Part shown: piece after piece, positions 1 to 64,000 of the stretch
Layout: the number at the start of each line of letters is the position of its first letter
Position numbering within the stretch: position 1 is the stretch's first letter
Source of the DNA: a virus
IMG/VR virus record: IMGVR_UViG_3300032246_000761
Location: 5,099 to 69,098 of that record
Strand: one strand, 5' to 3'
Length of the DNA: 64,000 bases
Program-made: the position numbers and the translations under genes
Notes under the pieces: generated by a model
Databases searched by the model: none
Seen by the model: only the letters and a program-made list of their open reading frames with translations
Told to the model about the DNA's origin: nothing

Positions 1-304
1 AGACGGTATTCCTAATATATTAAGTCCGGATGATATCTTTTTAACAGGTGAGAAACAAAGACCTATTAATAAGAAAAGGCTTGAAGAATGGGCCAACGTT
101 AGTAATATACCGCTTGGCAGTGAAACCAGTAAATATTATGAAAGAAATAAGAGATTAATAGACCTTTCTTGTATACCACAAGAACTAGAAGAAACTATTA
201 TAAATAAGTATAAGAACTATAAAGTACCTAGTAGATCAAAATTGCTACCGTATTTTATAGAACATAAACTAAAATCGTTAATGAGTAACATTGGTGATTT
301 TTAA
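1..304 (+). CDS. rnh: RNase H / 5'-3' exonuclease (T4 rnh-like), C-terminal part, truncated by the window start
   Basis: Frame from nt 2 reads DGIPNILSPDD...YERNKRLIDLSCIP...LLPYFIEHKLKSLMSNIGDF*. The DGIPN H3TH motif and the RN-x-x-LIDL tail are typical of T4-like RNase H. Confidence 0.85.
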   Translation, partial: DGIPNILSPDDIFLTGEKQRPINKKRLEEWANVSNIPLGSETSKYYERNKRLIDLSCIPQELEETIINKYKNYKVPSRSKLLPYFIEHKLKSLMSNIGDF

Positions 305-329
305 TATTCGAATATTGGAGTAAATAATT

Positions 330-845
330 ATGGCAGAAATAGAACAAGCTAGACATTCTAGCTTAATGAGTAAAAAAGGAATGGCAGCAACGGCTCGTAC
401 GGCCACAAATGCTAGACCATTAGCACACGAAATATTTACACAAGTAAATAACGCAAAAGATAAACCTTTAAAAATTGAAGTATTAAGAAAACACGATAGT
501 CAAGGTTTAAGACAATTATTAAAAGCTGCTTTTGATCCTAAGATAACTTGGGATATACCAGAAGGAACACCTCCTTACATAGCTAATGAGGCACCAGCTG
601 GAACAGATCATACATCTTTATTAGATGAAGTAAGAAAACTTTATCTTTTTATTAAAGGCGGTAGTAACATAGCAAAAGTAAAAAAAGAAACACTTTTTAT
701 ACAAATGTTAGAAGCTTTACATAAAGATGATGCTCAAGCACTTTTAGACATCAAAGACAAAAAATTAAATCTAGTTTATAAAGGACTTACTGAAAACGCA
801 GTAAAAGAAGCCTTTAACTGGAATGACGATTTTTTACGTAAATAA
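330..845 (+). CDS. Conserved T4-like phage hypothetical protein
   Basis: 171-aa ORF with GGAG RBS. The AAFDPKITWDIPEGTPPY and ETLFIQMLEALH segments resemble a conserved aquatic T4-like family that follows rnh. Confidence 0.7.
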   Translation: MAEIEQARHSSLMSKKGMAATARTATNARPLAHEIFTQVNNAKDKPLKIEVLRKHDSQGLRQLLKAAFDPKITWDIPEGTPPYIANEAPAGTDHTSLLDEVRKLYLFIKGGSNIAKVKKETLFIQMLEALHKDDAQALLDIKDKKLNLVYKGLTENAVKEAFNWNDDFLRK

Positions 846-854
846 TCAATAATT

Positions 855-961
855 GGGTGTTGTACATCTGCAACACCCTTTTAAGTAATTGATTTTAATA
901 TCATATTTCTTCACAAACAACCAAAATAACGCTTGTATTAAACAAGGTTAAATGTTATTAT
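855..961 (+). promoter_or_regulatory. Inverted repeat/terminator, IHF-like site and sigma70-type early promoter
   Basis: GGGTGTTGTA-catc-TGCAACACCC followed by TTTT (855-882); WATCAA-N4-TTR on the minus strand at ~882-894; TTGTAT-N17-TATTAT with an extended TG (933-961). Confidence 0.55.
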
Positions 962-991
962 ATACCATATAAACAACAAAGAATAAATATA

Positions 992-1330
992 ATGAGAAAA
1001 TACTTGATACTTTTATTAGCACTAGGTTTACTAGTGTATGGCCTTTTAACTGTTTTTATGAACTCGGTCAAGGCTGATGAATATAATACTGCTGTTATAG
1101 GCCATGTTATTACACAAAAGGTATCTGGCCAACCAGTTGATGCTTCTAAATTGATGGAACAAGAAATGGCACGAGCCGCTCACTTGTTTGCTCTTGATAG
1201 TATAAACATATTACAAAAGTATTTGCCTACCATACTAGATAAGATGTCGGCAGATTTAAGAGCTGAAGTGGATAAACAATATAAATGTAGCCTGTTAAAA
1301 AATACAAAAATACAGGACGATTGTAAATAG
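992..1330 (+). CDS. Hypothetical exported/membrane protein
   Basis: 112-aa ORF with an N-terminal hydrophobic signal ending in VKA. Confidence 0.6.
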   Translation: MRKYLILLLALGLLVYGLLTVFMNSVKADEYNTAVIGHVITQKVSGQPVDASKLMEQEMARAAHLFALDSINILQKYLPTILDKMSADLRAEVDKQYKCSLLKNTKIQDDCK

Positions 1331-1333
1331 TAT

Positions 1334-1747
1334 ATGATAAAGGTAACAAAACAAAAAGTTTTATCTATCAAAAAGAAACTCAAGCCATTTCTATCTTCAA
1401 AAGAGAAATATCAAACCACATATAAAGATATTAAAAAGTATTTTAAAATTTTAAATGAAGGCCTATTTGATGATAAATTGGCACCATTTAATGATATAGA
1501 AATTAAAAAACTTGCTAGACAAAAATGTATGGGTCAGGTTGTTACTTACGAAATGAAAAGAAAAGGCACTCGACTACATAAATTAGAAATGGACATACAT
1601 TATGACAATAAAAAAGATTTCTTGGACACTTTGGCCCATGAAATGGTACATCTATATCAATTTACACATGTAAATGATACAGGCAACCACAATAAACTAT
1701 TTTATAGTTTTGAAACCAAATTTAAATACGTTGGTTTAAAATTATAA
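1334..1747 (+). CDS. SprT-like zinc metalloprotease
   Basis: TLAHEMVHLYQ (HExxH) followed by NHNKLF. Confidence 0.8.
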   Translation: MIKVTKQKVLSIKKKLKPFLSSKEKYQTTYKDIKKYFKILNEGLFDDKLAPFNDIEIKKLARQKCMGQVVTYEMKRKGTRLHKLEMDIHYDNKKDFLDTLAHEMVHLYQFTHVNDTGNHNKLFYSFETKFKYVGLKL

Positions 1748-1764
1748 ACAACTAAGGATATATA

Positions 1765-2094
1765 ATGACACAGGTGATGATAAAAAAGTTTAAAGACCCC
1801 TACATAAAGCCTTTAATACTTGAAGCAGTAAATAAAGTAGAAGATTTTGCCAAGAATAAACGAAAAGGTGAACAAATTGTTTATTATGAAGGCAATTTCC
1901 AAGAAGATGTTTTAAATAATTTTTCATTAAAACAATCAGAAGAAATTTTTGAAAATATGAAAAGATTTTTAAATGATTACAGATTAATCTTTTTACAAAA
2001 AAAAGTTAAAGTATCAGAAGTAAATAATGAAATGAGTGAATTAAATGAACCAAAACATTTTTACTCATATATTGTAAGTAAACGAGTATTCTAA
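1765..2094 (+). CDS. Hypothetical protein
   Basis: 109-aa ORF with an AAGGA RBS, in the operon. Confidence 0.6.
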   Translation: MTQVMIKKFKDPYIKPLILEAVNKVEDFAKNKRKGEQIVYYEGNFQEDVLNNFSLKQSEEIFENMKRFLNDYRLIFLQKKVKVSEVNNEMSELNEPKHFYSYIVSKRVF

Positions 2095-2106
2095 TTATAT
2101 AATTAT

Positions 2107-2805
2107 ATGAAAAGACCTTGGTATTGGTATATCAGATATAAATTGCCACGTAGAATGAAATATCATTTTAGGCAAGCAATGGCTATTATGGGTATTACAT
2201 TAATTGGTTTTGGTATAGGTACGTTTTATCCTAACTTTATATCTCAACATAACGTTGAAGAAAAAGCCATAGATAAAACTATGAAATGGGCCAAAGAAAT
2301 TGGTTTTATGGAACCTAAGATTGAAACTCATAATGACGAAGTTTTTATTAAAGGTATGAAAAGATGTATAGCCTATTTGAATTTGGAATTACATAAACAT
2401 GAACAAATACCTGATGAACTTATTATTGCTCAAGCCATAATTGAAAGTAACGCAGGAACAAGTAGATTTGCCAGAGAAGGAAATAATCTGTTTGGAATTA
2501 GGATTTGGAATAGAGATAGAGGTATGTTACCACAAGGATATGGTGAAAACCTATCTTGGAGAGTGAAATCTTATCACAGTAAGTGTGCTTCCGTTAGGGA
2601 TTATATTACAATCTTAAATACCAAAGAAGCGTATTCTAAATTTAGAGAAATAAGATCGCACCAAAATAGATGGTGGGGCAGTGTTGATTCTATAGCATTA
2701 GCAAAAGGTCTTGATAACTGGAGTACTACAAAAGACTATAATCAACAAGTTATAAATATAATTAAAAAAATTAGAGAAGAAGGAAAGGTAGTTATAAAAA
2801 GATGA
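2107..2805 (+). CDS. Membrane-anchored GH73 glucosaminidase (Bax/FlgJ-like peptidoglycan hydrolase)
   Basis: IIAQAIIESNAGTSRFAREGNNLFGIR motif, WSTTKDY tail, N-terminal TM helix. Confidence 0.85.
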   Translation: MKRPWYWYIRYKLPRRMKYHFRQAMAIMGITLIGFGIGTFYPNFISQHNVEEKAIDKTMKWAKEIGFMEPKIETHNDEVFIKGMKRCIAYLNLELHKHEQIPDELIIAQAIIESNAGTSRFAREGNNLFGIRIWNRDRGMLPQGYGENLSWRVKSYHSKCASVRDYITILNTKEAYSKFREIRSHQNRWWGSVDSIALAKGLDNWSTTKDYNQQVINIIKKIREEGKVVIKR

Positions 2806-3071
2806 ACGAACTTTTATTTTTCGGAGGTTTTTCTATAGTTGTGGGATTAAGCTATTATCTCGGTCATAAAGATGGTATAAAAATAAACATGAAAATGGAA
2901 GTTAGACAATTTATTCACGATATGACGGTATCTAAAATGGCACATGATCATTTTATGAAAAAAGCACAACTTGATACAATACATTTTTTAAAATTTTTAG
3001 GTGTTAAGAATCCAAAAAATATAAAAATACCTAAAATTATAAAACCTGAGGATTTTGATAAACAAAATTAA
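2802..3071 (+). CDS. Hypothetical membrane protein
   Basis: 89-aa ORF overlapping the previous stop; N-terminal TM segment. Confidence 0.55.
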   Translation: MNELLFFGGFSIVVGLSYYLGHKDGIKINMKMEVRQFIHDMTVSKMAHDHFMKKAQLDTIHFLKFLGVKNPKNIKIPKIIKPEDFDKQN

Positions 3072-3076
3072 TTGAT

Positions 3077-4108
3077 ATGTCTTTAACTATATTATTATTT
3101 CTATCAGGTATTGCTGTATCTATTATTGGTGCCGCCTATTCTATTATGGGGTTAGCGTCATTGTTTGCTGGTGCCTATTGGGCAGTGGTGTCAATGGGTA
3201 TAACATTAGAGATAGCAAAACTTGTAACAGTATCATGGTTGTATAGAAATTGGGAATCTAAGTTATTACCAAACTCTATAAGATATTATTTAACATCTGC
3301 TGTATTAATGTTAATGTTTATAACATCAGTAGGCATATTTGGGTTTTTATCTAAAGCTCATTTAGATCAGTCCACACCAAACACTGGTAACAGATTATTA
3401 GTTAAAAACGTTGAGAGACAAATAGATAGTGAAAAGAAATCAATAGAAGGCGCTCAAAAGATTATAAATCAATTAGACACCGCATTAGATAAAGTAATTG
3501 ATAGAGACGCAGATAAAGGTCTTTCAGAAAGACAAAAACAACAGAATGAACGAAATAGAGCTAATAACATTATATCAAACTCATCTAAAAAGATTACAGA
3601 CCTATCGAATCAAAAACTTAAACTAGATAAAGACCAATTAGCAATAGATAAAGATATAGGGCCATTTAAATACGTTGCTGAATTAATATATGGCGATAGT
3701 ATGGATGGTAACTTAGATAGAGCCGTTAGATTTGTTATAGTGTGTTTAATACTTGTATTTGATCCATTGGCGGTATTGATGTTAGTGGCATTTAACGTGT
3801 CATTAAAAGAAAAAGAATTAAATAATAAAGCATATAAAATAACATATCCTGAAGAATCCTTTGTTAAACAAAGCGATGATAAATCTAAAGACAATTCTAA
3901 TATTCAAAATATAATACTACAACAAGTAAAAGAAAAATTATCAGACAAAAATAAATCTACAAAAGAAAGAGAAAGAGATTATGAGAAATTTGTCCAAGAA
4001 TTGGGTGCTAAAGAATTAAATGGTTTAAGTCCAGATGAAATTAAAATAAAACTTAATCAAATTATGGATTGGAACGAAAAGAAAGGAAAAAGTGAAAAAG
4101 ATAATTAA
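3077..4108 (+). CDS. Multi-TM coiled-coil protein conserved in large phages
   Basis: Three N-terminal TM helices (LEIAKLV, TSVGIFGFLSKAH), a coiled coil, then IGPFKYVAE and VFDPLAVLM. Confidence 0.7.
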   Translation: MSLTILLFLSGIAVSIIGAAYSIMGLASLFAGAYWAVVSMGITLEIAKLVTVSWLYRNWESKLLPNSIRYYLTSAVLMLMFITSVGIFGFLSKAHLDQSTPNTGNRLLVKNVERQIDSEKKSIEGAQKIINQLDTALDKVIDRDADKGLSERQKQQNERNRANNIISNSSKKITDLSNQKLKLDKDQLAIDKDIGPFKYVAELIYGDSMDGNLDRAVRFVIVCLILVFDPLAVLMLVAFNVSLKEKELNNKAYKITYPEESFVKQSDDKSKDNSNIQNIILQQVKEKLSDKNKSTKERERDYEKFVQELGAKELNGLSPDEIKIKLNQIMDWNEKKGKSEKDN

Positions 4109-4232
4109 CATATTAATACTTTTTAGTGTGATTTCTTGTACCACAACAAATACAACAAATCAAACTGAATCTAAAACTGATTTTAATAAAATTATTGATG
4201 GTTTTAAAACAATAATTTTACCAAAATAGATA

Positions 4233-4261
4233 TTGACATAACGTTAATTGAATGATATGAT
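4233..4261 (+). promoter_or_regulatory. sigma70-type early promoter
   Basis: TTGACA-N17-TATGAT with an extended TG. Confidence 0.65.
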
Positions 4262-4269
4262 GAAAGTAT

Positions 4270-4419
4270 ATGAAATTAAACCTTACAAGTAAATTACAAC
4301 AAAAACTTATAGATAACGCATTTAGAGCTTGTAAAAAAGCAGAATCTAAATGGGCACAAAAATTTTGGTTTGGTGTATGGAAAAAATTATGTCAAAAATA
4401 TAAAAAAGGTATACATTAA
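4270..4419 (+). CDS. Small basic hypothetical protein (49 aa, not in ORF track)
   Basis: MKLNLTSKLQQKLIDNAFRACKKAESKWAQKFWFGVWKKLCQKYKKGIH*; directly after a promoter and coupled to the next ORF by TAATG. Confidence 0.55.
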   Translation: MKLNLTSKLQQKLIDNAFRACKKAESKWAQKFWFGVWKKLCQKYKKGIH

Positions 4420-4538
4420 TGATTGATTATATATTGAGTATAATTGAAAATATAGGTTTAAAACTTCAAAATTGGGCTTGGCAAAAAAGATGGGGTAAAG
4501 CCAAAGGTCATGGAAGAATACATTATAAAATCAAATGA
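4419..4538 (+). CDS. Small hypothetical protein (39 aa, not in ORF track)
   Basis: MIDYILSIIENIGLKLQNWAWQKRWGKAKGHGRIHYKIK*; TAATG and ATGA overlaps at either end. Confidence 0.5.
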   Translation: MIDYILSIIENIGLKLQNWAWQKRWGKAKGHGRIHYKIK

Positions 4539-5104
4539 ATATATTTTATTTACATAAAGATCCTATCATAGCAGCAGAAATGTCTTGCGATAAACATGTT
4601 TGTAAAATGATTATTGAATCAGCTCAAATGCTATCGACAGCACACAGAGTATTAGATGGTACAGAATTTACCGATAAGACAGCTAATGGTCGTAATATAA
4701 AAAGATGGAAACATCCTGATATCGAATTAGACAAAATATTATACAAAGCAAGTCATATTAAACACCCAAGTACACAATGGGTAATGTATAATTTACAGAA
4801 TTATGTATGGTTGTATAGACACATGATGGCATTACACTCACAATTTAAATTGAGATATAATAAATCTGAAGATCACATGACTATACAAAAACTAGGTACA
4901 ATATTAAAAGATGCTCCTAAAAGATTGCCTGTAAGAGATTCAAAAGAACCTACACCAGCAATGCCAGATGAATGTAAAGTACCAGGAGATTCAGTAGCTA
5001 GTTATAGAAAATACTATATAATGAAGAAAAAAGATTTTGCTACTTGGAAATATCCAGCAGTAATGCCAAACTGGTACAAAAAAGGTATTGAAAATGCCAT
5101 CTAA
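4535..5104 (+). CDS. Pyrimidine-dimer DNA glycosylase (endonuclease V/DenV family)
   Basis: MNIFYLHKDP...DKHVCKMIIESAQMLSTAH, HPSTQW and PAMPDECK...SYRKYY family motifs. Confidence 0.75.
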   Translation: MNIFYLHKDPIIAAEMSCDKHVCKMIIESAQMLSTAHRVLDGTEFTDKTANGRNIKRWKHPDIELDKILYKASHIKHPSTQWVMYNLQNYVWLYRHMMALHSQFKLRYNKSEDHMTIQKLGTILKDAPKRLPVRDSKEPTPAMPDECKVPGDSVASYRKYYIMKKKDFATWKYPAVMPNWYKKGIENAI

Positions 5105-5348
5105 AGACGATAAAGAATTAAAAGAAGTTTATAATATTGTATTTCAGGAAGTTGCTCGTTTAATACTAGTTGATAAAAAACAAGTACAAATAGTTGCCGC
5201 AACATTGTTGGCACAAGCATTAAGATTATATAAATCTTCTTTAAATAATGATGATTTTGTTAGAATGATGAAATCAATACCAGAATCTATAGATACTATA
5301 AGACCTTATGATGAACTAGAACCTAAGAACAAACAGACAATAAACTAA
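5088..5348 (+). CDS. Hypothetical protein
   Basis: ORF overlapping its neighbours in the operon. Confidence 0.55.
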   Translation: MKMPSKDDKELKEVYNIVFQEVARLILVDKKQVQIVAATLLAQALRLYKSSLNNDDFVRMMKSIPESIDTIRPYDELEPKNKQTIN

Positions 5349-5554
5349 TGAAAATAACAAGAAAAAGAACCTTTGTTAAGGCATTAATATATAGAATATG
5401 GATATTTACAATAACATATCTATTATTATTATTAACAGGACAATCTTGGCATGATGCTATACTACCTACAATAGGTTTTAATTTTATATTAACTTTTACC
5501 TATTATAGTTATGACAGATTGTGGCAACGTATAAAATGGGGTATAGAAAAATGA
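5348..5554 (+). CDS. DUF2061-like small membrane protein
   Basis: KRTFVKALIYRI...YYSYDRLWQRIKWG pattern with two TM helices. Confidence 0.7.
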   Translation: MKITRKRTFVKALIYRIWIFTITYLLLLLTGQSWHDAILPTIGFNFILTFTYYSYDRLWQRIKWGIEK

Positions 5555-5958
5555 AAAAAATATTTTTTAAATTTTTATTATTAACATTAATAACAAATTC
5601 AGCACATTCTAATAGTAACACAGCTACAATGACTGTAACTGTTAGAGTAATTGAAAATTATGAAAAAGGTAAAATTATAAATGCCAATTATTTAATAAAT
5701 GAAAATAAAATTGATTTACCAAATAATCAACCTATAATTTTATCTTTTGAAAAAGACAAGACAACAACTACACACATAATTCGTGAAATTAATTTTGACC
5801 GTTATTACTGTACTCAAAAATTTAGTGATGGCAGTTATATTGATGAACTTAAAAACTCATATTTGATGGATAAACAAACCAATAAACTAGCCGTAAATCA
5901 TTTAAATCAAGATACTGGTAAAGTTATCTTTTGTCCAAAGATAAATATTAAGAAATAA
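5551..5958 (+). CDS. Hypothetical secreted protein (likely start 5551)
   Basis: MKKIFFKFLLLTLITNSAHS signal peptide; ATGA overlap with the upstream stop. Confidence 0.55.
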   Translation: MKKIFFKFLLLTLITNSAHSNSNTATMTVTVRVIENYEKGKIINANYLINENKIDLPNNQPIILSFEKDKTTTTHIIREINFDRYYCTQKFSDGSYIDELKNSYLMDKQTNKLAVNHLNQDTGKVIFCPKINIKK

Positions 5959-5959
5959 T

Positions 5960-6271
5960 ATGCCAATATATAGTTTTGAAAACATTAAAACAGGTAAAGA
6001 ATTTACAGAACATTTAACTATGGCTGAATTAGATGCCTATTTAAAAAAGAATAAAAATATTAGACAAGTATTCACATCTCTAAATATAGTAGGTGGCGTG
6101 TCAGGATTAACACATAAACAAGATGGTGGTTGGAAAGATAATCTACAAAGAATAGCAGAGGCACATCCAGGTTCACCATTAGCTGATAGATATAAAAAGA
6201 AATCTATTAAAGAAATTAGAACAAAAGAAGTAATAAACAAACATAGGAAACGAAATGCCAGCAAACGATAA
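5960..6271 (+). CDS. FmdB-like small regulatory protein (zinc-ribbon Cys absent)
   Basis: MPIYSFENIKTGKEF start and GWKDNLQRIAEAHPGS, typical of T4-like phage members. Confidence 0.65.
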   Translation: MPIYSFENIKTGKEFTEHLTMAELDAYLKKNKNIRQVFTSLNIVGGVSGLTHKQDGGWKDNLQRIAEAHPGSPLADRYKKKSIKEIRTKEVINKHRKRNASKR

Positions 6272-6653
6272 TATACCAGATTATATGAGAGGGTTTGACC
6301 TCAATGATGATTGGGGAATTACTCCTGTTAATACAGCGCCAACTCAATCACAACCTGTTATCGATAATAGTTTAATAGAATCAAGTAATATAGAAATTTC
6401 AAAAATTAAATCAGATGTATCTTCTATCAAAGCAATGATGAACGAAATAATGGATATAGTAAATGAAAAAGATACAGCAACAAAAGAAGTTACAGATGCC
6501 TCAATTTTACAAAGATTTAAAGATATTGAAAAAGTTATATTACCATTTTTATATAACTTAACTAAGAGTGATGAACCATATATACATTGGCCTAATAGAT
6601 CACCTATTATTAAAGCCCAAATAGAAAAAATATTAAAACTAACAAGAGGTTAA
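6255..6653 (+). CDS. Conserved phage hypothetical protein
   Basis: 132-aa ORF with an ILPFLYNL...YIHWPNR motif. Confidence 0.65.
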   Translation: MPANDNIPDYMRGFDLNDDWGITPVNTAPTQSQPVIDNSLIESSNIEISKIKSDVSSIKAMMNEIMDIVNEKDTATKEVTDASILQRFKDIEKVILPFLYNLTKSDEPYIHWPNRSPIIKAQIEKILKLTRG

Positions 6654-6656
6654 TAA

Positions 6657-7097
6657 ATGAACATAGCACAATTAAGAGAACAATTAAAGATTGATGAAGG
6701 CGTTAAATATGAAATTTATAAAGACCATTTGGGTTATGATACATTTGGTATTGGCCATTTAGTAGTTAAAGAAGATTCTGAATTTGGTAAACCAGTCGGA
6801 ACAAAAGTTAGTGAAGATAGAGTAAACGAAGTATTTGAAAAAGATGTACAGAAGATGATCAAAGAAGCAAAGATATTATTTCCAAATTTTGATAGTTTAC
6901 CAGAAGAAGTACAACAAGTTATAGTTAATATGACCTTTAATATGGGTAGACCAAGATTATCTAATTTTAAGAAATTTATATCATATATTAATGAAAGCAA
7001 GTGGGAAGAAGCATCAAAAGAGATGTTAAATAGTGCTTGGGCTAAACAAGTTGGTAAAAGAGCACAAAGATTGAGTGATAGGATTAAAGTTATATAA
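6657..7097 (+). CDS. T4-type lysozyme (GH24 endolysin)
   Basis: LKIDEG...YKDHLGYDTFGIGHL catalytic E/D/T region, NMTFNMG, and SAWAKQVGKRA. Confidence 0.9.
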   Translation: MNIAQLREQLKIDEGVKYEIYKDHLGYDTFGIGHLVVKEDSEFGKPVGTKVSEDRVNEVFEKDVQKMIKEAKILFPNFDSLPEEVQQVIVNMTFNMGRPRLSNFKKFISYINESKWEEASKEMLNSAWAKQVGKRAQRLSDRIKVI

Positions 7098-7102
7098 TAG
7101 GC

Positions 7103-7131
7103 TTGACAAACAACCTACATTATGATACATT
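7103..7131 (+). promoter_or_regulatory. sigma70-type promoter upstream of the peroxiredoxin
   Basis: TTGACA-N17-TACATT with an extended TG. Confidence 0.55.
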
Positions 7132-7140
7132 GGATATATT

Positions 7141-7785
7141 ATGGTTAAAATAAATGATACAGCACCAAATTTTGTAGCCCACACATCACAAGGATTGGTA
7201 GATTTTTATAGTTATATAGATAATAGTTGGGCAATATTATTCTCGCATCCAAAAGCATTTACGCCTGTTTGTACTACTGAATTAGGCACATTACAGAAAT
7301 TACTTCCAGCATTTAAAGACAGAAATGTAAAAGTAATAGGTTTATCAGTTGACAGTCCAGATAATCATAACGTTTGGTTAAATGATATAAAAGAAACACA
7401 AGGGTATTTACCTGAATATCCTTTAATTACAGATACAGATAAAATAATATCTAAATTATATGATATGATACATGAGAATGCTAGTGATACAATGACAGTA
7501 AGAACAGTATTCATTATTGGTCCAGATAAAAAGATTAAACTTAAAATGGATTACCCTGCTAGTGCTGGTAGAAATTTTGACGAGATATTGAGAGTAGTTG
7601 ATTCATTACAATTAACTGCTAATTACAAAGTAGCAACACCAGCAAATTGGGTACAAGGTGAAGATGTTATTATTAGTGCGGCTATTAATGATGAAGAAGC
7701 AAAGAAATTATTTCCTCAAGGCTGGACAACACATAAACCATATTTAAGAACACTAAAAGATCCTACACAAGAAACTAATGCCTAA
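7141..7785 (+). CDS. 1-Cys peroxiredoxin (Prx6 family)
   Basis: FSHPKAFTPVCTTE, YPASAGRNFDEILRVVDSLQLT and VATPANW motifs. Confidence 0.95.
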   Translation: MVKINDTAPNFVAHTSQGLVDFYSYIDNSWAILFSHPKAFTPVCTTELGTLQKLLPAFKDRNVKVIGLSVDSPDNHNVWLNDIKETQGYLPEYPLITDTDKIISKLYDMIHENASDTMTVRTVFIIGPDKKIKLKMDYPASAGRNFDEILRVVDSLQLTANYKVATPANWVQGEDVIISAAINDEEAKKLFPQGWTTHKPYLRTLKDPTQETNA

Positions 7786-8473
7786 AGAATTTAAATTTTT
7801 AAAAGTTGACGCTAGTGTTTTACCTAATACAAAAGGTAAAAATATAGATGGTATAAGATTTTACGAGATAGATGGTAAGTCATATCCATCAGTTACTTCA
7901 GTATTATCTTTACTTAAAAAAGATTCATTACAAGAGTGGAGAAACAAAGTTGGTGAATCAGTTGCCAATTGGGAAATGGGTAGAGCTGCTAGACGTGGTA
8001 AAGCAATGCACACTTTAGTTGAACAATATTTACAAAATCAAACACCATCAGTTAGAGATGTATTACCATTAGGTTTATTTAAACTGATTAGACCTTATGT
8101 AGATCAAATCGATAACATAAAAATGTTAGAGACTATTATGTACAGTAAAAAATTAACACTTGCTGGACAGGTAGATTGTATTGCTGAATATAATGGTAAA
8201 TTATCAGTAATAGATTTCAAATCTGCCAATAAACAAAGAGAAGAAGGTTGGATTGAAAATTACTTCTTACAAACAACAGCCTATTCTATGATGTATGAAG
8301 AATTATATGGAGAAAAAGTAGAACAGCTGGTTATTATATTAGCTTGTGAAGATGGTGTTGCTCAGACATTTATTAAAAATAGAGCAGATTACGAAAAGAA
8401 ATTAATAGAGTCAGTTGACAATTTCTATAAATATTTCAACGATAAACAGAATTTGACGTTGAAGAATAGTTAA
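7778..8473 (+). CDS. PD-(D/E)XK exonuclease
   Basis: YPSVTSVL, RGKAMH, AGQVDCI, IDFKSA and YFLQTTAYSMM motifs. Confidence 0.85.
   Translation: MPKEFKFLKVDASVLPNTKGKNIDGIRFYEIDGKSYPSVTSVLSLLKKDSLQEWRNKVGESVANWEMGRAARRGKAMHTLVEQYLQNQTPSVRDVLPLGLFKLIRPYVDQIDNIKMLETIMYSKKLTLAGQVDCIAEYNGKLSVIDFKSANKQREEGWIENYFLQTTAYSMMYEELYGEKVEQLVIILACEDGVAQTFIKNRADYEKKLIESVDNFYKYFNDKQNLTLKNS
8426..8433 (+). promoter_or_regulatory. T4-type late promoter upstream of the tmRNA
   Basis: TATAAATA about 45 nt before the tmRNA acceptor piece. Confidence 0.5.
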
Positions 8474-8476
8474 TAA

Positions 8477-8688
8477 TTAGTTAGGACCAGGGGGCGGTAC
8501 CCTGCCACTCCACCATTTATAGAATGAAATATAGGGGGTGGAAATAGAATCGACTACTAAGTAAACCTATTTGGAGTTAAATCGCTGATAGCGTACTATC
8601 AAATCATAGATGCTAACGAAAGTTACGCTCTTGCTGCCTAGTAATAGGTAACGGCGTTGGCCTACACGTGGCAACAGAAGTAGGCCGC
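8477..8688 (+). ncRNA. ssrA: Two-piece (circularly permuted) tmRNA, tag (A)ANESYALAA
   Basis: T-arm CAGGG-GGCGGTA-CCCTG (8488-8504) and CCACTCC-A-CCA (8505-8515) lie upstream of the 5' strand GGGGTGG (8535-8541). They form a 7-bp acceptor stem with a G3:U70 pair. Tag ORF gct aac gaa agt tac gct ctt gct gcc tag at 8612-8641. Ends are approximate. Confidence 0.92.
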
Positions 8689-8717
8689 TTGACAAATCAA
8701 TCAAATTAGTATATAAT
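8689..8717 (+). promoter_or_regulatory. sigma70 consensus promoter
   Basis: Perfect TTGACA-N17-TATAAT. Confidence 0.8.
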
Positions 8718-8748
8718 ATAATATACATTAACTAGAAAAGGAATAAAC

Positions 8749-8898
8749 ATGTTTACATATAGAAATATAGCAATTGCTGTAGTAGTATTATTTGTTTTAG
8801 TAGTAGGATTTTATACATTAGTAAAACCTTCTAAAAAGATAGATGTAACACCAGCAAAACCTGCTGTTACGCAGCCAGTTTCACCAGTAAAAAAGTAA
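8749..8898 (+). CDS. Small single-TM protein (49 aa, not in ORF track)
   Basis: AAGGA RBS; MFTYRNIAIAVVVLFVLVVGFYTLVKPSKK...PVKK*. Confidence 0.65.
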   Translation: MFTYRNIAIAVVVLFVLVVGFYTLVKPSKKIDVTPAKPAVTQPVSPVKK

Positions 8899-8984
8899 TT
8901 AAAGAATTTATATAGACTAGATACAATAGGGTGTTTAGTCTTATAAATAGAAGTGCTATTAACACACACACAAAGGAGAAAACA

Positions 8985-9323
8985 ATGGCAACAACATCAA
9001 AAAACGGATATGAAATCCGATCAGACTTATTAGGATTAGCGAAAGATATCGTTGATTTTAATTTTCAAGCTCAAGTAAAAGAGTACGAATACTCAATCAA
9101 AAAAGACGGCGATCAAGTAGTGCAAGAGTTTAAAGCACCAACTGTTACATCAACAGATATTATTGAAATGGCAAAACAATTCAATGAATTTGTTACTAGC
9201 GGTGATGTTATTAAACAAACGCAAGAGAACATACAGAAAGCTCAAGAAATGGTAAAACCTTATGCTGAAGCATATCAAAACACAGTAAAAGCGTTTTTTC
9301 CAAATCTAAAGAACGGTAAGTAA
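8985..9323 (+). CDS. Hypothetical late protein (likely start 8985)
   Basis: Late promoter TATAAATA at 8942-8949, a CA-rich leader and AAGGAG before ATG GCA ACA. Confidence 0.7.
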   Translation: MATTSKNGYEIRSDLLGLAKDIVDFNFQAQVKEYEYSIKKDGDQVVQEFKAPTVTSTDIIEMAKQFNEFVTSGDVIKQTQENIQKAQEMVKPYAEAYQNTVKAFFPNLKNGK

Positions 9324-9324
9324 T

Positions 9325-9528
9325 ATGTTTCCATATAACCCTTGTGAAAACAAATGGTTATCTGATATTAAAAAAGATGGTCAAGTTGATAAGAAACCTG
9401 GCCATCTTTTATCAGGTCAATCTTTTATAGATTATTTAAAGCATAAATTGAATATGAATAATAACATTGATTTTGGATTTGGTTACACAGAAAAACACGA
9501 TATACTAGTTAGAAAAGACGAAATATAA
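9325..9528 (+). CDS. Hypothetical protein
   Basis: 67-aa ORF abutting its neighbours. Confidence 0.5.
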   Translation: MFPYNPCENKWLSDIKKDGQVDKKPGHLLSGQSFIDYLKHKLNMNNNIDFGFGYTEKHDILVRKDEI

Positions 9529-9529
9529 T

Positions 9530-9727
9530 ATGATAAGAACAATTATTGTTACCACTATATTAATACTATTAGCATTAGCAATTATAGGCGTTATACGTTC
9601 CGATAATACAAAATTTACATTGTTAAAAGCATCACCAGAAATTGATCGTAAAGAAAAGATAGCATTTAAGTTTATGTTAATAATGATAATACTTTTTGTA
9701 TTATTGTTCATTACTTCTTGGTTCTAA
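9530..9727 (+). CDS. Small two-TM membrane protein
   Basis: Two hydrophobic helices. Confidence 0.5.
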   Translation: MIRTIIVTTILILLALAIIGVIRSDNTKFTLLKASPEIDRKEKIAFKFMLIMIILFVLLFITSWF

Positions 9728-9736
9728 ACAATTTAC

Positions 9737-9765
9737 TTGACATCCTTCATAATATATGATATAAT
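9737..9765 (+). promoter_or_regulatory. sigma70 consensus promoter for gp33-gp59
   Basis: TTGACA-N17-TATAAT with an extended TG; ATG follows 6 nt after the -10 box, suggesting a leaderless message. Confidence 0.8.
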
Positions 9766-9771
9766 TGTATT

Positions 9772-9984
9772 ATGAACTCAAAAGAATTTTCTTTACAAAT
9801 AGAACAGATAGTAAAAGAAAGAAAAGGCATATCATATATGGATGCTGTATTAAAATATTGTGAGCAAAATGATATTGATCCGTCCACAGTTTCTCCAATG
9901 CTTACAAAAGCATTGAAAGATAAAATAACTATTGAAGCACAAAATTTAAACTATATTCCTAAAACAGGCCAATTGCCAGTGTAA
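9772..9984 (+). CDS. gp33: Late-transcription coactivator gp33
   Basis: FSLQIEQIVKE...SYMDAVLKYCEQNDID...LKDKITIEAQNLN; lies before gp59 and gp32 as in T4. Confidence 0.9.
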   Translation: MNSKEFSLQIEQIVKERKGISYMDAVLKYCEQNDIDPSTVSPMLTKALKDKITIEAQNLNYIPKTGQLPV

Positions 9985-9985
9985 T

Positions 9986-10594
9986 ATGTATGGAGGATTT
10001 GAAGTATTTAAAATATATTTGGCAGTTAAACTTCATTTCACTACAGATAGTTATGACTACCATAAATATGAAGGAAAAGTTAATTGTAAGTTAGAAACTT
10101 TTACTAAAAGAAATGACCGATATTTTTTTCATAAACTTAGCACCAGATATAATAAAGATGATATATTGGAGTTTTTTGTTAGCAATTTTCTTACTGATAG
10201 TAATAAGTGGGTAAAAAGTTTAACAGAACAGGATGGTAAAGATGTTTATACAGATTGGAAAAAACGTAATGAATCTTTTGATTACTATTTTAGAAGTGAT
10301 TGTATATCTATTTTTAATGATTTTACTAACAAGCATCTTTCTTTTGATGATGGTTTTAACTCTTTTGGTGGGCAGCATCCTAGATTTTTTCAATTGGTTT
10401 TATCAAAAAAGATATCTTATGAAACTGCTATTGTTTTTAACCACATTTTATCATATAGCAAACGTTGGGATAAAGAAATTACTGAACAAGTGGTTTGGCC
10501 TATACACTCCAAAAGGCTAGAAAAATATACACAGTTTGTTAAGTATAATCCAACAACTGTAAAATTAATAATGAAAGAAGTATTTGTAAAATGA
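9986..10594 (+). CDS. gp59: Helicase loader gp59
   Basis: YLAVKLHFTTDSYDYHKYEGK...KRNDRYFFHKLS; gene order 33-59-32. Confidence 0.9.
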   Translation: MYGGFEVFKIYLAVKLHFTTDSYDYHKYEGKVNCKLETFTKRNDRYFFHKLSTRYNKDDILEFFVSNFLTDSNKWVKSLTEQDGKDVYTDWKKRNESFDYYFRSDCISIFNDFTNKHLSFDDGFNSFGGQHPRFFQLVLSKKISYETAIVFNHILSYSKRWDKEITEQVVWPIHSKRLEKYTQFVKYNPTTVKLIMKEVFVK

Positions 10595-10818
10595 ATAAAA
10601 TAAAATGGATAGCAGCATCAATTAATATTACAGCTTCCTTAATTCAATCTACAGCTATCATTTCATTGCAATGGATTGCATGGGCACTCTTAATAACTTC
10701 TGTACTTGTTTGGGGGTATGTTGCTTATAAAGAAAAAGATTTTGCCAGATTAACACAACAAACCGTTTTTATTACAATTGCAAGTATAGCATTATATAAT
10801 TGGTTTAAAATTAGATGA
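10591..10818 (+). CDS. Small three-TM membrane protein
   Basis: IKWIAA start and hydrophobic helices; similar architecture to 29205..29432. Confidence 0.6.
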   Translation: MNKIKWIAASINITASLIQSTAIISLQWIAWALLITSVLVWGYVAYKEKDFARLTQQTVFITIASIALYNWFKIR

Positions 10819-11654
10819 GTAAAGTATTTTTAATAGGTAATGGTGAGAGTAGAAAAGGTTTTGATTTAAATATATTAAAACCGTATGGAAAGATATATGG
10901 TTGTAATGCTATCTATAGAGAATATACACCAGATGTTTTAGTATCAGTTGATCATGGTATAATGCACGAGATATATCATAGTGGTTATTGTTATAAGAAT
11001 GAAACTTGGTTTAGAGATTGGACTAGATGTCCAGACTTTATGTATGAAAATTTGGTTTACGCTGGACTATCTAAAGTTGATATAGATGAATTAAAAAAAT
11101 GGCATGTTAAGAATGAAAATACAAAAACAGATGAAAAAGAATTTGTAATGCACGGTGCGAATTTATCAGGCATAATTAAAATATTACATAGAGATAACAA
11201 TAAGATAGAAGAAAAGAATATTAATTCAAATCAATTGGCCATTAGTTGGGTAAAGTATAATGACAAAGCAAATAACATAAATGATATAATGCCTAACAAT
11301 GTAGATTTTGGATGGGCAGCAGGACCAACTTCAGGTTATATATCGGTTATAAAAGAATCACCAACAGAAGTATTTTTAATAGGACATGATTTAAATAGTA
11401 CCAATAACTTTGTAAACAATTTATACAAAGGCACTAAACACTACGTTATATCTGAACATAGTCATACACCTAGTGTTAATTGGATAATACAATGGAAAGC
11501 ATTATTTAACAAATACCCTAATATTATCTTTTATAAAGTAAATACTGAAGTTAATGGTAATGATAGTGTTAATATGTCTATTGGTGAATGGCAAGAGATA
11601 AAGAACTTAAAGTATATTGATTATAAAACACTTGACAAACATTTAGGATTCTGA
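10815..11654 (+). CDS. Rossmann-like protein (DUF115/Maf/sialyltransferase-like GNGxS family)
   Basis: VFLIGNGESR, IYGCNAIYR, VSVD and FLIGHD motifs. Confidence 0.55.
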   Translation: MSKVFLIGNGESRKGFDLNILKPYGKIYGCNAIYREYTPDVLVSVDHGIMHEIYHSGYCYKNETWFRDWTRCPDFMYENLVYAGLSKVDIDELKKWHVKNENTKTDEKEFVMHGANLSGIIKILHRDNNKIEEKNINSNQLAISWVKYNDKANNINDIMPNNVDFGWAAGPTSGYISVIKESPTEVFLIGHDLNSTNNFVNNLYKGTKHYVISEHSHTPSVNWIIQWKALFNKYPNIIFYKVNTEVNGNDSVNMSIGEWQEIKNLKYIDYKTLDKHLGF

Positions 11655-11660
11655 TATATT
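11632..11660 (+). promoter_or_regulatory. sigma70-type promoter
   Basis: TTGACA-N17-TATATT with an extended TG. Confidence 0.65.
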
Positions 11661-11667
11661 ATAATAC

Positions 11668-12441
11668 ATGATTAAAAATATATTAATAGCATTGTGGTTG
11701 TTAACAAGTGTGGCGTTGGCCAACCCTATAGATGATAAATGCCCACAACATGTTTATAAAGGCGCACCAGTTAGTCCTATACATATAGATGATCAGTATC
11801 TATGTAGAACTAATTATGCTGTACATTATAGATACGATACAAGAACAGCAGAATATGTTGTTGAACATGTAACTAAAAAATCAGTATCAGGCAAAGCAAA
11901 AAGACAAGACGATTTTAGACCAGATCCTGAAATTAAAAAAGAACACCAATCATTATTATCCGATTATAAAGGACACCCTTATGATAGAGGTCATTTAGCC
12001 CCTGCTGGTAATAATACTCAAAACGATAAGATTATGAGTGAAAGTTTTTTACTATCTAACATGGTGCCACAAGAACCAAATAACAATAGAGGTATTTGGA
12101 AACAATTAGAAACCTATGTTAGAGAATGGGCATTAAAAGGTATGGATATCTATGTTGTAAGCGGAACAATTTACAGTAGAAACAGTAAAACAATAGGTGA
12201 TAATAAAGTAGGCGTACCTGATAAGATATGGAAAGTTATAATAGATAAGAATACAGAACAATCTATTGCTTTTATATTTCCTAATACTGAATTGCCAGTA
12301 GGTGATTTATTAAAATATGCTACTAATGTAAAAGTTGTGGAAGATTATACTGCCATTAAATTTATGCCAAGTTTAACAGATGTAAAAAATAAAACTACTT
12401 TTAACATTGAAAATTGGCCTGAATTAAGTTTAATTAAATAA
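11668..12441 (+). CDS. Secreted DNA/RNA non-specific endonuclease (NucA/EndoG family)
   Basis: YDRGHLAPA active site, SFLLSNMVPQ...NNRGIWKQLE, and a signal peptide ending in ALA. Confidence 0.92.
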   Translation: MIKNILIALWLLTSVALANPIDDKCPQHVYKGAPVSPIHIDDQYLCRTNYAVHYRYDTRTAEYVVEHVTKKSVSGKAKRQDDFRPDPEIKKEHQSLLSDYKGHPYDRGHLAPAGNNTQNDKIMSESFLLSNMVPQEPNNNRGIWKQLETYVREWALKGMDIYVVSGTIYSRNSKTIGDNKVGVPDKIWKVIIDKNTEQSIAFIFPNTELPVGDLLKYATNVKVVEDYTAIKFMPSLTDVKNKTTFNIENWPELSLIK

Positions 12442-12533
12442 TATGATAATAGGATCAATAATAACTTTTAGTATAATAGTTATACTTGTTGTTTTTTGGA
12501 TATATCTTATAAAAGATATTTTTATAAAATAAC

Positions 12534-12562
12534 TTGACATTATATTAAGATTGTGATATATT
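12534..12562 (+). promoter_or_regulatory. sigma70-type promoter upstream of gp32
   Basis: TTGACA-N17-TATATT with an extended TG; a late promoter TATAAATA follows at 12689-12696. Confidence 0.65.
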
Positions 12563-12748
12563 GGAAATATGTATATTAGAATATTAGATTATTTAATTGG
12601 TAAATTGACCAATTTAAGAGAAAAAGCAAGAACACCAGACCTTAAAGGTATGACTGTTAAGGAATGGGCAGCTAAAAGAAAAAAGTCATATAAATAATAA
12701 TGATAGCGATTATACAGCTAACACAAATACAAACATACGGAGAATACA

Positions 12749-13645
12749 ATGGACTTTAATACATTAAAAACTAGTCATTCTAACTTTGATAAACTTACCA
12801 AAGCACTAGAAGCTAACCTCAATCCTGAGGACGTTAACAAACAATCAAAAGACAAATACGCTGACGACAGAATATGGAAACCTGAACTAGATAAAACTGG
12901 TAGTGGTTATGCCGTTATTCGTTTCTTACCTGCTTCTGAAAAAGAGGAAATGCCATGGGTAAGAGTTTGGTCTCATGCTTTCCAAGATAAAGGTGGTTGG
13001 TATATCGAGAACTCATTAACAACTCTTAATCAAAAAGATCCTGTTAGTGAAGAAAACACTAGACTATGGAATTCAGGTGTTGAATCTGATAAAGAAATAG
13101 CAAGAAAAAGAAAAAGAAAATTATCTTATTTCTCTAACATATTAGTTGTTAGTGATCCTGCTCATCCAGCAAACGAAGGTAAAGTATTCATATTCAAATT
13201 CGGTAAAAAGATATTTGATAAGATTACAGAAGCAATGCAACCAGCATTTGAAGATGAACAACCAATTAACCCATTTGATTTTTGGAAAGGAGCAAACTTT
13301 AAACTGAAAATCAGAAAAGTGGATGGTTATTGGAACTATGACAAGTCTGAATTTGAGACTGTTAAAGCAATTGCTGATAATGACGAAAGTATTAAAGCAA
13401 TTTGGTCTAAACAGTACCCTCTAACACCTTTCTTGGCCCCTAGTAATTTTAAGACCTATGATGAACTCAAAGAGAAACTGAATAGGGTAATTACGGGAAC
13501 TAGAAATACCTCAACTGTTGAAAGTACTGAACTCCCTCCAGTAAAGTCTAACGGTGCGGTAAAAAGTAATGGTAAAACTACTACAGCTGCTAGTGATGAT
13601 GACGATACGTTGTCTTACTTTAGTAAATTGGCAGATGACGAGTAG
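12749..13645 (+). CDS. gp32: Single-stranded DNA-binding protein gp32
   Basis: DDRIWKPELDKTGSGYAVIRFLP, GWYIENSLTT, FKFGKKIFDKI, GANFKLKIRKV and an acidic tail. Confidence 0.97.
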   Translation: MDFNTLKTSHSNFDKLTKALEANLNPEDVNKQSKDKYADDRIWKPELDKTGSGYAVIRFLPASEKEEMPWVRVWSHAFQDKGGWYIENSLTTLNQKDPVSEENTRLWNSGVESDKEIARKRKRKLSYFSNILVVSDPAHPANEGKVFIFKFGKKIFDKITEAMQPAFEDEQPINPFDFWKGANFKLKIRKVDGYWNYDKSEFETVKAIADNDESIKAIWSKQYPLTPFLAPSNFKTYDELKEKLNRVITGTRNTSTVESTELPPVKSNGAVKSNGKTTTAASDDDDTLSYFSKLADDE

Positions 13646-13667
13646 AATCTCTCTCTACTAGTACTTT

Positions 13668-13697
13668 AAAAGGCCATTCGAAAGGGTGGCCTTTTTT
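13668..13697. terminator. Bidirectional intrinsic terminator
   Basis: AAAAGGCCATTC-GAAA-GGGTGGCCTTTTTT between convergent genes. Confidence 0.85.
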
Positions 13698-15240
13698 AAA
13701 TCATCATTGTACTTAAATTTTTATAAGTACGATCAAAATTAGCAATCTCAGTAGTTATAACGTTGGTAGAACTTTGATTAACATTTGATATATTATTTCT
13801 TGGTGCTATTACATTGTTAACATTAGGTTTTTCTTTAGGAGTAATAAATTCTTTATTCATTTCTGTAAATTGATCAGCAGTAGGTAAAGATTTTTTTTCT
13901 AATGGCGCACTTTCTCTCATAGGTTTTATTTTTTCATAATTAGGACTAGCAGCACCTGCTATAGGGTTACCCATTTCATCATATTGTCCTTCTACCAAAT
14001 TCTGTTTTGCGGCATTTGGATTTTCTTTATGAGAATCATACACACTTTTAGCACCATAACCTAAAGCGCCAACACCAGCTATGGCCGCTGCCCCACCCAA
14101 TACATATGGATTTGTTAATAATTTACCAATACCTCCCATCAATCCCCCACCTCCACCCATACTAGACATACCTTTTAAGAAAGTACTAATACCAGATGTA
14201 AAATTTCCTGCTAATGATTTAACACTGTTACCTATAAAATTAAATGATTTGTTTAAAGGTGTTATACTTTTTGTCAAAGAAGATATTTCTCCTCCTAATC
14301 CTTTAAGACCAGAAAACATTTCTTTAGGAAAAGATAAAGTATCAACAAATGATTGTTTCATATCCGTAAACATTCTACCAATCGGTCCTTGTACCTTTTC
14401 TTCTGTACCAATACCTGCTGTTTCTTTTTTCTTTGCTAAATCTTTTTCTAATTTTATTAATTTTTCTTTTCTTTTAATAACTTCTTTTTGTTCATCAGTA
14501 TCTAAAGTTTGTTTATTTAAGTACTGATTAATTTCTTTGTTTATTTGTTTTTTTTGAATTTCTAAATTACGTTCATCTATAGAAATTTGTTTTTTAAATT
14601 CTTTTTCTTGTCTAAATGTTAAAACTTTTAAAGTATTTGTTTTTTCATCTAAATGTGTATTGATGCCTTGTTGTCTCAAATTATCTCTTTGAGCTAAACG
14701 TTCTTCTTTTATTTTTTCTTTAACGTCATTTTCTTTAGAAATAAGTTCTTTTTGAAACTTAGCATTGTTAATCATCTTATCTATATTAGTACCCATAATT
14801 TGAGCAATTTGTTTAATATCAAGACCAAATGCTTTTTCCAATTCTTCAGCTCTATCTAAACCAGATTCTCTAGCATCTTCATTGGTAGATGTTAATAACT
14901 GTATAACTCTTTTAACTTCTACATCAATTGGTAGAAATTGTTTCATTATAGATTTTGTAAGTGATTGTGTTTCTAATATTACAGAAGATTGTAAAGATTT
15001 AAATAAATCGGTTATCTCTTTAGTACCTAAAGAATTTTGACCTTGTGATTCAGAAATTGATTTAAATGATTTTACCAAATCTAATTTAGGTAATGATTGT
15101 TTTATTTTAAAAACATCTTTATCGGCTTTATCTTGTTTTTTTTCAATATTAGTAATTTGTCTGCTCATTTTACCGCCCAATACAGACTTTGCCGCTTCTC
15201 TTGTTAGTATCTCATCCATATCGTCTATAAAATCAGCCAT
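13696..15240 (-). CDS. Putative tape-measure / baseplate hub protein (gp29-like position)
   Basis: Long helical coiled coil followed by Gly/Ala-rich amphipathic segments; lies downstream of gp26/gp51. Confidence 0.55.
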   Translation of the reverse strand: MADFIDDMDEILTREAAKSVLGGKMSRQITNIEKKQDKADKDVFKIKQSLPKLDLVKSFKSISESQGQNSLGTKEITDLFKSLQSSVILETQSLTKSIMKQFLPIDVEVKRVIQLLTSTNEDARESGLDRAEELEKAFGLDIKQIAQIMGTNIDKMINNAKFQKELISKENDVKEKIKEERLAQRDNLRQQGINTHLDEKTNTLKVLTFRQEKEFKKQISIDERNLEIQKKQINKEINQYLNKQTLDTDEQKEVIKRKEKLIKLEKDLAKKKETAGIGTEEKVQGPIGRMFTDMKQSFVDTLSFPKEMFSGLKGLGGEISSLTKSITPLNKSFNFIGNSVKSLAGNFTSGISTFLKGMSSMGGGGGLMGGIGKLLTNPYVLGGAAAIAGVGALGYGAKSVYDSHKENPNAAKQNLVEGQYDEMGNPIAGAASPNYEKIKPMRESAPLEKKSLPTADQFTEMNKEFITPKEKPNVNNVIAPRNNISNVNQSSTNVITTEIANFDRTYKNLSTMMI

Positions 15241-15244
15241 TTAA

Positions 15245-15538
15245 TTAATTTGTTTCTTCTTGTTGAGCTTGTAATTTTTTATCTTCTATTTTCTCTTGTG
15301 TTCTACCATAAGCAGATATACCTAATACAGCACCCATACAGATATGGAAGAATCCAGCCCCCTGTAAAGTTAATGGTTGCCATTGTGTAAAAACAATATT
15401 TTTAAGATATGTTGCTTGTGCTATATTCCAAAGTATAGGAAATATAACAAAATCAAAAGCACATACTCCAAGATATAACCAACCCATAGCAGGACGCCAT
15501 TTGGTATTGAAACTTGTTTCTTTATTCTGTGTACTCAT
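15245..15538 (-). CDS. Holin-like membrane protein (3TM/GTA-holin-like)
   Basis: WRPAMGWLY...FDFVIFP and GAVLGISAYGRTQEK motifs. Confidence 0.65.
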   Translation of the reverse strand: MSTQNKETSFNTKWRPAMGWLYLGVCAFDFVIFPILWNIAQATYLKNIVFTQWQPLTLQGAGFFHICMGAVLGISAYGRTQEKIEDKKLQAQQEETN

Positions 15539-15726
15539 TACTTCTCCCTTTGTTTTTTATCGTTTTCTTCTTTAATATAGTTAACTAATAAAGATACGTA
15601 AATATCTCTTTCCCACGGTATCATATTTTCAATCTCAGATAATGAATATTTATGATGTTGAACTAACGCAAAGTTTATTTCGAAGTATGCCTCTAGCGTA
15701 TTGTGGGCGAGGCTAATTCGAAAAAA
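15538..15726 (-). CDS. gp51: gp51-like baseplate hub assembly module, probably made by -1 frameshift from gp26 (not in ORF track)
   Basis: Frame reads FFRISLAHNTLEAYFEINFALVQHHKYSLSEIENMIPWERDIYVSLLVNYIKEENDKKQREK*. It has no ATG/GTG/TTG before the conserved part and opens at T TTT TTC. Confidence 0.8.
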   Translation of the reverse strand, partial: FFRISLAHNTLEAYFEINFALVQHHKYSLSEIENMIPWERDIYVSLLVNYIKEENDKKQREK

Positions 15727-16430
15727 TCAGATATTCCTGATAATTTAACTTTGTTAACAACATTAGTTTTAGGGTTTTTAACCTCAATCTCTTGCTGTAA
15801 TTTAGGCATAGTATCAAAGAATTTCTTAATCTTAACAAACGAATCTTGTGGCAGATTTTCAATAAATTCTTTTAATTCATTTCTAGTTACATCTTTTGAA
15901 GGATATATTTTATCTTCTTCATAGATATGATCTATACAATCAATTAAGATGTTAAAAAAAGATTCTACTTCTACATTTTGTATATCTTTACCTACATCAT
16001 AATTTTTTAATGTAGGATATTTTAAAACTAAACCTAGATTTCTTTTATCATCTATTAGTATTTTGTTTGTATGAGTATCATCAACATGAACTTCTACTTT
16101 AGTTAAATCAATTTCAGTTTCAGCATACGTTATACCATCATCTTGGCATATAGTCCTAAACTTAACAATCTCCGATACTGATTTTGCTCTGATATTTAAA
16201 AATATATATTCTATATCAAAAATTGGTAATTGATCTACATTTAAAGATTTGAATGTACAAGCGTCAACTATTTCTTTTAATGCTTGAACCATTTGTTTAT
16301 TATCTCCTGTTTCTAAAGCAATAAACAATATTTTTTCTTCTTTAACTAGAAATGGTCTATATTTAACTTTTATGTCTTGTGATGGTAGTATCAACTCATA
16401 TGTTGGTATTTCCACTTTTGGTAATGTCAT
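15693..16430 (-). CDS. gp26: Baseplate hub assembly chaperone gp26
   Basis: LPKVEIPTYELILPS, YRPFLVKEEKIL, FDIEYIFLNIRAKSVSE and FFDTMPKL motifs. Confidence 0.92.
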   Translation of the reverse strand: MTLPKVEIPTYELILPSQDIKVKYRPFLVKEEKILFIALETGDNKQMVQALKEIVDACTFKSLNVDQLPIFDIEYIFLNIRAKSVSEIVKFRTICQDDGITYAETEIDLTKVEVHVDDTHTNKILIDDKRNLGLVLKYPTLKNYDVGKDIQNVEVESFFNILIDCIDHIYEEDKIYPSKDVTRNELKEFIENLPQDSFVKIKKFFDTMPKLQQEIEVKNPKTNVVNKVKLSGISDFFELASPTIR

Positions 16431-16459
16431 AATTAACTCCTTATATTATTATATATTTA

Positions 16460-17461
16460 TTATAAATTTAAAGGCGGAAAATTACCAAATGGAGGAAATA
16501 CTCTTCCACCAGTAATACCGCCAATAGGTATTCTTCGTTTTAGTCCTTGTAGAACTTCTACACCAGCTCTTCGTAATTCAGGTGGTAATTTATTTAATAT
16601 ATCACCAAAGGCACCGTAACCACTTTTAACGTTTACATCTCTAAAGTTTGGTGAACCTAATTCTATATTGCCTGATTTATCTAAGAAATAATTGATCCAA
16701 TATCTAAATGTAAAAGTAACTGTAAATGTTTGAACAGCATTATTTTCATAACTATATTCAACAGGACCGATTACTTTAGGAAAACATTCAAATAGTTTTA
16801 CAGCATAAGTCATATCATCTCTTTCATTTCTACTTTGAAAACTACCTAATTGAAATATATTAACATCTGATACATAATTGTCATAATAATTGTAATTATG
16901 AGATTTGGTACTAAATGCTGCTGCTTGCCATAATTCAAAATATGATCTTTCTCTTAAAAACTTATCACAATAAAATGTTGCTTGTATATCTTCCGATTTA
17001 TAATCGAAAGCAATTTTTCTAGCAGGGCCGTGTGTTCTAATTTCTTTAGTTTCAATTGATCTATTAGGCATGGCAATAGCACTACAGAATGCTCTAACTC
17101 TACGACCATTTGCAGTTTGAACACTTGTAAGTTGAGATTGATCTAAAAATGTTTGTGAAGCTTCACCTGTTGTAGCAGAAACACCTATTTGACCAACATC
17201 ATCAATGCCTTGTAAATTACCTAATAATCCTTGATTGTTGCCTTTTGGTAATTGAAATTCAACATAAAATCTTGCCTTACGAGCAAATCCTTCTGCCTCA
17301 TTAACATAAGATTGAAAACGGCCAATAGTAGTTTCTGGATTACCACCAGCCTTTTGTCTAAAACGTGGATCTGATTCAACGTTGTCTAAAGAAGTGTCTC
17401 TAGGCAGACCTATTCTAATATCCATTCCAGCTACTCTTATACCGCCTCTTAATATAGCCAT
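16460..17461 (-). CDS. Tail-tube-fold baseplate protein (gp54-like tube initiator)
   Basis: FCSAIAMP, ATFYCDK...ERSYFELWQ, VKLFECFPK and FTVTFTFRYW; position next to gp2. Confidence 0.6.
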   Translation of the reverse strand: MAILRGGIRVAGMDIRIGLPRDTSLDNVESDPRFRQKAGGNPETTIGRFQSYVNEAEGFARKARFYVEFQLPKGNNQGLLGNLQGIDDVGQIGVSATTGEASQTFLDQSQLTSVQTANGRRVRAFCSAIAMPNRSIETKEIRTHGPARKIAFDYKSEDIQATFYCDKFLRERSYFELWQAAAFSTKSHNYNYYDNYVSDVNIFQLGSFQSRNERDDMTYAVKLFECFPKVIGPVEYSYENNAVQTFTVTFTFRYWINYFLDKSGNIELGSPNFRDVNVKSGYGAFGDILNKLPPELRRAGVEVLQGLKRRIPIGGITGGRVFPPFGNFPPLNL

Positions 17462-18015
17462 TAGATCATTCCTTTAGATGCTGAATATACTCCAGTATCA
17501 GAACGTTTTTGAAATTGTTGAACTGGTAAATAAACTGCTATCGCTGCTTGTGTTACATCAATTTTTAAAAACCTTGATCTGACATGTTTGTATAGATATT
17601 TTTTAATAGTTGGTTTAACTAAAGGTATATTTTTTACCCTTTTCCAACTAACATCAAATTTTGTTGTAGAATCCATTTTATTATTTGTTGCCCATCTTTG
17701 CATTTGTTCCAATAATCTAAATCTTAATGATGGAGGTAAATAGTGAAAGTTTAATCCACTAAAACCACCTTCTATAGCCTCTAAAGGCAACACCAATGGA
17801 AAAGTATCATAAAAAGGTAATGTCTTTTTATATTTTGGATCATAAAAAAACATATTTAATAATCCTACATTAGGACGACCTGTTAATTTTCCTTGCGTCA
17901 TCAATTTGTTAGCAGTTATTTTATCTGCCATTGAAGCAATAGCATTTTTGTACCAAGAAGCTGATTTCTGAGTATCTCCTTGCTTATTTGCTAGAGTGTC
18001 TAATATACTTGCCAT
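17461..18015 (-). CDS. gp2: DNA end protector protein gp2
   Basis: FFYDPKYKKTLPFYDTFPLV, GLNFHYLPP and IKKYLYKHVRS motifs. Confidence 0.9.
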   Translation of the reverse strand: MASILDTLANKQGDTQKSASWYKNAIASMADKITANKLMTQGKLTGRPNVGLLNMFFYDPKYKKTLPFYDTFPLVLPLEAIEGGFSGLNFHYLPPSLRFRLLEQMQRWATNNKMDSTTKFDVSWKRVKNIPLVKPTIKKYLYKHVRSRFLKIDVTQAAIAVYLPVQQFQKRSDTGVYSASKGMI

Positions 18016-18030
18016 TTACTATATTTATGT

Positions 18031-18465
18031 CTAATTATAGACGCCTATATCTTTTTCAGTGAAGATTTTGAACTCTAAATCATTACCCTCACAATAGGTT
18101 TTGGCCGCTGTCCATTTGGCCTGATTTTTAAGATACTCTAACTGTTCACGTATAAAGTACCTGCTTTGTTTTTTAGGTGCTTTTGGGGGGAAACATTGTT
18201 TATATGGTTTAATCTCAACCATATATTTCTTGCCAGTTTTTAACTTGAAAATGAAATCAGGAAAGTATCTATGAATACGATAATCAATAGGCGACCTATA
18301 CATAATAGGCAATTCTTCACTTGCCCAAAATTCAATTTGATCATTTTTATCCAAATAAACCATCATACGTCTCTCCAATAATGAACGATATACTATTCTA
18401 TTTGGATCTCCAATGTATTTTTTGGGATTAATGGGTTTAAATATTCCTTTATAACTTGCTTTCAT
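18031..18465 (-). CDS. gp4: Head completion nuclease gp4
   Basis: YKGIFKPINPKKYIGD, YRSLLE, HRYFPDF, VEIKP and NQAKW motifs. Confidence 0.92.
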   Translation of the reverse strand: MKASYKGIFKPINPKKYIGDPNRIVYRSLLERRMMVYLDKNDQIEFWASEELPIMYRSPIDYRIHRYFPDFIFKLKTGKKYMVEIKPYKQCFPPKAPKKQSRYFIREQLEYLKNQAKWTAAKTYCEGNDLEFKIFTEKDIGVYN

Positions 18466-18471
18466 ATCACA

Positions 18472-18479
18472 TATAAATA
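18472..18479 (+). promoter_or_regulatory. T4-type late promoter
   Basis: TATAAATA about 30 nt upstream of gp48. Confidence 0.75.
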
Positions 18480-18510
18480 TTACTATTAATCATAAAGGTA
18501 TTTATCGAGT

Positions 18511-19710
18511 ATGGGTGTATCAGATATAATCAAAAAGAATTTAGGTAATCTTACAGGCGGTGGCGCATTAGGTGTAGCAGCTGGAATAGCAGGTAGTTTT
18601 ATGAGTGCTGCTACAAATTCAATACAGACAAATGCTGCCGCTGCTAAAATATTAGGAAAATCTCCATTAGAATTAAACGATAATAGTCCTACTTCTCATA
18701 TGAAACAAAATCCATATGAATATGGTACTGTTTATTATCCTCTTGATGTAGCAAATTTAGGTACAGGTCATTACATCTTATTTGATATTATTATAAATGA
18801 CAAAACAGTTTATCAAAATGCTACATATCAAAATAATAAAATTAGTCCAAATTTTGTTAATGGTAAATTAGGTAGATTAACAGCAGAAGATGGTGGCATA
18901 GGCAATTTAGGATGGGGGGCTGTAGCGGGGCAATCTGGTTTTGGAAAACAACGTATTAAAAACATTAAAAGTAATGGCATAACAGAAAGTAGAATCACCA
19001 ATGTATCATCAGGGTTACAAAGAAAAGGTGCCTTTGGTGTTGGACAATATACGCACAATCACGTTAGTGATACAATAGTTTTATATACGCCTCCGGGATT
19101 AAAAACTACTTACAATGTAACGCATGAAGGAACAGAAACAGGCTCAGTATTAGGTCAAGCAGCAGGACTTTTAGGATTAGATTTTGGTGCTGGAGTAGGT
19201 GGCTTAAAAGCATTAGCTATCGAAGCAGCTGCTATAGCAACATCATTAACACCAGGAGGTGGAGATTTAAAAGCATTATTACAAAAAACAGGTCCATTTA
19301 AAGGCACAGCACTTAATAATAATTTAGAAATGGCATTTAGAGGTGTACCTATGAGAGAATTTAATTACTCTTTTGAATTTACACCTAGAAATAAAAAAGA
19401 ATTAGAAAGTGCTCAAAAGATAATCAATCTATTTAAATTTCATATGCACCCAGAATTGAACTGGCAAAATCAATTTGTTACACCATCAGAATTTCAAATA
19501 ACTTATATGTACTTAGAAAATAGAAATTCATATATTCCTAAAATTAGCCGTTGTGTTTTAAAATCTATGGAGTTACAACATGGCGATGAAGGAGTATTCA
19601 GTACATTTGTTGCTGATGAATTAGGCGCTTCTCCTGTTTATACTAAAATGACATTAAGTTTTGCCGAAACAGAAATTATGACTAAACAGACAATTGCTGA
19701 AGGATTTTAA
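18511..19710 (+). CDS. gp48: Baseplate tail-tube cap gp48
   Basis: NNLEMAFRGVPMREFNYSFEFTPRNKKE, FKFHMHP and LSFAETEIMT motifs. Confidence 0.85.
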   Translation: MGVSDIIKKNLGNLTGGGALGVAAGIAGSFMSAATNSIQTNAAAAKILGKSPLELNDNSPTSHMKQNPYEYGTVYYPLDVANLGTGHYILFDIIINDKTVYQNATYQNNKISPNFVNGKLGRLTAEDGGIGNLGWGAVAGQSGFGKQRIKNIKSNGITESRITNVSSGLQRKGAFGVGQYTHNHVSDTIVLYTPPGLKTTYNVTHEGTETGSVLGQAAGLLGLDFGAGVGGLKALAIEAAAIATSLTPGGGDLKALLQKTGPFKGTALNNNLEMAFRGVPMREFNYSFEFTPRNKKELESAQKIINLFKFHMHPELNWQNQFVTPSEFQITYMYLENRNSYIPKISRCVLKSMELQHGDEGVFSTFVADELGASPVYTKMTLSFAETEIMTKQTIAEGF

Positions 19711-20243
19711 TGTACTTTTCATATTTTCCAAAAGGTCTATACGATTTAAAAGGCGACAATAATTATAAACTTGTTACCGATTTAATGAGACGTGTTAAAG
19801 TAAGATCAAAAATAATTAATGAATCAAGTTTATATGATCTATACGATATACCTGAAGGAGAAACTCCAGAAACAACATCATTTAAACATTTTGGTAGTAC
19901 AATGTATCATTGGGTTATTTTAATGACTAATAATATCACAGATAGATATTATGGTTGGCCATTAACGACATATGAATTTGAAAAATATTTAAATGACAAA
20001 TACGAAAATCCTGGTGGTATACATCATTACGAAATTGCACAATCAAGTGGTGCTACTACAAGTAATGGTCCAAGTGATTATGATTATTTAATTGAAGTTA
20101 ATAGTGATACACCTAATGCTGTACCAGTATCTAATACACAATACGAAGAAAGATTACAAGACCAAAAAAGACAAATAAAATTATTGAATGTAGCATATCT
20201 TCCCATTTTATTGGAAGAATTTCAAAATTTGATGGTGGAATAA
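19710..20243 (+). CDS. gp53: Baseplate wedge protein gp53
   Basis: MYFSYFP, LysM-like YDIPEGETPE, HWVILMTNNI...WPL, and KRQIKLL. Confidence 0.9.
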   Translation: MYFSYFPKGLYDLKGDNNYKLVTDLMRRVKVRSKIINESSLYDLYDIPEGETPETTSFKHFGSTMYHWVILMTNNITDRYYGWPLTTYEFEKYLNDKYENPGGIHHYEIAQSSGATTSNGPSDYDYLIEVNSDTPNAVPVSNTQYEERLQDQKRQIKLLNVAYLPILLEEFQNLMVE

Positions 20244-20246
20244 ATT

Positions 20247-21731
20247 ATGAGTACAATATATGACTCACTGGATACTACGGTATTAAAAAAAGCAGGTGAT
20301 TACGTTTTAAGTGAAATATCTTTAATATCTTATGTAAGCGGTGATAGAAGCAGCGAACCATCCAAAGTATCAATCCAATCACAAGTAGTTGATTTAAACA
20401 TTTATGAAAGTATATTCAATAAAACTTTATCAGGCAATATTGTAGTTGTTGATACGGAAAATGTTATTGGTAATTTGCCTTTGACAGGTAATGAAAGAAT
20501 AGAATTTAAATTATATACACCATCATCAGGCAGAGGTTATGATTTTACGATTAAATCAGGCCATCCAATGTACATTTATAAAATATCTAACAGAACTGAA
20601 ATATCACCTAGATCACAATTATACACATTGCATTTTTGTAGTAAAGAAATGTTAATAAATGAACAAAAATCTGTTTCTTACGCTTCATTAGATACTTACT
20701 CAAATATGGTTGCTGATATAGTAAGAGATTCTGATTTATTGTCAACAACAAAAAATGTTTACTATGAACCATCTATTGGGTTACGTAAACATGTTTTTAA
20801 TAATGTAAAACCATTTGATGCTATAGATCAATTATCTTTAGTTACTCAAAGTTTAAAGTTTGACAATGCTGGTTATTATTTTTATGAAACATCATCAGGT
20901 TTTAATTATAGATCATTAGAGAGTATGATGGCAGTAGAACAAAACACAGCAAGACCTGTTGTAGGTAGATTTTTACCAAAACCATATAATGTAAGACAAG
21001 GTGGTAATAAAGACATACTAAGTGAAATGCAAATTGTATCAGACTTTAGAGTTGTAAGTCAATTTGATACACTAAAAAATTTAAGAAACGGCGTCTATGG
21101 TAGTAAGTTAATTACACATGATCAATTAAACAAAACATACGAAGAAACTACTTTTGATTATCACATAGAATATGAAAAGAATTTTCATACTGAATATGGC
21201 AAAAATGGTTCTAAAACAGACAATCAAGGTATACTACCTTTTTATTTAATGGAAGGCAAAACATTATCCGATCATCCAGACGGCACAATTTATGTTTGGC
21301 CAAACACTTCAAATACACATTATACACCACAGAATAATCCAGTAGAAGCGGCAGCATATAAAGATATATTACAAAAGAGATTATCACAGCGATTGGCGTT
21401 TACTACATTGACAATTAATATAACAGTACCAGGTTATACTGGAATACAAGCAGGCGATCTAATTAACTTCGAGATGCCTTCATACGAACCAGCTAACAAA
21501 TCCAACCCATTGGATAGAGATCCTTACCTATCAGGACGATATTTAATAACTTCGATAAGACATAAACTCGACCGTAAGAAAAGCACACATTGGATGATTT
21601 TAGAGTGTATGAAAGATAGTGTTCATACTTCTTACCCAGAAGAAAATATAGACACATTTATTAATAAAGAAAGAGTAGAGGCAGGAGCAATAGATTTATA
21701 CGAATTAGATAAAATTGTATTTAACTCTTAA
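20247..21731 (+). CDS. Baseplate hub protein (gp27/late-control-D-like)
   Basis: IYESIF...SGNIVVVD, LPLTGNE, YYFYET, and TVPG...AGD...LSGRYLITSIRH; lies between gp53 and gp5. Confidence 0.65.
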   Translation: MSTIYDSLDTTVLKKAGDYVLSEISLISYVSGDRSSEPSKVSIQSQVVDLNIYESIFNKTLSGNIVVVDTENVIGNLPLTGNERIEFKLYTPSSGRGYDFTIKSGHPMYIYKISNRTEISPRSQLYTLHFCSKEMLINEQKSVSYASLDTYSNMVADIVRDSDLLSTTKNVYYEPSIGLRKHVFNNVKPFDAIDQLSLVTQSLKFDNAGYYFYETSSGFNYRSLESMMAVEQNTARPVVGRFLPKPYNVRQGGNKDILSEMQIVSDFRVVSQFDTLKNLRNGVYGSKLITHDQLNKTYEETTFDYHIEYEKNFHTEYGKNGSKTDNQGILPFYLMEGKTLSDHPDGTIYVWPNTSNTHYTPQNNPVEAAAYKDILQKRLSQRLAFTTLTINITVPGYTGIQAGDLINFEMPSYEPANKSNPLDRDPYLSGRYLITSIRHKLDRKKSTHWMILECMKDSVHTSYPEENIDTFINKERVEAGAIDLYELDKIVFNS

Positions 21732-22166
21732 CTTATGAGAATTGCTCAGAGTCCGATCGCTCCGAGACCGAAATTTTTTAGAGCTATGTAGATATTACTA
21801 TATTGGCTGGCCACCTTACAATATAAGAGAGGATGGCCCACTAAATATTAGAGATTAACTATGAAACAAGTGAATATATAATACAAATGAATATAGATAT
21901 CATAAGACTATGTAAGATATAATCTCCGATAGGTTATGTAAGATCATATTCCAATGGTATCAAAGGAGGCCAACGAGATGGTACAGAGTTTAATATATCT
22001 AAGAGATAAAGTCATGCTAGCGCATGCCTGGTTCATAGATAATATAGAATTGGCAAGTGTTTTAGTATTTACAGCGGTGGCCAGATGGCCTGCGTAGAAC
22101 TGGAGAAATGGTTAAATATGACGTATGTTGAAGTGTTATTATCAGGCGAGCTAACGAGAAAATTTT

Positions 22167-23150
22167 ATGTATAACGAAAACTTTATGGGTCTATCCGGCT
22201 TCGTCTGGTTCGTGGGCGTTGTAGAAGATCGTCAAGATCCACTCAAAGCAGGCCGTGTTCGAGTAAGAGCATTGGGTCATCATACAGATCATTTAGATTT
22301 ATTACCTACGGCCGATTTACCTTGGGCCAATGTTATGTTACCTATAACGGCCAGCGGTGTATCTGGGATTGGCCAGTCGGCGACCGGACTACTCGAAGGA
22401 AGTTGGGTGTTAGGATATTTTAGAGATGGTGATAGAAGGCAAGAACCGGTTATATTAGGTAGTTTACCAGGAAGGCCTACTCAAGCAGCAAATAACCCAC
22501 AGGGCTCAAATAAAGGATTTTCTGATCCAAACGGGGTTTACCCAAAATATATAAATGAACCAGATGTTAATCGTCTGGCCGTTAACAATGGTGAGAAACC
22601 ACATCCAAGTCTGGCCACAGATGCGGATACAAGGGTTACAGGAATACAGGCCTATAACTCGGAATGGGATCAGCCGGCCAGTACCTACGGAGCAATCTAT
22701 CCATACAATCAAGTATACGAAAGCGAATCAGGTCATATCGTAGAGTTTGATGATACGCCAGATGCGGAAAGAATCCACATCCGCCATAGATCCGGTACTC
22801 GCCTTGAAATCACGGCCAATGGCGACCAACTGGCCATTACCAAAGGCGACAACTATATAATCATAGATGGTAACAATAAGGTCTATATCAAAGGCAACTC
22901 CGATATCACTGTACAAGGCAATGCTAATGTAAAGGCCGGAGGGGAGGCCAATGTTCTGGCCAATACCATCAACGCAACGGCCAATACCAATATCAATATG
23001 ACGGCCTCTAATGTCAATGTAACAGGCAACGTATTAATTAATGGAACGTTGGACGTGATGCAAAACGTTAGCTTAGAGGCCGATCTATTAGTACAAGGCG
23101 ACACATCACTAGAAGGCGAGAATACAATACACGGTTACGATAAACCATAG
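22167..23150 (+). CDS. gp5: Baseplate central spike gp5 (OB fold plus beta helix, no lysozyme domain)
   Basis: WFVGVVEDRQDPLKAGRVRVR, LPWA, YPYNQVYESESGHIVEFDDTP and C-terminal V-x-G-N repeats. Confidence 0.92.
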   Translation: MYNENFMGLSGFVWFVGVVEDRQDPLKAGRVRVRALGHHTDHLDLLPTADLPWANVMLPITASGVSGIGQSATGLLEGSWVLGYFRDGDRRQEPVILGSLPGRPTQAANNPQGSNKGFSDPNGVYPKYINEPDVNRLAVNNGEKPHPSLATDADTRVTGIQAYNSEWDQPASTYGAIYPYNQVYESESGHIVEFDDTPDAERIHIRHRSGTRLEITANGDQLAITKGDNYIIIDGNNKVYIKGNSDITVQGNANVKAGGEANVLANTINATANTNINMTASNVNVTGNVLINGTLDVMQNVSLEADLLVQGDTSLEGENTIHGYDKP

Positions 23151-23333
23151 AGACGGCCAGACAGTAGCTGGAGCAAAAAGTTAATCTATAAAGTGATGTA
23201 ATGGTGTATCACAACTAAGACAGGCCGTTATTCTAAAGCAGGCCCTTATGATATTCCAATAGGAAACCTCGGAAGCTCCAGAACCAGTTAAAAGATTGAT
23301 AGTATCTTTAGCGTAAAAAAATTCCCTGGTATA

Positions 23334-23362
23334 TTGACATTGTTCCAGGTTTGATGTATAAT
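23334..23362 (+). promoter_or_regulatory. sigma70 consensus promoter
   Basis: TTGACA-N17-TATAAT. Confidence 0.75.
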
Positions 23363-23369
23363 GGTGGTT

Positions 23370-23585
23370 ATGAAATATCTTATTATACTCTTGTTATTCT
23401 GTTTCAATGTTATGGCAGGAACATCTACTGGTACATTAACGGCCACTGCTACGGTATCTCCTAAAATAGTACCTACTCATATTACAGTATCTAATGGTAC
23501 TATCATTACAAAGTATCTTCCTATTGGCACTAAGGTTACTACAGTGATCAACGGCAATACAACAACTATTACTTTCATCTACTAA
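23370..23585 (+). CDS. Small secreted Thr-rich beta protein
   Basis: MKYLIILLLFCFNVMA signal, then GTSTGTLTATATV. Confidence 0.55.
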   Translation: MKYLIILLLFCFNVMAGTSTGTLTATATVSPKIVPTHITVSNGTIITKYLPIGTKVTTVINGNTTTITFIY

Positions 23586-23593
23586 ATATTGGC

Positions 23594-23926
23594 ATGGCCG
23601 ATATTATTACTTTAACAGATAAAGCAAAAGCACATCTAATTAAACAGATGGCCATTCATAGAAAGAGTCATGTCTTTTTACAGGCCAAAGGTGGTGGTTG
23701 TGCGGGGTTTAAATATGACTGGTCTTTTCCTGAAGAGGCTGATTTAGATAAACAAGACACCTATATTCAATTAGATGAAAATTATCAATTAGTAATAGAT
23801 CGTTATAGTGCGTTTAAATTAATAGGTATGAATATTGATTACATTGAAAGTATATCAGGTTCTACTTTAGAGATCAGTAATCCAAACGCTACATCTACAT
23901 GCGGATGTGGTGAATCATTTAATTAG
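23594..23926 (+). CDS. iscA: A-type Fe-S cluster carrier (HesB/IscA/SufA family)
   Basis: ITLTDKA, GGGCAGFKY and NPNATSTCGCGESF motifs. Confidence 0.93.
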   Translation: MADIITLTDKAKAHLIKQMAIHRKSHVFLQAKGGGCAGFKYDWSFPEEADLDKQDTYIQLDENYQLVIDRYSAFKLIGMNIDYIESISGSTLEISNPNATSTCGCGESFN

Positions 23927-23928
23927 TA

Positions 23929-24156
23929 ATGAAAGATAAATTGAAAAATCGTATTATTAGATGTTCAATTTATGTATTAATATTTTTTATAATTACTTCT
24001 GTATTATTAGGTTGTTCTAATGTACGAATGGCCTGCACTATGAATGAAAGTAAATATATAGATAAAAAAGACGCTAAAGAAAACACACCTACAATCTCTG
24101 ATAAAGCAAAAGACTGTGTTAATAATCCAACTGTAATTGTATTTAAAGAATTTTAA
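23929..24156 (+). CDS. Putative lipoprotein
   Basis: Hydrophobic helix ending in a lipobox-like LLGC. Confidence 0.55.
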   Translation: MKDKLKNRIIRCSIYVLIFFIITSVLLGCSNVRMACTMNESKYIDKKDAKENTPTISDKAKDCVNNPTVIVFKEF

Positions 24157-24722
24157 GGATTGTTTGGCGACTTAGGTACATCAAATATAAAAGCAATACG
24201 TTCTGCTGGCCCTATATTTTCTGCCATGTGATTCTTCTTATTATCAAACCAAAAGAATACTCCTGGTTCTACTGTAATAATTTCTTTAGTTGAATCGTCA
24301 TCGCCATCGTCCCAAACTGTATAACGATATAGACCTTTAATAGATAAATGATAACGATCTTTAGTTAGGTAATAATTGCCTTGATCAATATGTTTGCCTG
24401 TAATTTTACCTGCTGGTGTATTTAAAAAAGCACAACGGCCTACTTTTAATGATTTAGATGCCAACCACTGTTGAATGGCGATATGTCTTGTTGTTGCTTC
24501 TGTTGGTACACAGATTTCTGTATCACCTATAAATTCTTCTGGTTTAGAAATACCACCCATTACTAATTGTAGTACATCTGCTGTTACAAGTTTACTATGA
24601 GGGTCTTGACGATCAACACCTTTTAAACGGCTAGCATTACCCCAATCTTGAGGATATTGTTCCAACTGTTCACGTATTTTAGATACGTCTATATTCTTTT
24701 CAATAATACGAATGTTTTTCAT
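24153..24722 (-). CDS. Aspartyl/asparaginyl beta-hydroxylase-family 2OG-Fe(II) oxygenase
   Basis: KHIDQGNYY...RYHLSI, WFDNKKNHMAEN and RIAFIFD motifs. Confidence 0.85.
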   Translation of the reverse strand: MKNIRIIEKNIDVSKIREQLEQYPQDWGNASRLKGVDRQDPHSKLVTADVLQLVMGGISKPEEFIGDTEICVPTEATTRHIAIQQWLASKSLKVGRCAFLNTPAGKITGKHIDQGNYYLTKDRYHLSIKGLYRYTVWDDGDDDSTKEIITVEPGVFFWFDNKKNHMAENIGPAERIAFIFDVPKSPNNP

Positions 24723-24851
24723 TTACGTAATATATCTGTTATCATTATTATCCAAAGTACCACAACTACAACCATACCTGAAACAAATGCTGATAAAATT
24801 ATTAATGATATTAAGTTCATTACTCCATAATATACTTATTCGTTCAAATTG

Positions 24852-25388
24852 TCAAGCTGTTCTATCTAATGATGGTACGTTATAATCAAAGGTCATTACA
24901 CGTCTATTTACATTATCCGTGTTAATATTACCTTTATGTTTAAAAGCATCACTCACATTTAACATAAACAAATCACCTTTTTTAGGAAATAGATTAAATT
25001 CTTCTGCTGTAGTTCTAATATCAAACCCGTTATTATGTTCTTTAGTATCATCTAAGTATAAATTAAATACTAAAGATATGTTTAAAGATGCCCAAGTATC
25101 TCTATCATCATGCCATTTGCGAGCTTTAGCATGACAACCATTTACGGCCAATTTACGTAGATTTGTAAAATTGGAACCAAAGAAACTTACATATTTTTGT
25201 TCTATTAATAACCGAAATTCATCTATTATAGTAATTAGTCTTTCATCATTAATATAAACATAATCATCTGGTTGATTGCCAACCTTAATAAAGTTATAAT
25301 TGTCGTAATTATATTTAAATGCTTCTTTAAATGGTAGTATAATATAACCATTAATATAAAAATTATTTAAATTTTCAGTAGTCAACAT
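24852..25388 (-). CDS. 2OG-Fe(II) oxygenase
   Basis: WHDD...YLDD...FKHKG...RRV facial-triad pattern. Confidence 0.75.
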   Translation of the reverse strand: MLTTENLNNFYINGYIILPFKEAFKYNYDNYNFIKVGNQPDDYVYINDERLITIIDEFRLLIEQKYVSFFGSNFTNLRKLAVNGCHAKARKWHDDRDTWASLNISLVFNLYLDDTKEHNNGFDIRTTAEEFNLFPKKGDLFMLNVSDAFKHKGNINTDNVNRRVMTFDYNVPSLDRTA

Positions 25389-25395
25389 GTATTAT

Positions 25396-25407
25396 TATTT
25401 ATAAATA
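25396..25407. promoter_or_regulatory. Palindromic back-to-back late promoters
   Basis: TATTTATAAATA reads TATAAATA on both strands, between divergent genes. Confidence 0.7.
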
Positions 25408-25433
25408 GTATTACCAACAACTAAGGAGTGTGT

Positions 25434-25607
25434 ATGGTAAAAAAGAAAACTAAAACTCCTGAAGATATCATTGAATCTATAAAAGAAAAACAATCTGAAA
25501 TTGACGATTTATTGTGGGACTTAGAGGACACTATAAATGTTTCTTCTGATTCGAACATTTCCGACTTTGACGAGGACGAGGAAATAGACGAGACAGACGA
25601 AGAATAA
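25434..25607 (+). CDS. Small very acidic protein (57 aa, not in ORF track)
   Basis: AAGGAG RBS; MVKKKTKTPEDIIESIKEKQSEIDDLLWDLEDTINVSSDSNISDFDEDEEIDETDEE*. Confidence 0.7.
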   Translation: MVKKKTKTPEDIIESIKEKQSEIDDLLWDLEDTINVSSDSNISDFDEDEEIDETDEE

Positions 25608-25621
25608 TAATCTATATTTCA

Positions 25622-25647
25622 GGTGCCTAGGTAACTAGGCACCCTTT
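25622..25647 (+). terminator. GC-rich hairpin, probable terminator
   Basis: GGTGCCTAG-GTAA-CTAGGCACC followed by CTTT. Confidence 0.6.
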
Positions 25648-25665
25648 GACACAACAAGGGGGTAA

Positions 25666-25836
25666 ATGGATAACAGATATGCTGGCCTAATTATCTTAGG
25701 TGTTATATTTTCATTTCTAGCGTGGTTGTATCTTTCAATCTATTGTCAATCAAAACGTTATATTAAAAAAATTAAACGATTAAACAAATTAAAGATACTA
25801 ACACAAAGAATTAGGAGAAAAAATGTTCGGTATTAA
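25666..25836 (+). CDS. Small TM protein with a basic tail (56 aa, not in ORF track)
   Basis: AAGGGGG RBS; MDNRYAGLIILGVIFSFLAWLYLSIYCQSKRYIKK... Confidence 0.45.
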   Translation: MDNRYAGLIILGVIFSFLAWLYLSIYCQSKRYIKKIKRLNKLKILTQRIRRKNVRY

Positions 25837-26068
25837 GAAAAGAAAACCAAATTTAAAAACATTAAAGAAAAAAGCACCAAAGATACCAGACTTCACTTGT
25901 CCTCATATAGATGCAATTGTAGATTCTATTGAAAAATTAGATGTATTGAAAAGAGGTCAGTTGTATAAGTTTAAACGTGGTATGGAAAAACTTCGTAACT
26001 CCAACGATAAACTAAGAGATAGTGGAATTTATTGGTATGGTGCAACTAAAGATTTACTGGACAAATAA
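25823..26068 (+). CDS. Hypothetical protein
   Basis: AGGAG RBS; APKIPDFTCPHID...LRDSGIYWY. Confidence 0.65.
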   Translation: MFGIKKRKPNLKTLKKKAPKIPDFTCPHIDAIVDSIEKLDVLKRGQLYKFKRGMEKLRNSNDKLRDSGIYWYGATKDLLDK

Positions 26069-26129
26069 ATAGAAATATTAGATATTATTATTGTTGTTTG
26101 GTTTACTATTATGATTTGTTATGTGTTAA

Positions 26130-27869
26130 TTAAAAATTTTGTCTAAATCCTATTAGAAAATTTCTACCTAATTGAGAATACCCATCAGGTCTTTGATAAA
26201 TTTTATCAGTAATGTTATTTAATTTACCATAAAGAATTGTATTACCTAATGTATAATCAGCTCCTAAATCAAAAGTACTAACTGCTGGCATATTTTTATT
26301 ATCAAAAGTAACGCTATCAACATCTATATGAGAACCATAGTAATTCCAATTTGCCTTTAAAGATGTATTTTTAATTTTGTTATAAGATGTTTCTAAATTG
26401 TTTACCCATTTAGGACGTCTTACCAATTCATTACCATTACTATCTTCAGCAATTAGAAATGTATTTGAGTTTTTAAAGTCTATATCTGATATACTATAAT
26501 TCAATTTAGTTTCAATACCTTTTCTTATACTTGTTCCAGTATCGTTTACATAGGTATTATTTTTATAAACAAATAAATGTTTTATATCACTTTGAAATAA
26601 TGCGATATCTATAATCTTATTTTTATAACCTACTTCATATGTAACGCTTTCTTCAGGTATTAATTTTGAATTACCTAAGAATCCATAATTGTCTTTACCA
26701 TACATTTCATATAACGTAGGCATCTTATAACCCGTTGATACACTAGTTCTAAATCCATTGTAGTAAGCACCAACTCTTTCAGTTAATTGATTATCAAAAT
26801 TACTAGGCATATCATAACGGCCTCCGGCTGTTACAAAAAAATCTTCTGATAAAAATTTAGTTGCATTAGTATAATAAGCATGATCTTCTCTTTTCTTATC
26901 CACAGAAGAAAAATAATCATCTATGTTAGTATTAAATTTACCATGAGTAAATGTGTGTTCTGAACCAAGACTAATATCCGCAAACGTATGAATAGTTGTT
27001 TTAGTTAATAATGTTTTATTGTTACTATCGTAAGTATCTTTTACTCCATTTTTATTATAATCTCTATTATGATCGGTATTATTAATTGTTAACTCATTAT
27101 CTTTATTTTGTAATGATAGATATTGATTTGAAAATTCGTATAGTCCATTATAGTTGCGAGTATCTTCTCCTATACCATCTAAATTAGTATGATTGGTTTG
27201 ATTTATAAAATTTGATTTTAAATTATAACCACTATCTAATAATGATTGAGTTTGAAACATATAGTTTCTAAAATGATAAGGATCTTTTTCAGAACCATTA
27301 GGATAGACACTTATATTTTTACTACTTTCATTTTCGCCTTGAAAGTCTATTATAGTTTTACCTATTGTTTGTCCTAATTTAATTTTTTCATTCCATGTAT
27401 TATTAGAACCATAAGATAGATCAATCCAATTCTTATCATTAGGTTGAGTTACCATATTTACAACCCCACCAATTGCATCTGGTCCATAAACACTACTCAT
27501 AGGACCTTTTATAATTTCTAATGATTGAACACCTGAAAAACTATGTTGGGTTAAATCATCGCTTCCTGTTGGTGTACTGGCATCTTTAATAGGAATACCA
27601 TTTAAAGTAAATAATGTATGATTTGAATTTGTACCACGAGTAAAGGTACTACTGAATTGTTGTTTAGGTCCGCTTTGAATTATATTTAAACTAGATAATG
27701 ACTTTATATTGTTTGGTTCTATAACGTCATAAGAATACGTTAATGGTAGATGTTCCTCTGCCGTTCTAAATGCTTGTATTGTAATTTGTGGAATATTTTC
27801 GTAAGAATATTGTGAATACGAAGTATTGGTTACAAATATGAATAATAATAATTTAATGAATAACCGCAT
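26130..27869 (-). CDS. TonB-dependent outer-membrane receptor (BtuB-like)
   Basis: Signal peptide; plug motifs TRGTNSNHTLFTLNGIPI and LEIIKGPMSSVYGPDAIGGVVN; barrel motifs TGYKMPTLYEMY, GNSKLIPEES and NNITDKIY...GY...GR; terminal Phe. Confidence 0.92.
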   Translation of the reverse strand: MRLFIKLLLFIFVTNTSYSQYSYENIPQITIQAFRTAEEHLPLTYSYDVIEPNNIKSLSSLNIIQSGPKQQFSSTFTRGTNSNHTLFTLNGIPIKDASTPTGSDDLTQHSFSGVQSLEIIKGPMSSVYGPDAIGGVVNMVTQPNDKNWIDLSYGSNNTWNEKIKLGQTIGKTIIDFQGENESSKNISVYPNGSEKDPYHFRNYMFQTQSLLDSGYNLKSNFINQTNHTNLDGIGEDTRNYNGLYEFSNQYLSLQNKDNELTINNTDHNRDYNKNGVKDTYDSNNKTLLTKTTIHTFADISLGSEHTFTHGKFNTNIDDYFSSVDKKREDHAYYTNATKFLSEDFFVTAGGRYDMPSNFDNQLTERVGAYYNGFRTSVSTGYKMPTLYEMYGKDNYGFLGNSKLIPEESVTYEVGYKNKIIDIALFQSDIKHLFVYKNNTYVNDTGTSIRKGIETKLNYSISDIDFKNSNTFLIAEDSNGNELVRRPKWVNNLETSYNKIKNTSLKANWNYYGSHIDVDSVTFDNKNMPAVSTFDLGADYTLGNTILYGKLNNITDKIYQRPDGYSQLGRNFLIGFRQNF

Positions 27870-27963
27870 AAGCCAGACACCATAGTTCTAGGCCTAATTT
27901 GTATAATAAAAAAACAACAACAGGACCTAATAATAAACTCAAATACAGATATTTTTCTTCCAT
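27853..27963 (-). CDS. Small TM peptide upstream of the TonB receptor (36 aa, not in ORF track)
   Basis: MEEKYLYLSLLLGPVVVFLLYKLGLELWCLAYAVIH*; follows the promoter and overlaps the receptor start. Confidence 0.5.
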   Translation of the reverse strand: MEEKYLYLSLLLGPVVVFLLYKLGLELWCLAYAVIH

Positions 27964-27973
27964 ATGTTTATTT

Positions 27974-28054
27974 ATTGTATCACAAATTGTTCAAATTGTC
28001 AACTTATTTACATCAATAAATAGTGTTGACATTAAGTATATTTTAATGTATAAA
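27974..28054. promoter_or_regulatory. Divergent sigma70 promoters
   Basis: Minus strand TTGACA (28002-27997)-N17-TACAAT; plus strand TTGACA (28026-28031)-N17-TATAAA. Confidence 0.7.
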
Positions 28055-28061
28055 AAGAGAA

Positions 28062-29048
28062 ATGTTATTACAATTAATCAAACCTTTTATAAAAGATTCT
28101 AAAGTAGAAGAAAGTAACACAATGTTACTTATTAGAAATAAGGACAGAGCGTCTTTACAAGAAAATATAGAAAAATTTTTTAAAAGTAAAAAAATTAAAT
28201 ATACTCAATTAAAAAAACCAACAGAACTATCTATACAAGGTTCAAAACAAAAATTAGTATTTAAACCAATGAAAGCAAAAGGTGTTGGAGGATTAAAATT
28301 TGAAGCACAGTTAGTAAGTGATTTTAATGAATGGTTTGATGGAGCTGATGAAGATGAGTTAAAACACGGCGATACTATAAAAGAAGTTATTAAATTGATG
28401 AAGTTTAAACAAACTAAAAAAAATAAATGTACAGGTATAGGAAAAGCAAATACAAAAAGGCCTCCTTTATTTTCAGGTTCTTCTAAAGTTACGGTACAAA
28501 ATAATCAAAAAGGAAATGTTGGTGATATACAATTTAATATAGATGGTAAAATTATTTTTGCATCTTTAAAATTTTCAAATTCTTTTTATATATACAATGC
28601 TACGGTAATAGATTATTTTAAATCTAATAATGAAAAAACAAGAAAAGATATAAATGAATTTTTTGGTTTTAATGGAGCTGATGTTGCTGAAGGATTTGGA
28701 AAAGAATATTATGTTAGTACTGTAAAAAATCCAAATTATGGTTCTATCAAAACAAGATTGGAAGATCTAATAAAACAAGCTTTAGGTCCTGATATTCTTT
28801 TAATTACAAAAATTAATCAAAATAAAAATTATGTAAATTATATTGAAGGATTTAATCATAAGATAACTATTACAAGTTTAAGTAAAAATTCTTATTCGTA
28901 TGCTCAAAAAAATGTTAGAAAATATATGGTAATTCAAACTAAAGGAAGTATAAATGGACACGAATATAATGTCGATTTTCAATTTAGAGGAACAACATCA
29001 ACTGATACTGGACCCAGATATTTAAGAATATTATTAAAACCTAAATAA
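28062..29048 (+). CDS. Putative PD-(D/E)XK-fold endonuclease
   Basis: GLKFE...GDIQF...ASLK resembles the E...D-x(n)-S-x-K restriction-like active site; basic protein. Confidence 0.45.
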   Translation: MLLQLIKPFIKDSKVEESNTMLLIRNKDRASLQENIEKFFKSKKIKYTQLKKPTELSIQGSKQKLVFKPMKAKGVGGLKFEAQLVSDFNEWFDGADEDELKHGDTIKEVIKLMKFKQTKKNKCTGIGKANTKRPPLFSGSSKVTVQNNQKGNVGDIQFNIDGKIIFASLKFSNSFYIYNATVIDYFKSNNEKTRKDINEFFGFNGADVAEGFGKEYYVSTVKNPNYGSIKTRLEDLIKQALGPDILLITKINQNKNYVNYIEGFNHKITITSLSKNSYSYAQKNVRKYMVIQTKGSINGHEYNVDFQFRGTTSTDTGPRYLRILLKPK

Positions 29049-29059
29049 TATTAGATTAA

Positions 29060-29212
29060 CTAATTATCTTTAGTAGATAGATCATCTACTTCTTTACACC
29101 AATCATTAATTTCTTCTTTTAACATTACGTTAGAAAATCCTTTGTATTTAACAAGGTAACATTTACCCCAAACTCCAACGTAATTGATATCTATAATTTC
29201 TGGTTTATCCAT
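29060..29212 (-). CDS. Small hypothetical protein (50 aa, not in ORF track)
   Basis: MDKPEIIDINYVGVWGKCYLVKYKGFSNVMLKEEINDWCKEVDDLSTKDN*. Confidence 0.5.
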   Translation of the reverse strand: MDKPEIIDINYVGVWGKCYLVKYKGFSNVMLKEEINDWCKEVDDLSTKDN

Positions 29213-29432
29213 TAAAATAATATATAATAAGACCTATTGTAGTAACAACGGCAAATATAAGATTAGTAACAATTAAAGACATTTCTTTCCACATAATACT
29301 TACTATTAACCATACAATAGCACCTAGTCCTAATATCATTGGACCGGCAGGATAATAACCAAGTGAATTGACTAAACTACCAACAATTAATATACCGGTA
29401 GCAACCCATTTTAAAATTTGATCTGTTTTCAT
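29205..29432 (-). CDS. Small three-TM membrane protein
   Basis: LKWVATGILI start and three hydrophobic helices. Confidence 0.65.
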   Translation of the reverse strand: MKTDQILKWVATGILIVGSLVNSLGYYPAGPMILGLGAIVWLIVSIMWKEMSLIVTNLIFAVVTTIGLIIYYFNG

Positions 29433-29434
29433 AA

Positions 29435-29725
29435 TTATCTTTCGTAAATAGCAAACGTATCGGCATAAGTTCTATGAACGTAGTCTCTAGGCCTACGGTA
29501 ATATCTATAACCATTAGGAAGATATTTACTAGAACCTCTATAACGTATTCTTAAAGGTTGAACCATTTTAGAATAAGAATAAAATATGCCTAAAAATTGT
29601 ATAGGTATTCCTTTAGCAACGGAACGTTCATAATCTGATGAACGATATTGTTTGATAAGGCCTTCAGCCGACAATAATACATCTTTAAACTTTTGTGTAT
29701 TCATAATTTTATCAGCGTATTTCAT
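29435..29725 (-). CDS. Hypothetical early protein (likely start 29725)
   Basis: ORF in the early operon, coupled to the upstream small ORF by TAATG. Confidence 0.6.
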   Translation of the reverse strand: MKYADKIMNTQKFKDVLLSAEGLIKQYRSSDYERSVAKGIPIQFLGIFYSYSKMVQPLRIRYRGSSKYLPNGYRYYRRPRDYVHRTYADTFAIYER

Positions 29726-29859
29726 TAAATACAACCTATAATACAGTTAGCAGTACCATAAGCAACCATATATTTTGCTCCAATGTAAAATAAAGCGTAA
29801 CTTCCTAGTACAATAGCAGCAACAAGTAACAATGATTTAACATCTTCTTTAGTAAACAT
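29725..29859 (-). CDS. Small TM protein (44 aa, not in ORF track)
   Basis: MFTKEDVKSLLLVAAIVLGSYALFYIGAKYMVAYGTANCIIGCI*. Confidence 0.5.
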   Translation of the reverse strand: MFTKEDVKSLLLVAAIVLGSYALFYIGAKYMVAYGTANCIIGCI

Positions 29860-29891
29860 TTATTTTATTTTTTTGTTGTTAATATACATAT

Positions 29892-29994
29892 AATATACAC
29901 TGTATTTTTACTTAAAACAAGCGAAAAAGGCATTTTTTTAAAGAAATAAGGCAACAAAATCAGTAACTTAAATCAATGTTGTAAAAATACAACA
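29892..29994 (-). promoter_or_regulatory. Early promoter with IHF-like site and palindrome
   Basis: TTGTTT-N17-TATATT on the minus strand (29920-29892); AATCAG-TAAC-TTA at 29958-29970; TGTTGTA-N4-TACAACA at 29977-29994. Confidence 0.55.
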
Positions 29995-30103
29995 ACAAAA
30001 ATCAGTATAAATAGTAAATATATGATTGATTTTGACAAAATTGATGATTTATCGTTTATGATTGATGATATTGATTCGAAAAAACTAAAAAAGGCAAAAA
30101 ATT

Positions 30104-30253
30104 ATGGCAAGAAAAGTAGCAGGAAACACAAACGCATCAAAAAAAGTAAGTAAACCAAAAAGAACAAGCATTGGCCGTGGATTCCACAGTAAATGTATGA
30201 TGAACAAACATAAAAGAAGAAGTTTTAAGAAGTATAGAGGCCAAGGAAGATAA
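30104..30253 (+). CDS. Small basic late protein ending KYRGQGR (49 aa, not in ORF track)
   Basis: MARKVAGNTNASKKVSKPKRTSIGRGFHSKCMMNKHKRRSFKKYRGQGR*; downstream of late promoter 30006-30013 and upstream of gp25. Confidence 0.7.
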   Translation: MARKVAGNTNASKKVSKPKRTSIGRGFHSKCMMNKHKRRSFKKYRGQGR

Positions 30254-30298
30254 TCTTTACAATTATTGTAGTGTTTAGTAAATCTTTTAAAAAAAACA

Positions 30299-30306
30299 TA
30301 TAAATA
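30299..30306 (+). promoter_or_regulatory. T4-type late promoter
   Basis: TATAAATA just upstream of gp25. Confidence 0.75.
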
Positions 30307-30315
30307 TTAACACTT

Positions 30316-30750
30316 ATGCCAAATTACGATGCCTCAGGTACTATAGCGTTAAACAATAGCAAAAGAGCTACAGTAAAATATAAAGATTTAGATTTGGATT
30401 TTGGTCGTAATACTGTAACAGGTGATGTAAATAAATTAACGGATGTTGAAGCTGTTAAAAGAAGTGTTAGAAATTTAATCAATACATCACACTTTGAAAG
30501 GCCTTTTCATCCTGAAATAGGTTCTAGTGTTAGAGCAATGTTATTTGAGTTGATGACACCGCTTACAGCATTAAATATTCAAAGAAAAGTACAAGAAGTT
30601 TTAGTTAATTATGAACCAAGAATTAAATTGGTACAAATAGCTGCTAAACCAAATTATGATAGTAATGCTTATGATTTAAGTATCTACTTTTATATCATGG
30701 GGTCCAATGAATTGGTGAATGTAGAAACATTTTTAGAAAGATTAAGATAA
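30316..30750 (+). CDS. gp25: Baseplate wedge protein gp25
   Basis: YKDLDLDF, AVKRSVRNLI, ERPFHPEIGS and YEPRI motifs. Confidence 0.95.
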   Translation: MPNYDASGTIALNNSKRATVKYKDLDLDFGRNTVTGDVNKLTDVEAVKRSVRNLINTSHFERPFHPEIGSSVRAMLFELMTPLTALNIQRKVQEVLVNYEPRIKLVQIAAKPNYDSNAYDLSIYFYIMGSNELVNVETFLERLR

Positions 30751-30751
30751 T

Positions 30752-32632
30752 ATGGCAAGTAATAAATTAGAAGTATCAGATTTTGATTTTGATAATATAA
30801 AGTCCAATTTAAAAACATTTTTACAAAGTCAACCAGAATTTTCCGATTACAATTTTGAAGGTTCAGGTTTTGCGGTTCTTTTAGATATCTTAGCTTACAA
30901 TACACACTATCTTGGTTTCAATGCTAACATGTTAGCAAATGAAATGTATTTGGACAGTGCCGATATTAGAAAAAATATTGTATCTATAGCTAAAATGTTG
31001 GGTTACACTCCATCTTCAGTTCGTTCTCCTACTGCTAGCATATCTGTTCAAATAAATGATGCTACAGGTTCTACTTTAACATTACCAATGGGAACGGTTT
31101 TTTCAACATTAATTTCTGGAACATCATATCAATTTTTAACTTTACAAGATTATACAATTACACCCACAAATGGTGTTTATCTTTTTTCTAACGTAGATAT
31201 TTACGAAGGAACTTTGGTTACTTTTAGATATGTGGTTGATTCTACAGATCCAGATCAAAAATTTATTATACCAAGTTCTAATGCCGATATTTCAACACTA
31301 TCAGTAGCGGTTCAAAATAGTTCAACAGATACAACTACTAATATTTTCAATTTATTGGATATTGTTGTTGAGAATGATACCGTTCATCCTCAAGTATCTG
31401 GAGGTTCAAACGTTTTTTTAATACAAGAAGGCGATGAAGGAAAATTTGAAGTTTATTTTGGCGATGGTACCATAGGTAGAAAATTAGATGACGGAAATAT
31501 AGTTATACTTAAATATGTTGTAACTAATAATATTGGAGCTAATGGTGCTTCTATTTTTAATTTAACTAATAGTATTGAAGGATTTTCAGATTTTACTGTA
31601 ATAACAAATTCTGCGGCTCAAGGCGGGTCTTTAGCTGAATCTAAAGAGTCTATAAGATTCAATGCTCCATTATTTTACAACGCTCAAAACAGAGCAGTTA
31701 CTACATCAGATTATGAAGTTTTGACTAGAGATATTTACCCTAATGCTTTAGCAGTAAGAGCCTGGGGCGGAGAAGAAGATGAAAATCCTGTTTATGGTAC
31801 TGTTAAGATTGCCATTAAAGCAGCAAGCGGTTCAACATTAACTACAAAAACTAAAGCCGATATTGTTAAAGGTTTAAAACCTTACAATGTTGCTTCTGTA
31901 AGACCTATAATTGTTGATCCTGAAATAACTTATATATTATTAACAAGTAATGTTAAATTTGATTCTCGTTTAACTTCTAAATCTTCTGATACATTACAAT
32001 CCGATATTATTAGTTTGATATCAAATTATAATGATACAACATTACAAAGATTTGATGGTATTTTCAGATATTCGAAAATTGTAAATTTAATTGATAGTAC
32101 GGATAAGAGTATTTTAGGCAATATTACAAAGTTAAAAATTAAAAAAACATTTAAACCTACAATAAACACATCTGCAAAATATAATATATATTTTAGAAAT
32201 TCTTTATTTAATCCTGTTACAGGTTATAATTCGGTTAATGGGGGTATATTGGAATCATCAGGTTTTAAAATAAACGGAGATACAACTAATGTTTATTACT
32301 TAGATGATGATGGTAATGGAAATATTAGAAGATATAGAATATCAGGTACAGGTTTAAGATCGTATGTTAATAATACTCAAGGTAAAATATATTATTCAAC
32401 AGGTGAAATTATATTAAATTCTTTAAACATAACAAACATACAAGATATTCGTGGAGAAGCATCTGAAGTAATAGAAATCATTGTTAAACCAAAATCTAAT
32501 GATATTATTCCTGTGAGAGATCAAATTATAGAAATAGATATTGCTAATTCAAATATAACAGCTGAAATAGATAATTTTGTAAACGGTACGTCAAACTCTG
32601 AAACAGGTTATAATACAACTTCTAGCTATTAA
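30752..32632 (+). CDS. gp6: Baseplate wedge protein gp6
   Basis: DFDNIKSNLKTFL...FSDYNFEGSG...LAYNTHY, YFGDG and AQNRAVTTSDY motifs. Confidence 0.95.
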   Translation: MASNKLEVSDFDFDNIKSNLKTFLQSQPEFSDYNFEGSGFAVLLDILAYNTHYLGFNANMLANEMYLDSADIRKNIVSIAKMLGYTPSSVRSPTASISVQINDATGSTLTLPMGTVFSTLISGTSYQFLTLQDYTITPTNGVYLFSNVDIYEGTLVTFRYVVDSTDPDQKFIIPSSNADISTLSVAVQNSSTDTTTNIFNLLDIVVENDTVHPQVSGGSNVFLIQEGDEGKFEVYFGDGTIGRKLDDGNIVILKYVVTNNIGANGASIFNLTNSIEGFSDFTVITNSAAQGGSLAESKESIRFNAPLFYNAQNRAVTTSDYEVLTRDIYPNALAVRAWGGEEDENPVYGTVKIAIKAASGSTLTTKTKADIVKGLKPYNVASVRPIIVDPEITYILLTSNVKFDSRLTSKSSDTLQSDIISLISNYNDTTLQRFDGIFRYSKIVNLIDSTDKSILGNITKLKIKKTFKPTINTSAKYNIYFRNSLFNPVTGYNSVNGGILESSGFKINGDTTNVYYLDDDGNGNIRRYRISGTGLRSYVNNTQGKIYYSTGEIILNSLNITNIQDIRGEASEVIEIIVKPKSNDIIPVRDQIIEIDIANSNITAEIDNFVNGTSNSETGYNTTSSY

Positions 32633-32635
32633 CAT

Positions 32636-35455
32636 ATGGCTAATTTTAAAAATAAGATATCAAATCTTGTAAATTCTCAGGTTCCTGAATTTGTATTACA
32701 AGATCATCCTAAATTTGTTGAATTTTTAAAAACATATTACATCTTTATGGAATCTGCCTTGTTAGAAGTAACAAGTGTTGAAACAACAGATGGAATACAA
32801 TTAGAATCTCAAACAGGTCAAACTAATCTTTTATTATTAAATGGTACAGGAATATCTTCCGATATTACTATATCAAATGATGGAGATAAAATAATTTTAG
32901 AAAGTTCTGCTTTTGGTAAATTTACTAGAGGAGAAATAGTAGTAGGACAAACTTCAAAAGCAACTTCTACTATACTTGCTGAAGATTTAAATAATAATAG
33001 ATTATTTATCACATCACAAGATAAATTTATTACTGGCGAAACAATACTTGGTCAATCATCAAACGCTAGTGCTGTTGTTAACAATTACAAACCAAATCCA
33101 GTATCTTCTATACAAGATTTATTAAATTTTAGAGATCCTGATAAAGTCATAGATAATTTCTTTTCTCATTTTAAATATGAATTTTTATCAACCATTCCTG
33201 ATGAATTACATTCAACAATAGACAAAAGAAGTTTAGTTAAAAACATTAAATATTTTTACGGATTAAAAGGCACTAAAGAAGGACACAATTTATTATTTAG
33301 AGCATTGTTTAATGAAAAAGCAGAAACGATTTATCCAAGAGAACAACTTTTAAGAGTATCCGATGGTAAATGGAATACAAATAAAATATTAAAAACAATA
33401 AATTCTTTAAGCGATAATGTAGATACACATGATTTAATAGGAAGAACAATTACTGGTTCTGTTTCAGGCGCAACAGCTATAGTAGAAAATGTATTTGTTT
33501 CTATTGTTAATGATATTTCTATTTCGGAATTTGTTTTAAATGTTGAAAGTATTTCGGGTACTTTTTTAGTAGATGAAGAAATTTACGGAACAAAAACTGA
33601 TGAAGATGATATTTTATTAATGTCAACCGTAACTGGTATACCAACTTCCTTCGTTATTACGGATGGAGGTTCTTTATATAATAGTCAACAATCTGTAAAA
33701 ATTTCAGGCGGAGGCACTGATTGTATAATACAAACAAAAACGATTAGTTCCGGAAAGATTTCAAATGTAATAATAGATAATCCTGGTTTAGGTTATTCAA
33801 TTGGAGATGAATTAGTATTTGATAATACAAATACAAATGGAGGCGGAGCCGCAGGATTTGTTAAAATTGTGAATGGAGGATTATTAACTGAAGATGAAGA
33901 TCGTATAGTATTAGAAGATTATACAACAACAGGAGATCCTTATACAGGAAATGTTATCGTGCAAGAAATAGGAACAGGTGTTTCTGAAATTACAGATGTG
34001 TATCTTTATAATAGTGGTTCAAATTATACAAGTTTACCTACTGTAACTGTCAAGAGTAATACTGGAACAAATTCTATTTTAAAACTTTGGAGCGACAGTA
34101 TTGGAAAAATAATTGATTTAAAAATTGTAGAACCAGGTATTGAATATCAAAATTTACCATCACCAACTCTTACATTTTATGAAAATTTAATTTTAGTACA
34201 AACATCAGGATCATTTTTAAAAGATGAAATTGTTAAAACTAGTCAAAATGCAAAAGCTAAAGTAGTTGATTGGGATAATACTAGAGGGTTGATCATTATA
34301 AAAGACGTTGTTCCAAAAATATTTAGTTCTACGTGGGATTATGAAACTAATTATCGAATTGGAGATGAAGTAGACATTCCAGATGATTATGATTCAATAA
34401 CTGGACCTTTCTCTGGAATTTTTCAAGATTTTTATAATAATCCAGCAACTGATTATCCTCATATTTACAGATATATTGCTACTGCTGATAGTATAGGAAA
34501 AGATCCTCGCACAACAAGTGGATATTGGGAAGTTCAGGAACCACTATATAGAATTTATATTATTTTTTACTCCGAATATGATTTTCAATATGTTGGTACT
34601 GATATTCGAGGGGTAACATCTGGGGCAACTGGAACTATTGGCGACAGTAGTGTGTTTGTTCCTGGAATAGGATATCCTGTAGGTATATCTAAAGCAACGG
34701 CAGATGTTGTAGTTGGTTCAGTTTTGGATATGGATGGATCGTACATAAATCAAGACGGATTATTAGATGAACAAACAATGAAAATTCAAGATAGTTTATA
34801 CTATCAAGATTTTTCTTATGTTATAAAAGTTGGCAGATCAATAAAAGAATGGAGAGAAGATTTTAAAAGAACTGTGCATACAGCTGGATTTTATTTTACA
34901 GGTCAGGTTGATATTTCTTCAAAATTGAATGTCAAAGTTAAAACTCCTATTATAGGCCAAATATCGGAAGTTGTAAAAGATCCTATTTTCTTAATATTGA
35001 ATACATTGTTCACAACAGTATTTGGAAGAAGATTGGGAACCGTAGATGATGGTACTACTTTAAGAACTAATCCATCATTAGGTTCAGGAGAAGATTTTGA
35101 TACATCAACTTTGTCTCCTTTTTCTAATACAACTAGAGATGTTACTTTATATAGACAAGGTTTAAAAATTGATTATCTATCAAGAAAAAGAGAGAATGTT
35201 GGTGATGTTACTATAGTAAAAGGATTTGTTTATGCTGGACCTAGATATGAAACTATCAATAGAGAAATATTTAGAACTTTTGCTAAAACAACGGATACTA
35301 ATTATTCTATTGCAGAATTAAGTAAAAATGTAACTTTTGGTACGAATACTTCTTATGATGGTCAAGATAATACACTATATTTTTGTTCATCTCCTATAAC
35401 CAGAGGTATAAAAACAAAATTAACTATGCCAGCTGAAATAACAATTACATCATAA
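32636..35455 (+). CDS. gp7: Baseplate wedge initiator gp7-like
   Basis: QVPEFVLQDHPKFVEFLKTYY, KGTKEG...LFRALF and IQDSLYYQDFSYVIK...HTAG motifs; between gp6 and gp8. Confidence 0.8.
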   Translation: MANFKNKISNLVNSQVPEFVLQDHPKFVEFLKTYYIFMESALLEVTSVETTDGIQLESQTGQTNLLLLNGTGISSDITISNDGDKIILESSAFGKFTRGEIVVGQTSKATSTILAEDLNNNRLFITSQDKFITGETILGQSSNASAVVNNYKPNPVSSIQDLLNFRDPDKVIDNFFSHFKYEFLSTIPDELHSTIDKRSLVKNIKYFYGLKGTKEGHNLLFRALFNEKAETIYPREQLLRVSDGKWNTNKILKTINSLSDNVDTHDLIGRTITGSVSGATAIVENVFVSIVNDISISEFVLNVESISGTFLVDEEIYGTKTDEDDILLMSTVTGIPTSFVITDGGSLYNSQQSVKISGGGTDCIIQTKTISSGKISNVIIDNPGLGYSIGDELVFDNTNTNGGGAAGFVKIVNGGLLTEDEDRIVLEDYTTTGDPYTGNVIVQEIGTGVSEITDVYLYNSGSNYTSLPTVTVKSNTGTNSILKLWSDSIGKIIDLKIVEPGIEYQNLPSPTLTFYENLILVQTSGSFLKDEIVKTSQNAKAKVVDWDNTRGLIIIKDVVPKIFSSTWDYETNYRIGDEVDIPDDYDSITGPFSGIFQDFYNNPATDYPHIYRYIATADSIGKDPRTTSGYWEVQEPLYRIYIIFYSEYDFQYVGTDIRGVTSGATGTIGDSSVFVPGIGYPVGISKATADVVVGSVLDMDGSYINQDGLLDEQTMKIQDSLYYQDFSYVIKVGRSIKEWREDFKRTVHTAGFYFTGQVDISSKLNVKVKTPIIGQISEVVKDPIFLILNTLFTTVFGRRLGTVDDGTTLRTNPSLGSGEDFDTSTLSPFSNTTRDVTLYRQGLKIDYLSRKRENVGDVTIVKGFVYAGPRYETINREIFRTFAKTTDTNYSIAELSKNVTFGTNTSYDGQDNTLYFCSSPITRGIKTKLTMPAEITITS

Positions 35456-35459
35456 TGAG

Positions 35460-35480
35460 TATAAATATCTTGTATAAATA
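35460..35480 (+). promoter_or_regulatory. Tandem late promoters
   Basis: TATAAATA at 35460-35467 and 35473-35480. Confidence 0.75.
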
Positions 35481-35501
35481 TAACTAAAGAAACTAGAAAT
35501 T

Positions 35502-36971
35502 ATGCCAGCAATTATAACAAATAAGTTTAGAATACACAATAGTGAACAATTTGCGGAATCTTTTTCAGAAGCTTCACCAACAGTTTATTATCTAGGAATT
35601 GGTAGACCTCAACCATTTGACACATCTACAAGAGGAGATTTGAGAACAGAAAACGAAGGAACAGATACAACAGCTATAACTCCTTCAGACAGTGTTTATG
35701 AAGAATTTAATACTTTTCAAGATTTACTTGCTGTTAAAAAAATAGTGAGTTCTGGTGTTTCTTATTGTATACCAAGAAGAAATTGGATTACAGGAACGGT
35801 TTATGATTATTATAGACATGATTATGGAAATTACATTCCTAATTCAACAACTTCAAGAACAGCTAATAGTGGAGCAACAACTTTATTTGATTCAAAATTT
35901 TATATTTTAAATTCAGAAAACAACGTTTACAAATGTTTAGATAATAATAATAATTCAGCATCAACTTCAGAACCAACAGGAACATCAACTTCAATAATTC
36001 AAACAGGAGATAATTACAAGTGGAAATATATGTACACATTATCTTCAACACAATTATTGAATTTTTTATCAACAGATTTTATGGCTGTTTCTACAAATTC
36101 AACAGTTTCATCAGTAGCTGTTGATGGAACAATTAATATTATAAAAATTGTAGATGGAGGTTCTTCAGGAACAAACGGAACATATACAGGAATTCCTATC
36201 AGAGGTAATGGTACTGGAGGAACAGTTACAGTAGGTGTTTCAGGTAATGCTGTTTCTTCTATAACAATAACAAATGTTGGATCAGGTTACACTTATGCTT
36301 ATATAAAAAATTCTGATATAGTTTCCGCAGGTTCAACAGGATTAACTGGATCTAAATTAGATTGTATTATTGGACCTAAAGGCGGCCATGGTTTTGATGC
36401 TGTAAAAGAATTGGGTGGATTCTTTGTAATGTTAAATGTAAGTTTAGAAGGAAAAGAAACATCAAACACAGGAGATTTTACTTCTGTAAATGATTTTAGA
36501 AGAATAGTATTAATAAGAGATCCTAAATCTAATGGATCTGCCGCATCTTCAACAACTTTAAGAGCAACTAAAGCTGTTCATTTTGCCGCATCTCCTACTC
36601 CAGGAACATTTTTAGTAGATGAAACTATCACTCAAACTACAACAGGGGCTACAGGAAAAGTTGTTGAATGGGACGCTACAAATAGAATATTATATTATAT
36701 ACAAACAAGATTTAATAATGCTGGTGTAGATAGTAATGGTAATCTAACAGCATTTAGTGGAGTAAACGTTATTACTGGTTCCACTTCAAGCGCTACAGGA
36801 ACTCCAAGTTCTGTTGCAAGCGAAACCGTAAATCAAGTTACGTTTACAAATGGATATGTTATTTCGGAAATTGACGCAAATAGTGGTGATGTATTATATA
36901 TTGAAAATAGAGCACCAATAAACAGAGCTGCGGATCAAACTGAGAATATTAAATTAGTAATTGAGTTTTAG
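35502..36971 (+). CDS. gp8: Baseplate wedge protein gp8
   Basis: MPAIITNKFR, VYKCLDN, YKWKYMY, PKGGHG and ENRAPINRAADQTENIKLVIEF motifs. Confidence 0.9.
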   Translation: MPAIITNKFRIHNSEQFAESFSEASPTVYYLGIGRPQPFDTSTRGDLRTENEGTDTTAITPSDSVYEEFNTFQDLLAVKKIVSSGVSYCIPRRNWITGTVYDYYRHDYGNYIPNSTTSRTANSGATTLFDSKFYILNSENNVYKCLDNNNNSASTSEPTGTSTSIIQTGDNYKWKYMYTLSSTQLLNFLSTDFMAVSTNSTVSSVAVDGTINIIKIVDGGSSGTNGTYTGIPIRGNGTGGTVTVGVSGNAVSSITITNVGSGYTYAYIKNSDIVSAGSTGLTGSKLDCIIGPKGGHGFDAVKELGGFFVMLNVSLEGKETSNTGDFTSVNDFRRIVLIRDPKSNGSAASSTTLRATKAVHFAASPTPGTFLVDETITQTTTGATGKVVEWDATNRILYYIQTRFNNAGVDSNGNLTAFSGVNVITGSTSSATGTPSSVASETVNQVTFTNGYVISEIDANSGDVLYIENRAPINRAADQTENIKLVIEF

Positions 36972-36979
36972 GTAGAAAT

Positions 36980-39900
36980 ATGCCAAGTCCAACAGACTTT
37001 AACCAATCACCTTATTTTGATGATTATAATCAGGATAAAAAGTTTCATAGAGTACTATTTCGTCCAGGTTATGCTGTACAAGCAAGAGAATTAACACAGT
37101 CTCAATCGATACTTCAAAATCAAGTAGAAAGAATATCCGACCATCTTTTCCAAAAAGGTGCAATGATAATTCCAGGTGAAATTGGATTTGATCTAAATTA
37201 CTATGCTGTTAAATTAACATCTAAAACATATTCAGATATATCATCTTATATTGGTAAAAAATTAACAGGTGTAACTTCAGGTGTTGTTGCTACTTGTATT
37301 AATGCTTCCACAACTGATGGAACAGATCCTGATACTTTATATGTAAAATATACTTCCACAGGAACTAATAATTCTGCAATTTTTTTTTCTGATGGAGAAA
37401 CTATTAATGCTACAGAAATAGAAAATGTAACAGTTTTAGCAACTGCCATTGTAAATACAACAGCCACCGGTTCTGCTGCTAATATTGCTGCTGGTGTTTA
37501 TTATATTAATGGATTTCACGTATCGGTTTTAGAACAAACAATTATTTTAGACAAATATACAAATACGCCAAGTTATAGAATTGGTTTAGAAATTGAAGAT
37601 AGTGTTGTAACTCCCAATGACGATTCTTCTTTAAATGATAACGCTCAAGGTTCTTCAAATTTCAATGCACCTGGTGCTTGGAGATTTAAAATAGATTTAG
37701 TATTATCAAAAAGAACATTAACATCAACAGATGATGCTAACTTTGTAGAATTATTAAGATTATCAAATGGTATAAGATTAAATCAAGTTACATCTACTGC
37801 ATATAATGTATTAGAAGATACTTTAGCAAGAAGAACATATGATGAATCTGGAGATTATATTGTAAAAGATTTTGACATTGATATGAGAGAACATTTATTG
37901 ATAGGAAATAACAGAGGTATATACACTTCACCTACAGGAGATGCGAATCTATTAGCTGCTGGACTTTCTCCAGGAAAAGCATATGTAAAAGGTTATGAAA
38001 TAGAAAAAATTGGAACAACTTATGTTGAAGTAGATAAGGCTAGAGATTACGCTACGGAAAATAATTTTAAAACAAGATTTAATCTACAAAATTATGTAAA
38101 CGTTACAAATATTTATGGTACACCAGATATAGGTTATGTTTCTGGTGATGTTGAGGCATTTAAAAATGTAAATTTATTTGACACTGCAACATCAGCAAGA
38201 GGAACACAACAATCAACTACAGGGGCTAAAGTACCTCAAATAGGTAGAGCTAAATCAAAAGGTTTTGAATTAAATAATGGAACAGCATCATCATTTATAT
38301 TTGCAAGTTCTAGTTTAACAAGTTCTGTTTATAAACATTATCTATTTGATATAGAAATGTTTACACACTTAAACGTAACTACTGCACCTTCATTTACTGA
38401 TGGAGAAAAGATTTCAGGAGGAACTTCTGGCGCTTATGGTTATAAACAATCTATTACATCTACTAAATCAGCAACAATATCAGCAGTTACAAAAGCAAAT
38501 CCAGGTGTTGTAACAGCAACCGCACATACATTTAAAGAAGGACAACAAGTTACAATTTCAAGTGTTGTTGGTATGACACAATTAAATAGCAATGTTTACA
38601 CTGTAAGAAATCCTGCAACAGATACTTTTGAATTATATTCTACAGATGGCACAACTAAAGTTGATACTACAGGTTATACAACTTATACTTCGGGTGGTAC
38701 AGCAACTCATGGTGTTATCGTTCTTAATAACGTAACAGGAACATTTATAGCTGGAGAAACTATTACTGGTGCTACATCTTCAGTTACAGCAGTTATTCAA
38801 TCAAACGCAGTTAATTTTAAAGGTGTACAGAAATTTGATTTTTCACAAGTAAAACAAATTGGTATGTCAGGTTCTCCTACATTTACTGCTGATACATCTA
38901 CAGATTCAGTATATGGAAATTCTTATCAACTATATGGTAATTTTTCAGTAGCAAATAGTGGAACAACAGTTACAGGATTTGGTACACTATTTACTACAGA
39001 ATTAAGAATAGGAGATTCTGTTACATTTACTAATGATGCAGGTTCTTCAGTTACTCGTATAATAGAATCTATTACATCTAATACAAATTTAGAATTTTCT
39101 GTTGCAGTTGGTGGAAGTGATGTATCAACTAAAACAACTGGATTTAGAAAAAGAACTTTATTACAAGGATCAAATTTAAATACTTCTATCTTCAAATTAC
39201 CATACAAAAGAATTAAAACATTAAAGACCGCTACAAATAGTGGATCTTCTGATACAAGTCTTTACATAAGACGACATTATACAGCAACATTATCTTCAGG
39301 TTCAGCTACAATAACTGCTGGAACAAACGAAACATTTGTTAGTTTAACTGAAAAAGATTTCTCAGTATCTATTATGTCTGGTGCTGGTTCAGGAACTACG
39401 GGTGATATTATGAGTTTATCTGGTAATAATGGAAATGGTAATCCAATATTTGTATTAGGTGGTTCTCCAACAGGAAAAACATTAACACTAGATTTTGGTT
39501 CAGCATATTCAAATTCAAAAATTAAAATACTTGCAACAGTTTCAAGATCAGTTACAAATGAAAAATCTAAAACATTAAACTCTGGTTCTACAATTGCAAT
39601 TTCAAGTCAAACTACAATTCAATCAGGAGTTATCGGTTTAGGTAAAGCAGACGTTTATAAAATAAACAGTATTTACATGTCTCCAGATTTTAGTACGCCT
39701 GCAACAACAAGTCATACGGTTGTTACTTCAAGATTTAATTTAGACAATGGACAAAGAGATAATTTTTATGACATTGGTAGAATAAAATTAAAAACAGGCG
39801 CAATAGCTCCAACAGGAAGATTATTAATTAATTTTGATTATTTTTCTCACGGATCAGGAGATTATTTTAGCGTTGATTCTTATTCAGGTGTAATAGATTA

Positions 39901-42900
39901 TACAAATATAACAAGTTATACTTCAGATACTACAGGAACTGTTTATGATCTAAGAGATTGTTTAGACTTTAGACCAAGAGTTGATGATGCGTCAACTGTA
40001 TTAAGTGCTACACAAGATAGACAATATAGTGGAACAGGAGCTTCAACAATAGATGCGGTTCAATTCAATTCAGATGTAACTGCTGATTTTGAATACTATT
40101 TACCTAGAGTTGATAAAATATTTTTAGATAAAGATGGAAATTTTAAAGTTTCACAAGGTTCAAGTTCTTTAAATCCACAATTACCTAAAAACATAGACAA
40201 TGCTATGCAAATAGCAACTATTTTTTTAAATGCTTATACTTTAAATACTACAGACTTATCAATTCAAAAAGTGGATAATAAACGTTACACTATGAGAGAC
40301 ATAGGTCGTTTAGAAAGTAGAATTGCTAATGTAGAATACTATACTCAATTATCTTTATTAGAATCAAACGCACAATCTTTACAAATACAAGATGCTGAAG
40401 GATTTGATAGATTTAAAAATGGTTTTATTGTAGATAATTTTACAGGCCACGGTGTTGGCGATGTAACAAATTTGGATTACAAAGTTTCTATGGATATGGC
40501 TAATGGTTTAATGAGACCAACTTACAACTCGGATTCTGTTAAATTTATTGAAGCTGCTAGTGATGGAACTACTATAACAGATGAAAAAAGAACATTAAAC
40601 AATTATCAAAGAACAGGTGATTTAATTACTTTACCTTATACAGAAGTTACTACAATAGAACAACCTTATGCAAGTCGTTATATCAATGTAAATCCTTTTA
40701 ATGTTTTTACATGGGCAGGCTCTGTTAATTTAGATCCATCAAGTGATGAATGGAAAGAAACAAATAGAATTCCTGATTTAATAATAAATCAACAAGGTTC
40801 TTTTGATACGATGGTTGCTAATTTAGGAAATCCAAATTTACAAGATATTGAAATCAGTACTGTATGGAATGAATGGCAAGATTTTTGGGCAGGAACGCCA
40901 GTTGAAACTACAGCCGGCGGAGATGCTTATAGAGGAAGAAATGCAGAAGCCGGAAATGGAAGAGGGGCAGGTGGTTGGACAGTTTTAGCTAGAGATATTA
41001 CAACAACATCATCACAACAAGTTTCACAAACTAGATCAGGTATTAGAACAGCTATAGTTCCTCAAATAGTTCAAACATCTTTAGGAGATAGAGTTTTAAG
41101 TGTTGCTTTTATTCCTTTTATTAGAAGTAGAACGATTAACTTTACATCAACAAGATTGAAACCTAATACTAGAGTTTATCCTTTCTTTGATAATGTTTCA
41201 ATTTCTTCTTACATAACACCAACAGGTGGTTCATTAGGAGGAAATTTAATAACAGATTCTAATGGTGCTGTATCGGGAACATTTACAATACCAGATCCTA
41301 CAAATGATTCAAATCCTAGATGGAGAACAGGAACTAAAGTATTTCGTTTAACAAGTTCTTCTACAAATAGTAATATAGAAGTGGAAACTTCTGCTGAATC
41401 TAATTATGTTGCTCAAGGTTCTTTAGAAACTGTACAAGGCAGTGTAATATCTACAAGAAATGCTCAGACAGTTAGACAAACAGTTACAGATACTCAAAAT
41501 ATTGTTAGAGCATCTACAAGAACAACACAAGAAATTATACAGTGGATTGATCCTATTGCACAAACTTTTTTAATTGATGATACGGGCGGTGTATTTATAA
41601 CCTCTATTGAAACATATTTTAAATCAAAAGATGCGAACATTCCTGTTACAATGCAAATAAGAGAAGTTGTAAATGGTTATCCATCAAGAACACTTATACC
41701 TTTTGGTGAAGTTGTTTTAAATCCTAGTGAAGTAAATATCAGTGATAATGCTACTGTAGCTACTAAATTTACTTTTCCTTCTCCTGTTTATTTACAAGAG
41801 AAAACGGAATATGCTTTTTGTCTATTAAGTAACTGTAATAGTTATAATGCTTATGTTGCTGGTATTGGTGAAACTCAAATAGATTCGGATAGAACTATAT
41901 CTGAAAATCCTTATGCTGGTGTTTTATTTAAATCACAAAACGGTTCTACATGGACAGCAGATCAAACAACAGATATAAAATTTAAAATTAATAGAGCAGA
42001 ATTTAATAATAATATTGGTACAGTTACATTAGTAAACAATACTTTACCTACAAAAACTTTACCAAACAATTCATTAAGAACAACTAATACTTCAGGTGTT
42101 ATTAGAGTATTCCATAGAAATCATGGTATGCACGGAACAGAAAACAGTGTTACTATTTCCGGTGTTGCTGCTGGAACTTATAATGGTATAGTTCATACAG
42201 CAATCAATGGAACATATACAAGTATTTCTAATGTAACTTTAGATAGTTATGATATAACAACAGCTGGTACAGCTACCGCTTCGGGGGATATAGGTGGAAC
42301 AACAGTTCAGGTAACTCAAAATAGATTATTTGATGTTGCAAATTTAAATATTCAAACATTAACGGTTTCTAACACTTATATAAGTTATGGTATGCAAACC
42401 ACATCTGGTAAATCCATACATGGTTCTGAGACAGAATTTAATTTAACGGCTTTATCTAATTCTTTAAGTATAATTCCAGGAAGCAATATATATTTTACAT
42501 CACCTCAAATGGTTGCTAGCCAAATTAATGAAACAAATCACATGAGTGGTTCTAAATCATTATTTGTCAATCTATCTTTATATACAGATAATACAAAAGT
42601 TTCTCCTGTAATTGATACCTCGAGAATGAGTATGGTTACAGTACAAAACAGATTAAATTCACCAACATCTGGTAATACACCTAATTTTATTGATGCGACA
42701 GCTCCTTCGGGATCTTCATCAGCTGCAATATATGTAACAAGACCTGTTATTTTGGAAAATGTTTCTACAGCTTTAGATGTTAGACTTACTGCAAATGTAA
42801 GATCAAGTTCTACTATAAAAGTTTACTATAGAATTACAGGTGCTTCTGAAGTTAGAAATATAACTGATTTATCTTGGACACCATTTAATACGGATGGTTC

Positions 42901-43075
42901 TGAAGATGTTGCCGTAACTCCTGCTTTAAATGACAGTATATTTAATGAATACAAATATTCATCAAATAACATTACAGGATTTACAGCATTTCAAATTAAA
43001 ATAGTATTAAAAGGAACTAATTCTTCTTATCCTCCAATTGTAAAAGATTTAAGGGGAATAGCATTAGCACTTTAG
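36980..43075 (+). CDS. Large virion structural protein (VrlC/DUF4815-like)
   Basis: PYFDDY...FHRVLFRPGYAVQARELTQSQSILQNQ, RRTYDESGDY, DRFKNGFIVDNF and DPIAQTF motifs. Confidence 0.85.
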   Translation: MPSPTDFNQSPYFDDYNQDKKFHRVLFRPGYAVQARELTQSQSILQNQVERISDHLFQKGAMIIPGEIGFDLNYYAVKLTSKTYSDISSYIGKKLTGVTSGVVATCINASTTDGTDPDTLYVKYTSTGTNNSAIFFSDGETINATEIENVTVLATAIVNTTATGSAANIAAGVYYINGFHVSVLEQTIILDKYTNTPSYRIGLEIEDSVVTPNDDSSLNDNAQGSSNFNAPGAWRFKIDLVLSKRTLTSTDDANFVELLRLSNGIRLNQVTSTAYNVLEDTLARRTYDESGDYIVKDFDIDMREHLLIGNNRGIYTSPTGDANLLAAGLSPGKAYVKGYEIEKIGTTYVEVDKARDYATENNFKTRFNLQNYVNVTNIYGTPDIGYVSGDVEAFKNVNLFDTATSARGTQQSTTGAKVPQIGRAKSKGFELNNGTASSFIFASSSLTSSVYKHYLFDIEMFTHLNVTTAPSFTDGEKISGGTSGAYGYKQSITSTKSATISAVTKANPGVVTATAHTFKEGQQVTISSVVGMTQLNSNVYTVRNPATDTFELYSTDGTTKVDTTGYTTYTSGGTATHGVIVLNNVTGTFIAGETITGATSSVTAVIQSNAVNFKGVQKFDFSQVKQIGMSGSPTFTADTSTDSVYGNSYQLYGNFSVANSGTTVTGFGTLFTTELRIGDSVTFTNDAGSSVTRIIESITSNTNLEFSVAVGGSDVSTKTTGFRKRTLLQGSNLNTSIFKLPYKRIKTLKTATNSGSSDTSLYIRRHYTATLSSGSATITAGTNETFVSLTEKDFSVSIMSGAGSGTTGDIMSLSGNNGNGNPIFVLGGSPTGKTLTLDFGSAYSNSKIKILATVSRSVTNEKSKTLNSGSTIAISSQTTIQSGVIGLGKADVYKINSIYMSPDFSTPATTSHTVVTSRFNLDNGQRDNFYDIGRIKLKTGAIAPTGRLLINFDYFSHGSGDYFSVDSYSGVIDYTNITSYTSDTTGTVYDLRDCLDFRPRVDDASTVLSATQDRQYSGTGASTIDAVQFNSDVTADFEYYLPRVDKIFLDKDGNFKVSQGSSSLNPQLPKNIDNAMQIATIFLNAYTLNTTDLSIQKVDNKRYTMRDIGRLESRIANVEYYTQLSLLESNAQSLQIQDAEGFDRFKNGFIVDNFTGHGVGDVTNLDYKVSMDMANGLMRPTYNSDSVKFIEAASDGTTITDEKRTLNNYQRTGDLITLPYTEVTTIEQPYASRYINVNPFNVFTWAGSVNLDPSSDEWKETNRIPDLIINQQGSFDTMVANLGNPNLQDIEISTVWNEWQDFWAGTPVETTAGGDAYRGRNAEAGNGRGAGGWTVLARDITTTSSQQVSQTRSGIRTAIVPQIVQTSLGDRVLSVAFIPFIRSRTINFTSTRLKPNTRVYPFFDNVSISSYITPTGGSLGGNLITDSNGAVSGTFTIPDPTNDSNPRWRTGTKVFRLTSSSTNSNIEVETSAESNYVAQGSLETVQGSVISTRNAQTVRQTVTDTQNIVRASTRTTQEIIQWIDPIAQTFLIDDTGGVFITSIETYFKSKDANIPVTMQIREVVNGYPSRTLIPFGEVVLNPSEVNISDNATVATKFTFPSPVYLQEKTEYAFCLLSNCNSYNAYVAGIGETQIDSDRTISENPYAGVLFKSQNGSTWTADQTTDIKFKINRAEFNNNIGTVTLVNNTLPTKTLPNNSLRTTNTSGVIRVFHRNHGMHGTENSVTISGVAAGTYNGIVHTAINGTYTSISNVTLDSYDITTAGTATASGDIGGTTVQVTQNRLFDVANLNIQTLTVSNTYISYGMQTTSGKSIHGSETEFNLTALSNSLSIIPGSNIYFTSPQMVASQINETNHMSGSKSLFVNLSLYTDNTKVSPVIDTSRMSMVTVQNRLNSPTSGNTPNFIDATAPSGSSSAAIYVTRPVILENVSTALDVRLTANVRSSSTIKVYYRITGASEVRNITDLSWTPFNTDGSEDVAVTPALNDSIFNEYKYSSNNITGFTAFQIKIVLKGTNSSYPPIVKDLRGIALAL

Positions 43076-43081
43076 GAACTT

Positions 43082-43300
43082 ATGAGATTAAAGGTTGAAG
43101 GACATGATTCATTGGTTAGAGATGTTAATTCTAATGCTATCATTAATACATCTAAAACTGATTATGAATTTTATTTAAAAAGAGTTAAATCAAGAGAACA
43201 ACAAGGTGATGAAATAAGAAATGCGGTTAAAGAAATAAATACTTTAAAGACAGAGTTAGAAGAAATTAAAGTTTTATTAAAAGAGGTTTTAAAAAAATAA
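43082..43300 (+). CDS. Conserved small virion-associated protein
   Basis: KVEGHDSLVRDVNSNAIIN followed by a coiled coil; usual neighbour of VrlC-like genes. Confidence 0.75.
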   Translation: MRLKVEGHDSLVRDVNSNAIINTSKTDYEFYLKRVKSREQQGDEIRNAVKEINTLKTELEEIKVLLKEVLKK

Positions 43301-43303
43301 CAA

Positions 43304-44704
43304 ATGGCATATACAATAATTAATACTACAGATACACTAGAACAAATGCGAGTTAAGTTAAACAACTTGACTACAAATGATTTTGGCAATCCTGCTTTAT
43401 TGGCGCCAGCTGGTATAGCATCAACATCTATTGTTGGTGCTGTTATAGAATTAGCAGCAATTGCTTATTCTGGCGCAGGTTGGTCGGTTAAAGATTCAGC
43501 AAATAACATTCAAGGTATTGGTTCGGGAGAAACATTAAGAGTATTAGGAACAACAAATCAAATTAATGCTGTTGTAAGCGCTACAGATACTTTAACTTTA
43601 AGTTTACCAACAAATGTTATTATATCTGGTTATTTTCAAGGTAGTAACTTTTCCACAAGTTCAGGAAACATAACAGCTAGCGGAACATTACACACATTAG
43701 GTACAATAGAAATCAGTGGTAATAATATTAGATCAACAGATTCTACTACAGTTAGAATTAATGATTCTTTAAGTATTAATGGTACTGTGTCGGCAACTTC
43801 AATATCTTCAACAGGATCTATTTCGGGAACCACTATTACAGGTACTGGTGCTGTTTCTGGAACAACTATTACAGGTTCATCTACAATTCAAGGTTCTGAT
43901 TTAGTTTTAACAGGTTCATTAGGAATTCAATTTGAAGGATCTACCGCAGATAATTTTGAAACAACTTTAGTTGTTGTTGATCCAACAGCTGATAGAACAA
44001 TTACATTACCAAATGTAACGGGTACGGTTGTTACTACAGGTGATGTAGGTACTGTTACGAGTACTATGATTGCTGATGGTACTATTAATAATGATGATAT
44101 TGCTGATGGAACTATTAGAGGTTCTAAATTAAATTTAGCTTCAGATTCAGTAACATTTGGTACAGTTACAGCATCTAATTTTATAGGAACATCATTAATT
44201 GCTTCTACTATAGCATTAAGTTCTGATAATAGTTCTAATACTACAAACTATTTAACTTTTTCTGCTACTGCAACAGGAAATCAAAGTTTAAAAACAGATA
44301 CAGATTTATCTTACAATCCTTCTACAAATGTTTTATCTACAACTGCTACTGCAGCAAGATATGCCGATTTAGCCGAGATTTATGAAACGGATGAAGAATA
44401 TGAAGTTGGTACTGTTATAATGATTGGTGGAGAAAAAGAAGTTACAAAATCTTTTGTTGGTTGTAGAGCAATTGGTGTTATATCGGAAAGACCTGCTTTT
44501 TTGATGAACGCAGAAGGAAAAGGTCAACCAGTTGCATTAAAAGGTCGTGTTAAAGTAAAAGTTTCAGGTCCTGTTAAAAAAGGAGATGAATTGGTTGCTG
44601 GTAATGACGGTTATGCTGCTACTATTAGTGAAGAATTTACAAAAGTATTTGCGATAGCATTAGAAGATAATGACAAAGGCTTAATCGAGGCAATTATACT
44701 ATAA
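43304..44704 (+). CDS. Tail fibre/spike protein with C-terminal intramolecular chaperone-like domain
   Basis: TDTLEQMRVKLN N-terminus, T/S/G-rich shaft, PTADRTITLPN, and C-terminal ARYADLAEIY...PVALKGRVKVKV. Confidence 0.75.
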   Translation: MAYTIINTTDTLEQMRVKLNNLTTNDFGNPALLAPAGIASTSIVGAVIELAAIAYSGAGWSVKDSANNIQGIGSGETLRVLGTTNQINAVVSATDTLTLSLPTNVIISGYFQGSNFSTSSGNITASGTLHTLGTIEISGNNIRSTDSTTVRINDSLSINGTVSATSISSTGSISGTTITGTGAVSGTTITGSSTIQGSDLVLTGSLGIQFEGSTADNFETTLVVVDPTADRTITLPNVTGTVVTTGDVGTVTSTMIADGTINNDDIADGTIRGSKLNLASDSVTFGTVTASNFIGTSLIASTIALSSDNSSNTTNYLTFSATATGNQSLKTDTDLSYNPSTNVLSTTATAARYADLAEIYETDEEYEVGTVIMIGGEKEVTKSFVGCRAIGVISERPAFLMNAEGKGQPVALKGRVKVKVSGPVKKGDELVAGNDGYAATISEEFTKVFAIALEDNDKGLIEAIIL

Positions 44705-44728
44705 TTTAATCGTACTAAATATTACAGT

Positions 44729-45178
44729 ATGATTGATGCTTTAACTGATGAAATTTTATCTTTCCCTAGATACGAAAACAATCAAATAATTTATATAGAT
44801 AAGGAAGGTAAAGACTATAAAGTTAAAGAAAAAATAACTTATGGTACTTGGATCAAAACCTACAAAGATATTCCTAATATAAAAATTGAAGGTTTAGAAG
44901 ATAAATCATTTCATTTAAAAATATTAAAAAATTTTAAATTAAATCATAAAGTAAATAGTGTTCATTTGTTTTACAATCAATATGGTGGATTTTCTTTTCC
45001 TGAACATGCGGATGACACTAACGTTCTTTTATATATTGTAAAAGGATCAAAAAAAGTTTATATAGATAAACATCCAGTTTTAGTAAAAGAAGAACAAGCT
45101 GTTTTTATACCAAAAGGATTAAAACACGAGGTTGATAGTTTACCAAACACTTGGGCATTAAGTATAGGATTTAACTAA
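44729..45178 (+). CDS. JmjC/cupin oxygenase (YcfD/ROX-like)
   Basis: SFPEHADDTNVLLYIVKGSKKV and FIPKGLKHEV (HxD...H). Confidence 0.75.
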   Translation: MIDALTDEILSFPRYENNQIIYIDKEGKDYKVKEKITYGTWIKTYKDIPNIKIEGLEDKSFHLKILKNFKLNHKVNSVHLFYNQYGGFSFPEHADDTNVLLYIVKGSKKVYIDKHPVLVKEEQAVFIPKGLKHEVDSLPNTWALSIGFN

Positions 45179-46215
45179 TGAATTGGATGTTTTATTTAAA
45201 GACAACGGAAACTTGTCAATTAAATTGCAAACACTGTTTTACTAGTGGTATAAACGGTAAAAAAATTTACTTTGATCATTTCAAAACAATAGATTTTATA
45301 AAAAGATTTAGACAATATTTTAATAAAGATGAAGATACTATTCATTTAGAATTTCATGGAGGCGAACCATTTTTAGCGCCTGTATCTCATATGAACAAAG
45401 TATATGAAGAATGTAAAGACTTGTGGCCAAGTATGTCATGGGGTATAACTTCAAATCTTGTTTTTAAATTAAAAGATGAACATTACGAATTTATAAAAGG
45501 ACCTTTAAACAATCGTATAGGTACTAGTTGGGATCCTAAGATACGATTTGAAAATGATGCACAATATAATTTATGGGAAAAAAATGTAAAAGATTTGTTA
45601 AATCTCGGTGTTACAATTAAATTATTTATCAGTGTAACTAAAGATACTATAACAATGGAACCAATTAAATTATTAAAGTGGATCAAAGAGTTGGGAGTAC
45701 AAGAGATATCATTTGAACGATTAACAGGTAATGGTAATGCTAAATTACATCCTGAGATATTTCCTGATAATATAGAACAAGATAAATGGTTTCTTAAAAT
45801 GCACAATCAGTCTAAACAGTTTGATTGTAGGAGTTGGTTTGATAATGAAACATTAGAAGTGATATACAGTAAATTTGAAACAGGGTTTTTAAAAGGTGGT
45901 ACGTTTTGTAGAGACTGTGAACAGAAGATATTTACAATAAACGCAGATGGTACAATATCTGGATGCCCCAATTCTGCACCGGAGTTCTCGTTTGGTACTA
46001 TAAATGACGATATACAAACCGTTATAAATAGTCCAGTTAGAATAGAAAACATTGCTTGTGAACGTTCAAGAAATCCTATATGTTTTTCTTGTGATGTTTT
46101 TGAGTTTTGTGGAGGCGATTGCCACCAACTTGCTTGGCAAGGTGATATATGTGGCGCACCTAAGAGTTTAATGAAGGAATTAAAAAGTAATATAAAATAT
46201 GACAACGTTAAATAA
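45178..46215 (+). CDS. Radical SAM/SPASM enzyme 1
   Basis: CQLNCKHC, FHGGEP, and SPASM cysteines C..INADG..GCP...CFSCDVFEFCGGDC. Confidence 0.93.
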   Translation: MNWMFYLKTTETCQLNCKHCFTSGINGKKIYFDHFKTIDFIKRFRQYFNKDEDTIHLEFHGGEPFLAPVSHMNKVYEECKDLWPSMSWGITSNLVFKLKDEHYEFIKGPLNNRIGTSWDPKIRFENDAQYNLWEKNVKDLLNLGVTIKLFISVTKDTITMEPIKLLKWIKELGVQEISFERLTGNGNAKLHPEIFPDNIEQDKWFLKMHNQSKQFDCRSWFDNETLEVIYSKFETGFLKGGTFCRDCEQKIFTINADGTISGCPNSAPEFSFGTINDDIQTVINSPVRIENIACERSRNPICFSCDVFEFCGGDCHQLAWQGDICGAPKSLMKELKSNIKYDNVK

Positions 46216-46771
46216 TCCAATTACACCACAAAATATTGTGGATAGATTTAAAGATTTTGTAACAGATACAGCAAATTCAACTATTATTTGGGGAACAGAT
46301 AGTAAACCTTTTTCTCAAATGCCTGACGCCACGTTTGAAGGTACAACTGCTGGAACTACGATAACATCTACAGGTTCTTCTATAGGTACAAGTGGCGGTA
46401 TAATTACAGCTGTTAATATTGTAAATGCTTTACTTACTGAAACTGCTCTTTATACTAACATAAGAAATTTAAGAGCATTATTAAATGTTACAGGTGGTGG
46501 TGGAAATAATGGAAGTTATGGATCTCCTGGTATAATTTATGATGCTACTAGTAAGGCAAATTTAAATATTACATATAGACAAACTTTAAATTCTGTTAAT
46601 GTATCAAGTGTGAGTACAAATAATACTATAACATCATCTAATTTGGAAACATTTTTTACAAATTTACAAACAGAATATAGCACACAATCTGCTAATACAC
46701 AAACAATACAAGTGGACGTATGCCATGCAAGTTGTCATAGTTCATGCCACAGCAACAGAGGAAGAAGATAA
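46199..46771 (+). CDS. Putative modified substrate/precursor: T/S/G/N-rich protein with C-terminal (CHxS)3-like motif
   Basis: Ends VDVCHASCHSSCHSNRGRR*. All Cys and His residues of the 190-aa protein lie in this tail. Confidence 0.7.
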   Translation: MTTLNNPITPQNIVDRFKDFVTDTANSTIIWGTDSKPFSQMPDATFEGTTAGTTITSTGSSIGTSGGIITAVNIVNALLTETALYTNIRNLRALLNVTGGGGNNGSYGSPGIIYDATSKANLNITYRQTLNSVNVSSVSTNNTITSSNLETFFTNLQTEYSTQSANTQTIQVDVCHASCHSSCHSNRGRR

Positions 46772-47463
46772 TGCAAATAATTGAAACAACGGCACCAATA
46801 TCAATAGAAGATTTAAAAAAATATTTTACAAATAAAGACACCTTTTATATAATTGATTGTTCTAAAAGTCAAATGAAAGGATCAAAATTATTAACATATT
46901 TAAGTAATTTGGATTTACCTGTAGATATAAAAGAACCAGATTTAGAATTACTTAAAGAATATTTTAATAGTATTTCTTTAGTAAATATCAATTCATTAGA
47001 AAATATTGCGATTAATGTTTTATTACAATATAAAGGTTTAGTTAAAGAAAATAATTATAAAGATTTTATTGAACAAAACAAAGAAATTATTTCTAAATGG
47101 TCTGATAAATTAGACAGTTTAACAATATTCAATGCTTACATTGTAAATTCTGATTTATTAAGAGATTATGCAAAAACTTTTCCAAAGGATGATACTAAAG
47201 ATTTAACAGGTGTTAATTTTTTAAGCCTATTAAAACATGAAAGATTTTATTCGTTTTATAATAAATTAAATAAAAATGTAAAATTTTATACTCATTATTT
47301 TGATGATTATATGTTTAGAGGTAAAAATTTGTTCAGTTTTTGGGGCAATCTAAATAATCCTATGTTTTTATTGACACTGGCAGTATCTCAAGGAAAAAAT
47401 AAAGATTATATAACAGCAAAAAAACAAGATAAGGAATTAATAAAAAATGTTACATCTATTTAA
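46771..47463 (+). CDS. Hypothetical protein of the rSAM cluster (likely start 46771)
   Basis: TAATG overlap; IETTAPISIEDLKKYF...LLTYLSNLDLP. Confidence 0.7.
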   Translation: MQIIETTAPISIEDLKKYFTNKDTFYIIDCSKSQMKGSKLLTYLSNLDLPVDIKEPDLELLKEYFNSISLVNINSLENIAINVLLQYKGLVKENNYKDFIEQNKEIISKWSDKLDSLTIFNAYIVNSDLLRDYAKTFPKDDTKDLTGVNFLSLLKHERFYSFYNKLNKNVKFYTHYFDDYMFRGKNLFSFWGNLNNPMFLLTLAVSQGKNKDYITAKKQDKELIKNVTSI

Positions 47464-48595
47464 AAAAATTTATTTAGAACATGACGTAAATATAGATTAT
47501 AATTACGATAGAGTAGTTATATCCGAATTAAATGGTGTTCAAAATTGGAGTGAAATAGAAAAAATTTCAAGCGGAAAACTCATATCTTATGGTAAAAATT
47601 TAAATAGTTTAAATGGAATAGTTTCCTTTATAAATTTACTTGACACAGTTAATCAACAAACAATACAAACTAATAAACCAGTTTACATTTATGCTGATAA
47701 AAATAACTATTACAAGATAATAAGTTTGTGGTATAAAATTATATTACCAAACGCTTCTTTAGAAGATGTAATATCTTATGTTAAATTAAATTTTGCTTAT
47801 AAAAATTTTTGGAAATATGTAAGAAGAAATAAAGAAATGATTTCAGATAATTTTTTATTTGATGAAACAAAACTAATAACAGAATATAATGCTATTTTCG
47901 TTGACAGAAATGAATATTTGTCTTTTATTGATGATAACGTAGGAAGTTTTAGTATTGAATTATTATTATCTTCTTATATGTATAATGGTTCAAGAAAAGA
48001 AGAATTAAAAAAATCACTATTAACATTAATTAAAATAGAAATATCAAGATGTCTTTATGAATATAAAGAACTTCTATTAATGAATTTAGCAGATAATGAT
48101 TATTTAAATTCTTTAGGTGCAAATAAAAATTATACTATTGATAATCTTCTTGAAATAGTTGAAGATCAATCTCCTATATTAAAAACAATGTTTGATCCAA
48201 ATATTTGGAAAATTGTAGGAAATGGAGTATATGATATAACTACAAATCTTTTAAATACAAATTCAGATGATATGATTTATTTTAAAAATATAACTGACAC
48301 TGATATTGATAATATAGAAAGATTTTTAAATATAACTAGTGGTAATAATCCTAACGTAAACGGATTTGCTTTGATCGAAATAATTTTGAATACTTTAAAA
48401 ATAATTAAAAAAGGTTCTATTACCGATTCTGAATTAGATGAAATTTTAGATCACCAAACTTCACAAGGTGTTATGCACACAACTGGTGTTTTTTATAGTT
48501 CAAGCCATCCAACAGTCAACACTTACTTTATACAACATATTTTTAAATTGGTTAAAAACGAAAATATTATTCCATTAGGTTCATATGTCATATAA
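47447..48595 (+). CDS. Hypothetical protein of the rSAM cluster
   Basis: 382-aa ORF overlapping the previous gene; no motif recognised. Confidence 0.65.
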   Translation: MLHLFKKIYLEHDVNIDYNYDRVVISELNGVQNWSEIEKISSGKLISYGKNLNSLNGIVSFINLLDTVNQQTIQTNKPVYIYADKNNYYKIISLWYKIILPNASLEDVISYVKLNFAYKNFWKYVRRNKEMISDNFLFDETKLITEYNAIFVDRNEYLSFIDDNVGSFSIELLLSSYMYNGSRKEELKKSLLTLIKIEISRCLYEYKELLLMNLADNDYLNSLGANKNYTIDNLLEIVEDQSPILKTMFDPNIWKIVGNGVYDITTNLLNTNSDDMIYFKNITDTDIDNIERFLNITSGNNPNVNGFALIEIILNTLKIIKKGSITDSELDEILDHQTSQGVMHTTGVFYSSSHPTVNTYFIQHIFKLVKNENIIPLGSYVI

Positions 48596-48597
48596 AG

Positions 48598-49641
48598 GTG
48601 AAAATGCAAGAAGATATATCATTTTACAAAGTAATAGATAAAAAAGTTATAGATTGGTCTGAAATTGTTTTATGTTTATTTGAGCATTGCAATTTATTAT
48701 GTGCCTTTTGTCCACAAGATCATTCAAGTATATTGGGTGCCTCAGAAGAAGAAATCTTAAATAAAGTTTCAACAATAACTCGTTACATTGAACGAAACAA
48801 TAGATCAAAACATTTTATCATTAATACTATGGGTGGCGAACTGTTACAAGATACCTGGACAGATAAAGGATTCTTAAATATATATTCTAAATTTATAAAA
48901 CAAGTTAGAGAAAAGGTTTCTTCTGATAAAACAATTGTATTTAATTTTGTTACCAATCTTGTATTTGATAGAACAGATTTAATATTAGATTTTGTTAAAA
49001 AAAATAATATTGTATTATCGGTTTCTTATGACATTATAGGTAGATTTAATGCAACAACGTTAGAAATTTTTAAAAAAAATATAGATATTTTTAAGCCTTA
49101 TATAAAAACAATTAGTTGTGTTTTAACAAAACAAAACATAGAAAAAATAATTGAAGGAGATGAATATTTTGATTACTTATATGAAAATTTTAAAACAATA
49201 TATTTTGATTCTTTATTACCAAGTGTAACTAGAAAAACAAATATTTTTATGATGCCCGCAGAATCAGAAACATTTAAATTCTATAAGTTATGTGTTGACA
49301 AATATCCCAAAATTTTAAACATAGAACCATTTTTAAATGGTAAAACAAATAATAAAATGACTTGCACAAAAGGGAATAGTTTAACTATTATGCCTGATGG
49401 AAGTATACCTAAAGGATGTTCAGGTGCGGTACTATTAAAAGACGCAACTCAAAATACAGAAGATTTAGGCGGTACTAAAATTATTGAAAACTTTATGAAA
49501 AAATATAATTGTTTTGAATGTGAGTTTTTTCAAAGATGCCCTTTTACTTGCTTTATAAAACAAGATTTTAAATTTATTGAACATGATATGAAAGAATGTG
49601 TGTTTAAGGAAACATTTAGATATGCTGATTCAAAAAAGTAA
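48598..49641 (+). CDS. Radical SAM/SPASM enzyme 2
   Basis: CNLLCAFC, MGGE, and C..IMPDG..GC...CFECEFFQRCPFTC. Confidence 0.9.
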   Translation: MKMQEDISFYKVIDKKVIDWSEIVLCLFEHCNLLCAFCPQDHSSILGASEEEILNKVSTITRYIERNNRSKHFIINTMGGELLQDTWTDKGFLNIYSKFIKQVREKVSSDKTIVFNFVTNLVFDRTDLILDFVKKNNIVLSVSYDIIGRFNATTLEIFKKNIDIFKPYIKTISCVLTKQNIEKIIEGDEYFDYLYENFKTIYFDSLLPSVTRKTNIFMMPAESETFKFYKLCVDKYPKILNIEPFLNGKTNNKMTCTKGNSLTIMPDGSIPKGCSGAVLLKDATQNTEDLGGTKIIENFMKKYNCFECEFFQRCPFTCFIKQDFKFIEHDMKECVFKETFRYADSKK

Positions 49642-51289
49642 AATTGCATTTGTAAATCCGCCTCACGCTGATTGGGCTTTAGCAAATAATATGACTTATT
49701 TAATGATGCAAAGTCATTATAAAAGATTTGGCAAATACTATAATAAATTTGAATGGTTAGAAGCCCCATATAGATTCAATCAATATAAAAATGTAGAGGA
49801 AATATATAACGAAATACCGAATGCAAATATCTATTTGATTAGTAGTTATGTTTGGAATTATGATCTATGCGATTTATTTGTGGAACACATTAAGAAAGTA
49901 AACAAAGATGCAATATGTATTTTAGGTGGTCCTCATATAGGTACAAACGATACTGAGTTTTTCAAAACAAGACCAAACTACGATTTTATATGTCAGCCCA
50001 CAAAACCTGGTGAAGTTTTTATAGAAGATTTTTTAAATTCTTATATAGACAATAAAGGTAAAGTTAACAAACAAGATATTAGTTGGGAAATCAATAGTAA
50101 AAAACAAACTAAATGTGGGTTACCTGATTACTCAATATACGAAGAACATTTTGATTACTTGAAAAAAACATGTGATTATTCTAAACAAAATAAATTGGAA
50201 TCTTCCCTTGTTTTAGAAACTACAAGAGGTTGTCCATACAAATGTGTTTATTGTGAATGGGGGGGAGGATTAGATACTAAAATTATAACTAAAAAAGTTG
50301 ATATTGTTAAAAAAGATATTGTTGCCATAAAACTTGCAGGTTATACTAATGCCTTTTTAACTGATGCTAATTTTGGCGCCTTTGAAAACCGAGATTTGGA
50401 AATATTTAAATTTGCTTGGGAACAAGGAGTAAATCTTACAGATATATCTACAATAAAGTCTAAAGATTTAGATAGAAGAAAACGTTTGGTGGATTGTTGG
50501 TTTGAAATAGTAGTTCCTAAAAAAGAAAACAGAAATGCTAAATATGCGAAAGATGGTATTTTTATTGTGCCTACTGTTGCGATTCAAAGCATATCAGATG
50601 AGGCCATGAAAGTGGCTAAACGAGTTGATCTAACGTCAGAAGATAAAATTAAATTGAGTAAATACATAGAAAAACAATGTAGAGAAAAAGGTTATCCTGT
50701 TCCTGCATTAGAATTAATATTAGGAATGCCAGGTTCTACACTAAAAGATTTCTATGATGAAATGGAATTAATATGGGATTTTAAAGCATTTAGTCAAAAT
50801 AGACATGACTATATGATTTTACCAGATAGTGTTCTAAGTAAAAAAGAATACTTGGATGAATACAAAATTCAACCAGTAAAAGTTTATACAGATTTAATTG
50901 ACGAAGATGGTGTAGATAATCTTTATAGTTTATATAAAACAAAAAAGAATTACTTTTATACCATACAAAGCTGTTATAGTTTTACTAAAGAAGATATGCA
51001 CGAAATGTGGTTTATGAATCAAGCGTGTAATATATTATTTGAATTGATTTATCCTTTATATAAAAATCAAATATGTCCAAGTGATTTTTGTAAAGAATGT
51101 TATAAGATATTAAAAATATTACCTGAATTTAGAGAGATAAATAATTACATAATTGATTTGTTAGATATTAATACTGAACCTAAAAGTATTAAAAAAATAA
51201 ATGGTAAATTAAGAACGGATGTTTTTAATGAAATTGTTTCAAATAATAAAAGTATTGTAATAAGTGAACTATTTAAAAAATTAAATTAA
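49622..51289 (+). CDS. Cobalamin-binding radical SAM enzyme (class B-like; start approximate)
   Basis: N-terminal SSYVWN...ILGGPH B12-binding-type domain, GE motif, ETTRGCPYKCVYCEWG, DANFG and ELILGMPG. Confidence 0.88.
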   Translation: MLIQKSKIAFVNPPHADWALANNMTYLMMQSHYKRFGKYYNKFEWLEAPYRFNQYKNVEEIYNEIPNANIYLISSYVWNYDLCDLFVEHIKKVNKDAICILGGPHIGTNDTEFFKTRPNYDFICQPTKPGEVFIEDFLNSYIDNKGKVNKQDISWEINSKKQTKCGLPDYSIYEEHFDYLKKTCDYSKQNKLESSLVLETTRGCPYKCVYCEWGGGLDTKIITKKVDIVKKDIVAIKLAGYTNAFLTDANFGAFENRDLEIFKFAWEQGVNLTDISTIKSKDLDRRKRLVDCWFEIVVPKKENRNAKYAKDGIFIVPTVAIQSISDEAMKVAKRVDLTSEDKIKLSKYIEKQCREKGYPVPALELILGMPGSTLKDFYDEMELIWDFKAFSQNRHDYMILPDSVLSKKEYLDEYKIQPVKVYTDLIDEDGVDNLYSLYKTKKNYFYTIQSCYSFTKEDMHEMWFMNQACNILFELIYPLYKNQICPSDFCKECYKILKILPEFREINNYIIDLLDINTEPKSIKKINGKLRTDVFNEIVSNNKSIVISELFKKLN

Positions 51290-51290
51290 T

Positions 51291-51812
51291 ATGAAAGAAT
51301 TGAATTTATTTCCAACAAAAATATATACAGATAATATTGATAAAGAGTATTGTCTTTTATTATCTTCTTGGTCTTTACAACAAACATTATATTTTTCAGA
51401 TGAAGATGATAATTGGACTATTGAAGATGTTAAACAAAAATTGAATGATCCTATTTTAAAAAATTTATTTAATAAAACTAAAGGAGTAATTAGAGATATT
51501 TGGTTAAGAAACGAACATGATCATTTTGATTTACATTGTGATGATCATCACAATACTACTCATATAGCTATCGTTTGGGTTAGTGGAGAAAATAATAAAG
51601 GAGGAGATTTAATATTATATGATCCACTTTGGAGAAATCCTCAAAAATTAAAAAAAAATGAGTGTACTTTTACTCATACTATAAAATTTGAAATTGGTAA
51701 AATAGTTATTTTTCCTAGTAATGTATGGCATAAAGTAACAAAATATAATGGTAATGAAAAAAGATTAGTAATTAATGTTGCATTGGATTTGAAAAATGGA
51801 TTTGATAATTAA
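51291..51812 (+). CDS. 2OG-Fe(II) oxygenase
   Basis: LFPT start, HCD, GGDLILYDP, and IFPSNVWHKV...R. Confidence 0.8.
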   Translation: MKELNLFPTKIYTDNIDKEYCLLLSSWSLQQTLYFSDEDDNWTIEDVKQKLNDPILKNLFNKTKGVIRDIWLRNEHDHFDLHCDDHHNTTHIAIVWVSGENNKGGDLILYDPLWRNPQKLKKNECTFTHTIKFEIGKIVIFPSNVWHKVTKYNGNEKRLVINVALDLKNGFDN

Positions 51813-52887
51813 ACCTACTGAACTATGTAACTTTAAATGTACTTTTTGTTCTAGTACAAAGATATCTGAAAACAGAAAAGACGAACTATCTCACGATTAT
51901 ATATTTTCATTTTTAAAACGTTTTCCTGAAACAAAAACTATTATAGTTAATGGTGGAGATCCTTTAATGATGGAACCTGAATATTATTGGAAAATTATTA
52001 GGTGGTTGGATGAACATGATTATGATACTTCTATTGCATTAACTACAAATCTATGGCCGTTTTATAAAAAACCAGAGAAGTGGTCTGATCTATTTAATAA
52101 TGAAAGAGTTGGCATAACTACTTCGTTTCAATATGGTGGTGGCCGTCTTAAAGGTGATTTAACAGAATTTACGGAAGAAGATTTTTGGAAATGTTCAGAC
52201 GCAATGTTGAAACATTGTGGTTATAGACCAGATTTTATATCTGTTATTGTTCCTGAAAATGAAAAAGACGCAATTAAAAATGTAGAGCTTGCTAAACGTA
52301 TGAGTGAAAATGTTACGCCCGATGGAACATTACATAACTTTTCACGTAATAGTAAGACTGGTGTTGAATGTAAATTAAACTATGCAATGGCCAGCGGCGA
52401 ACAAGGTAAACCTTATTTGCTAAGTAAGATATATCAAATCTATGTAGAAATATGGAAACGTGGTCTTGCGCCTTGGGAATTTAATACAAAACAAATGATA
52501 CAAAGATTAACTGGTGGAAGAACATCATGTCCTCAAAATCGTAAATGTGATAGTGGTATTCGTGCATTAAATCCTAGTGGTGATTATTATTCTTGTGGAT
52601 CGTTTGGTGATGATAAAGATAAATCTATAGATTTTGATAAAGAAATGGAAGGTGAGTTTTTTACACCGTTACAAGATGATATTAATCTTATTAGTATGAA
52701 GAAGTCCTGTTTTACTTGTCCTATGTTTGAGATATGTAATGGTTGCCGAAAGACTGTTAAGGATTTGAAACAACATAATATGGTAGAAGAACATTGTAAG
52801 TTAATGAAATCTATTGCACCAGATATACTTAAATCTAACGGACTAAATATAGAAGTAACACCTTATATAAATGAAAGTATATTATGA
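51796..52887 (+). CDS. Radical SAM/SPASM enzyme 3
   Basis: IKPTELCNFKCTFC, NGGDP, and C...LNPSGDYYSC...CFTCPMFEICNGC. Confidence 0.93.
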   Translation: MDLIIKPTELCNFKCTFCSSTKISENRKDELSHDYIFSFLKRFPETKTIIVNGGDPLMMEPEYYWKIIRWLDEHDYDTSIALTTNLWPFYKKPEKWSDLFNNERVGITTSFQYGGGRLKGDLTEFTEEDFWKCSDAMLKHCGYRPDFISVIVPENEKDAIKNVELAKRMSENVTPDGTLHNFSRNSKTGVECKLNYAMASGEQGKPYLLSKIYQIYVEIWKRGLAPWEFNTKQMIQRLTGGRTSCPQNRKCDSGIRALNPSGDYYSCGSFGDDKDKSIDFDKEMEGEFFTPLQDDINLISMKKSCFTCPMFEICNGCRKTVKDLKQHNMVEEHCKLMKSIAPDILKSNGLNIEVTPYINESIL

Positions 52888-53468
52888 AAAACTACAAAAC
52901 AAATTATGGAAAAGTAATTGCAGGTATTGATACAGATGATAATGACAAATATTTTTCTATTACAGTTAGTCCTTATGAGCCAAATTTTGAAGATAATTTA
53001 GAAGAAGGAATAAAAGAAGTCGTATTTGCTTTCTTGAATAAAAATTATATGACTATTAATAGTTGCGAAGGACACGATTCTGGATGGGATAGTCCTTATA
53101 TAACTTTGGCCTTTGTAGAAGAAAATGAAAGAAAAGATATAATAAAAAAAATAGAAAAAATACCTTTTATTACATTTGAATTAAAAAAATATATTTTTAA
53201 TATTAAATTTGTAGAAAAAAATAATAAAAAATTTAAAATAATAGATGAAAGTGAATATGACGTTAAATTAGAAGCGCAATCCGTTAACAATTTATATTTT
53301 AAAAAATATAAAAATTATTGTTATTTAGAAATAGTATTTTTTAAATATAGTGATAATTTGTTTCAAAGATATTTTATGCTTTTTATGAAACGATTGTTTT
53401 TTAAAATTATTAAAAATAAACTAATAAGTATAATAAAAAGTAAAGAATTTTCTGTTTATGACAAATAA
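52884..53468 (+). CDS. Hypothetical protein with a TxxSCEGH motif
   Basis: LEEGIKEVV...YMTINSCEGH. Confidence 0.55.
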   Translation: MKNYKTNYGKVIAGIDTDDNDKYFSITVSPYEPNFEDNLEEGIKEVVFAFLNKNYMTINSCEGHDSGWDSPYITLAFVEENERKDIIKKIEKIPFITFELKKYIFNIKFVEKNNKKFKIIDESEYDVKLEAQSVNNLYFKKYKNYCYLEIVFFKYSDNLFQRYFMLFMKRLFFKIIKNKLISIIKSKEFSVYDK

Positions 53469-54051
53469 TATGAATGAAGGATTAAATTATAGTTGGCCTA
53501 CACCAATATTAAAAGATACTATCACTGATAAAAGTATATTAGATAATGTTGTCAATCATATCTTATCTAATTACAATTCTGAAGATTTAAAAATTTCATT
53601 AAGTATTAAAGATCAAAATCTATTTGATGATAAACAATTTGATACTTTTAAAGAAAAGATTGTTATACCTTCTTTCCAAAAATACATAGAATTACAAAAT
53701 TTTAATATTAATCTATCTCAAAAAGAATTTCATTTGAAGGCATGGATAACAGGTAACAAGTCATCTTATTTTGTTCCAAAGCATAATCATTCTGGCGCTC
53801 ATTTGTGTGCTGTATTTTATTTGCTTTGCGAAGAACAAAATCAAGGTGGCGCATTAGCAATACATGACCCTAGACATAATGCAAATAGAGGATATACTTC
53901 TGAGTTTAATGAATGGTTTAAAGCTATAAGATTTTTTCCTAAATCAGGCGACATAGTTGTATTTCCAAGCTTTGCGTATCATAGTGTAGAAACTTTTTTT
54001 GGAAAAATGAGATTGGCTGTGCCTGTAGATTTATTTTTAAAAGATGATTAA
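53458..54051 (+). CDS. 2OG-Fe(II) oxygenase (TIGR02466-like)
   Basis: WPTPI, HNHSGAHLCAVFY, DPR, and FPSFAYHSV...R. Confidence 0.85.
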   Translation: MTNNMNEGLNYSWPTPILKDTITDKSILDNVVNHILSNYNSEDLKISLSIKDQNLFDDKQFDTFKEKIVIPSFQKYIELQNFNINLSQKEFHLKAWITGNKSSYFVPKHNHSGAHLCAVFYLLCEEQNQGGALAIHDPRHNANRGYTSEFNEWFKAIRFFPKSGDIVVFPSFAYHSVETFFGKMRLAVPVDLFLKDD

Positions 54052-54550
54052 TATTGAACTACATAAATATAATTTTATTACAAAAGGATTTACAGTATTC
54101 CAAGGTAAAAAATATACTGATCTTGTAAATCTTGATACTATTGAATGGAATTTTCCTGGCACAGATAACGACTATCATCCTACTGGAGATACTAAACAAT
54201 TAGATAAGGCTTTAATGGCCATACATTTTAATATTTCAAATGAGATAGTACAACCTATGTTTGGTCAACACATTATAGGAGATCGTCAAATGTGGGAAGG
54301 AATTTATAACAAAGCAAGTAAATGGCATAATGATATAGAAGAATGTAATTTCTTTTTTATATTATATTTTTCGGAAATGAGAAAATATAAACAAGGAGAA
54401 ATTGAATTTAAAACAGATAAAGATAAGTGGACATTTTATCCAAGCGTGGGTTCATTAATATTGGTTAACAATGACACAAAATTTCAGCATAGAGCAGGTA
54501 AAACGGATAAACAAAGAATACAAGCTTCTTTCTATTTTAATTATATATGA
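54044..54550 (+). CDS. 2OG-Fe(II) oxygenase
   Basis: WHND...FQHRA...R. Confidence 0.8.
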   Translation: MINIELHKYNFITKGFTVFQGKKYTDLVNLDTIEWNFPGTDNDYHPTGDTKQLDKALMAIHFNISNEIVQPMFGQHIIGDRQMWEGIYNKASKWHNDIEECNFFFILYFSEMRKYKQGEIEFKTDKDKWTFYPSVGSLILVNNDTKFQHRAGKTDKQRIQASFYFNYI

Positions 54551-55119
54551 TAAACAAAGGTTTTAATAACTGCTGGCCAACACCTATACTAAAAGATTGT
54601 ATAAAAGATAAAAAATTATTAAATCTTATAGTTAGTTATATTCATTTAAATTACATTAATAAAGATATTACAGATAAAAATATACTTGAAGATACATTTT
54701 TTAATTCATTGGTTGATAATGAAATATTGCCTATATTTAATAAATATTTAAATTCTATTAATATAGAATTAACAGAAGAACAATATTTTTTAAGAGGAAC
54801 CGTAATAGGTTCTAATATTATTAATACTGTACCCACTCACAATCAATATGATTCTCATATTACCGGTTTGTTTTATTTATTATCTGATGAGAAAGAAACT
54901 GGTGGCACTTTAACACTTAAAGACCCCAGATTTAATGCGGATAGAGGATATCATTTAAATAAAAAATTTAAAAATTGGTTTCAGACAAAAATTATAACTC
55001 CTCAAACAACAGATGTTATTATTTTTCCTAGTTTTGCGTATAATAATATTGATATATCTTATGGTAAAATAAAATTGATTATGCAAATCGAATTAACATT
55101 ATTAAAAGATTATGAATAA
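54547..55119 (+). CDS. Degenerate TIGR02466-like oxygenase, paralog of 53458..54051
   Basis: WPTPILKD, DPRFNADRGY and FPSFAY are shared, but HNH is now HNQ and the distal His is Asn. Confidence 0.7.
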   Translation: MINKGFNNCWPTPILKDCIKDKKLLNLIVSYIHLNYINKDITDKNILEDTFFNSLVDNEILPIFNKYLNSINIELTEEQYFLRGTVIGSNIINTVPTHNQYDSHITGLFYLLSDEKETGGTLTLKDPRFNADRGYHLNKKFKNWFQTKIITPQTTDVIIFPSFAYNNIDISYGKIKLIMQIELTLLKDYE

Positions 55120-56038
55120 TATAAAAATATCTATAAATCCTAGTTACTTTTGTAATTTTAGATGCGACTTTTGTTATCTTACACCTGAACAATTAGGAGA
55201 TCAAAAAAAAATACCACTTAAAATACTTGATCAGAGACTTAAAGAAATTAGTAAAATTAGAAAGATTGATTGGGTAGATTTGTATGGCGGTGAAATAGGT
55301 GCGTTAAAAAAAGATTATTTCTATGGATTAAAAGATGTTATAAGAAAATACTATAAAGACAAAATTAATATAATAACAAATCTTTCAATGCTACATGAAG
55401 GGTTTTTTCAATCAGATTTTTATTTGGGCGTAAGTTATGATTTTGAAGCTAGAGAAAAGTCTGATTTGGTTTACAATAATATGTTTCATAGTCCTGTACC
55501 AATTGCTGTATTAATACTTGCTAGTCAAAAAGTATTAGAGATGAATGTAGATGATATGATACAAAAAATGAATTTATGTTCCAGTATAGAAAGTGTAGAG
55601 ATTAAACCATATTCTATAAATCAAGCCAATTCTCAAACAGTTACTCATAAAGATTTTGAATTATTTGTAAAAAAATGGATAGAAAGTCCTATTAAAAAAA
55701 GATTTGATTTTATAAATGAAGGTAACATAATTAGAAGTTTAAAAAAAGAATATAACGCTTTTTCAAACAACCATGTTTATATAACACCTAATGGAAATTT
55801 TGCTGTATTGGAGTTTGATAAAAATGATAAAGAATATTTTTTAGAATTAAATTCAATTAAAGAATATGTAAAATGGGCTGAACAAGAACCTATCAACAAT
55901 GTTTCAGATATATGTAGAAAGTGTAAATATTATGGCCATTGTTTAACGGAACATTATCGCTATGTAAAAGACTTGGATAATGGTTGTAATGGATATAAAG
56001 GATTATTAGATTATTATGAAAAAAGAATGGAAAATTAG
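55112..56038 (+). CDS. Radical SAM enzyme 4 with a partial SPASM domain
   Basis: NPSYFCNFRCDFC, YGGE, and C-terminal CRKCKYYGHC...C. Confidence 0.9.
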   Translation: MNNIKISINPSYFCNFRCDFCYLTPEQLGDQKKIPLKILDQRLKEISKIRKIDWVDLYGGEIGALKKDYFYGLKDVIRKYYKDKINIITNLSMLHEGFFQSDFYLGVSYDFEAREKSDLVYNNMFHSPVPIAVLILASQKVLEMNVDDMIQKMNLCSSIESVEIKPYSINQANSQTVTHKDFELFVKKWIESPIKKRFDFINEGNIIRSLKKEYNAFSNNHVYITPNGNFAVLEFDKNDKEYFLELNSIKEYVKWAEQEPINNVSDICRKCKYYGHCLTEHYRYVKDLDNGCNGYKGLLDYYEKRMEN

Positions 56039-56426
56039 ACAAGAATTATATCATAGAATGGTTACAGATCATGCTGATGATCTTAATAAAATACCAGTAG
56101 AATTTTCTAATGATGTGGTTGAAAATGCTGTAAAATATTTTTATAGTAAAGATATGCCTTTTATATATCCTTCTAAAAGTTATGTAGTAGCTATATGTTA
56201 TGCCTATTGGCTATCAAAAGATTTTGGTGAAGATTTTTATGAATTATTGAATGATAGTGATTTGTTGTATGGAAACGATCCTTATTTTAAGATTTATGAT
56301 GAAGATATAAATACCTATGACAGTATATTAAATAAAATTATGCCTTTAAATGAAACCAAAGGTATCGTTCCTGATATAAAACAATATTACAAGAAAGAAT
56401 TTTTAATAGATGAATCTCAATTTTGA
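56016..56426 (+). CDS. Hypothetical protein of the rSAM cluster
   Basis: 136 aa; IYPSKSYVVAICYAYWL...LLYGNDPYF. Confidence 0.65.
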   Translation: MKKEWKIRQELYHRMVTDHADDLNKIPVEFSNDVVENAVKYFYSKDMPFIYPSKSYVVAICYAYWLSKDFGEDFYELLNDSDLLYGNDPYFKIYDEDINTYDSILNKIMPLNETKGIVPDIKQYYKKEFLIDESQF

Positions 56427-57171
56427 TATTAAGTTTGACGTTTTTAAATTTCACGAAATAGGCTTTAATGTTGGATTATTACCTAATGATGTTGTTCAAG
56501 AAGCAAAATCTATAATTAAAAATACAAAATTTAAAAATTTTGTAGAAGTGAATGAAAAAAAGAAAATTGAAGATATAAATTTAAATAATCAATTTCCTGT
56601 TGCAGCTTCTTGGTCGCAAATGCCTTATGATACTTTAACAACTATAATGTCTCCAAACAATTCTACCGAATTAAAAGAAATATTTACTATTAATGATTTT
56701 CCATATGAAGAAAGATTGAGAGAATTATATTGTTTTAATAACGCACCATTAGAAGTTAAAAATTTAGCAAATAAGGTGATTACAATGGATTTTTTTAAAC
56801 CTTTAAGAGAGAGTTTTGTTAGAGAACAACATAAAAATACTTCCTGGTTAAGAACAATAAAATCATTTACATATGGTCTTTGGAATGGAACAGAAGATTT
56901 ACCTTGGCATAATGATACTGATGATTGCTGTAATATGATGTTATTAATATATTTCAACGATTATAATGAATGGAAACCAGAATGGAATGGCCAAATATGT
57001 TTTGGTAAAGAACAAGAAGATGGAAGTGTTAAAGAAATACATCAACATTATCCTACTGATGGTACGTTTGTTTGTATCAATAATTACAATCCTTTAATGA
57101 GACATAAAACAATAGCAAACAACCATACTAAAAACAGATATACGTTTAATTTTAAATTTAAGTTTGAATAG
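56410..57171 (+). CDS. 2OG-Fe(II) oxygenase (prolyl-hydroxylase-like)
   Basis: LPWHND, LIYFN...WKPEWNGQI and MRHK...RY motifs. Confidence 0.85.
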   Translation: MNLNFDIKFDVFKFHEIGFNVGLLPNDVVQEAKSIIKNTKFKNFVEVNEKKKIEDINLNNQFPVAASWSQMPYDTLTTIMSPNNSTELKEIFTINDFPYEERLRELYCFNNAPLEVKNLANKVITMDFFKPLRESFVREQHKNTSWLRTIKSFTYGLWNGTEDLPWHNDTDDCCNMMLLIYFNDYNEWKPEWNGQICFGKEQEDGSVKEIHQHYPTDGTFVCINNYNPLMRHKTIANNHTKNRYTFNFKFKFE

Positions 57172-57173
57172 TA

Positions 57174-57181
57174 TATAAATA
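57174..57181 (+). promoter_or_regulatory. T4-type late promoter
   Basis: TATAAATA immediately after the rSAM operon. Confidence 0.7.
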
Positions 57182-57200
57182 ATAGTATAACAACATAAAG

Positions 57201-57422
57201 GTGAATGATATGACAATTAATATAAACGGTAAAGAATATGACGAAACTAAGTTTGACGACATATTAAAAAATTACATTATAGCTAGACAAGAAATACAAA
57301 ATAGTAGAATTAGAATAGTTATGGAACTTGAAAAAATTGATGTTCTTACAAACTATTATAATTCTAAAATTAATGAAGAATTAAAAAAATTAGAAGAACC
57401 AAAAGAAAATAATAAAGAATAA
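57201..57422 (+). CDS. Small coiled-coil hypothetical protein
   Basis: ININGKEYD start followed by a helix. Confidence 0.65.
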   Translation: MNDMTININGKEYDETKFDDILKNYIIARQEIQNSRIRIVMELEKIDVLTNYYNSKINEELKKLEEPKENNKE

Positions 57423-57425
57423 AAA

Positions 57426-57773
57426 ATGGCAGGTATAGCAAACTTATCAATAGACGCTGGCGCTACATTTACAAGTGATGTATTGGTACAAAATGATGAT
57501 GGTACGGCTTTTAACTTAGCGGGTTACACAGCTCAAGGCAAAATGTCAAAGGGGTATTCTGCTACTTACGATAGGGTATATTTTGATATTACTGTCTATG
57601 AAGCTGACGGAATTGTAACTATAAAATTGGATCCAGCTACAACAGCTCTATTGGAAGATGGACGTTGGGTGTATGATGTAGAGATAACTAATGTTGATGA
57701 TAGTACAGTAACTCGTGTAGTTGAAGGTATTATTACTGTTTATCCTGGCGTAGTTTCTACTTACACTGTATAA
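57426..57773 (+). CDS. Virion structural protein (fibre-adaptor-like)
   Basis: ANLSIDAGATF...NLAGYTA...GRWVYDVEI...TRVVEGIITVYPGV, a common T4-like fibre-module protein. Confidence 0.75.
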   Translation: MAGIANLSIDAGATFTSDVLVQNDDGTAFNLAGYTAQGKMSKGYSATYDRVYFDITVYEADGIVTIKLDPATTALLEDGRWVYDVEITNVDDSTVTRVVEGIITVYPGVVSTYTV

Positions 57774-59101
57774 TTAAAAAATTTGTTTGTAGGTAATTTT
57801 ATTTCGGTATTGTTTTTTGAAAAATGATAATCTCCATCTGGGCCATTATCACAAAAAGGTCCTGAAATTAATCTAAAACCTAAATCTTCAACATACTTAA
57901 TTACTTCATCTCTTAAAGGTGCGCCTTTATTATATTCTACTATTTGTAATTCTAATATTAAATCTTTACAATGTTTTAAAGCTTCTTTAGATCCTTTTAA
58001 AACATCCAGTTCAGCACCTTGTACATCTATTTTTATTAAATCTGGCATAGGTAGATTTCTTGAACTTATAATACTATCTAAAGTTTTAGTTTTATATAAT
58101 TTTTTATTACTTTCATTATACAATCTATTAGATTCGGAACTAATTTGTTCGTTTTCTTTATAATAACTATTTCCACCAGGATGATAAGTGTTTTGATAAA
58201 AATTAACTTCTTTATCTGTTCTATCACTTAGCACACCTATATGGTATTGTAAATTGTTTTCTTTATATAAAAATTCACATTCAGGCATTGCTTCAAAAAC
58301 TACATACTCAGCATTTGGCCATATTGTTTTAGCTTCACTTGTCCAATGTAAAACACAAGCGCCTATGTCATAAATTACTTTTGGTGATATGTTTAAGCTT
58401 TTTAAATAATCTACGTGTATTTGAGGTAGCAATCTTTTGGTTGATAAATCTTTCAATCTATCAGGTATATTAATTTCATTTTTTTTTATAGTTGGTGTAT
58501 TAGATGTACTTTCTACTTTAAAAATTGTATTGCCTATATGTTCACAATGTACTGTTGTATCAGCAAATATTTGAAAACCTTTTGTTTTAACTTTTCTACA
58601 AAAATCAACATCTTCTGATATTGTGTTTTTATGATCTATTGCTGAGTGATAAACAAAATGAGGATAAGGTATTGATCTAAAAACATCTCCTTTAATTAAT
58701 ACACAGCCCATACCACATGCTACTAATTCCACTAATGGAATATCTTTTATTTTTTCAAATGGTATATTTGAACATCCGCCTTTTTCATTAGGTTCATAAA
58801 CTTCTAATATATGTTCGTTTTGTTTTCTTTGTATATAAAGGCCAGATACCATATCTTTATTATGACTTAAAAGTTTTTTAAGTGTATCTGGTGTAAATGA
58901 AATATCACTATCAACTGAAAACAAATAATCATAATGAGTAGCCCAACTTGCTATTAAATTTCTTATTTGATCTATTTGATAACCAAAGAAAAATTGTAAT
59001 TCTGTTGTGTAACCTTCAGGTATTTCAAGATCATAAATGGCCTTCATTGTTTTTGTTTCAACGTATTTGTTTGTTGGTATAGCAATTAATATCTTTTTCA
59101 T
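57761..59101 (-). CDS. GT-A glycosyltransferase fused to an FkbM-family methyltransferase
   Basis: ILIAIP...VDSD...GMGCVLI...SEDVDFC, then YDIGA...FEA...IKIDVQGAELDVLKG. Confidence 0.9.
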   Translation of the reverse strand: MKKILIAIPTNKYVETKTMKAIYDLEIPEGYTTELQFFFGYQIDQIRNLIASWATHYDYLFSVDSDISFTPDTLKKLLSHNKDMVSGLYIQRKQNEHILEVYEPNEKGGCSNIPFEKIKDIPLVELVACGMGCVLIKGDVFRSIPYPHFVYHSAIDHKNTISEDVDFCRKVKTKGFQIFADTTVHCEHIGNTIFKVESTSNTPTIKKNEINIPDRLKDLSTKRLLPQIHVDYLKSLNISPKVIYDIGACVLHWTSEAKTIWPNAEYVVFEAMPECEFLYKENNLQYHIGVLSDRTDKEVNFYQNTYHPGGNSYYKENEQISSESNRLYNESNKKLYKTKTLDSIISSRNLPMPDLIKIDVQGAELDVLKGSKEALKHCKDLILELQIVEYNKGAPLRDEVIKYVEDLGFRLISGPFCDNGPDGDYHFSKNNTEIKLPTNKFFNYTV

Positions 59102-61125
59102 TGAGTTAATATCCTGTTTGCGTTTTTGGTTTGTTCTTCAGCGTTTACTTTATAATCATTTAAAGGGTGTGTGTCATTATAGTTATAAACAATATCTTGT
59201 ACTACTTTGATTTTTTCAGGTTGACATTTTTCTATTAGGGAGTAAAAAATAGAACCATCGCCTCCTGCTTTATACCATTTTCCTTTTTCATCTTTAAACA
59301 TATTGTTATCAATATTCTCTAAAAGATAGGCCTTAAATGTTCTTAAATGTGTATAAGGCATGTTCCAATTAAATTTGTATTGTCTGTATTTTTTTTCTTT
59401 TTTAATTTGTTCTGGATAAGGTTGAGATACTAAAGGTATATTATCTACCATTGACCAACATGAACCATAACTAAACTCAGTTGTACCATCATAAAGATTA
59501 TTATAAAAATGAAATATTTGATTATCATTTACTAAAGAATCATCGCCATCTAAAAACATTACAATATCATCACGTTCACAAAATTTATTTATTGATTCTA
59601 TTTGATTTCTTACAGCCCCTTTATTTTCTTTATTTCTTATTACTTTAATATTATCACTTTCATATTTTTTAGCCAACTCATAAGTGTTATCTGTAGAACA
59701 GTCATCAATAATAACCATTAAATAATTATCATAGTCTTGTGTAATAACAGATTCAATACATCTTTCAATATATTTAGAAGCATTGTAAGTGGGTGTAATT
59801 AGAACAATTCTTTGTTGAGTATTTCTTGGTAAATAATTTTCTTCGTAATTATTAAATCTTCTACCAAATACTTTTTTAACCCTAGAATTAATATGACTAA
59901 CTTGTTTATATTCTTCTTTAGAAAGATATTCTCCCAATTTTTTATAGATATGTTGTTTCCATTGTAACGCAATTAAATCCCAACCTACAATATCTTTTAT
60001 AATATTACAAGAATACATTTTTTGTTGATGTAAATATCTATTAGCATTGGCCTGTAAAACCATATTTACAAATTTATTTTCTTGTTCTTTTTTATCAATA
60101 AATCTAAAAAGACTATTTGGCTCTATTGCGTAATCCATTAAATAACATGCCTGCTCAACTGCTGTTTCTTCTAAAGCTCCAAAACGAGTTGTAATTAAAG
60201 GAGTGTTATATGCTAAAGATTCTAAAGTTGAAATACCAAATGTTTCAGGAAAAGCACCAGGAAATAACATAAAGCTGGCCTTTGCCATTAATTCTGCTAT
60301 TTCGGATTGTTTAATGATACCTGTAAATTCTACATCTAATTTTTTATATTTTTCATCAACAACTAATTCTCTCCATTTTTTTTCTTGTTCATCAGGAGCA
60401 GCATTTTCTCTAAATCTATAATAACCACCAATTACTTTTAATTTAGCTTCAGGTATTTGTTGTTTAATTCTTTCCCACATATTCTCAACTAAAGGTAACA
60501 TACCTTTTGTAACAGAAGCATTATAAACATATAAATGAGGATCTTTTTGTCTTATATCTATTTCATCTTTGTAAAGTACAATGCCATTACGTGTCATAAA
60601 CATATGAGATTTCAGTACTTCAAAATTTCTTCTTTTGCCATGATCGCATGTAGTTACATAAGAAGTATGAAAATCTGAAAGAGTAAATATTTCATCTATA
60701 TCTTTATGAACAATCATATCTTCTAATAAATGATCACCTTTAGCAAAAGTATCGTGCATCCACATTGCTTTAAATCTAGCATTTTGTTTTATTTTAGAAT
60801 ATCTTTGAGGTTTAAAATTTTCAAATTGATTATATAAGTGTGGTGGTAAAAATGGTATTACTGTTCGGGAAGATATAACCACATCAAAATTAAAGTCGTT
60901 TTTATAATCTAATATAGTATGATCTATATATTGAACATTATCAAATGTTCCTTCTTTTGATTCTTTGTCTATACAATTATTAAATACAGTTACTTTAAAA
61001 TTCTTTTTAGCAAGTTCTTTAGCGAGTAAAATAACGGCGGATTCTGATCCTCCTAAACCTCTTTTGTTTAAGGTATCGCCATCGTAAGTCAATCCAATAA
61101 TGTCAATAATTGCTATAGAAATCAT
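59098..61125 (-). CDS. GT4 (GT-B) plus GT2 (GT-A) glycosyltransferase fusion
   Basis: GLGGSE...ETFGISTLES, then ITPTYNA...IDDCSTD...FLDGDD. Confidence 0.9.
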   Translation of the reverse strand: MISIAIIDIIGLTYDGDTLNKRGLGGSESAVILLAKELAKKNFKVTVFNNCIDKESKEGTFDNVQYIDHTILDYKNDFNFDVVISSRTVIPFLPPHLYNQFENFKPQRYSKIKQNARFKAMWMHDTFAKGDHLLEDMIVHKDIDEIFTLSDFHTSYVTTCDHGKRRNFEVLKSHMFMTRNGIVLYKDEIDIRQKDPHLYVYNASVTKGMLPLVENMWERIKQQIPEAKLKVIGGYYRFRENAAPDEQEKKWRELVVDEKYKKLDVEFTGIIKQSEIAELMAKASFMLFPGAFPETFGISTLESLAYNTPLITTRFGALEETAVEQACYLMDYAIEPNSLFRFIDKKEQENKFVNMVLQANANRYLHQQKMYSCNIIKDIVGWDLIALQWKQHIYKKLGEYLSKEEYKQVSHINSRVKKVFGRRFNNYEENYLPRNTQQRIVLITPTYNASKYIERCIESVITQDYDNYLMVIIDDCSTDNTYELAKKYESDNIKVIRNKENKGAVRNQIESINKFCERDDIVMFLDGDDSLVNDNQIFHFYNNLYDGTTEFSYGSCWSMVDNIPLVSQPYPEQIKKEKKYRQYKFNWNMPYTHLRTFKAYLLENIDNNMFKDEKGKWYKAGGDGSIFYSLIEKCQPEKIKVVQDIVYNYNDTHPLNDYKVNAEEQTKNANRILTQ

Positions 61126-61154
61126 TTAAAAATACATTTATATAAAGTTAAGAT

Positions 61155-61166
61155 TATTTATAAATA
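61155..61166. promoter_or_regulatory. Palindromic back-to-back late promoters
   Basis: TATTTATAAATA between the GT operon (minus) and the fibre gene (plus). Confidence 0.7.
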
Positions 61167-61218
61167 TACTATAACATAATATGGTTGTTTTGTCAATCTA
61201 AAGAATTAAAAAAAATAA

Positions 61219-63438
61219 ATGCCAGTAATTAAAGGTCCTACACAACAAGTAAGAGTTACATTACCATCTAAAGGTGGGCCAGGTTATACAGGTTCACAAG
61301 GCCCAATAGGTTATACAGGATCTGGAGGAGGCGGTGGTGGTTATACTGGTTCACAAGGTTACACAGGAAGTTTAGGTTACACAGGATCAGCAGGGGCTGG
61401 TTACACAGGATCAACTGGTGTTGGTTATACTGGATCGGCCGGAGTTGGTTATACAGGATCAGCCGGTGCTGGCTATACAGGTTCTACAGGATTTACCGGA
61501 TCGGCCGGAGTTGGTTATACAGGATCGGCCGGAGTTGGTTATACAGGATCTGCTGGAGTTGGTTATACAGGATCTGCTGGAGTTGGTTATACAGGTTCAA
61601 CAGGATTTACTGGATCAGCAGGTGTTGACGGAACAATTGGTAGAGATGGTTATACAGGATCTGCTGGAGTTGGTTACACAGGATCAGCAGGCACTGGTTA
61701 TACAGGTTCAAAAGGAGATTTAGGATTTACAGGCAGTTTAGGATATACTGGATCAGCCGGTGCTGGTTACACAGGCTCAACAGGATTTACCGGTTCAAAA
61801 GGAGATTTAGGATTTACAGGATCAGCCGGTGTTGATGGAACGATTGGTAGAGATGGTTATACAGGTTCAATAGGATTTACAGGATCAGCAGGTGCTGGTT
61901 ATACAGGTTCAAAAGGAGATTTAGGGTATTCAGGAAGTTTAGGTTACACAGGATCAACAGGCGCTGGTTATACAGGTTCAAAAGGAGATTTAGGATTTAC
62001 AGGCAGTTTAGGATATACTGGATCATCCGGTGTTGACGGAACAATTGGTAGAGATGGTTACACAGGTTCAATAGGATATACTGGATCTTCTGGAGCTGGT
62101 TATACAGGTTCAACAGGATTTACCGGATCAGCAGGAGTTGGTTACACAGGATCTTCTGGAGCTGGTTATACAGGTTCAACAGGATTTACAGGTTCACAAG
62201 GTATTGTAGGATTTACAGGATCAGGAGCAGATAGTCCTTTAGTTTTTACAACATCGGGAATTTATAGAACACTTACGGGTTACACAGAAAGTGGAACAAC
62301 ATCTACTGTAAGAACAGCAGAATTTGTCGCTAATGCTTTAAGATTGACTTTAGCAACATTTACACCTACACTAGCATCAGCAGGAACACCAAGTGCTTCT
62401 CCAAATTGGGACGTAGCAGCAACTGGATTTACGGTTACAGTAACAAATCCTGATGATGTAACAAGTGATTATATTAGTTCAGTTTATTCAATAACAGGAA
62501 CATCAGGCAGTGTAACAGGAACATTAGGTTCATATACAGCAGGAGCTAAAAGTAATACACCAGCAGCTACTATAGATTGGACACAAACTTTTACTACAAA
62601 TGGTTCATCATATATTAGACCTGTTTCATCTACAATCACTGGAGGTTCAGCAGCTGCTACAGTTAGATTTAATCACAATCCAGGTTCAGAATCAGAGTAC
62701 ACAACAAGTAATGCTAGTTTTACTATTACTTGGGCAACACCTACAATGAGTTTATCTAAATCAGATAAAAGTGGTTCAACATTTTTAAAAACTTATACAT
62801 CTACAACTTACACAACTTCTGTAACAGGTATTACTACAGCTGCTAATTATGTTCATAGTATTACAGCATCAGGCGGTACTGTGAGTAGTTCTACAGGAAA
62901 TGGAACATTTACATTTACAACACCTATACATAAAGATAATACAGGTACTACAAGAACAGTTAGCAACACAACAACATTTACAAGACCTATTGGTGTAACA
63001 GGCACTTCTTATACAGCAACATTAAGTTCTACAACATCAAGTATTGCTGCTACATTTACATATCCATCTTTTTGGTTATGGACAACAAGTACAGGAACAT
63101 TACCAACAAGAGCAGATATAATTGATGACGCAACAGGAACAGGTTTTGAATCTGTAGTAACACAATTAGCAGATCAAACTAAAACTTTATCTGTACAAGC
63201 AATAAATAATACTGATACTAATCCTAGAGCGTTTTGGTTTGCTGTTAAATCTTCAGCTTCTCAACCAACAACTTTTAAAACGGGAGCTAGCGCAGGATTA
63301 TTAAGTGATGTGTCTTATACGGATGGTGGAACAGTTTCATTAGAACCAGATTCTCCTCCAGCAGGATATAGTTCTGTTAATTATAATATTTATGGTATAA
63401 CTTTACAACCAGGAATAACCTACGTACAAATAGGATAA
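61219..63438 (+). CDS. Collagen-like GYTGS-repeat tail fibre with a T/S-rich C-terminal beta domain
   Basis: About 300 aa of G(Y/F)TGS repeats followed by a Thr/Ser-rich domain. Confidence 0.75.
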   Translation: MPVIKGPTQQVRVTLPSKGGPGYTGSQGPIGYTGSGGGGGGYTGSQGYTGSLGYTGSAGAGYTGSTGVGYTGSAGVGYTGSAGAGYTGSTGFTGSAGVGYTGSAGVGYTGSAGVGYTGSAGVGYTGSTGFTGSAGVDGTIGRDGYTGSAGVGYTGSAGTGYTGSKGDLGFTGSLGYTGSAGAGYTGSTGFTGSKGDLGFTGSAGVDGTIGRDGYTGSIGFTGSAGAGYTGSKGDLGYSGSLGYTGSTGAGYTGSKGDLGFTGSLGYTGSSGVDGTIGRDGYTGSIGYTGSSGAGYTGSTGFTGSAGVGYTGSSGAGYTGSTGFTGSQGIVGFTGSGADSPLVFTTSGIYRTLTGYTESGTTSTVRTAEFVANALRLTLATFTPTLASAGTPSASPNWDVAATGFTVTVTNPDDVTSDYISSVYSITGTSGSVTGTLGSYTAGAKSNTPAATIDWTQTFTTNGSSYIRPVSSTITGGSAAATVRFNHNPGSESEYTTSNASFTITWATPTMSLSKSDKSGSTFLKTYTSTTYTTSVTGITTAANYVHSITASGGTVSSSTGNGTFTFTTPIHKDNTGTTRTVSNTTTFTRPIGVTGTSYTATLSSTTSSIAATFTYPSFWLWTTSTGTLPTRADIIDDATGTGFESVVTQLADQTKTLSVQAINNTDTNPRAFWFAVKSSASQPTTFKTGASAGLLSDVSYTDGGTVSLEPDSPPAGYSSVNYNIYGITLQPGITYVQIG
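61282..62223 (+). repeat. Coding tandem repeats G(Y/F)TGSx, units of 18/24/27 nt
   Basis: Recurring ggttatacaggatc/ggatttacagg; a GVDGTIGRD block starts at 61621, 61828 and 62029. Confidence 0.9.
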
Positions 63439-63439
63439 T

Positions 63440-64000
63440 ATGTCATCTAATTATAGTGGTTTAACTCGAAATATTTGGCCAGGTACCTGGAGTACTAACA
63501 CTAATGCACCTATTGTATTAGATACGGAAATTCGTGGTGCTTTACAAAGTATAAGTGGAGATTCTGGAGATAGATTAACAGATATTCCTGGTGCTAGAAT
63601 ACAAGAAGGTATGTTAGTATATCTTAAAACAGGATATACAGCAGGAGCTACAACTAGAACAGGAGATTCTTACTACACTTACAAATTACAAGGAGGCGAA
63701 TCACGTAGTGCTATAACAGGTGCTATGCCAAATGCTGAAGCAAACTGGACAGCTTATACAGCAGGAGGTGGAGGTTATACAGGTTCAAAAGGAGATTTAG
63801 GTTATACAGGCAGTTTAGGTTACACAGGATCAGCAGGAGCTGGTTACACTGGTTCAACAGGATTTACAGGATCAGCAGGAGTTGGTTACACAGGTTCAAC
63901 AGGATTTACAGGATCGGCCGGAGTTGATGGATATTCAGGTTCAAAAGGAGATTTAGGTTATACAGGATCTTTAGGTTACACAGGATCAGCAGGTGATGGA
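63440..64000 (+). CDS. Second GYTGS-repeat fibre protein, truncated by the window end
   Basis: MSSNYSGLTRNIWPGTWSTNTNAPIVLDTEIRGALQS...EGMLVY..., then GYTGS repeats from ~63773. Confidence 0.8.
   Translation, partial: MSSNYSGLTRNIWPGTWSTNTNAPIVLDTEIRGALQSISGDSGDRLTDIPGARIQEGMLVYLKTGYTAGATTRTGDSYYTYKLQGGESRSAITGAMPNAEANWTAYTAGGGGYTGSKGDLGYTGSLGYTGSAGAGYTGSTGFTGSAGVGYTGSTGFTGSAGVDGYSGSKGDLGYTGSLGYTGSAGDG

Follow-up and report, generated by a model that had tools for sequence, protein, structure and literature searches.

Why should one structural gene of a T4-like phage be filled with a single four-base palindrome? The phage in question is nearest to Pelagibacter phage Mosig, was found in freshwater metagenomes and probably infects SAR11-type bacteria. 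Its genome has a G+C content of 29.5%, that of gp5 being 45%. We analysed a window of 64,000 nt (positions 5,099 to 69,098 of IMG/VR record IMGVR_UViG_3300032246_000761) out of the 69-kb contig of this phage, together with relatives' contigs; the phage contigs are 28-55% complete. Annotation of the 79 ORFs in the window covers 40 against PHROGs and 20 against Pfam. A first-pass annotation had noted about 30 GGCC sites between 21809 and 23686, around gp5, and had suggested a methylation-marked packaging site or origin. All 30 sites were located as listed, and the block from gp25 to the fibre gene, which it had described as poor in the motif, holds only 3 sites between 30501 and 45424. The features of the locus are collected in Table 1.

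Table 1. Features in and around the GGCC array, in window coordinates.
Feature	Position	Strand	Evidence and remarks
GGCC array	21809..23686	none	30 sites, in all three reading frames and non-coding DNA
Tail/baseplate protein gene, upstream	20247..21731	+	phrog_350 6.1e-85; 2 GGCC vs 0.79 expected
Small conserved ORF, 47 aa	21954..22097	+	Internal ATG at 21978; 3 GGCC; ends 70 nt before gp5
Conserved gp5 leader, 69 nt, promoter-like	22098..22166	+	GCGTA box, invariant AAAT, second (G/A)CGTA box
gp5, baseplate hub / tail spike	22167..23150	+	Core of the array (18 sites); Pfam Gp5_OB 1.2e-28; phrog_430 4.7e-94
Recombination junctions inside gp5	22460..22660	none	Identity and codon comparisons of the window with L005 and L001
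Perfect sigma-70 consensus promoter	23334..23362	+	TTGACA-17-TATAAT, 12/12 matches; drives orf74 and the IscA-like gene
orf74	23361-23585	+	Trailing edge of array
IscA/HesB-like Fe-S protein gene	23594-23926	+	Pfam Fe-S_biosyn 3.4e-16; trailing edge of array

The array holds 30 of the 101 GGCC sites of the window within 3% of its length (binomial p = 2e-21). From the local base composition (40.5% GC), 3.3 sites would be expected at 21809-23683, and a dinucleotide-based expectation for the same island reaches 5.1. GGCC ranks first for enrichment among all 256 tetramers in the island, and the other tetramers made up entirely of G and C show no enrichment (CCGG 6, GCGC 1, CGCG 0). The extended forms GGCCA, TGGCC, GGCCG and CGGCC are all enriched, and the motif has no asymmetric consensus of greater length. 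Outside the island the excess of GGCC is only 1.24-fold under a Markov model, and the gp5 region is the sole hotspot of this kind in the 69-kb contig. The signal extends beyond the gene: the island minus gp5 contains 12 sites against 1.02 expected, and its stretches without a called ORF contain 5 against 0.46. Because the sites occupy all three frames as well as non-coding DNA, the signal lies at the level of DNA, as had been proposed from the mixture of alanine codons and intergenic sites.

The gp5 product combines an OB domain with a beta-helix and lacks a lysozyme domain. The codon usage of the gene is strongly atypical (ATC 0.50 vs 0.05, GCC 0.60 vs 0.11), and its GC3 is 0.39, compared with C3 of 0.069 plus G3 of 0.070 in 31 other ORFs. 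The GGCC excess is not lost when this usage is corrected for: synonymous shuffles that keep gp5 codon usage yield 5.5±1.9 sites, compared with the 18 present, and 0 of 2000 reach 18. The same test on 23 gp5 genes, this one included, gave 0 of 2000 in 13. Fifteen of the 18 sites read xxG|GCC, a G preceding all 15 GCC alanine codons, and gp5 takes 18 of its 29 silent opportunities to form the motif (62%), compared with 69 of 952 across the remaining 78 ORFs. The excess exceeds every composition and codon-usage control. A search for an overlapping or antisense gene in gp5 was negative, as no alternative-frame open run consistently beat synonymous shuffles among 11 relatives (at most 3 of 11 per frame, in differing places).

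Upstream, the gene order gp48, gp53, tail protein, gp5 matches that of KVP40. A candidate terminator after the tail-protein gene was rejected, its fold z-score being only -0.14. The 435 nt before gp5 had been described as a gap; they are not empty, and hold the small conserved ORF and the gp5 leader. Among the 19 loci examined, 8 have an ORF that encodes the motif DKV(M/V)LAH and stops at -70, and the others have a different small ORF there; the one in the window has no Pfam match. In the leader, none of the 20 lineages compared departs from GCG-A and AAAT (alignments A1 and A2), and conservation is higher than in the flanking coding DNA. No RNA structure is supported in it (4 pairs, 0 compensatory), and no Rfam family reaches its gathering score at 21000-24500. 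Downstream, the array runs across a transcription-unit boundary at the sigma-70 promoter. Four sites, against 0.31 expected, lie in orf74 and the first 107 nt of the IscA-like gene, and none in the remainder of the latter. Since some sites precede the putative gp5 promoter and others lie beyond the sigma-70 promoter, the array spans several transcripts. The closest matches of the IscA-like protein are only ~40%-identical Hyphomicrobiales-type genes, which give no host identity. The near-inverted motifs that had been thought to bracket the core do exist (21770-21780 and 23314-23324, 11 nt, 91% complementary), but they are one of 22 similar weak pairs in AT-rich 1.7 kb.

Many relatives, including some with as little as ~50% protein identity, carry the array in the same position. 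In 24 of 47 related loci the gp5 match carries at least 10 GGCC per kb, and over the relatives the GGCC profile peaks at -500 to +1250 around the gp5 start. The highest 1-kb GGCC window coincides with gp5 in this 69-kb contig, in an 86-kb relative and, weakly, in the 141-kb Mosig genome, where the array is not significant against shuffles. Both Mosig and L026 have the local peak without a genome-wide excess of the motif. Flanking DNA of rich lineages mostly contains 1.1-3.6 GGCC per kb (L008: 0.56), against 0.3-1.0 otherwise. A second hotspot in the relative G001 was set aside as a protein-level effect, since it lies in a collagen-like Gly-Pro repeat protein.

Comparison of codon pairs whose amino acids are preserved indicates how the sites persist. 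Between rich lineages GGCC is kept in 71-92% of cases (12 of 15 rich pairs), compared with 23-37% for control tetramers between more distant lineages and 54-64% between closer ones; the three rich pairs with lower retention are this window with L011 (50%) and two pairs with L005 (14% and 25%). At eight columns of the alignment, between 11 and 16 of the 23 sequences have GGCC. Frame-2 sites in eight rich genes read GGCC 81 times, AGCA 21 times and AGCG 11 times, one-off states being rare, and possible sites are either GGCC (“on”) or in an AT-rich ground state. Lineages in which the remaining silent sites have turned over still have the array at homologous positions, and in these alignments it looks to be under purifying selection.

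At least three lineages have erased it. One GGCC-poor clade has 1-3 sites per gp5, compared with 3.6-5.5 expected, and its former sites are now one-off states. L005 differs from the window at 11 of 44 GGCC positions, compared with 81 of 781 other positions (p = 0.006). KVP40, an architectural relative, has 0 GGCC in 13 kb, and both it and P-TIM40 are almost GGCC-free. No palindrome is consistently enriched in the poor clade as a substitute motif; CGCC and some 6-mers stand out there, which we attribute to shared ancestry, since the five sequences are 86-93% identical.

Two further properties mark this region. At least four recombination junctions lie within or at the edge of gp5. Between the window and L005, identity is 90-94% up to +393 and 60-74% thereafter, placing a junction near 22560. 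With L001, identity is 74% up to +302, 86-90% from +302 to +702 and then 65%; the L001-like block extends from ~22469 to 22869, so that its right-hand junction lies beyond the interval in Table 1. A codon-level comparison repeats this picture. Module swapping under selection, rather than a mechanical hotspot, could be the source of the junctions. The other property is a rise in G+C, a broad peak that crosses gene borders from ~21200 to 23700. Every one of the 23 gp5 genes has a GC3 of 0.31-0.41, and those of the 22 relatives have 43-78% protein identity to this one, and persistence over such distances indicates an equilibrium and not a decaying import. The clade that lost GGCC retains a gp5 GC3 of 0.37-0.41, and the GC3 layer is therefore independent of the array.

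A protein that recognises GGCC was sought in the phages and in host-like genomes. Six-frame searches for DNA methyltransferases of the C5, N4/N6 and D12 classes (PF00145, PF01555, PF02086) gave 0 matches. They covered this contig, the contigs of three or four relatives for each family, and the complete genome of Mosig, which was searched for these three families only. Among GGCC restriction enzymes, sought as HaeIII and NgoPII types, the family PF09521 likewise had 0 six-frame matches in the 28-55% complete contigs, as did Vsr (PF03852) in five contigs; PF09556, another GGCC restriction enzyme, had 0 matches, but its control also matched in no genome, which makes that search uninformative. Among five host-like genomes one encodes a C5 methylase, which aligns with M.HhaI along its whole length but with M.HaeIII in the catalytic half alone. 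The methylation array suggested by the first-pass annotation thus found no fitting enzyme in the phage contigs, Mosig or these host-like genomes. Two of the host-like genomes, of ~1.2 Mb and 29-31% GC, have GGCC at 0.89-0.97 of expectation, with no excess. The window itself encodes general candidates without a tie to GGCC: a “DNA binding protein” (4535-5104), a “transcriptional regulator” (5960-6271), a PD-(D/E)XK nuclease (7778-8473) and a non-specific endonuclease (11668-12441). Passages of PMC9516812 give GANTC as the methylated motif of Pelagibacter MAGs and state that Pelagibacterales MAGs have no restriction-modification systems; a table in PMC6329791 lists GGCC methylase/endonuclease pairs in freshwater bacteria. 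Literature searches on GGCC over-representation in phages, GGCC in SAR11 and restriction-site enrichment found no description of such an array, and “GGCC” occurs 0 times in the main text of a pelagimyophage paper (PMC7029224).

Among known systems, the T-even oriE offers the closest positional parallel. The earlier analogy with T4 oriE is borne out by the T2 record, in which repEB and repEA (“oriE replication initiation protein”) are annotated antisense within gene 5. The two loci share the gene and its neighbours (gp53, then gp5), and each has a DNA-level feature inside the gp5 coding sequence. Unlike oriE, with its antisense early genes repEA and repEB, the array comes without a conserved antisense ORF and without iterons, a repeat search having returned only short scattered families of 2-3 copies. 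Of 23 gp5 genes, 12 contain antisense promoter-like sites against 6.3 expected, an excess largely explained by the fact that 11 of the 12 fall on one conserved protein stretch (NIQVD..VN; NINMTASNVN in the window); an oriE-style antisense early promoter is therefore not convincing. T2 gene 5 differs in turn, as it shows no GC3 rise (0.22 vs 0.19-0.28 in its neighbours) and no enriched tetramer.

The GATC clusters at E. coli oriC, bound by SeqA, and at P1 pac are likewise short palindromes far above chance at one locus. They are ~160-250 bp long and Dam-dependent. The array, at 1.9 kb, is about 8-12 times as wide and is written through coding sequence; clusters of that type need a cognate methyltransferase, whereas none was found in the contigs searched or in Mosig. 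Dcm/Vsr very-short-patch repair at CCWGG in E. coli also raises one palindrome and depletes its neighbours, as AGCC/GGCT are depleted here, but its effect is genome-wide and not confined to a 2-kb island, and no Vsr or C5 methylase was found in the phage contigs searched. Restriction-site avoidance fits the purged relatives, whereas the window and most relatives show the opposite sign, local enrichment. Chi-like hotspots are asymmetric, orientation-dependent motifs, in contrast to a palindrome without asymmetric extension.

The reading we prefer, to which we assign a probability of about 0.35, is a cis-acting array for a GGCC-specific factor that would mark a replication or recombination zone. 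A GGCC-specific protein, probably a dimer, would read the sites as double-stranded DNA; its gene may lie in the half of the phage genome that the contig does not cover, or in the host. The array would focus the binding, nicking or cutting of this putative reader on gp5, which would serve as a starting zone for replication or recombination at the position of the T-even oriE. The junctions inside gp5 and the third-position rise in G+C would then be consequences of the reader's activity. A more specific proposal, which we regard as improbable, is self-targeting: a GGCC-specific nickase or endonuclease, supplied either by the host or by the half of the phage genome outside the contig, would break the phage's own DNA preferentially at gp5, a “break-coded origin” laid out in silent codon positions, seeding recombination-dependent replication and exchange of gp5 modules between co-infecting phages, and the sites would be purged where host defences cut GGCC.

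The array might instead be functionless, a by-product of recombination-hotspot heteroduplex repair that favours G/C and, in some lineages, of GGCC-directed very-short-patch-like repair that converts near-sites. We consider this unlikely. The junctions within gp5 and the breadth of the G+C peak across gene borders are what it would predict; no tetramer is more strongly depleted in rich gp5 genes than AGCC (18 vs 47.5), and rich lineages carry more GGCC in their flanks too. However, the missing Vsr gene and cognate methyltransferase in the contigs searched weigh against it, as do the slight excess outside the island, the lack of any excess in host-like genomes and the local peaks of L026 and Mosig without a genome-wide excess; nor are the transition neighbours of GGCC specially depleted (7 of 25 one-off states in rich genes vs 16 of 47 in poor ones). 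The methylation state of GGCC could also gate cutting by terminase, in the manner of P1 pac, or the firing of an origin, like that of GATC at oriC. The dense cluster is of a short palindrome of the type recognised by methylases, and the oriE position and the enzyme pairs of freshwater bacteria are compatible with such a role; against it stand the negative methyltransferase searches, the M.HhaI-like character of the sole host-like C5 methylase, the GANTC methylation of Pelagibacter MAGs and the reported lack of restriction-modification systems in Pelagibacterales MAGs. Headful packaging, for which T4-like phages are not known to use a unique pac site, also counts against this model. The 20 public sequencing runs listed for this DNA, none of them RNA, are all stored as contigs; four of these that were mapped show no starts or ends of molecules, which contigs would not reveal in any case. 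Methylation-gated packaging is less likely than the cis-acting array, and we rate gating by methylation in general as quite improbable.

An effect on RNA or translation, in which the motifs would shape the structure or stability of gp5 mRNA or rare G/C-ending codons would slow translation of a low-copy virion protein, appears very unlikely. It would accommodate the atypical codon usage, the depletion of AT-rich words over codon borders (ATAA, TAAA and AAAT in poor gp5 genes, ATAA in rich ones) and the mean folding z-score of -0.87 inside the island vs -0.25 outside. Yet that folding signal is weak, the sites use all three frames and span several transcripts, non-GGCC silent sites are not conserved, and codon de-optimisation leaves the G before every GCC codon unexplained. 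Least credible of all is a composition artefact, with gp5 a recent import from a higher-GC donor and GGCC riding on G+C and on alanine and glycine content. The gene's G+C stands out from its genome, and its nearest non-pelagiphage relatives are in Vibrio and Aeromonas phages of 41-45% GC. An imported gene would show a general excess of G+C words decaying with time, whereas here GGCC alone is enriched, the excess outlasts local-composition, Markov and codon-shuffle controls, GC3 is maintained across the 22 relatives, and KVP40 lacks the motif in the 13 kb counted. None of the outcomes that the first-pass annotation had named as fatal to its idea was observed, whether loss of the excess after correction for GC and codon usage, absence of a cluster in relatives or recent import.

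T4-like phages of SAR11 and their cyanophage cousins belong to the most abundant aquatic viruses, and the array gives a concrete place for testing how replication or recombination begins, at the position where T4 has oriE. The recruitment of 62% of the possible silent positions in gp5 shows how far silent sites can serve a signal at the DNA level. Some lineages keep the array whereas others erase it one site at a time, which suggests that the signal is traded off against host defences that cut GGCC.

Of the 101 GGCC tetramers in the window, 30 fall inside 3% of its length, in an island over gp5, the gene for the baseplate hub and tail spike protein (binomial p = 2e-21). Each of the 30 positions listed by the first-pass annotation was present. 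Local base composition predicts 3.3 sites and dinucleotide frequencies predict 5.1. The island is a G+C peak as well, reaching 0.495 per 200 nt, and GGCC is its top-enriched tetramer, while CCGG (6), GCGC (1) and CGCG (0) show no enrichment; what is in excess is GGCC itself rather than G+C in general. Within gp5 we counted 18 sites versus 5.5±1.9 in synonymous codon permutations that keep the gene's own codon usage, and 0 of 2000 such shuffles reached 18. Silent opportunities for GGCC were filled at 18 of 29 positions in gp5 versus 69 of 952 in the contig's other 78 ORFs, and all 15 GCC alanine codons of gp5 are preceded by a G-ending codon. Sites occur in each of the three reading frames, in ORF-free stretches of the island (5 versus 0.46 expected) and throughout the island minus gp5 (12 versus 1.02). 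The excess over codon usage, the use of three frames and the non-coding sites together indicate a signal read as nucleic acid, bearing out the initial proposal that it lies at the DNA level. A perfect sigma-70 promoter inside the array means that the signal spans at least one transcription-unit border. The inverted motifs first thought to bracket the core were unremarkable in an inverted-repeat comparison.

A search of viral contigs with gp5 as the query yielded 47 related loci, and a motif cluster at the same place, suggested initially as a check, was found in many of them. GGCC density in the gp5 match reached 10 per kb or more in 24 of the 47 and was at most 3 per kb in 12. GGCC was the leading gp5 tetramer in 17 of 27 loci examined, and in 13 of the 23 full-length gp5 genes, the window's included, none of the 2000 shuffles reached the observed count. 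Diverged lineages share the shape of the profile, which rises about 500 nt before gp5 and falls about 1250 nt after its start. Sliding counts, another suggested check, placed the top 1-kb window at gp5 in this contig (16 sites), and in the 86-kb relative contig G001 (17); in the complete 141-kb genome of Pelagibacter phage Mosig gp5 also ranked first, but weakly (6), and its peak was not significant against shuffles. The sole other hotspot was a collagen-like Gly-Pro repeat gene in G001.

In a codon alignment of 23 gp5 genes, 64 columns have GGCC in at least one sequence, and eight have it in 11 to 16 of the 23. At codon pairs with both amino acids conserved, GGCC was kept at 71-92% in 12 of 15 pairs of GGCC-rich lineages, the lower values coming from the window paired with locus L011 (50%) and from two pairs with locus L005. 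Control tetramers at equivalent positions were kept at 23-37% between more distant lineages and 54-64% between closer ones; silent sites overall therefore turned over and GGCC did not. Possible sites in eight rich genes are bimodal: in frame 2 (n=142) GGCC accounts for 81, AGCA for 21 and AGCG for 11, with few one-off states, and GGCC stands at 45 of 69 possible sites in frame 0 and 10 of 12 in frame 1, although these genes are related to each other and the counts are not independent events.

Other lineages have lost the array. One clade, represented in the tree by six gp5 genes 86-93% identical among themselves, carries 1-3 GGCC per gene, at or below the shuffle mean in all six; a seventh locus grouping with it was excluded owing to an N. 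In the five genes tallied, former sites (n=82) persist as one-off states (AGCT 15, CGCC 14, AGCC 10, GGCA 8), with GGCC itself at 2. Locus L024 retains 6 of the 19 GGCC present in L022, a sister at 91% identity, with none gained. L005 is 85-94% identical to the window from upstream of gp5 to about codon 130, and there differs from it at 11 of 44 GGCC positions; the corresponding figure is 81 of 781 for other positions (p = 0.006) and 28 of 287 when only other G/C positions are counted (p = 0.009). At six columns of gp5 the outgroup states suggest that it was L005 that lost the sites. These low-count genes are scattered among rich clades of the gp5 tree, and the parsimonious reading is that GGCC was reduced at least three times, on a tree with weak deep forks and only a midpoint root. 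Such removal site by site would fit restriction-type pressure in some hosts.

The array sits on a gene of unusual composition. Third positions of gp5 have C at 0.245 and G at 0.150, versus 0.069 and 0.070 in 31 other ORFs. Because GC3 is still 0.30-0.33 with GGCC-touching codons removed, and 0.37-0.41 in the GGCC-poor clade, this G+C-rich layer is independent of the array. For the window, the synonymous permutations and the tally of silent opportunities speak against reading the array as the by-product of an oddly G+C-rich gene. High gp5 GC3 is specific to this phage group; in T2, P-TIM40 and KVP40 it equals that of neighbour genes. In relatives' gp5, AT-rich words span codon borders less often than synonymous shuffles predict (ATAA, TAAA, AAAT, TATAA and ATAAA in poor genes; ATAA in rich ones), which suggests selection against AT runs. 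Identity patterns indicate that gp5 is a mosaic: between the window and L005 identity drops from 90-94% to 60-74% at about +393 of the gene, the window and L001 reach 86-90% only from +302 to +702, L005 and L012 switch at about +300 to +500, and L010 and L011 are 38% identical in the upstream protein yet 95% in gp5 codons 1-130.

Upstream of gp5, 8 of 19 loci conserve the small ORF (Table), for which a family search returned no match; a different ORF of 63-87 aa takes its place in the remaining loci. All 20 lineages compared, GGCC-poor ones and Mosig among them, conserve the gp5 leader. As the leader alignment supported no RNA fold, the leader is more simply read as a promoter or operator, and it may be one specific to gp5.

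The 69-kb viral contig (29.5% GC, completeness estimate 46%), of which the window covers 64 kb and leaves 5 kb upstream, has T4-like gene content by Pfam/PHROG annotation (gp48, gp53, a tail protein and gp5), with gp33, gp59, gp32, gp2, gp4, baseplate hub and tail tube also in the window and late-promoter TATAAATA boxes immediately 5' of several genes. A stand-alone lysozyme gene fits the absence of a lysozyme domain in gp5. The TonB-dependent receptor gene adjoins two 2OG-Fe(II) oxygenase-like genes and an IscA-like gene. Mosig is the closest named phage (gp5 52% identity, identical gene order), and 16 of the 20 listed public runs sharing words with the stretch are labelled freshwater or lake metagenomes, with a small share in most. 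The source may reasonably be taken to be a freshwater SAR11 phage.

Features of the gp5 region and its setting (window coordinates unless a locus is named)
Feature	Position	Strand	Remarks
GGCC array, 30 sites	21809-23683		over gp5
gp5	22167-23150	+	baseplate hub / tail spike
Small ORF, 47 aa	21954-22097		C-terminal half hydrophobic; stops 70 nt before gp5
gp5 leader, 69 nt	22098-22166		two GCGTA-like boxes ~30 nt apart, invariant AAAT between
Sigma-70 promoter, perfect	23334-23362		array crosses transcription-unit border here
TonB-dependent receptor gene, phage-borne, 579 aa	26130-27869	-	Plug + beta-barrel; variable block after gp5
DNA/RNA non-specific endonuclease	11668-12441		Endonuclease_NS, 1e-49
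tmRNA gene, permuted (two-piece), alphaproteobacterial-type	8420-8732		tag ANESYALAA; position matches annotated SsrA of Mosig
Peroxiredoxin	7141-7785		AhpC-TSA, 5e-29
Stand-alone lysozyme	6657-7097
Collagen-like (G-x-y repeat) protein, 1300 aa	L061 407-4309 (G001)		secondary GGCC hotspot via Gly-Pro codons

A putative GGCC-specific protein would read the array, which would serve a DNA transaction at gp5. The first-pass annotation had looked to a GGCC-specific methyltransferase, and none emerged: six-frame searches were negative for C5, N4/N6 and D12-class enzymes in this contig, up to four relatives' contigs and the complete Mosig genome (scanned for these three methylase families only), and for NgoPII-type endonucleases and Vsr in this contig and the relatives' contigs. 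HaeIII-type endonucleases gave 0 matches in the same contigs, but the family's positive control also gave 0 everywhere. Annotation of part of the window showed DNA-binding and nuclease genes of a general kind only. The best two-piece tmRNA matches were two alphaproteobacterial genomes of about 1.2 Mb and 29-31% GC (87-91% identity), neither with a GGCC excess (observed/expected 0.89-0.97, Markov model). One of the five small host-like genomes screened encodes a C5 methylase, a full-length match to M.HhaI. In PMC9516812 the methylated motif reported for Pelagibacter MAGs is GANTC, and MAGs of Pelagibacterales are reported to have no R-M systems. No support emerged for methylation-gated packaging, a less likely reading, in a phage contig about 46% complete and public data that consist of contigs.

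Other words are scarce in these phages. CGCG is absent from the 69-kb contig (15.6 expected, Markov model) and from Mosig's 141 kb, and occurs once in the 86-kb relative and 17-18 times per 80 kb in the two host-like genomes; TCGA is much depleted (34 versus 179). This deficit looks like phage-specific restriction-type avoidance. At 41-45% GC, KVP40 (13 kb) has no GGCC in eight genes around gp5 and P-TIM40 (16 kb) a single one in eight genes counted, in cpeT, which looks like strong GGCC avoidance.

The main rival explanation is that the array is a by-product of biased repair. We favour a zone of replication or recombination initiation, because recombination junctions cluster in gp5 and the T-even origin oriE lies inside gene 5, where the T2 record annotates repEB and repEA antisense. 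The likeness to oriE is one of location, whereas its defining parts are absent here, so the array may be said to work at the same place rather than to belong with oriE. The GGCC array is a DNA-level feature, single in the genome and conserved in position, which selection has kept in many lineages and which has been erased in others, atop a recombining G+C-rich gp5 module where replication or recombination may initiate.

What the first reader, a model, noticed from the sequence alone, without database searches (positions are those of the whole stretch)
44729..57171. Phage-encoded RiPP-like operon (5 radical SAM, 6 oxygenase-fold genes, Cys/His-tailed substrate) inside the tail-fibre module
Seen: 16 co-oriented, overlapping or abutting genes lie between a fibre gene and the GT/fibre genes. 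They are four SPASM-type rSAMs, one cobalamin-binding rSAM, one JmjC/cupin, five 2OG-Fe(II)-fold genes, four unknowns and one 190-aa protein ending CHASCHSSCHSNRGRR. A CTAAATA late-promoter variant precedes the operon (~44715). Known: rSAM/SPASM enzymes are mainly peptide/protein maturases (thioether and C-C crosslinks); class B rSAMs methylate unactivated carbons; JmjC ROX enzymes hydroxylate His/Arg. Inference: a dedicated late pathway that heavily modifies a virion protein, or makes a peptide product or metallophore. I know of no characterised phage system like it.
Basis: partly seen in the sequence, partly recalled or inferred. Interest (0 to 1): 0.95.

Follow-up and report, generated by a model that had tools for sequence, protein, structure and literature searches.

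The report
Phage radical-SAM cassette maturing Cys-His-tailed protein
A block of sixteen phage genes next to the tail-fibre genes looks like an enzyme kit that chemically modifies the nearly unchanging Cys-His-rich end of one small protein, and I found the kit in many phages but explained in no paper.

Summary
Window 44729-57171 carries 16 abutting + strand genes: a cupin, four radical-SAM (rSAM) enzymes, a cobalamin-type rSAM, five 2OG-oxygenase-fold proteins (one lacks its metal motif), four unknowns and a 190-aa protein ending VCHASCHSSCHSNRGRR.

A tail CHxxCHxxCHxxRxRR-stop is encoded in all 90 sources examined, using 75 distinct DNA sequences. It ends 140 of the best 150 of 812 family clusters. 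In 46 full-flank loci it sits with rSAM1 46, g04 46, rSAM2 46, g05 45, rSAM3 44, rSAM4 44, g15 42 and cupin 39. The kit also occurs in jumbo phages (DT01, RSL2 group, Atu_ph07) and on a Bdellovibrionales chromosome, beside fibre-like genes where I checked.

Best reading: a protein-maturation cassette whose substrate is this tail, serving the host-recognition module. The chemistry and virion location are inferred, not shown.

It is not a member of HXS, anSME or any curated rSAM family. The claimed late promoter is unsupported. Papers only list the genes.

This scan noted the same system before on other DNA (66 notes, at least 43 genomes).

The parts
43304..44704 (+). Upstream context: fibre protein (466 aa) with a C-terminal intramolecular-chaperone-type domain
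   Evidence: Peptidase_G2 6.9e-5 (sub-threshold). PHROG tail-fibre families. Its C-terminal part is 45% identical to the protein upstream of the Atu_ph07 cassette.
44715..44721 (+). CTAAATA motif claimed as a late-promoter variant; not supported as a promoter
   Evidence: Present but ends 7 nt before the ATG. TATAAATA is not enriched in the window.
44729..45178 (+). g01 cupin (core gene)
   Evidence: Cupin_2 4.4e-7 above cut-off; JmjC_2 below cut-off. Orthologues first in the cassette in DT01, RSL2 and Atu_ph07. Present in 39 of 46 full-flank loci.
45178..46215 (+). g02 rSAM1, rSAM/SPASM enzyme (core), overlapping the start of the tailed gene
   Evidence: SPASM PF13186 24.4 against 21.5. TIGR04085 33.4 against 27. 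CX3CX2C and CX2CX5CX3C. 42-51% identical in jumbo phages. 46 of 46 full-flank loci.
46199..46771 (+). g03, 190-aa candidate substrate: folded body (1-174, no Cys or His) plus a disordered tail
   Evidence: Sequence. AlphaFold2 pLDDT 86.9 with a low-confidence tail. No solved fold match. 459 relatives and 812 clusters.
46721..46768 (+). Tail-coding segment (C-H-x-S/N)x3 R-G-R-R followed by the stop codon
   Evidence: Single pattern match, 0 expected. 91 such sites in 90 of 90 sources, 75 distinct nucleotide versions with synonymous codon turnover.
46744..47463 (+). g04, 239-aa unknown (core helper)
   Evidence: phrog_20767 2.5e-60. tblastn finds 15 jumbo-phage records. 46 of 46 full-flank loci. 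Model pLDDT 83, with no clear match to a solved fold.
47447..48595 (+). g05, 382-aa unknown (core in most lineages)
   Evidence: 45 of 46 full-flank loci. hhalign to DT01 99.2% and to RSL2 97.9%. The one Atu_ph07 ORF compared (L003:16176-17078) did not match. No PDB or Pfam match.
48598..49641 (+). g06 rSAM2, rSAM with SPASM Cys signature (core)
   Evidence: Radical_SAM sub-threshold. CX3CX2C and CX2CX5CX3C. 30-35% identical in jumbo phages. 46 of 46.
49598..51289 (+). g07 cobalamin-type (class B) rSAM, probable C-methyltransferase (accessory)
   Evidence: KedN5 family 2.1e-25. CysS and TokK structures 6e-16 and 6e-15. 28 of 46 full-flank loci. No blastp match in the three jumbo-phage loci; present in G140.
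51291..51812 (+). g08 2OG-Fe(II) oxygenase (accessory)
   Evidence: 2OG-FeII_Oxy_5 4.3e-8. HCD...H. 12 of 46.
51796..52887 (+). g09 rSAM3, rSAM/SPASM (core; among the best-conserved genes, median identity 65% against 66% for rSAM1)
   Evidence: Radical_SAM 7.7e-9 above cut-off. anSME structure 3e-6 over the N-terminus only. 51-65% identical in jumbo phages. 44 of 46.
52884..53468 (+). g10, 194-aa unknown (accessory)
   Evidence: No family. 8 of 46.
53458..54051 (+). g11 2OG-Fe(II) oxygenase (frequent accessory)
   Evidence: 2OG-FeII_Oxy_5 2.7e-12. 37 of 46. Orthologues in DT01 and RSL2.
54044..54550 (+). g12 2OG-oxygenase-fold protein (frequent accessory)
   Evidence: 2OG-FeII_Oxy_3 5.8e-4, below cut-off. 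WHND...H. 34 of 46.
54547..55119 (+). g13 2OG-fold paralogue without the metal-binding motif (probably inactive)
   Evidence: 2OG-FeII_Oxy_5 9.6e-5, below cut-off. No HX[DEH].
55112..56038 (+). g14 rSAM4, rSAM with a reduced C-terminal Cys set (core)
   Evidence: Radical_SAM 5.5e-6, sub-threshold. CX3CX2C, and CX2CX5C only. 43-51% identical in jumbo phages. 44 of 46.
56016..56426 (+). g15, 136-aa unknown (core helper)
   Evidence: phrog_20737 3.4e-47. About 42% identical in all three jumbo phages. 42 of 46. No Pfam, PDB or NCBIfam match.
56410..57171 (+). g16, 253-aa 2OG-oxygenase-like protein (accessory)
   Evidence: BLASTP to g12 at 3e-7 around WHND...H. HND motif. 10 of 46.

Best explanation
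The block is a self-contained protein-maturation cassette.

Substrate. I take the substrate to be the 190-aa protein g03. It has a folded alpha/beta body of no known fold and a disordered C-terminal 16-mer, (Cys-His-x-Ser/Asn)x3-Arg-Gly-Arg-Arg-COOH.

Core genes. The core travels together across unrelated phages. It consists of the cupin, four distinct rSAM enzymes without a recognisable leader-binding domain, and three unknown helpers (g04, g05, g15).

Accessory tailoring genes. This window adds a cobalamin rSAM (C-methylation) and four to five 2OG oxygenase-fold proteins (hydroxylation).

Proposed mechanism (inferred). Each rSAM abstracts a hydrogen from the tail and installs a different modification. 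Candidates are Cys thioether links, His/Ser cross-links of the kind HxsC makes, or Cys-to-formylglycine oxidation. The oxygenases and the methylase then decorate the result.

Proposed role (inferred). The product stays attached to its body and works with the fibre/baseplate apparatus in adsorption, envelope penetration or DNA entry.

Shown here: gene content, co-occurrence, invariance of the tail under purifying selection, and a fibre-module context in each lineage whose neighbours I checked.

Inferred only: the enzyme-substrate link, the chemistry and the virion location.
For: (1) Tail conservation. The tail is near-universal while the body diverges.
- 122 of 123 proteins end in the motif, and the remaining one reads through it.
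- 140 of the best 150 representatives of 812 clusters end CHxxCHxxCHxxRxRR.
- All 90 sources encode it, with 75 distinct DNA versions. Cys uses TGC and TGT, and Ser uses both AGY and TCN.
- The third unit, the RxRR and the stop codon were not part of the search patterns.

(2) Independent route. Searching with g04, not the tail, found jumbo phages. All 3 examined carry cupin, rSAM1, a tailed protein and g04 in that order.

(3) Co-occurrence in 46 full-flank loci: rSAM1 46, g04 46, rSAM2 46, g05 45, rSAM3 44, rSAM4 44, g15 42, cupin 39. The genes are collinear in 42 of 46.

(4) Conservation pattern. rSAM1, rSAM3 and rSAM4 are better conserved than the candidate substrate: median identity 66/65/64% against 49%.

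(5) Enzyme type. rSAM1 and rSAM3 resemble peptide and protein maturases (PapB, anSME, DynA, HxsB/C, CXXX-repeat family), all far below family cut-offs.

(6) Tail variants behave like a modifiable core: one protein with five repeated CH units, tandem duplicated tailed genes, and two-unit variants.

(7) Host-recognition context.
- Fibre or virion-structural genes lie directly upstream in the window, DT01, RSL2 and Atu_ph07.
- A fibre-like gene lies beside the chromosomal Bdellovibrionales copy.
- A fusion joins the g03 body to a Gly_rich_2 domain.
- Papers place rSAM cassettes in the pelagimyophage host recognition cluster (PMC7029224, passages) and in the structural cluster of Aeromonas phage 332-Vera (PMC12390700, passages).

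(8) Precedent. HxsB/C/D mature the HxS-repeat protein HxsA (PMC13128918).
Against: - No direct evidence exists that any enzyme touches the tail.
- No modification mass and no expression data are available.
- Every rSAM scores far below the cut-off of every curated family, so the chemistry cannot be read from homology.
- No leader-recognition (RRE) domain, protease or exporter was detected.
- The body and the helpers match no solved fold, so a structural role is not visible in the fold.
- All GenBank records seen label the tailed protein 'hypothetical'. I could not confirm that it is in virions.
- rSAM enzymes are generally oxygen-sensitive while 2OG oxygenases need O2 (established knowledge). 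Their action in one aerobic host needs explaining.
- An earlier check of the same claim on other DNA reported that 'part of it fell', with the part unspecified.
Confidence: 0.6

Rival explanations
1. A true RiPP pathway. The 175-residue body is an unusually long leader. The modified Cys/His tail, or each of several cores, is cut off and released as a small peptide such as a metal-binding or antibacterial compound.
For: The tail is disordered and terminal. A five-unit multi-core variant exists, as in multi-core RiPP precursors. The rSAM hits are mostly RiPP maturases. Cys/His-rich products could bind metals (inference).
Against: No protease, exporter or immunity gene was recognised in the core. 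The body is confidently folded and has conserved positions of its own. The body occurs fused to a Gly-rich domain. The position inside fibre modules is conserved.
Confidence: 0.15
2. g03 is not a substrate but a metal or Fe-S carrier, scaffold or redox partner for the rSAM enzymes. These enzymes would act on something else, such as a fibre protein, a glycan or a small molecule.
For: Three Cys-His pairs are plausible metal ligands (inference). Multi-cluster rSAM enzymes need Fe-S supply (established knowledge). The scan's first-reader note on this window reports an IscA-type Fe-S carrier elsewhere in the window (not tested here).
Against: Two-unit, shifted and five-unit tail variants fit a fixed metal site poorly. 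The invariant RxRR end has no obvious role in metal binding. No alternative Cys/His-rich target is visible, and the neighbouring fibre has a single Cys. No known rSAM system uses such a partner (recalled).
Confidence: 0.1
3. The enzymes are auxiliary metabolic or nucleic-acid or sugar-modifying genes (DNA hypermodification, cofactor or LPS chemistry). g03 would be an unrelated structural neighbour.
For: Authors of phage papers guessed DNA repair or metabolism (PMC8541153, passage). Weak viperin-, MoaA- and QueE-like hits cover the N-terminal rSAM core. Glycosyltransferases lie downstream.
Against: Those hits cover only the generic rSAM core and fall far below cut-offs. The glycosyltransferases are not part of the conserved set. 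The strict linkage of the enzymes to the tailed gene across lineages and rearrangements would be unexplained.
Confidence: 0.05

Closest known systems
HXS antiphage system (HxsA matured by rSAM HxsB/HxsC with HxsD; PMC13128918, abstract and section 9 read)
   Same: Several rSAM enzymes plus a small helper mature a protein-sized substrate. That substrate carries short His-x-Ser repeats in a basic context. The phage tail holds two to three HxS/HxN units followed by RGRR.
   Different: No gene reaches the Hxs family cut-offs. HxsB scores 39.8 against 370, HxsC 31.1 against 267.9, and there is no HxsA or HxsD hit. Here each unit also has an invariant Cys, the motif is strictly C-terminal, there are four or more rSAMs plus a cupin, and no signal peptide or peptidoglycan-binding domain was seen. 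The system sits in phage fibre modules, not in a bacterial defence locus.
Anaerobic sulfatase-maturating enzyme (anSME) acting on sulfatase proteins
   Same: A leaderless rSAM/SPASM enzyme that modifies a Cys or Ser in a protein. It is the best solved-structure hit of rSAM3 (3e-6) and a top NCBIfam hit of rSAM1 and rSAM3. The last tail unit, C-x-x-x-R, loosely recalls the sulfatase C-x-P/A-x-R motif (recalled, not tested).
   Different: Scores are 40-42 bits against a cut-off of 349, and the structure match covers only residues 2-78. The middle position is mostly Gly or Ser, not Pro or Ala. No sulfatase is present.
QhpD/QhpC (quinohemoprotein amine dehydrogenase maturation)
   Same: An rSAM/SPASM enzyme that installs several Cys thioether cross-links in a small protein subunit that stays a protein (recalled). 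It gives a weak hit to rSAM2.
   Different: E-value 0.0016 and 17 bits against a cut-off of 453. The substrate and the context are unrelated.
CXXX-repeat / ranthipeptide (PapB, SCIFF-type) rSAM peptide maturases
   Same: Targets with Cys every fourth residue. PapB and the CXXX-repeat family are among the rSAM1 hits.
   Different: 47.6 bits against 340 and 32.5 against 350. Those targets are short peptides with leaders and RRE-bearing enzymes (recalled). Here the target is a 190-aa folded protein.

Membership tests
HXS system (HxsA-D) | HxsB equivalog (TIGR03978, cut-off 370 bits) | tested here: not met
   rSAM1 scores 39.8 bits over its N-terminal 118 residues only.
HXS system (HxsA-D) | HxsC equivalog (TIGR03977, cut-off 267.9 bits) | tested here: not met
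   rSAM3 scores 31.1 bits over residues 8-86.
HXS system (HxsA-D) | HxsA repeat protein and HxsD small partner | tested here: not met
   No NCBIfam hit at E <= 0.01 for g03, g04 or g05, nor for g15 or g10.
HXS system (HxsA-D) | His-x-Ser repeats in a basic context on the substrate | tested here: met
   H-A-S, H-S-S and H-S-N followed by RGRR in the window. The first unit is H-x-S in all 75 distinct versions. That Ser was part of the search pattern in the fetched loci, but it is also constant in the word-seeded set.
rSAM/SPASM peptide or protein maturases (generic) | CX3CX2C SAM-cluster motif | tested here: met
   Present in all five rSAM genes.
rSAM/SPASM peptide or protein maturases (generic) | C-terminal SPASM auxiliary-cluster domain | tested here: met
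   rSAM1 passes PF13186 and TIGR04085. rSAM2 and rSAM3 carry CX2CX5CX2-3C, though the rSAM3 HMM score of 21.4 is under 27. rSAM4 has only a reduced Cys set.
RiPP pathway (strict sense) | Short precursor with a leader recognised by an RRE domain, and a released core peptide | tested here: inconclusive
   The candidate substrate is a 190-aa protein with a confident fold. No RRE, protease or exporter family was hit, but g04, g05, g15 and g10 remain unknown.
Anaerobic sulfatase-maturating enzyme | TIGR03942 equivalog (cut-off 349.45 bits) | tested here: not met
   rSAM1 scores 41.6 bits and rSAM3 40.3 bits.
CXXX-repeat target rSAM maturase | TIGR04115 (cut-off 350 bits) with a Cys-every-fourth-residue target | tested here: not met
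   The enzyme scores 32.5 bits. The target spacing itself is present.
Class B (cobalamin) rSAM methyltransferase | N-terminal B12-binding domain followed by an rSAM core | tested here: met
   Alignment to the CysS and TokK structures over residues 64-427. KedN5 family 2.1e-25. The Pfam B12-binding hit itself is below cut-off at 16.6 against 32.1. Cobalamin use is not testable here.
JmjC / ribosomal-oxygenase hydroxylase | JmjC_2 domain (PF08007, cut-off 22 bits) | tested here: not met
   16.8 bits. Only the generic Cupin_2 passes.
Known anti-phage defence systems (PADLOC 2023) | Any defence family hit beyond the generic rSAM core | tested here: not met
   Only weak pVip hits to the first ~100 residues of the rSAM core, plus two hits to candidate-system models: PDC-M51A on g07 (1.4e-13, residues 66-278) and PDC-M48A on g04 (5.5e-4). 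No named defence system was matched. HXS may post-date this library.

The most novel reading that the evidence does not exclude
Phages of several unrelated lineages, and some predatory Bdellovibrio-like bacteria, use four or more rSAM enzymes to build a cross-linked, Cys/His/Arg-based chemical 'warhead' on the C-terminus of an accessory protein of their cell-attack apparatus. This would be the first enzymatic radical tailoring of a virion or host-recognition protein. Its role could be metal-dependent adhesion, envelope penetration or guidance of DNA entry. It might also be the attacker-side counterpart of the bacterial HXS barrier, which uses a similarly matured His-x-Ser protein to block DNA entry.
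Probability: 0.3. Interest if true: 0.9.

Novelty: new variant of a known kind. Interest (0 to 1): 0.8.

Why it matters
- If the tail is modified as proposed, large phages run a multi-enzyme radical pathway on one of their own proteins. That is a level of virion or host-recognition chemistry not described for phages in the papers I could search.
- The family is large: 812 clusters at 50% identity.
- It spans T4-like aquatic myophages, nucleus-forming-type jumbo phages of plant and animal pathogens, and a predatory bacterium's chromosome. Its function therefore bears on host range, and on phages already proposed for biocontrol (the RSL2 group, S13, Atu_ph07, DT01).
- It offers four uncharacterised rSAM families with a defined, short, easily assayed candidate substrate.
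- It is a natural comparison for the HXS defence system.

Tried and rejected
Searches and models that gave nothing usable:
- Nucleotide search of the operon against the phage collection: no match. tblastn with the window's g03: no match. Its relatives were reached through g04 and through profiles instead.
- Structure route for g03. Foldseek against the PDB gave nothing at E <= 0.001. VIA-align wide gave a best Z of 3.8. BFVD returned only orthologues and three larger uncharacterised proteins.
- Structure route for g04. Foldseek gave nothing. VIA-align gave a best Z of 4.6 over 55 residues. The PDB profile search gave nothing. The Atlas gave no usable hit.
- g05 and g15. PDB profile searches gave nothing useful. 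Pfam on 20 g15 members gave only DUF2396 in 2 members at 0.019. The Atlas gave a rank-30 lead to rifampin ADP-ribosyltransferase (score 0.92, 120 shared features), which no HMM supports.
- Complex prediction of rSAM1 with g03: 'no answer', score 0.01. I use it neither for nor against binding.
- Sequencing runs: no RNA holder listed, so nothing can be said on expression.

Virion membership:
- GenBank labels are all 'hypothetical protein'.
- The S13 paper has no proteomics terms.
- Earlier scan notes say a counterpart was found in purified particles. Two word look-ups for the source found nothing. I therefore do not rely on that claim.

Rejected ideas:
- The tail as a DNA-level repeat, rejected because of synonymous codon turnover.
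- The cassette as a defence system.
- CTAAATA as a promoter.

Literature: ten searches found papers that list or remark on the genes, but none that names the tail or a function.

Full report
WHAT IS THERE

The window is a fragment of a T4-like myophage. It carries baseplate wedge, hub and tail genes and a 2031-aa VrlC-type protein. The record is 69 kb and is estimated 46% complete.

From 44729 to 57171 lie 16 + strand ORFs that overlap or are at most 2 nt apart. Family searches and motif checks give the following.
- A cupin (g01). Only the generic Cupin_2 model passes; JmjC_2 does not.
- Four rSAM enzymes (g02, g06, g09, g14). All carry CX3CX2C. Three carry the full SPASM cysteine signature, and g14 has a reduced set.
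- One class-B-type cobalamin rSAM (g07). It is closest to the solved CysS and TokK structures.
- Five 2OG-oxygenase-fold proteins (g08, g11, g12, g13, g16). g13 has lost the metal-binding motif.
- Four proteins with no family (g04, g05, g10, g15).
- g03, a 190-aa protein whose only Cys and His residues lie in its last 16 residues, CHASCHSSCHSNRGRR.

Upstream is a fibre protein with a chaperone-type C-terminus. Downstream are two small genes, then glycosyltransferase/methyltransferase genes on the other strand and a collagen-like fibre gene.

The CTAAATA motif exists. It ends 7 nt before the start codon, and the canonical TATAAATA is not enriched in this AT-rich window (18 found against 25.4 expected). 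I therefore do not count it as a promoter.

IS THE TAILED GENE LINKED TO THE ENZYMES?

I approached it in three ways.

First, I started from g04, not from the tail.
- tblastn found 15 records of jumbo phages: Pseudomonas pPa_SNUABM_DT01, the Ralstonia/Burkholderia RSL2 group, Agrobacterium Atu_ph07 and Sinorhizobium Phosso.
- In the three I opened, the order cupin, rSAM1, about 180-300-aa protein, g04 is kept.
- That protein ends CHTSCHTSCHSARGRR, CHSSCHTSCHGSRGRR or CHSSCHASCHNSRSRR.
- rSAM1 to rSAM4 and g15 are 30-65% identical to the window's copies. The tailed protein's body is only 28-38% identical over the stretches that BLAST aligned.
- g05 is recognisable by profile comparison in DT01 and RSL2. 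The one Atu_ph07 ORF I compared (L003:16176-17078) did not match.

Second, I started from g03.
- A word-seeded HMMER search found 459 relatives. Of the 123 proteins then held, 122 end in CHxxCHxxCHxxRxRR and one reads through it.
- An exhaustive profile search found 812 clusters at 50% identity with E <= 0.001. Of the best 150, 140 end in the strict motif. The other 10 are truncated or carry a one-residue insertion, a two-unit tail or a shifted middle unit.

Third, I fetched 86 loci with flanks: 6 of 40 pattern matches in genome contigs, and the best 80 of 121 confirmed matches in viral contigs. I scored their ORFs against the window's genes.
- In all 89 loci, counting the three jumbo phages, the counts are rSAM1 86, g04 82, rSAM2 80, g05 73, cupin 72, rSAM3 70, rSAM4 68 and g15 63. 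Many loci are cut by contig ends.
- In the 46 loci with full 10-kb flanks, the counts are rSAM1 46, g04 46, rSAM2 46, g05 45, rSAM3 44, rSAM4 44, g15 42 and cupin 39. The accessory genes are less regular: 2OG-b 37, 2OG-c 34 and the B12 rSAM 28. The core genes are collinear in 42 of 46.
- All 90 sources encode the tail followed by a stop codon, in 75 different nucleotide versions. Both Cys codons, both His codons and both Ser codon families are used. Selection therefore acts on the peptide, not the DNA.
- A caveat on ascertainment: the fetch patterns fixed the first two units. Only the third unit, the RxRR and the stop are independent observations in these loci.

WHAT KIND OF PROTEIN IS g03, AND WHERE DOES THE CASSETTE SIT?

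AlphaFold2, run on a 31-row alignment, gives a confident alpha/beta body (mean pLDDT 86.9). The tail is low-confidence and emerges after the last strand.

The body matches no solved structure. Foldseek gave nothing, and the best VIA Z was 3.8. In the viral model library it matches only its own orthologues and three larger uncharacterised myovirus proteins. g04 also models well (pLDDT 83) and has no clear match to a solved fold.

Two clusters of 461-aa proteins fuse a Gly_rich_2 domain to the N-terminus of a complete g03 body and tail.

The genes just upstream of the cassette are fibre or virion-structural proteins in the window, DT01, RSL2 and Atu_ph07.

Published genome papers make the same placement without explaining it.
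- The structural cluster of Aeromonas phage 332-Vera holds eight rSAM genes, called 'highly unusual' (PMC12390700, passage).
- The FLC6, S13, RP12/RP31 and DT01 papers merely list the genes. The DT01 paper guesses DNA repair.

OUTSIDE PHAGES

In a sample of 151 genomes of the order that holds locus L007 (a Bdellovibrio-labelled MAG), 2 have a match.

One of them carries the whole kit on a 299-kb contig. It has rSAM1 to rSAM4, the B12 rSAM, a 2OG gene, the cupin, g04, g15 and a tailed protein ending CHGSCHGSCHGSRGRR. The genes are rearranged on both strands. They lie between ordinary-looking bacterial genes: matches to a translation-elongation-factor family, a glutamine amidotransferase and a secretin-type protein, and a 1059-aa protein of an unnamed family. 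An integrase lies 13 kb away, and a protein with a phage tail-fibre C-terminal domain lies next to the kit. Linkage thus survives rearrangement and a change of carrier, and again sits beside a fibre-like gene.

A Rhodobacteraceae bin has six short tailed genes in three tandem pairs.

A 4.3-kb contig filed under a gut Firmicute carries g04, g05, rSAM2 and rSAM3 homologues and a tailed protein with five repeated CH blocks. Its ends look like sequencing-adapter and poly-G artefacts, so its attribution is doubtful.

HOW IT MOST LIKELY WORKS

The pattern has four parts:
- an invariant disordered C-terminal peptide on a diverging folded body;
- four conserved and mutually distant rSAM enzymes;
- conserved helpers of unknown fold;
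- variable tailoring enzymes.

This is the pattern of a maturation pathway whose substrate is the tail. The rSAMs resemble peptide and protein maturases (PapB, anSME, DynA/DarE, HxsB/HxsC, the CXXX-repeat family, QhpD), but only at 17-48 bits against cut-offs of 268-650. The reaction types are therefore open.

Candidate reactions, all inferred:
- thioether links from the three Cys;
- cross-links or other changes on the His-x-Ser triplets, as reported for HxsA (+8 Da on SHRSS; PMC13128918, section 9);
- oxidation of a Cys to formylglycine.

The class B rSAM would add C-methyl groups, and the oxygenases would add hydroxyls, perhaps on Arg or His.

Three observations make me favour a protein product acting with the fibre or baseplate over a released peptide. 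No protease or exporter was recognised. The body is folded and sometimes fused to a Gly-rich domain. The cassette keeps its place in fibre modules. This last step is the weakest, because I could not confirm the protein in any virion proteome.

COMPARISON AND NOVELTY

The closest described system is HXS. It too has rSAM enzymes plus a small partner maturing a protein with basic His-x-Ser repeats.

The phage kit works like it in outline but fails every membership test. It also differs in five ways: the Cys in every unit, the strict C-terminal position, the number of rSAMs, the cupin, and the carrier.

It is likewise not an anSME, not a CXXX-repeat system and not a recognised defence system.

Ten literature searches found no paper that names the tail or assigns a function. 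Supplements and non-open journals were not searchable.

I class it as a new variant of a known kind, namely rSAM maturation of a protein substrate. This scan has already noted the same system on other DNA (66 notes in at least 43 genomes). One earlier check reported that part of such a claim fell. For that reason I keep the virion location as inference.

VERDICT

- Observation: confirmed.
- Interpretation: partly supported.
- Confidence that the cassette modifies the g03 tail in the service of the host-recognition module: about 0.6.
- Interest: 0.8.

Noticed in passing
L009:3-362 (and the whole 4268-base contig): A tailed protein with five consecutive CH blocks separated by V/P-V linkers and a single RGRR end, next to g04, g05, rSAM2 and rSAM3 homologues. 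The contig is filed under a gut Firmicute. Its ends translate to adapter-like and poly-G strings, so the attribution is probably an assembly or contamination artefact.
   Followed up: partly
L093 (G140:C4:184000-203900), L094, L095: A complete but rearranged cassette on a 299-kb contig that looks bacterial, in a Bdellovibrionales genome. An integrase lies about 13 kb upstream and a 348-aa protein with a phage tail-fibre C-terminal domain lies next to it. Only 2 of 151 genomes sampled in that order have a match.
   Followed up: partly
L008:6062-6879 and two further contigs of G003: A Rhodobacteraceae bin holds six short (open frames of 129-144 aa) tailed genes arranged as three tandem pairs on three contigs.
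   Followed up: no
P0125 / P0126 (461 aa, metagenomic): A Gly_rich_2 (PF21722) domain fused to the N-terminus of a full g03 body and tail.
   Followed up: partly
window 54547-55119: The 2OG-fold paralogue g13 lacks any HX[DEH] motif, and the distal His of its neighbour g11 (FAYHSV) reads FAYNNI. It is probably a catalytically dead copy.
   Followed up: partly
The pelagimyophage paper states that its freshwater genomes lack rSAM genes (PMC7029224, passage).
   Followed up: no
window 57174-57181: A canonical TATAAATA sits directly after the stop of the last cassette gene and before the 73-aa and 115-aa genes. The 115-aa protein hits a tail-fibre-assembly PHROG and accompanies the cassette in 24 of 46 full-flank loci.
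   Followed up: no
window 56016-56426: The Atlas feature search gave a low-ranked lead from g15 to rifampin ADP-ribosyltransferase (Arr) clusters (score 0.92, 120 shared features). No HMM or PDB profile search supports it.
   Followed up: partly
window 49598-49641: The listed GTG start of the cobalamin rSAM overlaps the preceding rSAM2 gene by 44 nt. The true start may be an internal Met a few codons downstream.
   Followed up: no
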